DNA from: Yuukianura sp. NJ FZ-2021
Taxonomy: Eukaryota
Direction of reading: 5' to 3'
Assembly (NCBI GenBank): GCA_046563655.1
Contig: CM102290.1
Location: forward strand, 62,001 to 126,000
DNA: 64,000 bases
Of the stretch, positions 1 to 64,000 are shown piece by piece. A model generated the notes under the pieces. It was not told the DNA's origin. It did no database searches and was given only the letters and a program-made list of their open reading frames with translations. Within the stretch, counting starts at the first letter, position 1. Each line of letters starts with the position of its first letter. Both the position numbers and the translations under genes were made by a program.

Positions 1-304
1 GTTGGGAAAAATGAAGGCAAAATAGAGACGCTATATTGTTCCAAGAGTCAAATAACTTAGGTTAGGTTAGGTATAACAAAAATTTAATTAGCAAAACTAA
101 TAAATTAACTAAAATAAAGCTCAAACAATTAACGTCCTTCTTTAGAGATTTATTTTAATTAAAAACCGTCAACTTACAACTGGTTCTTTATTACTAACTT
201 AATTATGCTAAGTTTCTATTTTTTGAAAGTGTCCATATGCGAAGGCTAGAAAGGCTGAAGAGAAAGTCCCTCTTTGTTGTATGAGGGGAGATCGACTGCT
301 TTTC

Positions 305-2192
305 TATGAGGGGAGATCGACTGCTTTTCAACACAAATTTCCGCAAGCTTTTTTTAAAAAACACAGCACAAAAGCTTGCAGAAAATGTCACTATGTAACA
401 TTTTCTACATGCTTTTTCCTTGCAGAAAAATTGTGCCGTCGAAATTGAGGCGTTGAAATTGTGCCGTCGAAATTGAGGCGTTGAAATTGTGCCGTTGAAA
501 TTGAGGCGTTGAAATTGTGCTGTTGAAATTGAGGCGTTGAAATTGTGCTGTTGAAATTGAGGCGTTGAAATTGTGCTGTCGAAATTGAGGCGTTGAAATT
601 GTGCCGTCGAAATTGAGCCGCTGTAATAATTCCAGATGCCACATGCGCACTCCGTTTAAATGGAATGGAAAAACATTCAGGGCCGTATGTTTATCGACTT
701 TGGGCCACTCTGTTGAATAAATTTGAACACAGCTTATCAATTATACTACATATTTGGATTACTGGTTCCGTTAATTAGTTAATACTTTTACTGAATTAAT
801 CATCCTTTCATTAGAAAACATTTTTTACCTGCTAAAATTGATATTAGAATAGGAAACAAAGATAATTAAATGATTAAATCAAATTATATAATTAATATTA
901 ATATATATAATATGCAAACACTAATGCCAATTATGTGATATATAAGTATATGTTTAGCGAAATTATGTTTTCGTTGTTTCGTCCTTAATGATTATGTATC
1001 TTTTATTCAACTTTTCTGAAAAAGAAAGTAATTGGATAAGTATAAGTTATATAATATAATAATTAGAGATACACTCATATAAAACATATAATTAGTATTG
1101 ATGTATGCATATTAATTCTATAATCTGATTTAGTCGTCTATTAGCTTTTGTTTCTTATGTTTCATAACAGTTTTAATTAGTAATCAAAATGCTTTTTTAC
1201 TAAGAATATTACTAATTTAGTAAAAAGAATAACTAATTAACGATTCATAAACCATAGATCCGTTTAAGTGTTTGAAATGGTGAATTGAGTTAATCAAATT
1301 GGTCCAACAGATGGGCCGAATCTTGGTAGCACACGGCCCTGAATGTTTCTGTATTCCCAAACAGGGAGGACACATGCGCAGTCCGTCCTTAAAGAAGAAC
1401 AATACACAAAGAGTCCTGTGCCACCCAGTTTTTGCCTTTGTAAGAAATAACTTCCGAACTAATTATAAAATGCAATGCACATGCGTACATTACCAGGTTT
1501 GTTATTCATTTCTTCATCAGAAGAATAAATAAATAAATTAAATAAATGATTATACAATTTTATTTATTATATCCATCGCTCACTATATGATTTTATTATG
1601 AACTATTATTATTATTATTATCTATTATCATTATTATATTATTATTCATATATAGTATTATTATCATTATTATTATATGATATAACATATTACATATACA
1701 TAATATAATATATATACGTTATATTATATACATATTTATTATTTATTATTTTTATAATTAATTAGCAAAACTGGTAATGTGCATTTCATTTTGTAACTTC
1801 TGATGTTATTTCATGCAAAGGCGAAAACTCAGTGGCGCACGACTCTTTGTCTTTTGGTATTCCCTAAGAGCCTACTGCGCATGTGGCATCTGGAATTATT
1901 ACAGCGGCTCAATTTCGACGGCACAATTTCAACGCCTCAATTTCGACAGCACAATTTCAACGCCTCAATTTCAACAGCACAATTTCAACGCCTCAATTTC
2001 AACAGCACAATTTCAACGCCTCAATTTCGACGGCACAATTTCAACGCCTCAATTTCGACGGCACAATTTTTCTGCAAGGAAAAAGCATGTAGAAAATGTT
2101 ACATAGTGACATTTTCTGCAAGCTTTTGTGCTGTGTTTTTTAAAAAAAACTTGCGGAAAATTGTGTTGAAAAGCAGTCGATCTCCCCTCATA
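305..2192. mobile_element. Non-autonomous foldback/long-TIR DNA element
   Basis: 305-649 is the near-perfect reverse complement of 1876-2192 (left arm longer by one 28-bp subrepeat). Terminal 25 bp is tandemly duplicated at 280-304. Interior is very AT-rich with no transposase seen. Confidence 0.85.
428..618. repeat. 28-bp (2x14) tandem subrepeat GAAATTGTGCYGTYGAAATTGAGGCGTT, ~7 units, left TIR
   Basis: Direct reading; mirrored at ~1908-2068 (~6 units). Confidence 0.95.
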
Positions 2193-3101
2193 TTGTTGAG
2201 CCCAATTATTTATCTGGAATTTAAAATTATGGAGTTGGCGCCAATTCCGACAAGCGTCCTGCCTTTCTTATGAGTATCAAAATAACCTCTGGCTTTGACA
2301 GGAGAAAGTTATTTGTCAATTGGAAAGTTGTGCAAATTACTTGACCTTTAACGATTTATTTGGAACTTAAATGACTGTCGAACAGATTGAAACAGTTTCC
2401 AAAAAGGTATTTGTGGTCTCTTATCCAGAAGAAACACTCACTTCAACATCAATTCTTTGTTTTCGCTTAAATAACTCCATTTTCAAAACTGGAACCAAAA
2501 CCACGAAGAAAGGTAGCGAAAACAATGGAGAGAAAGTGAAATTGAAGAGATTTTGACCTTTGACTTTGATTAAACAACCGAACATGAAAGTAGAACTTGT
2601 GTTTTTAGAGTGGACGAAACCAAAACAGAAAATAAAGTTGAGTCAACTCACAAAAAGTCTCCCTGTTCTCAGGAACTTTTCCCGTTCTCACACTCAAAAA
2701 TTGAAGCCTTCTTTATGTGATGATGTTGGAAAAGCATGAAAAATGACTTTTTACATAAGAAAATTGTTGCAACTGTCAAGAAACAACAACTTTAGCATTA
2801 ATTGGCCAATTATTAATTAAAATTAATTAATTAACCTTTTCAGCCCTGTTTTCGGTTAAATAATTTGAAAAAAAACAACAACATTTTTTTAACTTTCATA
2901 AGAAAAGGACAAAGGAAGTTTAAGAAAAGGAAGCAGAAAAAATGGAAATGAAAAGTTTGTAGAACTTTTACTTAGATTTAAGAAGGGAAACTGTATGGAG
3001 AATATGCGAGTTTAGTATACCAAAACCAAAATAAAATTGAAGTGGATTCTGCCGGTTCTGAGGAACTTTCTCCATTTTTCTTAACAAAATGTTTTGTTTT
3101 C

Positions 3102-3253
3102 GGGGGTTTGGAGTTGGGATGGTCCCCACATGCATTTTTTCCATTGCCACCCACTCCCTCCCCCACCATCCAACTCCAAAAGAGTAAAACACTGCTTCGT
3201 TCTACTCCTTCCGCCTTCATATAAAAGGGAAGCTCAGCAAATTCTTTTCATTC
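3102..3253 (+). promoter_or_regulatory. Promoter module 1: inverted repeat + TATA + Inr
   Basis: TTGGAGTTGGGATGG (3108-3122) / CCATCCAACTCCAA (3166-3179); TATAAAAG 3220-3227; Inr TCATTC 3248-3253 with its A exactly 30 nt after the TATA T. Confidence 0.75.
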
Positions 3254-3538
3254 ACTTTTTGTTGTCGTTCGAGAGATGAAGGAAGAGGAGTCACAGTTTC
3301 CTTATGTAAACAAAGACAATCTGCTCCCTCTTCAGTTCTTTTTAATTGTCATCTCCAATTAACTTCCATTTTAGTTAATTGATCGATTGAATTATCAATC
3401 AAAAGATCCAGGGAATAGATGCATCAAAACATTGTAATTTTGAATTTGTGAAAAGATGTTGGGGGTTTGGAGTTGGGATGGTCCCTGCATGCATTTTTTT
3501 CATTGCCACCCACTCACTCCCCCACCATCCAACTCCAG

Positions 3539-4300
3539 GGGCCCAATTACGATTGAGAGTGACAGTTGGGGTATTTTTGGGGTAAAGCGTTTACCCCTTG
3601 ATTACTCCTCAAGTTACCCCCGATTACGAACTTTTTTGGAGTAATTTCGAAAAGTGTAACTTTGGAGTTTCCGCTTTACACTTTCTATACTCCGCGCTAA
3701 CTCCAAATTTTAAAAACATAAACAAACAAGCCGCATTCAAACTTCAAATCAAATAAGTCCCGGTCAGCTGTTCTTGATTTGATTCTTACAACATCAGTTC
3801 TAACATCGACATAAGGTGTAAAGTATTGAAAAAACGTTAAGATGCAATTCTTTCACAGAATCCAGACACACCGTAGGCGTTGCCACTCCTCATGGGTCAG
3901 GGGTTGACACTACGGTGTGTTTATGACTACCAAGTACGTTTATTTCCTAAATTTAGTTGCTTTCCATAGTTTAGTCACTGAGAGCTCATGTAAATGCATT
4001 TCAATCATGTTTTAAGTTAAATTTGTCGCAATGGGTGTATGAACGATTAGTCCCATGATACCATAGCGACCCCGTTTTAGAAATTATTTCGAGTTCAGAC
4101 TATACCATGCTAGATGAGCTATAAAATGACCCAAGTGTGATGGATGACCCTGCGGCGTTGGCACAGCTGCACTGGCATTGACACGCAGGGTCTTAATATT
4201 GGAATTACGTAGTAACAACCGATTCCGAAGCAATTAATTCGAAATGTTTTTGGAACTTTACCCCCACTGAACCCTCTAAGAGCAGGATAACTTTTCGGGT
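3539..4300. mobile_element. 762-bp insertion flanked by a 172-bp direct duplication
   Basis: 3367-3538 is repeated at 4301-4472; insertion absent from the homologous position in cassette 3; it truncates promoter module 2 (3461-3538). Confidence 0.7.
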
Positions 4301-4394
4301 CATTTTAGTTAATTGATCGATTGAATTATCAATCAAAAGATCCAGGGAATAGATGCATCAAAACATTGTAATTTTGAATTTGTGAAAAGATGTT

Positions 4395-4535
4395 GGGGGT
4401 TTGGAGTTGGGATGGTCCCTGCATGCATTTTTTTCATTGCCACCCACTCACTCCCCCACCATCCAACTCCAGAAGAGTAAAACACTGCTTCGTTCTACTC
4501 CTTCCGTCTTCATATAAATAGGAAGCTCAACCAAT
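4395..4535 (+). promoter_or_regulatory. Promoter module 3 (precedes leader B)
   Basis: Same inverted repeat; TATAAATA 4513-4520. Confidence 0.65.
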
Positions 4536-4622
4536 TCTCTCCTCCTCTGAATTATTTATGTGAATCTCAACCCCTGGTGCGGACTGCCGATGTAACAAGC
4601 TGCTTTTACAACTTTTGGTTTT

Positions 4623-4742
4623 TGTGATTTCGTCTCAAGTTCAAAGTCAACCTTGAGGCTAATCCTCTGAAAACAACAGAAACTGCTGACGATTATCGCA
4701 GCATTAGACGCCGCTACGATTTGAACTTGAGACGAAATTGCG
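4623..4742 (+). other. Leader-B long imperfect hairpin (candidate structured RNA)
   Basis: ATTTCGTCTCAAGTTCAAA pairs with TTTGAACTTGAGACGAAAT and extends by G:U pairs; homologues at ~7575-7695 and ~17175-17292. Confidence 0.55.
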
Positions 4743-4944
4743 GGAAATCTTTTCAAAATTTCAAAAGTCAAAATCAAAACAACTAAAGAAAGATCCAGAT
4801 CAAATTCTAATTCACCAGCTAATAATTTGAGGGAAGGAAGTGAACATTAACAATTTTGAATTTTAGTTATAACTCTGATGTGACGTTTGACCTAGGACTG
4901 ACCTCTACTGCTTGGGTCAACGTATCTACACAAGTACAGCGACC

Positions 4945-5290
4945 ATGCTAACTGCCAATTGGAATGGATGGCTAAAAGACCTCGGTCCCTGTCCCTGGAC
5001 ACTGCGGACGACATATCGCTACCGTTCGACCCAGCGCCTTGTGTATTCGGAATTCGGTGACCCAGCTCAAGTACTCCGCTTCGAAGACAACGTCGACATT
5101 GGTACAGGGAAGGACCGGGTAAGGGCACTTGTCTTCGCAAAAAAAAAAAACAAACAAATCAGTGTTTTTGTTTTAACAATCCTTTTCTTCTGAGTTTCAG
5201 CTTGTTGTGAAGATGCTTGGCAGTCCAGTGAATCCGGCGGACATCAACACAATCCAGGGGAATTATCCCATCAAACCCAAAATATTTCCT
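4945..5290 (+). pseudogene. MECR: 5' fragment of mitochondrial trans-2-enoyl-CoA reductase
   Basis: ATG 4945; exons 4945-5118 and 5201-~5290 (GT-AG intron) give LVYSEFGDPAQVLR...VKMLGSPVNPADINTIQGNYPIKP; homology then stops. Confidence 0.8.
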
Positions 5291-5310
5291 ATTTTCCGTC
5301 TACTTCCCAG

Positions 5311-5759
5311 GGACTTGTTGCTTGGATTGGAAACTTGGAGAACAGTGTCACTGGCGGCGGCGGCTCTTCAGCCACTTCTGTTGGGAGCGAAGATGAGGCT
5401 TTGAATGCAAAATGCGAGGACCAGGCGAAAGAGATCTTCCGAGTGGATGACAAGAAACCAACTTGAAAATGCAAGTTCGCCTTCTCGATGGGAAGAAGTA
5501 AGAATGTCTTTTTGTAACCAACGAAAGAAACAATGAAATTAGTAACATGTTGTTTATTAACAGAATGTCTGTGGTGCTGAAGAACACGGTGACTGTGGGA
5601 CAACTCCGCCAGTACATCACAATTGCTCGGCCATCGCTCGCTGAAGTGCCGTTTCGCCTTTTCGCTGGTCATCCAAGCAAGGCCATTGAAGATGAGACAG
5701 CAACGTTGGAAGACGCCACCATGGCAAACGCCGTGATTCTCCTCCAACAAGCCAAATGA
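5311..5759 (+). pseudogene. 3' fragment of a p47/p37-type p97 cofactor (UBX domain), frameshifted
   Basis: ...VDDKKPT/MQVRLLDGK|intron|MSVVLKNTVTVGQLRQYITIARPSL...FAGHPSKAIEDETATLEDATMANAVIL resembles the NSFL1C/UBXN2 C-terminus; TGA at 5464-5466 plus 1-nt frameshift. Confidence 0.75.
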
Positions 5760-7044
5760 TTCAAACAATGCTGCCTTTGAATCAAACACAATTCCAATTT
5801 TTCAAAAAAAAAAAGTTAAATATGAAACAGCACTTGCCCAACGAATTTCACACTTATTAGACGACTATCCTTTTCGTTTTCATTCTTAAATTGCAAAGTA
5901 TTTCAATCAAAATGGATTATCCTTTTAAGCGGTTTTCGTTGTTTTGTTCAACTCCTCAGAATTCGGAAATAAAATTTTAATTTTTTTCACTTACGATCAT
6001 CACAGAACCATTACGTTTTACTAAAACTAATTAAGTTTGAGTGCATTCTTCGCAGTTTTCTAGATTGTCTTTCGTTTGTATTTTTTAATAATGCCCATAT
6101 GTGAAGTTATGAAGGGTGCACAGAAAAACTGTTTGTTGGACTATATTTTTGTTTAATTTTAAATTGAGTAGTTGGCGCCTTTGTTGCTCGGAAGGCGTCT
6201 TGTCTTCTTATGAGGACCAAAAACGCCTTCAAGGAGAAAGTTATTTCGCCAATTGGAAAGTTGTGCAAATTACGAACCCTTTAACGGTTAATTTGATACT
6301 GAAAATAGCGGTTGATCAGAATGAAACAACTTTCATTAGTGTAGTCCATCTTTATTCACCACAAGAAACACTTCTTTTAACTTAACTTCCATTTTACACG
6401 CTTAGATTTTGATTAAAGTGAATTTTCAAACAGAAACTAAAACTAGGAAGAAAGTTGGTGAAAATAATGCAAAGAAAGTTAAATTGGAAAGCTTTTGCCC
6501 TTTGATTTTGTTGGGACAAGAGAAAATGTGTGGAGGATTTGTGTTTGAGAGTGGACGAAAGTGAAACTGAGAATAAAGTGGAGTCAACCCTCAAAGACTC
6601 TCCATGTTCTCACCAACTTTCTGTGCTTTTCACACTCAAAAAAATTCAAGTTTTTCTGACGAAATGATGATAGAAAGTCATCACAAATGACTTTTTACCA
6701 AAGAAAATTGCTACAACTGATGTTTCTGTTTTTTTACAAGAAAACAACACTAATTTCCGCATTAATTGGCCTTTTTAGCTCTGTTTTGGGTTAAATGACA
6801 TGAAAAATTCTTTTTTTTAACTTTCATACGAAAAGTACAAAGAAAGTTGGAGAAAGGATGCAGGAAAAGTGAAATTAAAAAGCTTTTTGAGCTTTTATTT
6901 AGATTTGAGAAGCAAAAGTGCATGGAGAAGATGCGAGTTTGGTGTTCAAAAACCAAAATAAAATTGAAGCGGAGTGAACTCCAATGTATTCTGCCTGTTC
7001 TGAGGAACTTTCTCTGTTTTTCCACACAAAAAGTTGGAATTTTT

Positions 7045-7196
7045 GGGGGTTTGGAGTTGGGATGCTCCCCGCCTGCATTTTTTCCATTGCCACCCACTCC
7101 CTCCCCCACCATCCAACTCCAAAAGAGTAAAACACTCCTTCGTTCTACTCCTTTCGTCTTCATATAAAAGGGAAGCTCAACAAATTCTTTTCATTC
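7045..7196 (+). promoter_or_regulatory. Promoter module 4
   Basis: Inverted repeat from 7051; TATAAAAG 7163-7170; TCATTC 7191-7196 (A at +30). Confidence 0.75.
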
Positions 7197-7412
7197 ACTC
7201 TTGTCTGTTCTGCGAGAGATGAGGGCAGAGAACACAGTCTCCTCATGTAAACAAACATCATATGTTTCTTCTTCACTTATTTCTAATTTATGCGTGAGAA
7301 AGTTGTTAGAGGTGTGAGCCATTTCAATGTATTTTTATTTGAAAATTAAGTTAATTACTCATTAAATCACTCATTAACTTGATTGAGTGTCATTTTGCTT
7401 CTTCAAGTTGTT

Positions 7413-7491
7413 GACTGAGGTGATTTTGGTTTTGTGTTTCCTTTTATATGAGAAGGAGAGGAGTAACAAGTTACTCTTCGAGGAGTTGGAT
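7413..7491 (-). promoter_or_regulatory. Inverted, degenerate promoter module
   Basis: Minus strand reads ATCCAACTCC..AAGAGTAA..TACTCCT..TCATATAAAAGG; TATAAAAG at 7448-7441; Inr TCAGTC at 7418-7413 (A at +32). Confidence 0.6.
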
Positions 7492-7900
7492 CCAGCTCGC
7501 TCAAAGTATTTATAGGAATCTCATCCCGGGTGCGGACCCCGAGCGAACAAGCTGCTTTTACAACTTTTGTTTTTGTCCTTTCGTCTCAACTGCAATCCAA
7601 GTCATATTGAAGGCTAATCCTCTGAAAATAGCAGAAACTGCTGACGGTTATCTCAGTATTCGTCAATTTTGCAACTTGAACTTGAGACAAAAGTGCGGGA
7701 ACTCTTTTCAAAATCCAAAAGTCAAAAATAAAATTAAACTTGCAACTGGAAGATCAAATCAAATTGAAAAAGAAGAAGAGCTAGAGGCAAGTCAATTTAA
7801 TTGTAATTAACGTAATCAATGATTAAGTTAATTAGTGCTTAACTCCTCTTCCTAATTCGAAGGCCCATCAGTTGATACGTGATTTGACAACTATAGTGGA

Positions 7901-8563
7901 ATGATTGACGTGCGGGACATTCTTGACCTGGGGAATGAGGTCCCTGGGTCATCTGTGCAGAAGAAGCCGCAACGGAAGGTAAACAACCGCTTAAAATATT
8001 GTGAATGTTCTTTAATTAGCTAAGTTATATCTTAATTAGTCTAAACTTCAGTCAAAGTAACTAGTTTCTTTGTTGTTTTGTAGTCGAACATTGTGTTCAA
8101 GCGTCCGGAGTGCATGCCAAGTGAGTTGTATGCTCTACTGTGTGCTGACGACGGTGGAAAGAACCTGGAACTAGCTCCATTGTTGCCAACGGATATCACA
8201 GGCGGATACAAACAGAAAGTTAATCTAGGAGCCTAGAAAGTGCGGCACTGGAAGTGGACGCCTTTTACAAATCCAGGACGAACCGACGGAGCAGTATTTT
8301 ATCACTGGAGACGAGTGGGAGAAGAGACTAGAGAGTATCCATTTGCTAAATTCAACAAAGTAACTCTGAACTACTAAACTTAGTTAAATAACTTCAGTTC
8401 TTAATTAACTAAATTGTTTTCATGTTAACAGGAGATTCCGATCTTGAAGTACTCAGAGGCCGAGTACTCGAATCATCTTGAGAAAGAAGGGTGGACGAAG
8501 GAGGAGACTGATCATCTCTTTGACCTCGCCAGAAGATTCAACCTTAGATTCCCCATCATGCAG
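7901..8563 (+). pseudogene. DMAP1: 5' fragment of DNA methyltransferase 1-associated protein 1
   Basis: Three exons: MIDVRDILDLG..|..FKRPECMPSELYALL..KVRHWKWTPFTNPGRTDGAVFYHWRR..YPFAKFNK|..WTKEETDHLFDLARRFNLRF; in-frame TAG 8234-8236; cut off in the next intron by promoter module 5. Confidence 0.9.
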
Positions 8564-8622
8564 GTAAGACTCATCCATGGTTTCACTCTTTGATTTCTAA
8601 TTTTAGTTAACCCCCTAATTTT

Positions 8623-8780
8623 GGGGGTTTGGAGTTGGGATGGTCCCCACATGCATTTTTTCCATTGCCACCCACTCTCTCCCCCATCATCCAACTCCAA
8701 AAGAGTAAAATCCAAAGAAATCCTACTCCTTCCAGCTTCATATAAATGGGAAGCTCATACAATTCCTCTACTTCACTCAC
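8623..8780 (+). promoter_or_regulatory. Promoter module 5 (stand-alone, no upstream block)
   Basis: Inverted repeat from 8629; TATAAATG 8741-8748; followed by a different GC-richer leader. Confidence 0.65.
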
Positions 8781-10055
8781 GTCTCTGTCTTGGACGTGGA
8801 GACGGAGAGGAAGGGTTTTCGTGTTTGAGAGATGGCGCTGCAGAGAGAGGGTGACTGGTGTTGTGTGTGGCTTTTAGTGCAACCGGCGTCTCCTTCATTT
8901 GAATTTTCTCCCTCCTTCCTGCCGCATTCGTCTCCTCTTCGTCACTTTTGTTCCTCTGTCTTCAGCTGTATCCTCTCCCGCAAGTAAAGTGTCCGTTACT
9001 TTAATTCAAGTTTAATTAACGTTCATCGATTAACCATTGTTGTTAGTTAGTAGTTGTTAGTCATAATCTCATGACCATACAAAGTGTCAACTACAGGTAA
9101 CAACAACTAACAACTAAAGGAACCAAAAGTCATAAGGTCAAGGTCTAACGGTCAATGTTTGTTGCTTTGTTTTAGTTGGGACTTGGGAATGGGGCTTTCT
9201 AAAAATGGACACCCACTTCATCACCTTCCAAATCGGCATCACCTCTTCCAAATCTTTTGATCCTGCATCTCAATTCTCCATTTCAGTCGTCGTTCCTCTT
9301 GTGCAAACTTTGGCGACGAAGCATTCCCACCTCTCCATTTCTACTACTTCAATCGTTGCTCAAGTACTTGGAAGGTAGGACGCGAAGCACTTTTCACATT
9401 CCACTTTCCACATTTTGATAACAAGGTAAGGAACACTCTTTTTCATTACTCCTAGTTGACATTTAGTCATTTGTTTGGGCTTCAATTGGTCATAGTGAGA
9501 ACCGTTGAGGTCAAACGTAGTTCAAAGGTCAGGTCACTTGGACAAACGTAATTCGGAAGGGAGGGACTTTACCGGGGTTCAGTCCTTACATGAGGTGCTA
9601 AGAATGGAATTGAGATGCTGGGAAGACAAATGGCCCAACACTTGCCATCTTTGTATTTGCCAGTGTTTATATTCCATCTTCATTCCTTTAGACTCAATCA
9701 ATTAAGTTCCAGTGCAGGGTGACACTGGATTCATTTACCTAACGTACACTTCCAAGGTAGCTAAGAGATTCTTCTCAAAACAACTAACGCATTCCACAGC
9801 ATCTCAATTCCAAAGTTATTGTATGATTCTGATCCCACGCTATTTTTGTTTTTGGTTTTAAGTGGCAAGATGCTAACACTTCTATTCTTGCCTAAGTATT
9901 TTAAAGTTCAACTGAAGTTATGTACTTTTGTTTTTGTTTAGAGGGAGTAGTGTGGCTATGGGGGACTCTGCATCACTATTTTTAGCTCAGCCGTAGGGAC
10001 TAGTCGCGAGCAGTATTTGGGAGGGGAAATAGCTTAAAAATGACCAAATATCAGA

Positions 10056-10398
10056 AACGGTTTGCTTTTTGAATTTTTAGTGGGGGATTTTAAAAGTTCT
10101 TTGAAAAACAACTTTTCTCTAGGAAAACTTTTTTTTAATTTTAAATTACTTCTCAAACGTTACTTTTTGAATTTTTAGTGGGGGATTTAAAAAGTTCTTT
10201 TAAGAACAACTTTTCTCTAGAGAAACGTTTTTAAAAATAATTTTAGTTACTTCTCAAACGTTGCTTTTTGAATTTTTAGTGGGGATTTAAAAAGTTCTTT
10301 TAAAAACAACTTTTCTCTAGAAAAACTTTTTTTTTAATTTTAAGTTACTTCTCAAACGTTGCTTTTTGTATTTTTAGTGGGGGATTTAAAAAGTTCTA
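10056..10398. repeat. ~100-bp tandem repeat, ~3.4 copies
   Basis: AAACG..GCTTTTTG unit starts near 10056, 10155, 10256, 10354. Confidence 0.9.
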
Positions 10399-10439
10399 TC
10401 CTTTCAAGTATCCTTATTTAGTAATCCTTATTTCTAGGT

Positions 10440-12092
10440 ATCGAATCATTCGCAACTTTTTAGCTTTTCAAATATTTAATCCTTACTTTTAAGCCTCAAT
10501 TCTTCGCAACTTTTTATCTTTTCAAATATTTAATCCTTACTTTTAAGCTTCGAATCCTCCGCAATTTTTTCTATCCTTTTAACCATTAAATTCTTAGTCC
10601 TAAGCTTCGAATCCTTCGCCGCTTTCTATCTTTTTAACCATTAAATTCGTCGTTCTAAGCTTCGAATCCTTCGCCGCTTTCTATCTTTTTAACCATTAAA
10701 TTCTTAGTTCTAAGCTTCGAATCCTTCGCCACTTTCTATCTTTTTAACCATTAAATTCTTAGTTCTAAGCTTCGAATCCTTCGCCACTTTCTATCTTAAC
10801 CATTAAATTCTTAGTTCTAAGCTTCGAATCCTTCGCCACTTTCTATCTCTTTAACCATTAATTCTTAGTTCTAAGCTTCGAATCCTTCGCCACGTGCTAT
10901 CTTTTTCACCATTAAATTCTTAGTTCTAAGCTTCGAATCCTTCGCCACGTTCTATCTTTTTAACCATTAAATTCTTAGTTTTAAGCTTCGAATCCTTCGC
11001 CACTTTCTATCTTTTTAACCATTAAATTCTTAGTTCTAAGCTTCGAATCCTTCGCCACTTTCTATCTTTTTAACCATTAAATTCTTAGTTCTAAGCTTCG
11101 AATCCTTCGCCACTTTCTATCTTAACCATTAAATTCTTAGTTCTAAGCTTCGAATCCTTCGCCACTTTCTATCTCTTTAACCATTAATTCTTAGTTCTAA
11201 GCTTCGAATCCTTCGCCACGTGCTATCTTTTTCACCATTAAATTCTTAGTTCTAAGCTTCGAATCCTTCGCCACGTTCTATCTTTTTAACCATTAAATTC
11301 TTAGTTTTAAGCTTCGAATCCTTCGCCACTTTCTATCTTTTTAACCATTAAATTCTTAGTTCTAAGCTTCGAATCCTTCGCCACTTGCTATCTTTTTCAC
11401 CATTAAATTCTTAGTTCTAAGCTTCGAATCCTTCGCCACTTTCTATCTCTTTAACCATTAATTCTTAGTTCTAAGCTTCGAATCCTTCGCCACGTGCTAT
11501 CTTTTTCACCATTAAATTCTTAGTTCTAAGCTTCGAATCCTTCGCCACGTTCTATCTTTTTAACCATTAAATTCTTAGTTCTAAGCTTCGAATCCTTCGC
11601 CACTTGCTATCTTTTTCACCATTAAATTCTTAGTTCTAAGCTTCGAATCCTTCGCCACTTGCTATCTTTTTCACCATTAAATTCTTAGTTCTAAGCTTCG
11701 AATCATTCGCCACTTTCTATCTTTTTAACCATTAAATTCTTAGTTCTAAGCTTCGAATCCTTCGCCACTTGCTATCTTTTTCACCATTAAATTCTTAGTT
11801 CTAAGCTTCGAATCCTTCGCCACTTGCTATCTTTTTCACCATTAAATTCTTAGTTCTAAGCTTCGAATCCTTCGCCACTTGCTATCTTTTTCACCATTAA
11901 ATTCTTAGTTCTAAGCTTCGAATCCTTCGCCACTTGCTATCTTTTTCACCATTAAATTCTTAGTTCTAAGCTTCGAATCCTTCGCCACTTGCTATCTCTT
12001 TAACCATTAAATTCTTAGTTCTAAGCTTCGAATCCTTCGCCACTTTCTATCTTTTTAACCATTAGATTTTTAGTTCTAAGCTTCGAGTCCTT
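10440..12092. repeat. 55-bp satellite, ~30 copies (AAGCTT site in nearly every unit)
   Basis: Unit AAGCTTCGAATCCTTCGCCACTTTCTATCTTTTTAACCATTAAATTCTTAGTTCT; a shared deletion variant recurs 326 bp apart (10791, 11117). Confidence 0.97.
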
Positions 12093-12094
12093 AA

Positions 12095-12928
12095 AGGTAA
12101 AAATTTGCATTCATAGAGAAATTTTTTAAAGAATTTATTATTCTCTGTTAAGGTGTAAATTCACATTCGGAGACAAAATTTTTTAAAGAATTTATTATTC
12201 TCTGTTAAGGTGTAAATTCACATTCGGAGACAAATTTTTTAAAGAATTTATTATTTTCTGTTAAGGTGTAAATTCACATTCGGAGACAAATTTTTTAAAG
12301 AATTTATTATTTTCTGTTAAGGTGTAAATTCACATTCGGAGACAAATTTTTTAAAGAATTTATTATTTTCTGTTAAGGTATAAATTCACATTCGGAGACA
12401 AATTTTTTAAAGAATTTATTATTCTCTGTTTAGGTGTAAATTCACATTCGGAGACAAATTTTTTAAAGAATTTATTATTCTCTGTTAAGGTGTAAATTCA
12501 CATTCGGAGACAAAATTTTTTAAAGAATTTATTATTCTCTGTTAAGGTGTAAATTCACATTCGGAGACAAAATTTTTAAAGAATTTATTATTTTCTGTTA
12601 AGGTGTAAATTCACATTCGGAGACAAAATTTTTAAAGAATTTATTATTTTCTGTTAAGGTGTAAATTCACATTCGGAGACAAATTTTTTAAAGAATTTAT
12701 TATTTTCTGTTAAGGTATAAATTCACATTCGGAGACAAATTTTTTAAAGAATTTATTATTCTCTGTTAAGGTGTAAATTCACATTCGGAGACAAATTTTT
12801 TAAAGAATTTATTATTCTCTGTTAAGGTGTAAATTCACATTCGGAGACAAATTTTTTAAAGAATTTATTATTCTCTGTTAAGGTGTAAATTCACATTCGG
12901 AGACAAATTTTTTAAAGAATTTATTATT
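12095..12928. repeat. 56-bp satellite, ~15 copies
   Basis: Unit AAATTCACATTCGGAGACAAATTTTTTAAAGAATTTATTATTCTCTGTTAAGGTGT. Confidence 0.97.
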
Positions 12929-13696
12929 TAGTTTGTCGATATTGAAGTGACGGACTTTTTTTCGTTTGAGATATCTGGTCATTTTGAAGTCCCCCCCCCC
13001 CTCCCAATACTGCGCCCGGCTAGTCCCTACGGCTGAGCTAAAAATAGCGAGGCTGAGTTCCTCCCACCCACACTACTGAAGGTGCTGCGACGAGTATTGG
13101 GAAGAGGTGCCGTTGCGGAAATGAAGATGCGATCACGTGGCCTGACGGTGAAGCAATGGCCAACTTCCGGAAGAAGAAGGATGAACTGGAGTTGTACATG
13201 GAGAGAATGAACGAAGTCAAATGTAAGTCAATAATGTTCAGTATTCTTTAAAGAGTATCTTTGGTTGATTGACAGTTCCGGATGTGGTATGTGGTGAGAG
13301 CTTGATTGTTGATTCCTCCTCAATGTGTCTTTGGCCATGTCACTATTTGTGACAATAATATTTTTCTAGCTCTAAAACGTTACAATTACAAAGAGTAGTG
13401 TCGAGATGAGATACGATTTGTAGTTTTATATTGAAGATCCTAAACTTTTCTTGGTTCCTCCTCCCGACTTCTTTATATTTTTGGACAGGAGTCAAAAGAT
13501 TCGTAGAGAGGAAGAGACTTGGCATTAGTAAGCCAATTCTTGATTGAATCCCATTTAAGTTTACTCTAAAGTTATTTAGTGTAAAAGTTAATTAAAATCA
13601 ACTAAACTGGTCGTGTATAGTTAAAGTTAAGATGGATTTAATAACGTCCAAGAATGTCCCACGTCCCGCAACTGCTAATGGCGATTCCAATTTTGA

Positions 13697-15535
13697 ATGA
13701 ATGTCTTTAAGTAAAGAGGTTTACATGAAACGAATTACTAATTAAATTTTAATTAATTTTTTTGCTAAAGGGAGTCAACAGCCATCGAAACTTGGAGGGT
13801 ACGTCGCAGGTCAGACAAGGAAAGCATCACGAACTCCAGATCAAAACAATGTCAGACCCGGAACTCTTCTTGCAAGGTGCTCTCATTTGGATACGTTCAA
13901 GAGGTCACCTCAGTTGACCTCTTACCTCAAAGTCCACTCACTTTTGTTTTTCCTAAAACAGACAAGGAATACGAACTGAAGGGAATCTACGGAAGATGTG
14001 TCTCTTGTGATACCGTTGTCGGAACTCAGCTCTGTCTCAGATGTACTTTCATTGGGTGTGTCAAGGGAGGGCACTTGAAGGAACACTTCGAAAGTACTGG
14101 ACACGAACTAGGTATTTAACTCACTCCTTCCTAAACTTAATTAATGTCTGATTGTCGATTGCTTTCTTTTTAGCCTCCAACTTGTCAAATGGATCGATCT
14201 ACTGCTTCAACTGCTCAGACATCTTTGTTGATCGTCCAGGCACTCATTCACACACCCATTCTACGTAACTTCTTCTTATCAAGTGAAATCAACTGCTCAG
14301 AAAAACATGACATCGGGAAGAGGAAACCCTGCATTGTCAGTTTGGTTGCGGATCTATACCAAGAGGTTTGTAAAGTTGCTGAAATGGGACCACAGTTCTC
14401 TTCTTTCTCATTAGCTCATTAATCTCATTAATCATGTGAAACTAATCCTGCTTTTGGTAACAGTTTTACAGTGGAAAGGAGACGGCGATGAGTTTGCATG
14501 ATTTGCTGTTCAAGATTTGGGCCAATGCTTCTCATTTGGCTGGTTACGAGTAACAAGATGCCCATGAATTCTTCATCGCCATGCTAGATGCTCTTCATCT
14601 GCATTTCCATGCTCCTGATCTCAGAGGAATCTGTAACTGTGTCATCGATCTCATCTTCCTGGGCAAACTGGAATCAGCTGTTACTTGCATCAGGTGTGAG
14701 TAAGACTCTCCTATAAATAGCAGCACTACAGCATTTAATTGAAATTGGTTCAGTTAAAACGTTTTTTTTTTCATTCTATGTAACCAGTCACAAGTCCATC
14801 ACTGTTGATCCATTCTGGGATACTTCACTTGACTTAATGACAGATGACCCCGGAGTAACATTGACCCTGAGTGATTGCCTCACTCGCTACACGAGAGTGG
14901 AGCACTTGGGCTCCACTGCAAAGATTTGGTGTACAAAATGCAACAGCAACCAGGAATCAACGAAACAACTCAAGTTCAAATCCCTTCCGATGGTTCTCTG
15001 TCTCCACCTCAAGGTAATTTATTACTAATTACTAATTACTTTTGTAATTACTTTCAGTTCCAGTTTACTAACAAAGTATTTTTTGTTTTGCAGCGGTTTG
15101 AGCACAGGACGAGCTATAAGATTGACACGAGAGTATAATTTCCCGAGCATCTGTCAATGTATGACTACACCTCGGACTCTGCCATCCAGGAAGAACCAGG
15201 CTCCAACCTCCGATCCAGTGTCAACAGACTAAGTGCCAAGTAAGTAAGTACTTTTTTTTACAAGGTTTTCAACTTTACAAGTTTCAAGTTTTTAAGTTTT
15301 GAGACTCCTAACCTAGCTTTTTGTGACAGATATGTGCTGTATGCAGTGGTAAACCACGTGGGTTCGCTGGAAGGCGGTCACTATTACTTACATCCTGCAC
15401 GCAGGGGGGACTTGGTACAAATGTGACGACCACTGGGTCACTATCATCCATCAGTCAGAAGTACTCGCCAGTCCAGGATACTTGCTCTTCTACCACAAAC
15501 AAATCATCTCAAAACCCATTTCCATCTCACAGTAA
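13697..15535 (+). pseudogene. USP22: USP22/nonstop-like deubiquitinase pseudogene (introns retained)
   Basis: ZnF-UBP (CLRCTFIGCVKGGHLKEH..GSIYCFNC), [30 protein letters not shown] (TAA 14551-14553), [14 protein letters not shown], second stop 15136-15138, VVNHVGSLEGGHY then frameshift, WYKCDD..GYLLFYHK; Cys-box absent; start position tentative. Confidence 0.88.
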
Positions 15536-16583
15536 ACCAATAGTCTAATTCAGATTAATCGATTAACGATTAGGGTAGTTAAAAGTCAAGTTCAGAGGCT
15601 CATTGAACACTCCCATTCAAAGGCAGTGACGCAGAGTTAAAGGGACTCTTTTTATGACACAAAGAGCAAAACAAGTTTGTTGATTTTTTTTTCAACTTTC
15701 TAAATAATTTGTCGATGATGAAGTAACTTTTGATTTTTAGAGTATCTTATACTTAAATCTGTAAAAATGAGATACTTTGGAGAAAGTTGATTCGTCATTT
15801 GCAGCCTTAGGAACTTTAATGATTAATTTGGAACTTAAAATGGCAACTGACCAAGCTTAAACAATTTTTGCAAGGTATTGCATATTTCTCCAACATAAGA
15901 AACATTTACTTCAGTAATAACTCCATTGTAAGTCTTGTTTTCATTTAAAAATTCCATTTTCAAACGAAAACAAAAATTAGAAAGAAAGCTGGTGAAAGTA
16001 AGGTGGAGAAGGTGAAATTGGAAAGCATTTGAACTTTGAAGTTTGTTTGGACAAGCGAAAATTGATTTAGAGTTTGTGTTTTTAGAGTAGACAAAACTCA
16101 AAATAAAACTGAAAGTGGAGTCAACTGCGAAGGAGTCTCCCTGTTTTCAGGAACTTTCTGTGTTTTTCACACTCAAGAAATTGAAGTTTTCCTTACGAAA
16201 TGATGAAGGAAAAGCATGACAAATAACTTTTTACACAACAAAATTAATAAGTAAAACTGTCTTTCTTGTCTCTTCACACGAAGAAAACAATAATTTCAGC
16301 AATAATTGGCCTTTTTAGCCCTGTTTTCAGTTAAATGACCTGAAAAATGCATTTTTTTAACATTCATAAGAAAAGGACAAAGAAAGTTTAGGGAAAGGAT
16401 GCAAAAGAAGTGAAATTGAGCAGCTTTTGGTACTTTCACTTGGATTTTAGAAGCGAAAGTGTATGGAGAAGACGTGAGTTTGGTGTTCAAAAACCAAAAT
16501 AAAATTGAATTGGAGTGACGTCCCATAGATTCTGCGTGTTCTGAGAAACTTTCTCCGTTTTTCACTCGAAAATGTTTGTTTTT

Positions 16584-16736
16584 GGGGGGTTTGGAGTTGG
16601 GATGGTCCCTGGATGCATTTTTTCCATTGCCACCCACTCCCTCCCCCACCATCCAACTCCAAAAGAGTAAAACACTCCTTCGTTCTACTCCTTTCGTCTT
16701 CATATAAAAGGGAAGCTCAGCAAATTCTTTTCATTC
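16584..16736 (+). promoter_or_regulatory. Promoter module 6
   Basis: TATAAAAG 16703-16710; TCATTC 16731-16736 (A at +30). Confidence 0.75.
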
Positions 16737-16943
16737 ACTTTTTGTTGTCGTTCGAGAGATGAAGGAAGAGGAGTCACAGTTTCCTTATGTAAACAAAGAC
16801 AATCTGCTCCCTCTTCAGTTCTTTTTAATTGTCATCTCCAATTAACTTCCATTTTAGTTAATTGATCGATTGAATTATCAATCAAAAGATCCAGGGAATA
16901 GATGCATCAAAACATTGTAATTTTGAATTTGTGAAAAGATGTT

Positions 16944-17090
16944 GGGGGTTTGGAGTTGGGATGGTCCCTGGATGCATTTTTTCCATTGCCACCCACTCCC
17001 TCCCCCACCATCCAACTCCAAAAGAGTAAAACACTCCTTCGTTCTACTCCTTTCGTCTTCATATAAAAGGGAAGCTCAGCAAATTCTCTA
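16944..17090 (+). promoter_or_regulatory. Promoter module 7 (precedes leader B and ADAM10)
   Basis: Identical by eye to module 6 through AAATTCT; TATAAAAG 17062-17069. Confidence 0.7.
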
Positions 17091-17477
17091 CTCCTCCGAA
17101 CTATTTATGTGAATCTCAACCTCTGGTGCGGACCGCCGATGTAACAAGCTGCTTTGACAACTTTTGTTTCTGTCATGTCGTCTCAAGCCCAATCCAAGTC
17201 ATGTTGGAGGCTAGTCCTCCGAAAACAACAGAAACGGCTGATTTGGTTATCCGAGGACTAGGCACTACTAGACTTGAACTTGAGACAAAATTGCGGGAAG
17301 TTTTTTGAAAAGTCAAAATTACAAAAGAAAACCAAATAAAAAGAACAACTCATACTAATTTAATTAACTAATTTACAAATTCACCCAACTTAATTAATCA
17401 GTTGTTTCATTGCACAAAGAGATTAATGGAGTGGATTTAATTCTAATCATTATCCAAAGTGTCCATGCATCTACTCA

Positions 17478-20400
17478 ATGATCTTTGTGACGATGAACCC
17501 TTGGATACTTTCCCTTCTCATCCTCTTCAATCTGCAGCCGACGAATCCTGTCTCCAGTCATGGTCAGTCAACATTCCAAAATTTGAAACATTTCAACATC
17601 TAAACGCTTGTCATTTGGATCGTTTCAGAAGGTCCGACTGTCCGTCACTTTGAACAAGTTCGTTACAATCCCCTGTCTCACCAACTTCATAAAAGATCTA
17701 CAGACAATTCGTGGACAGTGGAACTGCACTCCCACGGAAGGACTTTCAAACTCCTCCTCACTCCAGACCAAACAACGATGGCTCCTCACATTTACATTGA
17801 GAATTCGGATGGACAGTTTGGAGGGACTGACCACTCGCCTGTCACCGGACGAATCCAAGGTGACGACGGATCCAGAGTCACTGGGCTCCTGTCCACGGAA
17901 GGAACGTTCGAAGGGGTCCTCATCACTGGAGCAGGAACTGAGTTCTACGTTGAGCCCACTCAAAGGTAATTGATATGTTATCAAGTTAGGCTCAACTAAA
18001 GCTGTTTTTTTGTTAACAGATACTGGAGTGACGATATCTTGCATGGAGAAAGTGTCATGTACCGGGCAGAGGATGTCCTCATACCCCCAGGAACACATTG
18101 TCAATCTCACATTCTCGCAGATCTCAGGAAGGGAAACGAAAGTCGAGTGCCGTTGAAACAATTCCAACTCAAACGACGTCGGGAGAAGCGTTGGCTCATT
18201 GATCAGCGGAAAAAGACGTGCATGCTATTCCTGCAAGCAGACTATAACTTTTTTAGTCGATTTGGAAGCGAAGAGGCAGCGATCAACGTGATGACAGGCC
18301 ACATCCAGCGCCTCAACGACATCTACAGACAAACAGACTTTAACCAGGACGGAGAGGCAGACGACATTCAGTTCATGATTAAGCGAATCAAAGTGCACAC
18401 AAAGAACAGTACTTTGGACCCCAAGTACCCCTACGATGGTCAGTTCGAAGTGATCAAGTTCCTAGAGCTCTTTTCCGAAGGAGACTACGACTCTTTCTGC
18501 CTCGCTTATCTCTTTACGTACAGAGACTTTGAGGGTGGGACTCTGGGACTCGCTTGGACAGGAGATCTCAAGAATGCTGGCGGTGTTTGTGAGAAGAAGG
18601 GCCACTTTCGCGGTGGGATCAAAAGTCTCAACACAGGCATCATCACACTCCTCAACTACGGAAAACTCGTGGCACCCGCAGTGTCACACGTCACTCTTGC
18701 CCATGAAGTCGGTAACAGCCAAACTAACTTTTACTTTTTTTTTGAAAAGTTCCTAGAGTTCGTAAAGTTGTGCATTTATTTACATTTAAATACAAAATTA
18801 ATTTACAGGTCACAACTTTGGATCACCGCATGACCCTGACCAAGACAAGTCCTGCACTCCTGGTGGAGACGATGGGAACTTTATCATGTTTGCTCGAGCG
18901 ACGGCCGGTGATCGTCGAAACAACAACAAGTTTTCCGCCTGCAGCCTCAAGAGCATGAATCCAGTCCTGAGTGTCAAAGCGAGAGACACTTATGGATGCT
19001 TCCAAGGTGAGAAAAGCCACACTTTTCCTAAGGAAAACTCTTTGCTTCCAGTGAAAGTTGTTTTATTGACTAAACTGGATTTCCAGAGCCGCAGAAGTCC
19101 ATTTGTGGGAATGGGGTTGTGGAGGAGGGGGAGGAGTGCGACTGCGGCTGGGAAGAGGACTGTCCTGAATCCTGCTGCTTCCCCATGCGACGTCTCGCTT
19201 GGACAGGCACTTCTGCAGGCACTCCCTGCCGACTCAAACCGCATGCACACTGCAGTCCGTCTCAAGGACCCTGCTGTACTCACGCCTGCACTCTCACCAC
19301 TGGCAACAAATGTCGCCAAGACAACGGATGCAGGTCCACTGCCTACTGCGACGGGCTCCGTCCACAATGCCCCCCTTCCCACTTCAAACCCAACCGAACA
19401 GTCTGCGACAAGAATTCTCACGTCTGCTTCATGGGAGTAAGTCACTCAACTGCCACAATTATTAGTACAATTATATAAATTACTTAATTAATTATATAAA
19501 TTAATAATAACAAGTACAATTGTCAGCGTTTTCATTTGAATTTTGTAGGAGTGCACTGGATCCATCTGCCTTGCCTTTGGTCTCGAGTCGTGTCAGTGTT
19601 CGCAGCAGTCCTTGGACAGAAACACCAAACTCTGCGAAGTCTGTTGCCGTCATTCTCCTCACACCGAGTGCATTTCCTCTTTTGACTGGAACGAAAGTCC
19701 CTACGATCTGCCCAGTGTGCTTGCCAAGCCAGGAACACCCTGTCGCAACTTCACCGGCTACTGCGACACACTACACACATGCAGAGAGGTACGCATTCTA
19801 ATCACTCTCAACATCAATTTCAACTGTCATTTGAACGTTTTAGGTGGACCCTTCAGGCCCTCTGGCCACCCTCAGGAAACTTCTATCAGCAGACGAAGGG
19901 CTGGCGACGATTGTAGAGTGGATTGACGACCACTGGTACGTTGTCATCTGTGTGCTCGCTCTCCTGCTCCTCCTCATGGTAACTTCCATTTTTACAACCA
20001 TACCCAATTCCAAGTTCACTTTGGAATGTGTTCTTGTAGGTCTTGAGTTTTCGAGTAAGAAGAAAGCAGCGTCTGAGGAGGCTCACTGTGCTCCACAGCA
20101 ACGTCCAAGCTATTCAGATCCAACGCTCTTATTTGGAAGACGCAGAAGGACAAAGGGGAGTGGTTTACCCCACTGCCATTCGGACCAAGATTCCTTTCAA
20201 GAGAAAAGTGCGAGAGAGACGGACGAAGCCAAAAGACAACAAGCGGAGGAGGAAGAGCGGGAAAGTGGGTGACTCTCGGAGAGGGAAGCGACAGCAAGGC
20301 ACTGGAGTGGAAGTACAGACAGCCACCGCTGCCACCCAACAGGACCGGAAGTGAGCATCCTCTTTGACGAAGGTTGAGGTTCTAACATAGTGGTGCTGGT

Positions 20401-20888
20401 TGAGTAGATGGCTTCACTAACTCTGTCTCCCACTCAAGGTTACAACTAACATTCTCTTTCTCTTCATGGCAACTACAACTCCTTTTCTCTTCTTTAGAGT
20501 GAGGAAGAGCGGAAAGGGAAGCAGAAGAGCCACTGCTCAAGCGTCTCCAAAGGACGGTGTGCGTAGATCTCCGACCGCACCACGGAGGAATCTCCAGGTC
20601 ATCTACCGCCCTCCGTTCTCCGTCAAAGTGGAGTTCGTGCCAGCCGAGTCAAAGGTCAACAAAAAACCATCAGACAGAGTGTCATCGCAGACTCAGAATG
20701 AAAGAACTAAGTCTGTTCGTGGAAAACCCAAGTGCCGAACTGTGCGGAAACCGAGTTCGGGAGGGAGGAAGTTGGAGAAGACGCGGAAAAGCGAACTGGA
20801 AATCCTGATTCCGAAGGGACATGAGGAGGAGGAGGGAGGGAGTCCATCCCAAGTACCCCCTTCCTCCACTCAAAGTGGACCAAAGTGA
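17478..20888 (+). CDS. ADAM10: ADAM10/kuzbanian-family metalloprotease-disintegrin, spliced, apparently intact
   Basis: Signal peptide MIFVTMNPWILSLLILFNL, prodomain, furin-like RREKR, GTLGLAW, zinc motif HEVG|HNFGSPHD across an intron, Met-turn FIMFARA, disintegrin CGNGVVEEGEECDCG, TM, basic tail. Exon phases consistent; last exon (20499-20888) less certain, alternative stop 20354. Confidence 0.92.
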
Positions 20889-21793
20889 AGGGGGACTTGA
20901 CTGGAACTGTAGGTGATGGTGCTAGGTTGTTATTGTCTTTCACATTAGTTTTAACCCCCTTAATTAACAATTCTCTATGGACTTGTTGTGATCAGGTGAT
21001 TGGCACTTGATGAAAAAGGAGATTATGTCCACAGCTGAGACGTCAGTGGGGTTGCGCTTAACTTGTAACTTCCTCTGGTACCCACACTTACATTCTCCTT
21101 TTCCATTCATTTTTACACATTTTACTAACGTTATCGTCCTCCATCCTTTTTATATTTAGCATTATAACGTTCTTTTTAGGAAAGTAAATTATCATGGGTG
21201 TAATGGCTTAGCAATAAATTCAAAACCTACTCGGCATTAATTTAATTAAGTAAGGCCAAAGTTGTGATACAAAACAAATGTAAGGATCCTTGTTGAGGCA
21301 TTTTTCATATTAACATATTAATACATACAAATATCAACTTTTCCGCCATTTCTTCCAGGGCTGGATCTCCAGTGGAAGAAATGGACGAAATTGTGAATCC
21401 AAGGGCAGGATTTTTGCCCGATGTTTACAACTAATTGACTGCAAAAGGCTAAAAAAAAGATGAAACTACATTGCAAAAACGAAGCATATATCGTTTCTAA
21501 ATAGGTTTTAACTAATTACTCAATTTTAACGGTGAAAGAATAGTTTTTTGATATTATTTAGTTTAAGTTTGAATTGTTTTTGAATTTGGCGCTAAATTGT
21601 TGATTTGTTCCATTGAGAAATTGTTTCGTGCATTTGAGTTGCATTTGTTCCAGTGGATATCCATTGGAAGTGTGAGTTTATTTTATTGGAAGTGGCCGTT
21701 TGAGCATTCATCCACAGTGAATAATAGGAGAGAAGGTGTGTGGGTACAAGTAGAAGTGTGCAGGTTGACTTCAAGACAGAAAAGTCGAGAAGG

Positions 21794-21804
21794 ATGAGTC
21801 AGCA
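21794..21804 (+). promoter_or_regulatory. CNC-sMaf/ARE site ATGAGTCAGCA upstream of cnc
   Basis: Exact match to RTGASnnnGCA. Confidence 0.55.
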
Positions 21805-22279
21805 AGAAGTGGATCACCTGATCGTGGATCACTCACGAGACGTGGGAAACAAGTGAACTTCATCTCTTGGACATCTCGTTGTCAAACAAACAACCGATAC
21901 TTCACACGCTCCGAATAACTCACAACAACTAACTCCTCTCCGAACACAAGTACCTAACACACATCGTGTCGTTGACGCAACGGGACATTCGACGTAAGTT
22001 TCTCACTTATTTACTAATCGCACTTTGTGTAGGTTAGGGACGTTTTGATAGTGATACATATGACCTTGGGACAACCTTGATGTCATAGCCCAAGTTTCGT
22101 TAAGATCGTAACGAAACATGACCTTTGACCTCTACAGTTGATAACACGGTCTTGTTCAATATGTCAAAATGACCGTCGCATTTAGGCATTCCAATTTTGT
22201 ACTTGAAAAGTTTCCAACTGGACAAACCACTACTCCTAACATTGAATAACATTGTGACAAAACGTTTTTTTTACGTAGA

Positions 22280-25200
22280 ATGTTCCGGAAGAAGCTGCTA
22301 AGCAGAGGCGTCGTGGAATTAGCCCTCTTCCTCACCTTTCTCTACGACTCCAACTACGGAAGGTGGGACTACGAAGGAACCCAAGACGCAGGGACTCACT
22401 TCCGTGACGAAGGACAATGGAACGACAGTCGTGGTGGGAGTGTGGTGGGTTCCACCTACTCTCCTCGGCCCCACATCCAGGAACTGACCCACCACTTGTG
22501 GAGCAAAGACTTGGAACAGTCATCTCCCGACGACTGGCCACATGTAGACGAGGCCAACTACTACAGAGAGCGCGTGTTGGACGAACTACGCAGACTCAGT
22601 GTCCTCCGCTACTCCGAACCTCCGTCTACTCCCATGAAGGACCTTCCACTCCAACACTTTACTGCTTTTGTTCTGGACGAGACCCAAGAGACACTGAGAC
22701 CCACTCTGCTGGACCCACCGAGTCCCTTTTCAGCCCCACCAGACATGGACGTGGGACTGCTGGAGGAAATGGAGGCTCTTTCCCAGAGTTACGACTTCCA
22801 ATTGTCCCCCTCTGTCGCCTATTCCCCACTGGGTGACGAAGACGAAGGACTGCTGGACCACTTGGTCAGTGGGCACTTGGATGTATGCGTAAGTGCCTCT
22901 ACAATTGTTGAATATGAGGGAAGGTGGAGATGGTTTTGATTTGTGGTGTGATTTTAGGACGAAGGAGTGAAGGATGGCTGTGGTGAGGAGGAGATGAATG
23001 TCATGAGTTCCTGCCAACTCCACGGTAAGAACCTTACAACTACTTTTCACATCAGCTTCTTCAAATGTCACAAAGTAAACAAAACGGGTAGGTTAGTAAA
23101 TGGACTTTTCGTTCCATTCCAAGTCACACAGAAAAAAGGGGCTAAAACGTATGAAAAACGAATTTAAAAAAAAGTGTACAAAATATGGGGGACAACGGAC
23201 AAGGGAAAGTACGGTGCTCAGAAGTTGACAAGAGAAAGTGACTTTTGAGCGGGGAGGGCCCTTTTACTTGACCGTTGTAATTACGTCTTTGGTTGAGTGT
23301 GTAGAGGTTTAAGGTTTAAGACAGGTTGGGGGCCCTTGTTCTTCTAATTGATTCCGAGAAGAGAGCCTAATGGAGGGGATGAAGGGCCCACTTGACTAAA
23401 GTCGGAGGTCAAGAGGGCTCAAAGAGTTGGAGGTCACTCGTTGAAGGGGTCAGTGTAGAAAGGACGTGAGTCCCATGTGTATGATTAATGGAAGCTGTGA
23501 TTAATGACCTGTGTTACATGTGTCCTAGTTCCTTTGTGGTGGCTGAAGGTGGGGGAGGGACTTGAAGGGCCCATTGTCACTCCCAGTCCACTCTCAATTA
23601 GGCTCACTCAAGGACCTCTCCATCTTCCCACGTCCCACATCCTCACTTGGGCCCTTAAGTCGGACGAAGTGCGGACCGAAAGCGAAATGATGGACAAGTT
23701 GAGGCTGTTGTGACACGGACTGATGGATGGGGACTCTGAATGTTGTTGTGACACGACATGAGCACATCGCTCATCCCAGTCCCACCAGTTCCCTTGAAGC
23801 AGTGGTGGGGCATGGTCTGTTGAGCTGAGTGTTGGAAGTTAAGTTGGTCGATTGATTGTTGTGTCCATTGTTCTTTCAACCAATCTGCACCCAACCCTCT
23901 CATGACTTGCATCTCTGCCTAATCCGCCAGTCATCCTCTCTCTCCCTCCCAGCCAATGAGGAGAGGCACAAGATGGCTGCCTTCACTTGTGGCTCTGGAG
24001 GTCAACTGCCTCTTGAGTGCTGGAGGATGACTGGACATGACATGACATGACGAGTGACTTTGAATCCCTCCGTCACTCTGACTCTTCCTTTTGGATTGAG
24101 TGGGCAGTCATGGCATGAGTCGCAACTAGGCCACTTTCTCCCGTCTACTCATCCTCTCACCAATCCAGCTCATTCACTAACTTTGAGTGGTGGAGGAAGT
24201 GTCCAGAGTAAAAGTGAGTCCAGAACTAGTAGAATAGTTGGGAAGTGGAGTGTCGGAGGGTGTTGCGGAGAGTTGTGTCGTTGGGACAGAGGATGAGTTG
24301 CCGTTTCGGAGGATGATTTATGGGAGTGAGGAGTGACGGGGATTGAGGGTTTTTTAAGTCAAAGAAACTGTTTCGTCATGCGGAGTGCATTGTGTCTTTC
24401 ACCTCTCCCCACCACTCGTTGGAGTGGAGGGTGCTTGGAGCCCCACCATCTCTGTCCAGGGGCTGGAATGCGGAGGTGAGTGGGGCAATTAAGTGCTTGG
24501 CCTTCACTCACCCTCTCTCAGCCACTTCAACCCCCCTCCACCAGTCAGGGAATGGGCAAATAATGGACAACAGGAATGCATCTCCACATGTGAGTCCAAG
24601 GCCCACATGACTAAGCAACTTACACTCCATCCGCAATTACACCCCACTTCCCACCCAAAAACCCACCACCACAACTCTACTTTATTCCAAATTCAGTCGT
24701 CCCACCACCAGACTAAACCATCACTTTGGCCACTTCCCTCCGCTTCATTCAGGAGGGGCATCAGCCCTTCGCCCCTCCTCCGCCACCATGCCACTCTCCG
24801 CATTCGTCAATCCAGCCCCCTCCACACCCTCTCTCTCAATCTCAAACTGAGCAATCCACTCAGTTACAACCAAACTCCCTCTCCAGCCACACGCTATCTC
24901 CCTACGCTCCAAAAACCCACCAAAGACCCACCAAAAAAGCCCCACCAACATACTTCAGAATAGGACCAACATTCCCCTCCACATTCACTTTCCTTTGTTC
25001 CGTGTTTCAGCCACTGATGACCTTTGGGACAGGGACTCCGGCATCTTCGACTCACCAAGAACCCTCAGTGGAGACGAAGACAGTGACGAAGGTGGGGCCA
25101 CCCCACCATCATCTCACCACTCAAATGCCCACCTAGACTTGGACATGCTCCAGACACATCCAGCACAAAGACCCACCCACCCGCCACTTCATCCGCCGCA

Positions 25201-28200
25201 ACCAAGATTCCAGGTAAACCATCTCAACTTCACTTCTAATCCACTCAACTAACTCTTAAACACGAACTTCAAATTGTTAGTTAGTTCAAAGTTGAAGTTA
25301 AAGTGTGAATTGTACTGGAGGAAGTTTTGTTTAGGTGCATGGACTGATGAGCGGGATGCGCGGAATGGGAGGGAGCATGGATCGCTACCAGGAAATGCCC
25401 GCTTTCGGATTCCTCCCTCCGGACCCACCCACCCACTTCCCACCCTCATACCTCACACACCCCTTCCAGCCACAGCCACATTGCCCCACCTCAGCCCCAT
25501 TCTCTTACGCAGACGCCCCACGATCAGCACTCCTCCACAACGCAACGCTGCCCCAGCTCAACCTCTCCACCGCCACATATCCACCCATCGACATAGGTCA
25601 GTCTATTCTAACAATTCAAACAGCTATTACTAAAGAAAACATGGCATTCCGCCATGTTCTCCAGTCACCAATTCCTTACTTTACTTTCAACATTCTGGAA
25701 AAACAACAACAATTTTCAAGTTTCAACTTTTTCAGTAATGGTTTCAAAAAGTTTAAAGAGACTTCATATTTTGTCCCAAACCCCTTAAAAAGTTATTGTA
25801 CTATGCACTACACCGAAAAAACGTGAAACATTTCTCATGAAAGATTCTCAACAAGTTACATTTTAAAGAATTTTTTAGCATAACGAACACTTTTTCCAAA
25901 AGTAATACGCTAAAAAGTTGGAGGGTGTGATGGTGTTTAAAAAAAAACAATATTTGGAATTTTTGAAATTTCTCATTTAGGAAAATGCATTTGAGGAAAT
26001 TTTTCTGCCTAATTGTGAATTTTTCCCCAAAGTAATACGCTAAAAAGTTGGAGGGTGTGATGGTGTTTGAAATAAACAATATTTGGAATTTTTGAAATTT
26101 CTCATTTAGGAAAATGCATTTGAGGAAATTTTTCTGCCTAATTGTGAATTTTTCCCCAAAGTAATACGCTAAAAAGTTGGAGGGGGAGGATGTTTCAAAA
26201 AACAACAAAACTATTTTGGAGTGATTTCAATTTTTCCATGACTGAGAAAGTTTAAGGTTCGTAAAGAAAGAAAAAACTTTTTCTGCACCAGGTTGTCCAA
26301 TAACTCGGGTTTTTCAATTTTTTTGTCAAAATTTTCATAAATGAAATCGGTTAAATTTCACCTCCATTTCTGTGACAATTTTTGACTTTTGTCCATTTTT
26401 TTTTCGTATTCCTATGGGATTTAGTTTGAAAAAAAAAAGTTGGGGAAAAAGTAGTATAAGAAAAATTGGACGAAAAGATTGGAGTTTGATGCAAGATTTT
26501 TGGTAACTCTGAGTTATTGGACAACCTGTTGTAGGAAATACAATGCTGTTGTTAAATAATCGTGGAGGAAGTTAGACTTTAGTGATTTGAGAACTATTAC
26601 TTTCTCCAAAAGAAATTTGTTGCTTATTTCTACGGAATCTCGTCCCTATTCCCGCCGTTTTAAATCCGGATTTCTAAAACTCCGTAATGGATTTCCATCC
26701 GTGTTAACATTTTTAATTTGTGCAGGGCCATCCAGTTCCATGCACCTTCTGAACCATCATGAGACGGACACTGGAACGACGTACAACAAACTACTGGACA
26801 CAAATCAGGAAACAATCTTCTTCCAGGCAAGTATCCACTTACATTTTAATACTTTCATTTTTACTAACTTTTCTAAAAAGTTGATTTGGTGCAGGGAGGA
26901 GGCGGAGAGTTGGCCAACCACACGAACGACGGAATCCTCACTTCATTCATGAACGATGAGGCCATGCAACTCATGGAGATGCAACTCATGAACGACGGTA
27001 CTCCTCCCTTCCTTTTTCAATACTGCGACCAAGGTTGCTATAGCAACCAATTGAAATCTACAACAGGTTGTCCAATAATCCACCAATCCCATTTACATTA
27101 CATTCAAAAAATTAGCATAGAAAGGCAGCTTTCCTACTATCAAAGTTTAAAAGTTGGAGTTACTGGACAACCTGGTGTAGAAAAAGTTTTTTTTTCTTTT
27201 CGAACCTTGACTGCGACACTCCACTCATTGAGCCTCTTTCCAGGTTTGTACGCCATGCGCATGATGGATGGACCCCCAAATCCCCCACAACACCTTCCCT
27301 CTTACGACAACGAAGATCGTCTGGACGCTTCGAGCGACAGCGCTGTGAGCTCCATGGGCTCAGAGAGAGTGAGGCCTCTGCTGGAGCCAAACATGTTGGC
27401 AGAAGAATGGCCTCAAACAGAACAACCCCCTTTCCCCAACAACTTCAACACGTAATACAACCTTACTTTATAATTTACTATTTAAAATTTAACATTCAAC
27501 TTTTCATTTCCACTCTTTGAACTCTTGTCTCTTTCCAGTGACAAACTGCGTCCCTACGACTACTTCAAGGACGAAGGGAGACAGCGAGTGGTGGCTCCAG
27601 TTGCACAGAAGAAACACCAAATGTTTGGGAAGAGACCGGTGGGACCTCCACCCTTCTCCCCTCCGCGCACAGCCACCCTCCACCCGCAACCCACCCACTC
27701 CAAGTACACTCTCTTCCCCAGACACGGTAACATCCAACAATCAAATCACTCTTACTATGGAATAACTCAACTCTGTCTTTTCTTTGGTAGAATGCGGAAC
27801 TGAGCATGTGAACCACACGTATGCCCTTCCTCCCACCCATCCTGATCATCCCAACATGACAGCAAGGACGCAGAGAGGAACGCCCAAAGAGAAGCCCAAG
27901 AGTGAGCCACCATCCAGCCCCACCATGAAACACTCTAACCTTCTCTCTTTCTTTTCCAGAGGAGCAAATGTCGCGTGACGACAAGAAGGCCCAACTCCTC
28001 GGCCTCCCGCTCTCCACGGACCAAATTGTGAATCTGCCCATGGACGAGTTCAACGAACGACTCTCCAAACACGACCTCTCAGAAACACAGCTCTCTCTCA
28101 TCAGAGACATCCGACGGAGGGGCAAGAACAAGGTACTACACACCAATTCCATCAATTGACTCTCAATTAATTGACTTTGTTGTAGGTGGCTGCCCAGAAC

Positions 28201-28635
28201 TGTCGCAAGAGGAAGATTGACCAAATCACGCAACTGGAGAACGAAGTCACTGTCATTCGACACAAAAAGGAGAGTCTCCTCCGGGAAAACGGGAATCTCC
28301 TGGGACGCAGATCTGCTATCACGGAAAAGTACTCGTTCCTCTACCAACACGTCTTCCAGGTTCGTCCACTTCTACTTCATAATTTTATTCTTTTATAATC
28401 TTTGTTTCATAATGTTTGTGAACTTGTTTGTATTCAGAGTCTGCGGAGTGAGGATGGGCGTCCCTACGACTCGACTCTCTGGTCCCTCGTCCATGGTCCG
28501 GACGGAAACTGTCGTCTCATGCGCACACAGTCAAACACATCCACTGTCCCTTACACGCCAGAGGAAGAGCCGTCTTTTGGGAGGAGAGGCAGAAATCCCA
28601 CGAAAGGGAAGGAAGACAAGAAGGGAGGGCGCTAG
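22280..28635 (+). CDS. cnc: Cap'n'collar / Nrf1-Nrf2 family CNC-bZIP transcription factor (long CncC-like form), spliced
   Basis: Hydrophobic N-terminus (VVELALFLTFL), DSGIFDS, DASSDSAVSSMGSERV, VAQKKHQMFGKR, CNC-bZIP IVNLPMDEFNERLSKHDLSETQLSLIRDIRRRGKNK|VAAQNCRKRK; stop 28633-28635; some internal exon edges uncertain. Confidence 0.92.
24607..24617 (+). promoter_or_regulatory. ARE ATGACTAAGCA in the large cnc intron, upstream of Inr-like TCAGTC (24693-24698)
   Basis: Exact match to RTGACnnnGCA. Confidence 0.5.
25899..26185. repeat. 130-bp tandem repeat (~2.2 copies) in a cnc intron
   Basis: AAGTAATACGCTAAAAAGTTGGAGGG at 25899, 26029, 26159. Confidence 0.9.
26286..26531. mobile_element. MITE, Tc1/mariner-like
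   Basis: TIR CA(C/A)CAGGTTGTCCAATAACTC at both ends; flanks TG / TA. Confidence 0.75.
27061..27177. mobile_element. Shorter MITE of the same family
   Basis: TIR CA(A/C)CAGGTTGTCCA; TA on both flanks. Confidence 0.75.
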
Positions 28636-29196
28636 GAGTCCAGCATTCCAGTGGACTTGAACGTCCTTGGCACAACCACCGGAAGGAGCCCTTCAAAGGC
28701 CTCTCTCCCCTGTGATATTAAGGCACTCTGCCTCTCTCGTGTCCCTCGACACCTTCCGCCCACACACCAAAGGGACTTGAGCCACTCTCCAAGTCCTTGG
28801 CCCCATACGCTTAAGTATTCCACACTCCAACGTGTACAACTTTATTTACGTTTTCCCAACTCACAAGTTGGAGGTCAGTTGCCCGGTACAGTAACTAACA
28901 GTCCCTCTTTTGTATTACACAAACCAAATACAGTAAACCTACAATTAAATGATTAAATTACCTACAATGATTAAATTTATAAAGATCCACGACGACAGCA
29001 GCATTGGAGTGAGTCACATCTTGGAATGGCGGTGTTTCCTCAGAAAAAAAAGAGTACTGAGAACTCATTCCAGAATTGCAGTGTTAAGCATGGTCCGAAA
29101 AACTGCTCTATTTACCTTTGTCGTTAGCCTAAAACATCACAACCAAATACATGTATTGTTGAAATCAATTGAATCTTAAAGTATTTTTGGCACTTA

Positions 29197-31093
<1,897 letters not shown>

Positions 31094-31481
31094 GTTTCTA
31101 ATTTATACCACAAAATGTTAAGTTTAGTTACTTAGGATAAATAGAACGTTAGGAATAAGTTACCTGATGATCTGTCAAAGTCCAACAGAGACCGAGTTCT
31201 TGAAGAATGCTCCCTCGTGGAATTTTAAACCCCGCACTTCAAAGCGACGGAAAAGGAATGAGAGGATTGGTTTGTTGGCAGAAGCATCGGAGGAATCAGA
31301 GGATTAGCGTGGTTCGTTCATTCATGTGGTGAGAGTTGTAAAGTGGGGGGAAGTGAGGTTCCTCTTTTCGTCAGTTCTAATCCGCATGTTGAAGGAGACA
31401 CAGATGATGACCCACTCATCCACCTGAGCATCTCACCTCTAATCCACCAACTCCCATTCCAGTACCACCTCTGTCTTCCGC

Positions 31482-32715
31482 ATGGACGTCCAGGTAACTC
31501 TCTTAAGGGCCCACTCAAGTACCCCTGCCTAACTTTGTTCATTTCAGTTTCAGCCCAGTCCCATCCTGGACTTTGAAGACTATGAGTCCATCCCCACTTC
31601 CAGCGTCACTGTCCACATGCTGGCTGGAGCCTTCGCAGGGATCATGGAGCACTGTGTCATGTACCCTCTGGACTCTGTCAAGGTAACTCAAGTCCCCCTT
31701 CACTTAAACATTCTAATCCATTTGTGTGTTTCAGACGAGGATGCAGAGTCTGCAGCCAGAGGCTGGAGGTGCCTATCGTCATGTGGGAGAGGCCCTTATC
31801 CGAATGGTTCAAAACGAAGGGATCTTCCGACCAGTAAGGGGAATGAGTGTCGTTGTTGCTGGTGCTGGACCAGCACATGCTGCCTACTTTGCCTGCTACG
31901 AACAAATCAAAGAATCTTTGGTACTCCAAACCCCCTCTCACTACAATCACCTCGCCTACGGTAACACTTTAACTTTACAATTGTAGTCTAACTACTTTTG
32001 TCATTTCGTGATTTGTGATTAGGAGTGGCAGGGTCAGCGGCGACGGTGCTGCACGACGGAGTCATGACACCAGCTGACGGTAACTTCCTCCTCTCATCTC
32101 TATTCAACTGTCGAGTCCAAAGTGTCAATTGTGATTGTTTCAGTTGTGAAGCAGAGGATGCAAATGTACAAGAGTCCCTACTCCTCCGTGTGGAGTTGCA
32201 TTCGAACAGTGTACGCCAGAGAGGGTGTGCGTGCCTTTTACCGGTCGTACGTGACGCAGTTGACGATGAACGTTCCGTTCCAGAGCATCCACTTCATGGT
32301 GTACGAGTGGATGCAGGGCGTGACGAACAAGGGACGATCCTACAACCCGAAGGCTCACATGGTGTCTGGGGCGATGGCTGGAGCCATTGCAGCCGCAGTC
32401 ACAACCCCTCTCGACGTCTGCAAAACGTTGCTCAACACGCAGGAGTCAACAGCTCTCTCTTCCCTCCGCCAAACGAGGATTCAAGGTCTGTCGCAAGCCT
32501 TCTCCACCGTCTATCGCCTCGGAGGACTCAGGGGCTACTTCCAGGTACTCCATTCTAACACTAACTTAACACTAGTTTTAACTTTAGTTTTAAGTTCTAA
32601 CACTTTGTCTTTGTTTTTTTAGGGTGCTACTGCCCGTGTCCTGTACCAAATCCCTTCAACAGCCATTTGCTGGTCCGTCTACGAATTCCTCAAGTACCTG
32701 ATCAAGTCCAACTGA
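31482..32715 (+). CDS. mfrn: Mitoferrin (SLC25A37/28-type mitochondrial iron carrier), spliced
   Basis: [99 protein letters not shown]; three carrier motifs. Confidence 0.95.
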
Positions 32716-33258
32716 CAACGCAAGTCATCTAGCATCCCAGTGGAAATGGACCTCCAAAGAGACTCCCAGAGTCAAACTACGTTTAAATTCACTATCACTA
32801 CTAGTAAATCACCTATTGTTTACAAACAAGTCTTCCACTTTTACAATCATTGCAATTTGTAACTTCCTCAGTTCCATTCACGTTACACCTAATTCACAAT
32901 TACTCCAAGGATTTTTTTAAAAGTCCACAAACGACCAATACCTTTTCCATCCATTTTTGAAAAAACAGTGAGGCTCTTCTCAACTTGTTATGACAATGAA
33001 GTTATTTTTTTGAAAACAGAGAAGCTATGAGTGCAACTACTCATTTTGCGAAGACGAAGGTCAAATAGGAGATTTCTTAAAAGTGGAATGTGAATCAGTT
33101 TATATGCCAAAGTAAAGAGGTTTTGAGTGGATTCGGAATGAGATTAGTTTGAAGTACTGGGTTCTTAAGTGCCCTGTCCCTTAACTGAAAGTGAATGTGA
33201 GGCCTAGTAGAGTGATTTTATTGAGGTACTTGGAGACTAATGGTAAGTGTTGTTTTGT

Positions 33259-35154
33259 CTACAGAAAGTCCACTCCAATGCCTAGTTGAATGCCGTGTAC
33301 TACTGCGTCTCCCTTGAAGAACTTGAGTGGGAAGCAGTAGTTGAGCTCTATCCGGGCAACATGGCCTAAGCGAAGGGCCAAGCCTATGCCATACGCACCT
33401 CGGAAGTTCCTCATCAGCGTCCGACACGTCTCTCCAAACTCATCCGCTACAAACACAAAGTAGTTGGCAGTTACTCTTACTTGTAATTACTTTGATGTTA
33501 TGACTTACGTCTGAAGGAGTCTGGAGTGATGTTGCCCACGTTGACAAATGCATGGGCCCTCAAGTACTCCCCCCACCCTCCTCTCCCCACTCCAAATGGC
33601 AAAGGGGCAAACAAATGCAAAGCGGAAGAGCAGTAAGCCTACAGTCAAATGGATTACAAGTTGACATCAATTGAATTCATCAAAAGTTGACATCAATTCA
33701 TGAAAAGTTGACATTAGGGATTGGGTGTGTCCTTACGCGGCCTCCGAGGAAGTTGTCCCCACTCTTGCTCCCGATGCTTTTCATGTTGAAACCACGAAGG
33801 GTCCCGGGTCCTGCAGGGCCCCCGAGGAAGAACATGTCCTGGATATTGTGGGACAACACAGACTCATCCAGAGGACGCAACACGCCAAAACGAACGCTTG
33901 ACTGAATGGTCTAAAAAAGAAAACAATTGTTATAGTTTCAACAGACAAATTGACTAATAATTGTTGTCTTACGAGTTCGTATGGCAGTGGAATATTAATT
34001 TGGAGCTCCGAGTCGTGTTTCAAGAAGGCAGCATCCCCTCCCAACCCCGCAAATTCCTGGATCAGCTTCAGCAGAATCCCTCTACTCGGAAAAACAGAGT
34101 CATCACGCTGGTCGAGCGTGAGGATGTGGCGAAGAGAGGACTTGAAGGAGTGGCCGCTCTGAACACGAACAGGGAACGACGTGTTTCTGGAATTGGGTTC
34201 CAAGTGCCTCCATGACCCTTCGTACTGCAAACTGTGACGAACCTGTACCAACACAATTCAAATCATCATTATTAACGCAATCCAAACGTTTAAAAGAGGG
34301 GAAATAAGTTTGTGGAGTGTGACCTGCCTCATGGAGTCAAAACTCAAGTCCAAAAGTCCTCCAGTCGCTCGAAGGACGTAGCCACACAGAGGGTTCGGAA
34401 TCGTCTGATGAAACAGCGAGCCCAGCGTCCTGCAAAGAAACAAATTTGTTTCTTATGTCAATGTCAATTGTATGGAAAGTCCTGAATGTTGCACTTACGC
34501 TGCGTTCCAGGCCCCTGGCATCGGTTTGAGGAAGGAGAGTGTGGACGTTTTGTTGTAAACTGATCCCACTGTGTGGTCCACACACACTCTCTCCCCTCTT
34601 CCAGCCACATTCGGCAACTTGAGAGCAAACGTCAGCGATCCGTCGTTGGCTCCCACCATCGTATTCACTGCTCCCACGAACCGCCGCAGCTCAGTAACTC
34701 GAAAAGTGACCTAATAAAACGAGTTTGTCAGTTAGTCATAGTGTAAAAAGTAATGATATCCACATATTACATTGAAAAGAAGGGACACCTTACGTCGTAG
34801 CCATTCTTCGTCGCACCTTCTGCCTTGTTCGTGTCGATGAGAACTGCGATGTCACGGAAACACTCCAGTTTCTCCAGACGCTGCCTCACCTCAGCCGACA
34901 CCACCATCAACTACACAAACAAACCATTTCGCAACTTTATAATGTAGAATGTGGAGTGACCTTTATTGACTGACCTCTTCGAATGTGGTGACCTTGAACA
35001 AGTCCCTGAGGTGGTTCTGGACATAGTCATCCTTCGTCCTGCCAAGTCCCTCCACATGAACAGAGTCCACTCGAACCGGCACTCCCTTGAAATCAATTGA
35101 ACTGCTCCCTCTGCCCCCTTCGTCACTTGGTCCACTGGACCTTTGCTTGCTCAT
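33259..35154 (-). CDS. SAMM50: SAM50 (Omp85-family mitochondrial outer-membrane protein), spliced
   Basis: VRVDSVHVEGLGRTKDD (POTRA), LPNVAGRGE, SGHSFKSSLRH, FFLGGP..LRGF, ARIELNYCFPL, terminal GIQLGIGVDFL. Confidence 0.95.
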
Positions 35155-36105
35155 CGCCACCAACTCTCTAGCCTCAACATTCGTCCTTACACTTACACCA
35201 AATCCAGTCCTTACACTTAATTTAATCGATTACTCAAGAATTCAGTCAACTAACTCCGAAATTCGGAGTCCGATTTTCTATTTTCAACTTGGAATAATTT
35301 GAAATAGTCTTTACGATTGCCACAGTTGCGAAAATGAGAAACGATAAAAGGGGATACAATTGCGAAATGAAAAATCATAAAAGGAAGTGCGTTAAGTTGT
35401 CGATTCAAAGAATTTTTCTTCCGTATGCGATTCAAAAAGATAATGTACATTTTTAACTTTTGATTAATGTTTGGCTTCGTGTTACTTACACAAAATATGC
35501 AAAAAGAAGGGAACCAAATCGTACACAACTGCTAATTTTCTATAATTTTGTTATAATAACATTTTGTATTATGTAATTTTACATTTCTATTTTTCAATTT
35601 CGCATGTAGATTTTGGAATTTTAAAAAATGCAAATGCTAAATACTGAATAATATTGTGAATAATAAATATAAATAAACTTTTAAGAATTGGAAAAATAAA
35701 TACTTAGGAATTTCTCCAGGTGGTGGCAAAAACGTCCTCGCGACCAAAAAACGATTTTTGAAATGTAAACAAACTCTCGCAGTGACGTTATTCCGAGAAA
35801 ATACAGGTTTATCAAAGTTTTTAAGGTATTTTTTAGTTAACAGCGAAAGTTTTGAGGCTAATATGATGAAAATGTTGAACAACACTGTAAATGAGCTAAT
35901 TTCGATGAAAAAATTCCCATAGTAACGATGTTTTGAAAAAAAACAATCGTAAACGACCCTACCTCTAGTGTTCTATTTACCTTGGAATTTCTCTACTTCT
36001 CATCTAAACGGCGCTTAAAATTTAACTTAAAAAAAAACAAAAAAAAACTAAATTTTGAAAATTGGCGCCAAAAATGAGAATAATAATAGAAAAAATTGAC
36101 TAAAA

Positions 36106-36144
36106 AACCTAACCTAACCTAACCTAACCTAACCTAACCTAACC
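36106..36144. repeat. (AACCT)7+ arthropod-telomere-type microsatellite
   Basis: Direct reading; opposite-orientation (TAGGT)3 at 38836-38850. Confidence 0.9.
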
Positions 36145-36190
36145 ATCCAAACTAATTCCGCTTTCCTTCCACATCAAGACGGCCGTTTAC

Positions 36191-38153
36191 TTATTTCTTA
36201 CATTTTTTCAGGTGGAGATCGAGTTCCTCTTGGGTCTTGTATACCTTGTGGCAGCGGTAAAGCTGCCCATCACCGCTTGCAACCTGGGACTCACGATTGT
36301 CGTTCGAGGCTGGAGAAGACGACTGAGAGGGTGGCCTAGGATATGGAGTAGGCCGGTCTCGATGAGAGACCCTTCTCTGAACAAGCGAACCCTGATCCTC
36401 GCCAGTCTCTGTTCCAACCGGTGGAGCTTGGAAAGGGGCGATGATCGGAATAGCTGTACAACGAGGAAATCATCAATTTCTATCCACTTTATTTCGTTTA
36501 CCAGTTTCAAAGACATACCAGCTGCAGTATCCATGGCCTCGTTTTCTTCCTCTACAATTCCGAGTTGGGGATGTGGTCCCCGTGGCGTTAGACCACCAGA
36601 AGCAGTTCCTGAAACGTTTGGCGACCAACCGGCTGGACGTGGATTACCTTGTGGAGTTCCCACCAGTGGAATTGGGGAGATAACCACGTCTTCCCCGGTT
36701 GGGCCGTGGAAGCTAACTCCTGCGGGTGTGATGTTGATGGTCGCACGCACGGGTGTAGAATGGCCAGGAAAATTTGCTGAGAAAATAAAATCATGCAATT
36801 TTAAACCAAATTACTTGTTTTTTGTTTCAAAGACTTACCCGCTGCAATGCCAGATCCAAAGCACGGTGAGGATGTCGCTGCTGGACGGAAGGAGCCGTGT
36901 GCATTGGCCGATGATGGAGGCCACACAACGCCTCCTCCGTTGATCCCAATCACCGAAACTTCTCCTGCCCTGACCGTCATTCCTCCAAACCGAAAAACGG
37001 AGGGAGATCCGACTCGGTTACTGGAGCCAGCTGGAGCAAATGCCCCATACCCAGGATGTACGAGGGGGGCTCTGTGCTAAAATCGGACAAATAAGATATT
37101 CAAAACTTGCTTTTCGTATGATATATTTTGGAGTAAAATAGTGTTTGGAATAAGTCTTAATATTTGCACTCACCATTTGTTGAGCCTCCCCAAGCTGTAA
37201 TGGCGGAACTGCAACTGGTCTGGTAGCAGTTGCACCGAAGAACCCTGGAGGTGGAGAACTTCTGCGTCCAGTAGCTCCAGTCGCGGTCTGTGTCCATTGT
37301 GGCCCCATCCACATGCCACTGGTATTTAGGGGAACATCCTTGTGGATGTTGTAAACGGCATAGTAGATGGGACAGAAAGGTAGTCCACATCCTGCTATTG
37401 GACAACAACCGGTGGACCCTCGCTAGATAAATAAACAACATTATGTGTGCAAAACGCCTACAGCCGAAGAATACTATTTTTTCTTAACAAAAGTAGGATT
37501 GAATTTGTATTGTCAACGCGTTTTGGGGTTCAAATGGTTAAATATTAGTACCAGAAATTAGAAATTGGCATATATATATCACTTACTCCCCGCATGTGAT
37601 GACGGTCGATACACCACGAACAAAGGGAGTGCCAGCAGTTGACGCTGGTGGCCAACCCGCCTTTACTCCCAAGATCTTTCTTACAAGCGGCACATCCGAA
37701 TCCCTGTAAGCATATAAATGATAACTGAAATTACCCTCAAATATAACATTCTGGATCATTAGTGCCTACGCTGTTCATTATTGTCTTACACGCGGCACGT
37801 AATCCCTTGGCATGTCGCGATCAACATCGCCAATGACGTGGTCCGCTTGCAATGGGGCATTTGGCAACCTGTCGTACTCGAATAGGATCATCTGGACCGT
37901 GGTTGCTGGGTCTGGAATGATCCCACTACACTGTTGCCATGGACATTTCCTATTTGCTTCCTAAAAAAAGAATTACATAAATTTGTAAGCAGCCGTGCCG
38001 TACTTTCAAAATAAAAAAAACGAAATGAACAAGAAAAAGACTTACAAGTAGATTTGTGTTGTGAAAACAACCAGTGCAAATCAAATCCCCGCAGCTTGCC
38101 ACTAATGCGGAGGTATCGTGGAGCAGCTTCCGGCATTGACCGCACCACCACAT
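36191..38153 (-). CDS. Unrecognised 7-exon protein: two tandem RING-HC-like domains, long G/P/S/T-rich tail, C-terminal partial C2HC finger
   Basis: Manual GT-AG splicing gives a continuous ORF. RING1 CGQC..CGDLICTGC..CPWQQC; RING2 CAAC..CWHSLCSWC..CPIAGC; C-terminus RCHKVYKTQEELDLHLKKCKK*. ATG follows an acceptor AG, so upstream exons are possible. Confidence 0.75.
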
Positions 38154-39128
38154 CTATAAATAGAAATTGATTGTATGATATAACTTTATAAGAAAAAACG
38201 TTTTTCAAACACAAGATTTTCACAATTTACACAATTTTCTATTGACAAAATTTTGATTAGCGTGGGTGATAGTAGTCATGAGTCAACCATCAGCATCAGG
38301 AATCCAAGCCGAAACGAAGTCCAGGATCGTACACAGCGAAATGATACTCAGACACTATAAACCTTAGCCACGCCAAAGGTATCGTATCTTCATCGTTTTA
38401 TTTTTAAAAAACCAGTTAATCCTTTCAGTATTTGCATATTTAAGAAAAAATCGGGCATGACCCGTGTCCAATTATACGATACCCCTGGCGTGGCCAAGGT
38501 GAGTGATTGAACCAGACCCTCGGCACGCTCAGACTTAGGCCTCATCGGGTTACTGGTTCCGTGCCTCCGCACTTTGAGTGGTATCTTAGCTGTTGAAAAA
38601 AGAATGCATTAAGAACATGGAATTTACATAGGTTGTTATGTTACACCAATGTCACTTCGATAACCGAGGATGATGGTGAATGTTGTGCAAAACAAAGAGT
38701 GGAATCTGTGCGGCAGACCAACAAAAAAGTGAAATTTATGCGTCAAAAGAATAAAAAAGTGGAGTTTGTGCACGACAAAAATTGCACTAAAGTCGAATTC
38801 TTCAAAGAAAAGTTCTGTCGTTTTTTGATACAAACTAGGTTAGGTTAGGTTTTCTTTAAACTAGAGTGAACATTATATTTATGGGCATTTTTATCACACA
38901 TGGCAACGGGGGGGGGTCTCCTTTCGCCTCAAATTAATTAACTTTAAGGTCTATTTGGAATTCGCAGGTATAACGTAGAAATGTGTACAAGAGCTCTAAA
39001 AATTTGTCGTTATCTGTAGAATGCAAAGCCGTTATCCGAATTTGAATTTTTGGTCGAATTTGGTGACATATTTCGGGTGGAACGCGGCAAGCCACTTAGG
39101 CAAAAATTTTTTTTGAATCGATTATAAG

Positions 39129-39525
39129 CAGTGTTGGTGGATGCTTAAACGTCCAGTGGTTTAATTTCCACTTTCACTGGATATCCACTGGAAGAAATGT
39201 GTTTCGAATGGACGAAACTAATAGTTGATGGAAGAAATAAAAAATTTGGCGCGAAATTCAAATAAATTCTTTGAAAATACAAAATATGTAATATCAAAAA
39301 GCTTTTCTTTCGCTGTTAAAATTAATTTATTACCTAAAACATTCAAAAACAATGTTTACTTCGTTTCTGTACTGTGTTTTAATTTTTTTAAGCTTTTTGT
39401 ATCCAATTAATACAAATCCCGAAGGCAAAGCTCCGCCTCATTGGATTCATCCATTTTGTCCATTTCTTCCACTGGATATCCAGGGGTGGACGAAATGTCA
39501 AAAAATTGGATATCCACCAACACTG
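39129..39525. mobile_element. hAT-like MITE
   Basis: 14-bp TIR CAGTGTTGGTGGAT; flanks ATTATAAG / ATTCTAAA (6/8). Related remnants near 21345-21390 and 48110-48171. Confidence 0.75.
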
Positions 39526-41143
39526 ATTCTAAAATACTTGTTTAATGAATTTCGAAATGTTCCAGCACTGTGTCGTCCCGACGTCATCTTCATTTTTACT
39601 TCCCTTTACTACAAAAATTTTTTCTTCAATTTTTTTTATGAAGATTTAACGATAAATCCATACTCAATTCAAAATATTTCGCTCCCATGCCTGTAATGTT
39701 AACAAAATCAATATTTCGGGTCTTTTTGGTCCTAAGTTGCAATTTAGGTTAGTCTATAAAAAAAAATGATTTACGGTAATCAATTCGAAGTAGCACTGTG
39801 AGACGGAATTTTCAAAAACTTTTTGAGAAAGTTGCAATTTTTTTGATGATGTTGAATTTTACAGAGCCTTCTGCTTTACGCTCTTCACATGACATGCGAC
39901 CTGCGATTCTCAACGGGAGGACTTTCTTCCAGGACAAAGAAATTGGCCAATCAGAAACAAGTCCGAAAATTGTATTTCCAGAACGCAGGTCAGAGGTCCG
40001 ATTTCCAGAAGGTCAAAGGTCAAAAGGTCAACTAGAAAGATCGACGGAATTTGGATTTAGAGGACAGGAAAGCAAGTCCCGATGTCCAAGACATAATTGA
40101 CGGAATTGTGAAACTTGTTGCCGGTAAAGTTCACAATAATCAAAACAAAAACAATTGAAAAGTTTGCAAATTCAAAACAAAATTTCATGGTGAACGGACA
40201 TTCAATTTCGAATTTTTTCAATTTTTACTTTGAGGTCGGATTACTTCCGTTCTGACCCTACTTTTGGTGAACTCCTCTCTGCTTCCAAAGAATGTAGAAG
40301 ATTATGTGTATGATTGGTCATTTCTGGCTCACTGCCAAATAGACTTCCACAGAGCCAATTTATCAATTGGTAATTCATAACCTAACAAACTGCCTAAAAC
40401 CAAACGGTACTAAAGCAACAATGCCCAAATTATAATATAGAGAAAAGCTTTCCCTATGGAAGTCGGAAGTGAAAGCCACTTTGAAGAATGTTCAAAACCC
40501 GAGAAAGGAAAATCCACTTGATCCAATCCCCAATTCTAACATTTATATGTCCCTCTCTTTTCCATCTTTCACACTCATGTTCAATTTACATTCATATTTC
40601 AACAGGAGAAAGTAGAGAAAGCAAAAGTTCTTAGTCACGAAGAGTGAAACTTGAGAAGAAAGAAGTAACGCTATTTTCAAAAGCACCAACACCTCCATTC
40701 CCTCGCTTTTCCATTTCAACCTGCTTTTACTTTTTAGTTTTTACTTTTTACAGAAAGTTGAGCTTTCGGTTATTTAAAGAAGAAGTTAAATAAAAATGTG
40801 AGCAGAATTACTAATTAAGTGCTCTGGGGAAAGTACAAACCCGGGAGAAATTTACTACGGGAGGGAAAGATAAATTTCTGACGGAATAATTTCACAAGTG
40901 AAAGCAAACTCATTCGCCGGGAGCACCTAAATTTACATGATGAATTATTGGAACTTCAGTAGTAATGGCGCCTTTCTTTGCTGTTTACATTTACTTTCCG
41001 GAGCTTAAGAAAGAGAGATTTATGAAAACGTGAAAAGAGTATGACATTAATATTGAATTATTAATTGACATGGCGTGCACTGAATGGTTTCAATTTCCAA
41101 AAAATTTAGGAAAATGAATTCAACCGAAATGGCCAGCAGCATC

Positions 41144-41348
41144 GAAATTTCAAAAATCAAAATCTCCAAAATCAGAATTTCAAAAATCAAAATCAGAGTT
41201 TCCAAAATCAAAATCTCCAAAATCAGAATTTCCAAAATCAAAAACTCAAAAATCCGAATTTTCAAAATCAAAATTTCCAAAATCAAAACCAGAATTTTCA
41301 AAATCCAAATTTCCAAAATCAAATCTCCAAAATCAGAATTTCAAAAAT
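41144..41348. repeat. Degenerate (CAAAAT / TCCAAAATCAGAATT)n minisatellite
   Basis: Direct reading. Confidence 0.9.
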
Positions 41349-41924
41349 GAGCAACCAACTCCACCGGAAATTCCGCTCAACCGACCATACAACTTGCTGA
41401 ACCCTACGAAACAAATGGAACCACAAGTCCGACACCGAAACGAACTCGAATTAACAACCGAGGTCCACCGATACCGATTCCGACAGGAATGAACGACCGG
41501 AGTTTGAAGCAATACGGCTAGAACTGCTTCACTCGTCAGCCAATCAGACTGCTTCTCTTGGTCCGCAATTTGCTTTGACTCGGTCACGTAGCTCCGCCCA
41601 CTTCGCTTCAAGGTCAACTACATACTGATTCAATTGAAGATGATGAGAGAGATGCTGAGAAGATGCTGCACGGATCCATTCCACACAAAACCAGAATCTG
41701 GATACCGTTTGGTTCGTCCAACGAAAACGCCGGCGCAGAACCCACGACGCACGTCCAACCGACCGTTTCCGAAGAATCGGAACTTCCCAGTTTTTTACCA
41801 AGCAAAACCGAAGCTACCTTGACTCGAACCAGTGACCTACCTTCAAAAATGGCTGTCACTTCTACCACTGCGACCCCTGCTACAATGTCACTAACCCTAC
41901 GACTAAAAGAAACAAAGGGTTTGC

Positions 41925-42238
41925 CTTACTTTTCTTTGAAGTCGGGGTTTCCCGTTGGTCAAAGTGCGGTGCCGAAACTCTGTACTAGTAGTTGAGGGGA
42001 TTCAGCAGTTCTGTCGTCAGTCTCCGTTGATGCGATTGTCCTGCACTTTGACCTGACTAGTTGTGACTTGTGAGTGGCTCCACTGCGTCTGCGCTTCAAA
42101 CAACACCTTACGCTGATGAAGATCAAAAGGAGAATGAACAAAGGCCAGGACGATGATGAAGATGAAAGCCCCGATTTGGTAGTCGTTGGTCACAATTGAA
42201 GGCGAGGTGGATTCAGCAGTTGCAGATTTTGGTGGCTC
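41925..42238 (-). pseudogene. Fragment of a single-pass membrane protein gene (frameshift and stop)
   Basis: ..YQIGAFIFIIVLA/LFILLLIFISVRCCLKRRR: TM segment plus Cys/basic stop-transfer split by a 1-nt frameshift; in-frame stop near 41959; donor GTAAGG follows. Confidence 0.4.
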
Positions 42239-42559
42239 TCAAAAAAAAAGTGGAAGGTCAACTTTTGACCGACTTCCCTTCGCTTCCTCTTTGAAAAAAA
42301 ACTAAAGGAGATCTATCTTGGAGGAAGGTTTGAAGGGAAGTGAGTAGGCATGAGAGTTGGATGGGCTGGAGGCCAGTCACTGTCCGACATTGACTGACCT
42401 TCAACCCCGTCCATGCATTTCCCTAGTCTTCCTCAGTCCAAGTAACTTACATCTCATCTTTACTCTTCACTCATCAAGCACAAAATCTACCTTTTCAATT
42501 ATACAACAGTTGAGACAAGAGATAAGAGTGAAAATATAATTAGACTTCATTTGACTGTG

Positions 42560-43776
42560 TGCGTCAAAGTCCAGCACGAGTAGCTTCGTCTCTTCCGTCC
42601 CATTCCGACTCCCCACTGCACACACGAGCTTCGTCTCCGATGCGCGTATTCTCCACACCACACCCGCACTCCCGCTCAGCTGAACCAGGTTCCGCACGAA
42701 CGCCCCTACCAAATATATCAAAGTCACAATAATGCTCAATGTAAATTACAAAAGTTCATTTTACCAGTTTTGAGATCCCAGAGTTTGACAGTTCCGTCGT
42801 CGGAAGACGTAATCACGAATTTCCGAATGAGTTGAAGACACGTTACGGCACTCGAATGTTTGTGAGAACCTGCAATTAAATAACACATAATTCAAATGCT
42901 TGTAATCATCGTAATCCAAACGTTGAGCAAAAGAAGGAAGTAAGTTTGTGGCGTGTGACCTGCCTCATGGAGTCAAAGCTCAAGTCCAAAAGTCCTCCAG
43001 TCGCTCGAAGGACGTAGCCACACAGAGGGTTCGGAATCGTCTGATGAAACAGCGAACCCAGCGTCCTTAAAAAACAAATGTCAATGTCAATTGTATGGAA
43101 AGTACTAAATGTTCCACTTACGCTGCGTTCCAGGCCCCTGGCATGGGTTTGAGGAAGGAGAGTGTGGATGTTTTGTTGTAGACAGATCCCACCGTGTGGT
43201 CCACACTCACTCTCTCCCCTCTTCCAGCCACATTCGGCAACTTGAGAGCAAACGTCAGCGATCCATCGTTGGCTCCCACCATCGTATTCACTGCTCCCAC
43301 GAACCGCCGCAGCTCAGTAACTCGAAAAGTGACCTAATAAACGAAATTGTCAGTTAGTCCTAGTGTAAAAAGCCATGACATCCACATATTACATTGAAAA
43401 GAAGGGACACCTTACGTCGTAGCCATTCTTCGTCGCTCCTTCTGCCTTGTTCGTGTCGATGAGAACTGCGATGTCACGAAAACACTCCAGTTTCTCCAGA
43501 CGCTGCCTCACCTCAGCCGACACCACCATCAACTACACAAACAAAGCATTTAGCAACCTTATAATTTAGAATGTGGAGTGACGTTTACTGACTGACCTCT
43601 TCGAATGTGGTGACCTTGAACAAGTCCCTGAGGTGGTTCTGGACATAGTCATCCTTCGTCCTTCCAAGGCCCTCCACATGAACAGAGTCCACTCTGACCG
43701 GCACTCCCTTGAAATCAATTGAACTGCTCCCTCTGCCCGCATCGTCACTTGGTCCACTGGACCTTTGCTTGCTCAT
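42560..43776 (-). pseudogene. Chimeric duplicate: SAMM50 exons 1-4 joined to the last two FBXW7 exons (out of frame)
   Basis: 42870-~44220 duplicates ~34243-35640 (direct). 42560-42869 is an inverted copy of 47347-47662. Spliced frame ..[13 protein letters not shown] (TAA at 42845-42843). Confidence 0.88.
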
Positions 43777-44878
43777 CGCCACCAACTCTCTAGCCTCAAC
43801 ATCCGTCCTTACACCAAATCCAATCCCTTAATTTAATCGATTACTCTAAATCCAGTCAATTAACTCCGAAATTCGGAGTCCGAATTTCAATTTTCAACTT
43901 GGAAAAATTTGTAATAGTTTTGCAATTGCCACCTTTGCGAAACTGAGAAACGGTAAAACAGTACAATTGCAAAATAACAAATCAAAAAGTAAGTACATTA
44001 AGTTGTCGAATCAAATAAGGAATTTTTGTTTCGTATCCGATCCGAAATGATACTCTAAGGTTTCAATTTTTATTAACTCTTGACTTGTTTTCACTTATGC
44101 AGAATATCTACTAGAAAAATGCTTCATAAAACTGATAATTTTCGACACTTTAGCAATTTGACATTGGTATTTCGCAATTTCATATTTGTATTTCGGATTT
44201 TGTAGTGCAAAATACAAATGGGAAAGGGAAACCTAAGTTTAAAAATAAGTTTTTGGCGCCATTTGGTGGGAGAAGGGTGAAGGGGTAAAGTGAGACATGC
44301 GATTTGTTGTAGCGGCAAATTGGAAAGTAGGGATTTGTGTTGATTGTTTTGTTTTTGAAAAGCAGTTGGCTTTTGCGTATGTACTTTTGTAAGTGAATCA
44401 AAATAGATTGTGGAATGTGATCATACGAAATGCCAAAGACGACGATTCCCAATGGAGATTATTAAAGTGAACTATTGTTAAACGTTGAAGATTGGTACAG
44501 AATGAAGTGTAAGTGATAAGATACTTTTGTTACTTTCCTCAACAAACCTTCTTCATTGGGATCTACTAATTAGTTGTAAGAGTAAGTTTAATTTGGAGTG
44601 TAAGTTGTTTTGCCATTGGCATTTGGAGGAGAGTTTGGGCTGGGTAGCACATCACTTCACTTCACTTCAGTGTCATCTCAACATCTCTCTCCGAGGATCC
44701 ATCTTCCTTCGGATCGTCAGTAAGGTTACACTGGGATCTTGGATAAAGTGTTTAGTGTGCACATCTGAAGTCACTGCCATCCCCTCCAGCTCCATCCAGT
44801 ACCCCTCATGAACCTCACAACCAATTAATCCACTGCCCCCCAAGTATCCTTCCAACTTGAGCCAAGGACCCAGGTCAA

Positions 44879-47680
44879 ATGACTGACCGAATCCACACTA
44901 GCCATGAGGACACTCTCCCAGATGACGACGAACAATCCACAGAAGAAACTCCCTTCTCATCATACCTCCCCGTAAGCACAACTGACCATCCTCTTACTTT
45001 AAGTATTAAGTGATTCCTAAACTGGATTTCGTCTCTTTTTCCAGCGCAAACGTCCGTATGCGGTGGGTGTGCCCGAGGAACTGCCTGCCAAGAAGTCTGC
45101 CAAGAACACTTTCTTGGACGAGTAAGTCTTTAATACGAACAACCATCTCTTGTCCTAATTCACATCCATTGTGTACTCATTCCAGCAGCGGAGCCTTTTC
45201 GTTGTGCGGGAGTCCAGAGAGAGGCGACACTTCCAGTAACACAGAACCCACAGCATCCACACCCACCACACGCTTCACTAGAACTTCAGACACACCTCTC
45301 CCACCACATTTGGACGACTGGCTCAGGATCTTCGACGTAAGTGTCAATTGACCCATACCATGCCTTTTATAAGTGAATAAGTATCTTGTCCATACAACTT
45401 CCGTTCATCTCCGCATCATTGACGACGTTAAGCACTAGTAACAAAACGGACTTTGTTTCGTCCTGTTTCGTTACAAATGATGTGAGAGAAGACGTTAGGA
45501 ATTTAAAGTTGTGGGACAAGTGCTGGGGATTTACTATTCTCATCAATTTCATTTTCCTGGATAACATGATGTAATGTTGTTTGTTGTGGTTTGTAGGGAT
45601 GGAGCCACAGTGAGAGGCTAATGGGACTGAACGAACTGATCTACTGCTGTGACCCTCTCCAAGTGAGACATATGATGGAGGTGATTGAGCCACAGTTCCA
45701 ACGGGACTTTATCTCCCTACTGCCAAAGGAGGTACATTCTTTTCTCATTTCCCCCTTATTCCTTTTCTCTGACGTCATTTGTTCGTTTCAGCTGTCGCTC
45801 TACGTCCTCTCATTCCTGGAACCAAAAGACCTCCTGCGTGCTGCTCAGACGTGTCAGTACTGGCGAATCCTGGCCGACGACAACTTGTTGTGGAGAGAAA
45901 AGTGTCAGGAGGGTGGGATCTCGCAGCGGAGAGCGATGAGTGAGCGAGTGCATGGACAATGGAAGTCCACGTTCCTCCACCACCACAACGTGGAGATGAA
46001 CTGGAGACAGAGACCCATGAGGCCCCTCAAAGTACTCAAGGGACACGACGACCACGTCATCACTTGCCTCCAGTTCTCAGGAAACAGGTAACTACTCTCT
46101 CTCTCTCTCTCCTATCAAAAAGATACGTGTCTCCAACGTTAGACACATTTGAGTCAGCTGTTAACGGCAGTTGGATCTTTTGTCCAACTTCTTCCTCCTT
46201 TTCCGTTAGTTTAGAATCTATTCTACACTAATCTAATCTAACCTAAACTAAATTATTCCAAAATTTTAACTAAATCTAAATGTAGAATAATTTAGATTAG
46301 TTTAGATTAGATTAGTTGAGGTTGGGGAAGCTTGGGGTAAGGTGAGACGTCCATGTCTTTTCTATTGTGGATGTGAGATTAATGCTAAATTGTTTTGTTT
46401 CAGAGTTGTGTCTGGTTCTGATGACAACACTTTGAAAGTGTGGTCCATTTCTACTGGGAAGGCCCTTAGGACGCTGCTTGGTCACACGGGAGGGGTGTGG
46501 TCGTCACAAATGCAAGGGAACCTCATCATCTCCGGAAGCACGGACAGGACTTTGCGAGTGTGGAATGCAGAGACTGGCAGATGCACCTTCACTCTCTATG
46601 GCCACACTTCCACTGTTCGCTGCATGTGTCTCCATGCCAACAAGTAACTTCCCTTCAATTAATCAATTAGTAGTCAATTAATCAATTAATCAATTAATGT
46701 GGAATGATTGTAGGGTGGTGAGTGGTTCTCGAGATGCGACTCTGCGCATGTGGGACGTGGACACGGGAGAGTGTTTGCATGTGTTGGTGGGGCACATTGC
46801 AGCAGTTCGATGTGTGCAGTACAATGGGAAGGTGGTTGTGTCGGGTGCTTACGACTATGTCGTCAGAGTGTGGGACCCCGACAGGGAGACGTGTCTCCAC
46901 CAACTCACAGGACACGCAAACAGAGTCTACTCTCTCCAGGTAACAAACACTTCAACTTCTACTTATCATATTCATGTTGTTCAAATTAGAGGAATGGGAA
47001 CTAAATATTTGTGACCTGTCTGTTTATTACGTTGCACTTACTAACATGTACTCTTTGTTGAATAGTTTGATGGAACGCACATCATCAGTGGGTCTCTGGA
47101 TACGACAATTCGAGTGTGGGAGGTGGAGAGCGGGAGTTGCAAGCACATTCTCACTGGGCACCAAAGTCTCACTTCCGGAATGGAGCTAAGGGGAAACACT
47201 CTTGTGTCTGGGAATGCAGACTCCACCGTCAAGATTTGGGACATCACCTCTGGACAGTGTCTCCTCACTCTCTCAGGTCAGTTGAACCACAGTTGAAAGA
47301 TACAGTTGAAATAGTTGAAGGTGAATCCAATGTGGTTTGATTCCAGGTCCTCACAAACATTCGAGTGCCGTAACGTGTCTTCAACTCATTCGGAAATTCG
47401 TGATTACGTCTTCCGACGACGGAACTGTCAAACTCTGGGATCTCAAAACTGGTAAAGTCAACTCTTGTAATAATGTTAGACATTGAGGATTGGTGTGACT
47501 GTGTTGTATTTTGTAGGAGGGTTCGTGCGGAACCTGGTTCAGCTGAGCGGGAGTGCGGGTGTGGTGTGGAGAATACGCGCATCGGAGACGAAGCTCGTGT
47601 GTGCAGTGGGGAGTCGGAATGGGACGGAAGAGACGAAGCTACTTGTGCTGGACTTTGACGCAGACCCACCCTCTCCCTGA
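44879..47680 (+). CDS. FBXW7: F-box/WD40 protein 7 (archipelago), spliced
   Basis: [60 protein letters not shown]40 repeats, terminal [23 protein letters not shown] 44879 preceded by an in-frame stop. Confidence 0.95.
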
Positions 47681-48295
47681 CTCCTCTCCTCCCATGTCCT
47701 AACTGTAAGTACTCGCACCTTCCTTTCCTCCTCAAGAGAGAACAGTTAAGACTGAACTTGACCCACTCACCCCTCCCACCTCCACCAAAGTGGCTCAGTT
47801 GTGTTCAGCTGCCGGTTGAGGTTCCTTTGTACTCAGTCCACACTCCTCTTCCTCCGTCGCTGTCTGGAGGGAATTCAATAAAACACTTTGTAACTAAACA
47901 AGGCAAGGCCCACTGTTCCTCCATATCCAGTCAAACAAATGGGCTCCTACTAAAAAGTTACAAATTCAGCTCCAAAGTCAAATTCTCACAATTTTGAAAA
48001 TATTTTAAATACAAAGTGGCATCTGTTTGAATGCTTTTGTTATTTTGGACTTTGATGTAGTCATTTTCACTTTTCTTTTTTATTTTGAAATAATTGAAAC
48101 CACTTTGGGTTTATCCATTTGTTTGGCTGGATATCCAGCCGTGGGTGAAATGTGGGAATCCAGCAACACTGGGCAGGGCAAATAAGTTGGACCAAGGTCT
48201 TTCATTTTTCCTGTCAAGAGTATCCATAGTAACGTTTTTATTTTGGTTGAGCAGGGAAAGAGTGAGGTTGTGAGTTGTGGAGAATGGTTTGTGTG

Positions 48296-50680
48296 TCAGT
48301 TAGGGTGGACTTGAGGGAGGTTTGCAGGGACGTACTCGATGAAGTTGGTGGGGAATTGGCCCTTGGTCCCATTGAGCTCTCCGTACAGCCAGTCGTCGTT
48401 CACCCGCCCCAGCACTGTCACAATGTCACCCTCCTAAACACAACTGTCATTAATTCTTAGGAATTAGTTGAGCTTCTTAAGTTAAGGTGGATAACTGACC
48501 CTGATAGTTAGGTCCGTGGGTTCTGTAGCTTGGAAGTCGTGGAGGACGAGGACGTAGTGCGTGGGGAAATACTGCGCCTCCTCACTCTCATACTGCGGCT
48601 CTTCATTGTTTCCTTGGGATGAAGGAATGAGCTGCCCCTCCAGTGGAACGACGACGTTGACAAAGTTGGCGGGAAACATGCCCTCTGCCCCACCGCACCA
48701 CCCATGCAGCCAACTGTCGTCCACCACCCGTGTCAAGTAAATCACATCTCCAACCTACAAACAAAACTCAGTTGAGATAGTAGTTGAAAGGGGAGGAATA
48801 GCCTCACTTACTGCAAACTGGAGGTCACCAGGCTCCCCAGACACATAGTCGTAGAGAGCAATTCCATAGGCACGGTCAGTAGCATCCGGAACCTGGAAAC
48901 CAACAATTCCTTGGTTAGTCTCCTTATCATAAAGAATACTATGACATTTGACTAACGTAGTTGTGGAAGGGAGGTTGAGAGGAGTAGTCATTTAGTTCCT
49001 GTGGAGGTGGAGGAGGGGGGCCCTTGGGTTCAGGCACACCCAAGTCTATGGAGTCTTCCCACTCCTCTTCTGATTCTTCCGGCGGTTGGTCATATCGAGG
49101 CTGAGTGAGGTCAGTTGAAGTGGTTGAAGTGACTGGAGGGAGGAATGAAGGTGGATTTGTGTGGGAGAGTCTGAGTGAAGCTAGTCCTGGTTTCTTGGGT
49201 GGTGGAATTGGTCTGATGACTGTCGGTGGAGCGAATGTTTTCTTTGGAGGTTCGTCCCAGTCGAGGAGGACAGGAGGGGGGCCCTTGGGAGTTCCATAGT
49301 TGTTGTTGTGGGCGTCTGACGTCTGAGTGGAGGCCTTGATGATGGTGGGTCCCTTCGTAGTGGGCCCTTTGACAGGAGTTGATTTGGAGAGGACGGATTG
49401 TGGTGAGGGTCGAGGAGGACTGAAGGGATTAGCGGTGGGTTTGGCTGTTGTTGGTTTGAGGTCTGACTTGATGTAGAAGATGCTTGCTCCCACGTGATAC
49501 TTGAAGTCAGGAACCTAAGTTTCAAGTATTTGTGAAATAGTTGTAACATAATGAAATTTATAATGTAATTTGAGTGCTTGCCTCGTTGCTGGTCACTCCT
49601 GGGAAGTTGGGTGCAGGAGTTGCTGCGTTGGGTGGTGAGTTTGAGGGTGAGGAGAGGTCAATGAGGTCAGATCGGTTGGTGATGTTGTAAGAGCACGTCT
49701 TGGTCCGTGTAATTGGTCCCACTTTGGGCTTGTGTTCGTTCCAGGGGTCGAATCCAACCTAAATATTAGAGGAATAACCAGTTTTAGTTTAACAAGTTTA
49801 TATTTATATTTGTTAATACGCTTTATTAGTTGGTTATGTTTTTGTTCTGTTTTGTTCTTACGGATGCTGATCTTGGAATGCTGGTTGTGGCGGGTGGAGG
49901 TGGTCTTGGTGGTGGTTTCTTGACACTCGGACCACTTGACTTGGTTTTTGATTTCCCGAACATGTTCGTAGTGGAGGAGGGTGGGCAGAGGATGAATTGA
50001 TTACTAAAGTTTACTTGTCTAGTGTAAATGAGGCATGTGACGTTAGTTTAGGAAGTTATTAGTGATTTGGAATGAGTACTACACTAGGTCTACTCACTAC
50101 TGTGGAACAGTCTCCTACAAATCTAAATGTACACTGCTAGAGTTGAAAACTAAGAATTTGAAAGAGGAATGGGTGTGTTGACTGGAGAGGGAATAAGAGT
50201 GGTGTGACTAGAAGTACTTGTCAGTCGTCCCTTCAATTCACTTTCTTCTACTCCCACTTTTGAAGAGGATGGATGTTGATTGAGTTGTAGTAGTAAGTGG
50301 TTGTTGTCCTGGAAATACAAATAAGAGACTACTAATTAGTCGCATATCACTTATGTTCTCCTTTTGTTTCTTACAGATTAATCCGAAGGACTTGTGCTTT
50401 GGGCAATGGAGGCGAGTGACTTACTACCAACGAAATTGTGTCAGAAGTCTCTTGTTACTTGCGTTAATTGAACCCCACCCACGGCTACAACTTGGATACT
50501 CTTGCCTTGTTCCTGGTCTAGCGAGGGGTATCCACTTTCCAGCTGACCCTTGACCCAGTTGAGTGGGATTCCTGTACTGAGGTAAGGTCCTTCAGTTCTA
50601 CTTACACTTTAATCAGTTCCAATTGGAGTGGAGGGGGAGTGAGGTTCAAAATCTGCGTGACAACGACCGTGACTCACCAT
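48296..50680 (-). CDS. Proline-rich adaptor with two C-terminal SH3 domains (SH3D19-like)
   Basis: YGIALYDY..GDLQFA|VGDVIYL..WLHG..GMFPANFV and VLHDFQA..DLTIR|EGDIVTV..DWLYGE..GQFPTNFI; start uncertain (ATG 49963, or ATG|gtgagt at 50680). Confidence 0.8.
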
Positions 50681-50924
50681 CCGCCCCTTCTTCCTATTCC
50701 ATCTCAAATTCTCAATTCATTCGTCCCATTCCATATGCTATTCCACTACAGGCAGCATTATCCGCTCAGGCAGAGGAGTAGTCACTCTCACACACTCATC
50801 TCAATTAGTCAGCTGTTCTGTTGTCTATAGGACTGGTATAGGGCTCCCTTTTACACTGAAATCCACAATTCCACAGTCGCGGGAGAACCCCATCATTTGA
50901 ATCTTCAAACAGCACATTAGTCTC

Positions 50925-51085
50925 ACTAGACGGAACCCGTGATGTTTACACATCACGATGACATGAAGGAAGGATGATTTTGAACATTTTGTCAAAAATC
51001 CGCTAGCTTTTTCGTTTGACCCGAGGTATGACCTAGTGCTTAAAGGTAATTTCGTGATGTGTAAACATCACGGGTTCCGTCTAGT
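50925..51085. mobile_element. Two Helitron-like 3' ends in inverted orientation
   Basis: Perfect 34-bp inverted repeat (50925-50958 / 51052-51085); each arm is the hairpin CGTGATGT-N4-ACATCACG + 8 nt + CTAG|T. Confidence 0.6.
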
Positions 51086-51907
51086 TGAATCGAAAATGTA
51101 TTGTAAAGGCTGGGGGGCAAGCCCCCCCAGACCCCCCCCTCCTTTTGGTTTCTGAGTTGAGATGGAATTTGTGGAAGTCTGTGCTTGGAGAAGCAATGTA
51201 AAAGGTACACCCCAGGATCGTTCCACTCTTCCACACAGAGAGTTTTTTGCACATATAGTTTGCATGGCCATGCTATTAGCATTGTGACCGAGGGAGCAAC
51301 ACTCGTCAATTAGAGTATGATTTTGATAACGAAGTTACGTCGTATGTTTCCAGTGTCCACAATTTCTCAGAATTAGGCACCCGCTGTAAACAAACACCTA
51401 CTAATTTCCGGAATACGCACAGCGTACCGTACACTCATTTCTTACTTTAACATTCCTATCACTATTCCCCTGACTCTTTTTTATTTCTCATTGCTTGAAT
51501 GACAAAAAAAGCAGAAGGGTTTTTATTAAAGCTAGGAAATAAATCGTTGTAACCGCCGTACGTAAGTAGTAGCGAAAGGAAATTGCAGTGCACAGACAGG
51601 AAGTTGAGCTTCTTTGTAGGTATTCCTGAGACTTACGATTAGTTAGATTTCATCATCAAATTCATTTCATTTCAGCAATGAAGGAAACAGTCATCAAGCA
51701 GGGACTCACAGTCTCGAAAGAAAGGTTGCGAAAAAGAATACACAGAGATTAGTTTGCATTTTCGGATATAACACCAGTTGTGGAATCTAATTTTATTGAG
51801 AAAAGAGCCAAGCTTTAACCTAACAGAGAATTTATGTAGCGAAACGAATTTTAGTAAAATCGAAGGGAAGAAAAAGTGGGTATTTGTGAAGTAGGATTCT
51901 TACAAGT

Positions 51908-52006
51908 GGTCATCTGCTAACTTTACAATTCTTCCATCTTAATTTGGAATGGGATGCGAAGTAAGATGGGAAAAGAGGGGGAGAATTGTAAAGTTAGCAG
52001 ATGACC
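51908..52006. repeat. 99-bp hairpin with 25-bp perfect arms (mini-MITE or hairpin RNA)
   Basis: GGTCATCTGCTAACTTTACAATTCT / AGAATTGTAAAGTTAGCAGATGACC. Confidence 0.8.
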
Positions 52007-52257
52007 GTGCTTAAATACGCGTGTCGGAGGTTTAGCTTTTTCATAGGTTTAGTGTAGCCACGCATTTGGATAGGAGTCACTATGTACTACATAATTGAAT
52101 GTGTTAAGATTAAAATCCCCATCAGTTTAGTGTACGAGTGTTTGGATCTACTACATGATCATTTGTTTCTATTCCAGGGATCACTTACTGTTGATATCGT
52201 GAGATCATTAGTGACTGAGTCGTGAAGTGTGATGGTGGCAGTATTTGGCTAAACAAA

Positions 52258-64000
<11,743 letters not shown>

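Follow-up and report, generated by a model that had tools for sequence, protein, structure and literature searches.

A putative TATA promoter module kept alike among copied 5′-end cassettes in Yuukianura sp. NJ FZ-2021

Within some 15 kb of contig CM102290.1 of Yuukianura sp. NJ FZ-2021, a short module combining an inverted repeat with a TATA box recurs in front of unlike sequences. A preliminary description of this window (the whole stretch analysed, 64,000 nucleotides) had proposed that the module moves independently of the larger cassette around it, and that its inverted repeat is a recombination site. What is the module, and how did its copies come to stand where they do?

A repeat finder returned one family (D7) with seven copies of a 92-nt frame in the window, starting at 3098, 3457, 4391, 7041, 8619, 16581 and 16940 (spacings 359, 934, 2650, 1578, 7962 and 359) and 85–100% identical to the reference copy. 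These are the seven copies listed in the preliminary description, all of them recovered as direct copies. The full module is about 145 bp long. It opens with a G run, followed by an inverted repeat of 15 nt whose C-rich loop measures 43 nt, and then by a linker and TATAAA. Six of the seven copies begin TGGGGG and there is no common CA end. An nhmmer profile search added an eighth copy, partial and inverted, matched on the minus strand at 7491–7437 (E = 0.0014). A ninth match at 51226–51159 (E = 0.019) was dismissed as it has neither arms nor TATA. The copies are as follows.

3102–3245, plus strand: c1, A-type, first cassette (L1); TATAAA at 3220, A+1 of TCATTC at 3250
3461–3538, plus strand: c2, ending directly after the right arm, without TATA; lies within a 172-bp perfect duplicate of 4301–4472
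4395–4538, plus strand: c3, B-type, L1; TATAAA at 4513, TCAKTY absent at 28–33 nt
7045–7188, plus strand: c4, A-type, second cassette (L2); TATAAA at 7163, A+1 at 7193
7437–7494, minus strand: eighth copy, partial, with right arm, shortened linker and TATA block; TATAAA at 7448, A+1 of TCAGTC 32 nt downstream
8623–8766, plus strand: c5, solo, the most diverged (84–87% identical to the other copies); TATAAA at 8741
16585–16728, plus strand: c6, A-type, third cassette (L3); TATAAA at 16703, A+1 at 16733; identical to c7 at 144 of 144 positions
16944–17087, plus strand: c7, B-type, L3; TATAAA at 17062; about 401 nt upstream of the ADAM10 start codon at 17493

TATAAA is thus present in six of the seven direct copies, and the copy at 3461 does stop before its TATA, just past the right arm, as had been described. 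The arms of c6 read TTTGGAGTTGGGATGG (16590–16605) and CCATCCAACTCCAAA (16649–16663), separated by the 43-nt loop and with one bulged G. In the window there are 31 occurrences of the arm word TTGGAGTTGG (at most one mismatch) where 7.18 would be expected, and none of 100 shuffles reaches 31; the paired arms of the seven copies supply 14 of the 31.

Self-BLAST placed most of the modules in a 5′-end cassette of about 1.2–1.5 kb that occurs three times at 74–80% identity (whole-cassette values 74.3%, 80.4% and 79.8%). The cassettes, and the gene fragments that follow the first two, are given below.

2207–4787, plus strand: cassette L1, with U block, c1, leader A, V block, c2, a 762-bp insert (3539–4300), V′, c3 and leader B
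4945–5759, plus strand: chimeric reading frame after L1, with a MECR-like N-terminal exon (5198–5284) and a UBX-domain C-terminal exon (5502–5759)
6144–7733, plus strand: cassette L2, with U block, c4, leader A, a diverged V containing the inverted partial module, and leader B (7504–7733)
7901–8565, plus strand: DMAP1 fragment after L2, colinear with DMAP1 residues 45–131; in-frame TAG at 8234–8236; SANT profile cut at 52 of 80
15811–17340, plus strand: cassette L3, with U block, c6, leader A, V, c7 and leader B, upstream of an ADAM10/kuzbanian-like gene

In a full cassette two modules stand 359 bp apart. Downstream of promoter A comes a 56-nt leader that closes with a donor-like GTAAAC, a putative splice site; promoter B precedes a hairpin-forming leader of about 220 nt. 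About 430 nt separate the B-type TATA boxes from the downstream start codons at 4945 and 17493. The 155–168 nt or so between leader B and the three start codons could not be aligned, and the distances to these three codons are nearly equal, at about 401–404 nt. Behind L3 the ADAM10 gene appears intact, with a signal-peptide-like start. The MECR assignment comes from the second exon (E = 3e-7), the first exon (5021–5116) having no match in the PDB.

Copy c5 heads a fourth unit. It had been described as standing at a truncated DMAP1 gene, and it does begin 54 nt after the last exon of the fragment, whose SANT domain is cut. None of 33 frames downstream of the fragment continues DMAP1. As DMAP1 does not resume after c5, this copy marks a junction of two duplicated segments rather than an insertion. 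The preliminary description also counted three different leaders. Leaders A and B do differ, but the one near 8770 is not a third, unrelated leader: c5 remains homologous to the A-type copies for 18 nt past the module (7041–7206 against 8619–8784, 83%).

The TATA and Inr elements bear on a possible promoter function. In three of the six direct copies with TATA (c1, c4 and c6), counting from the first T of TATAAA, the A+1 of TCATTC follows at exactly 30 nt, as had been noted. The Drosophila-type focused core promoter, as tabulated in PMC4581360 (Table 1), has TATAWAAR with its 5′ T at −30/−31, together with an Inr TCAKTY. The TATAAAAG at −30 of TCATTC in c1, c4 and c6 fits TATAWAAR at this spacing, so that the earlier reference to canonical arthropod geometry is borne out for the three A-type copies. 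The likeness goes no further than these and the inverted partial copy, the only others being c3, c5 and c7, in which TCAKTY is absent at 28–33 nt; a pyrimidine tract stands there in the B-type copies and c5. Copy c7 has TATAAAAG without an Inr, while c3 reads TATAAATA and c5 TATAAATG, both deviating from TATAWAAR at position 7. Since c1, c4 and c6 carry copies of one ancestral leader, their three exact spacings count as one event. On these motifs the module is a putative promoter.

The same motifs might be fortuitous, the module being a non-working promoter and no more than the part of a decaying patchwork of duplicons that was homogenised last. Two of the three cassettes do precede broken or chimeric genes. 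Nor, on the yardstick set in the preliminary description, could the TATA be shown to be better conserved than its neighbours: TATAAA is invariant in six of six copies, yet 118 of 152 alignment columns are likewise invariant. Against this, the combination at canonical spacing is rare in the window. Only five of 42 TATAAA have TCAKTY at 28–33 nt, and four of these five are module copies. One cassette also stands at the expected place before the apparently intact ADAM10 gene, and c5, the most diverged copy, has kept both its repeat block and its TATA block although 10 of the 12 positions of its linker have changed. We consider a dead promoter distinctly unlikely. Chimeric genes and duplicon patchworks made by partial duplication of DNA resemble the locus in that intron-containing MECR, UBX and DMAP1 fragments each stand behind a copied promoter-plus-leader. 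The present locus differs from them: three uses of one promoter cassette fall within 15 kb, and the promoter segment of that cassette has been homogenised on its own.

The modules are the best-kept part of the cassette (92–100% identical): in an alignment of the three cassettes in 50-nt windows, the three module windows scored 0.90–1.00 and the 16 U-block windows 0.40–0.92. Copies c6 and c7 agree over all 144 positions (16585–16728 and 16944–17087) and are unrelated on both sides. Between A-type, B-type and solo copies the homology begins and ends at the module edges; the break in flanking homology that the preliminary description had proposed to look for is found there, among the copies in the window.

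Within these edges lie exact tracts of several lengths. One of 273 bp (3215–3487 and 16698–16970) extends from TATA A over leader A and V and ends within module B, in cassettes that are otherwise about 80% alike. Another of 106 bp is shared by 7074–7179, 16614–16719 and 16973–17078, and one of 55 bp (3102–3156 and 8623–8677) by c1 and c5. The latter is the repeat block of c5, whose diverged 12-nt linker is unchanged in length; a micro-inversion is one conceivable origin of that linker, considered by eye. Module position 30 groups c1 and c4 against c3, c6 and c7, position 97 groups c1 and c3 against c4, c6 and c7, and position 140 groups c1, c6 and c7 against c3 and c4; all four combinations are found for the site pairs 30/97 and 97/140. 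Exact tracts of 55–273 bp in diverged flanks, together with these incompatible site patterns, show repeated gene conversion among the copies. In a DNA run from another study (X4), contigs cover 2200–3126 and 3158–3488, that is, c1 through V into c2.

A comparable process is the non-allelic gene conversion of human LTRs, as far as the account in PMC4921805 goes: there too near-identical short repeats sit in diverged surroundings and show mosaic sites, here with exact tracts of 55–273 bp. Unlike those retroviral LTRs, the present repeats are promoter segments of cassettes 0.36–13 kb apart.

The reading we favour, with about even confidence, starts from what is plain in the DNA: sharp-edged copies, the mosaics left by conversion, and gene fragments that are broken. 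The module would be the proximal and core promoter segment of a 5′-end cassette, covering about −148 to −5 as counted from the predicted start. The cassette would have been copied as DNA to positions before the ADAM10 gene and before two patchwork genes (MECR/UBX and the truncated DMAP1). Short tracts would then have been copied repeatedly from module to module by non-allelic gene conversion, with probable help from selection for promoter function. It is this repeated copying of tracts that would keep the modules 92–100% alike while the rest of the cassette drifts to 74–80%. Since no other near-identical stretch is as long as a module, ectopic repair and conversion would begin and end at or in the modules, and for this reason the module looks self-moving. 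The independent movement of the earlier account is largely explained by conversion between copies. Selection on the module is a likely contributor whose effect is inseparable here from that of conversion. On this reading the locus would be a case of duplicated promoters in concerted evolution amid a patchwork of gene fragments. Two further observations may be set beside this reading: two internal breakpoints at right-arm ends count against conversion alone, and probable further copies elsewhere in the genome count against purely local duplication.

Those two breakpoints bear on the inverted repeat itself, which might be fragile or recombinogenic (as a hairpin or cruciform) or be the site of a recombination protein, its structure making the promoter a hotspot of rearrangement. 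In the truncated c2 the break falls at 3538, a single nucleotide from where the right arm finishes; in the inverted partial copy, homology sets in 2 nt inside the right-arm start. At c2 the sequence after the break is partly complementary to the left flank (pair I2, 18-nt arms, 78%), and three left contexts (U, V and the DMAP1 intron) abut the same G run. Against this, DNA folds of five sequences (four copies, one of them on both strands) gave z-scores of −1.07 to 0.01, with 25–95 of 200 shuffles folding at least as well. In the minimum-energy fold the partner of the left arm is the C-rich loop, not the right arm, and the longest ungapped stem is 11 nt. A search of all seven copies for canonical G-quadruplexes (four runs of at least 3 G, loops of 1–7 or 1–12 nt) found none on either strand. 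Elsewhere in the window, 27 short-range inverted repeats of 14 nt or more have neither repeats nor rearrangements in their surroundings. The majority of junctions are found at the outer module edges, 5 nt and 65 nt from the arms, and the arm-edge breakpoints number only two and were chosen post hoc. The proposal of a recombination site or breakpoint thus comes down to a weak hint, from breakpoints 1–2 nt from the right-arm ends, set against folds no better than shuffles and 27 similar repeats; we regard it as quite improbable.

The possibility that the module or cassette is a member of some dispersed family of mobile or self-propagating repeats, with a co-opted promoter and with copies that arrived by separate insertions, draws on three DNA runs. 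In run X1 the summed contig depth of the module bins is about 6–16 times that of single-copy bins (1042–2173 against 132–187), with similar results in X2 and X4, although depth is not copy number. In X4 the U block (2200–2922) has a depth of 74–91 against a baseline of 7–15. The leader-B bin of L2 is at about 5 times baseline depth though its paralogues in the window are only 79–80% alike. The run contigs show mosaic joints and many loose ends (at least 242), and contain a leader-A variant with no match in the window at up to three mismatches. Together the depth, which does not measure copy number, and this variant hint at further copies elsewhere in the genome. The solo c5 and the inverted partial copy also stand in otherwise unrelated surroundings.

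The anatomy of the module does not fit such an element. Its repeat arms are internal, all copies sharing at least 5 nt to the left of them and about 65 nt to the right, and reading of the sequence at the unit edges of c5, c6 and c7 revealed no target-site duplication. A likeness to LTRs also fails: with the predicted start 5 nt outside the repeated unit, an R region is lacking, and the sequence after c6 begins TTTCATTCAC, with no primer-binding site of TGG type. Rfam gave no match for window positions 1–22000 at E up to 1, a 135-aa frame across the module and U block had no protein homologue at E up to 0.001, and pattern scans of metagenome collections and prokaryote genomes returned nothing. 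The solo c5 is a junction between duplicated segments, as the loss of DMAP1 beyond it indicates. An origin by separate insertions is accordingly judged unlikely.

Three specific classes were rejected. MITEs and transposon-derived promoters are likewise short, with an inverted repeat, several copies and a TATA box supplied, but here the arms are not terminal, target-site duplications and terminal repeats are lacking and no matching autonomous element was seen in the Rfam and protein searches. An LTR or TRIM was rejected for want of an R region, a primer-binding site after c6 and a common CA end. A Pol III type-3 or snRNA-type gene was rejected on the absence of Rfam matches and on internal T runs, found in leader B at about +75 (T4–T5, all three copies) and in leader A at +7 (T5, in c1 and c6).

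A last possibility is a promoter-only copy-and-paste unit: a TATA promoter of about 145 bp without a transcribed part, copied ectopically by conversion-like repair seeded at GGAGTTGG(G)ATGG words, landing genome-wide, giving starts to gene fragments and seeding chimeric genes. Its closest parallel is the prokaryotic ‘mobile promoters’ outlined in PMC3575422, in which a promoter-sized piece recurs before unrelated sequences and apart from any gene. The present case differs: the genome is that of an animal, the module has mostly been copied along with a larger cassette, and much of the pattern is accounted for by conversion. We think such a unit improbable; were it real, it would be a eukaryotic counterpart of the bacterial ‘mobile promoters’.

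What the locus means for the genome depends on whether the module is active. If it is inactive, the region is merely a decaying patchwork of duplicons. The region also offers a testable example of whether an internal inverted repeat biases rearrangement breaks. If the module is active, a single small promoter would drive four or more neighbouring units, including two new genes that are chimeric or truncated. This would make the locus a compact illustration from nature of how genes gain promoters through the copying of DNA, and of concerted evolution that affects a regulatory element instead of coding sequence.

The window is arthropod in source, and the module repeated in it is real and beyond chance. 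A repeat finder returned one family (D7), in which a 92-nt frame recurs seven times in direct orientation at 85-100% identity to the reference copy; the copies start at 3098, 3457, 4391, 7041, 8619, 16581 and 16940 (c1 to c7 in that order). The arm word TTGGAGTTGG, with one mismatch or fewer, has 31 matches in the window where 7.18 would be expected, a count reached by 0 of 100 shuffles, and the paired arms of the seven copies account for 14 of the 31. The seven-copy module of the preliminary description is thus borne out at the places where it had been put. Alignment of the copies with their flanks, together with BLAST, gave a unit of about 144 bp, which reads from left to right:

run of five to six G
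left arm, TTTGGAGTTGGGATGG
43-nt C-rich loop
right arm, CCATCCAACTCCAAA
AGAGTAAAA
12-nt linker
CTACTCCTTYCGYCTTCA
TATAAA
GGGAAGCTCARCAAATTCT

TATAAA is present in six of the seven copies, the exception being c2, at 3457, which ends at 3538 just past the right arm. A search of the window with a profile made from six copies recovered all seven (E 1.8e-55 to 3.5e-27) and an eighth, partial and inverted, at 7491-7437 (E = 0.0014), in which alignment showed the right arm, AAGAGTAA, a linker shorter by 10 nt and the TATA block. A match at 51226-51159 (E = 0.019) was dropped as a module copy, nothing recognisable being seen in its alignment.

Self-BLAST of the window placed the module in a larger cassette that is present three times and of which it is the best conserved part:

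cassette L1, 2207-4787
cassette L2, 6144-7733
cassette L3, 15811-17340
L1-L2 piece, 2207-3347 with 6144-7288, 74.3%
L1-L3 piece, 2343-3537 with 15811-17020, 80.4%
L2-L3 piece, 6279-7288 with 15814-16830, 79.8%
L1-L3 piece on the V/module B/leader B side, 4301-4787 with 16850-17340, 88.1%
L1-L2-L3 piece, 4550-4779 with 7504-7733 and 17099-17331, 79-80%

The full order is U block (an internal duplication of ~393 bp), module A, leader A, V block, module B and leader B, with a module-to-module spacing of 359 bp in L1 and in L3. The truncation of c2 is due to a perfect 172-bp direct duplicate in L1 (3367-3538 = 4301-4472) on either side of a 762-bp insert, which has roughly baseline depth in DNA runs. 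L2 lacks the direct module B and has the inverted partial copy in its place. Adjoining the start of L1 is a 345-bp inverted repeat pair (305-649 and 1876-2192, 91% identical, with 14/28-nt tandem sub-repeats) enclosing an AT-rich 1.2-kb core, the whole of which looks like a foldback-type element. Near the window start, at 57-71, are three tandem units of TTAGG, the insect-type telomere word. A second inverted duplicate, of about 345 bp (21331-21672 and 39169-39513, 74% identical, 17.5 kb apart), is unrelated to the cassette.

Identity between cassettes is 0.90-1.00 in three module windows against 0.40-0.92 in 16 U-block windows. An exact 273-bp tract common to L1 and L3 (3215-3487 = 16698-16970) runs from the TATA A through leader A and V into the loop of module B, and upstream of it the two are about 80% alike; at that background, 273 matches in a row by descent alone are practically excluded by our calculation (0.8^273). 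An exact 106-bp tract is shared by L2 and both L3 modules, and c1 and c5 have 55 bp in common. In the module alignment 34 of 152 columns vary (19 when c5 is left out). Position 30 sets c1 and c4 against c3, c6 and c7, position 97 sets c1 and c3 against c4, c6 and c7, and position 140 sets c1, c6 and c7 against c3 and c4; all four combinations are seen for two site pairs. Simple descent would not give so patchy a pattern, which is read here as the outcome of recurrent non-allelic gene conversion between modules A and B of one cassette and also from cassette to cassette, over distances of up to 13 kb.

Behind each cassette lies a gene or gene fragment. L3 is upstream of the start codon (17493) of an ADAM10/kuzbanian-like gene at about 17493-20300, where a signal-peptide-like sequence begins; its best named relative is from the springtail Orchesella cincta (77% over the aligned part). 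L1 is upstream of a reading frame starting at 4945, in which a MECR-like exon is joined to a UBX-domain exon, and L2 is upstream of a DMAP1 fragment:

5198-5284, MECR-like exon (PDB enoyl reductases, E = 3e-7)
5502-5759, UBX-domain exon
8084-8233, DMAP1 piece, human DMAP1 residues 45-87
8237-8362, DMAP1 piece in the same frame, human residues 91-131

A TAG at 8234-8236 separates the two DMAP1 pieces. In the DMAP1 exon that comes next, the match to the SANT_DAMP1_like profile breaks off at position 52 of 80, and the exon closes with a donor site at 8565. In 8566-13800, outside the satellite, 33 plus-strand frames reach 25 aa or more, and none of them carries DMAP1 on. As the fragments retain introns, they were copied as DNA. 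It had been claimed that c5 sits alone in a DMAP1 intron, truncating the gene. It does start 54 nt past the last exon of a cut DMAP1, but DMAP1 is not taken up again beyond it, so that c5 is where two copied segments meet, and no intact intron was interrupted by an insertion. Between c5 and the USP gene is a 2.6-kb satellite (10470-13036, 55-nt then 56-nt units) with strong GC skew (-0.39 in 10001-12000). TTAATTA-type words abound in short introns or intron-like stretches at 7980-8083, 8363-8432 and 16789-16940.

Five DNA runs from two studies cover the stretch, and contigs of X1, X2 and X4 were compared over 2200-9400 at a 90% identity threshold. The summed contig depths, which are not copy numbers, were:

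X1, single-copy-looking bins 132-187, module bins 1042-2173
X2, single-copy-looking bins 448-540, module bins 4760-11263
X4, single-copy-looking bins 7-15, module bins 94-222

The L2 leader-B bin reached 837 in X1 despite in-window paralogues only 79-80% alike, below the threshold, and the U block of L1 had a depth of 74-91 in X4. A leader-A variant from loose ends of the runs had no match in the window at three mismatches or fewer. These depths and the variant hint at further members of the family beyond the window. The module was not found in two metagenome scans and one prokaryote-genome scan. X4 contigs over 2200-3126 and 3158-3488 confirmed the c1-leader A-V-c2 arrangement in the second study.

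In Table 1 of PMC4581360, the consensus for the Drosophila TATA box is TATAWAAR, its 5' T lying at -30/-31, and that for the Inr is TCAKTY at -2 to +4. The A-type copies c1, c4 and c6 match both: TCATTC has its A exactly 30 nt past the first T of TATA (A+1 at 3250, 7193 and 16733) in three of the six TATA-bearing copies. Such a pair, TATAAA with TCAKTY at 28-33, occurs at only five of 42 TATAAA in the window (both strands), three being module copies and one the inverted partial copy. The canonical arthropod geometry proposed earlier therefore stands for these three copies, but they count as one event, being copies of one ancestor, and the other three TATA-bearing copies have no TCAKTY at 28-33. 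The invariance of TATAAA among copies, suggested as a check, does not decide the matter, as 118 of 152 module columns are likewise invariant. The most informative copy is c5 (84-87% identical): its repeat block and TATA block are both retained, whereas its linker differs at 10 of 12 positions yet has the same length, as might be expected of two blocks under constraint at a fixed spacing. A promoter function is plausible as a prediction, and on that reading the module, ending 5 nt before the predicted start, is promoter only. Leader A has 56 nt, followed by a donor-like GTAAAC and intron-like sequence. A long hairpin is predicted in all three copies of leader B (approximately 17168-17301, 4620-4752 and 7572-7705), with 46 predicted pairs, two of them with compensatory changes. 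The predicted start lies about 401-404 nt from the ATG in all three cassettes, the last ~160 nt not being alignable. Internal T4-T5 runs make transcription of the leaders by Pol III unlikely, and Rfam gave no match over 1-22000 at E up to 1.

The idea that the inverted repeat is a recombination site is mostly unsupported. Folds of four copies as single-stranded DNA, one of them on both strands to make five sequences, gave z of -1.07 to 0.01 against shuffles, the left arm pairing in the best fold with the C-rich loop and not with the right arm, and short-range inverted repeats of 14 nt or more are found at 27 other places in the window. The idea is weakly favoured by two internal breakpoints, noticed post hoc, that fall within 1-2 nt of an end of the right arm: one cuts c2 short at 3538, and at the other the inverted partial copy starts. 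No canonical G-quadruplex was found on either strand of any module copy. Nor is the module a MITE, as its arms lie inside the unit that is repeated and no target-site duplication can be seen. One word accounts for both arms and for part of the loop, and so is present three times. The window has 33 matches to GGAGTKGG where 3.9 are expected, and 19 of the 33 fall inside module copies. Such an array could be a set of binding sites for a single DNA-binding protein, but the loop copy has been lost in c2, c3 and c5. Outside the cassettes, at 23014-61917, there are 13 matches, every one of them on the minus strand, the expectation being 3.9 for the whole window with both strands counted. They may reflect coding or base composition, or else the site may be truly common.

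The module had also been thought to move independently of the cassette. In favour of this, there is not a single difference between c6 and c7 across a stretch of exactly 144 nt (16585-16728 = 16944-17087), and the identity ends sharply in unrelated flanks on both sides, but the conversion tracts and four-combination sites are read as gene conversion, and a self-propagating promoter unit appears improbable. The module is best taken as a duplicated, promoter-like segment undergoing concerted evolution and set in a local patchwork of gene fragments and copied gene starts.
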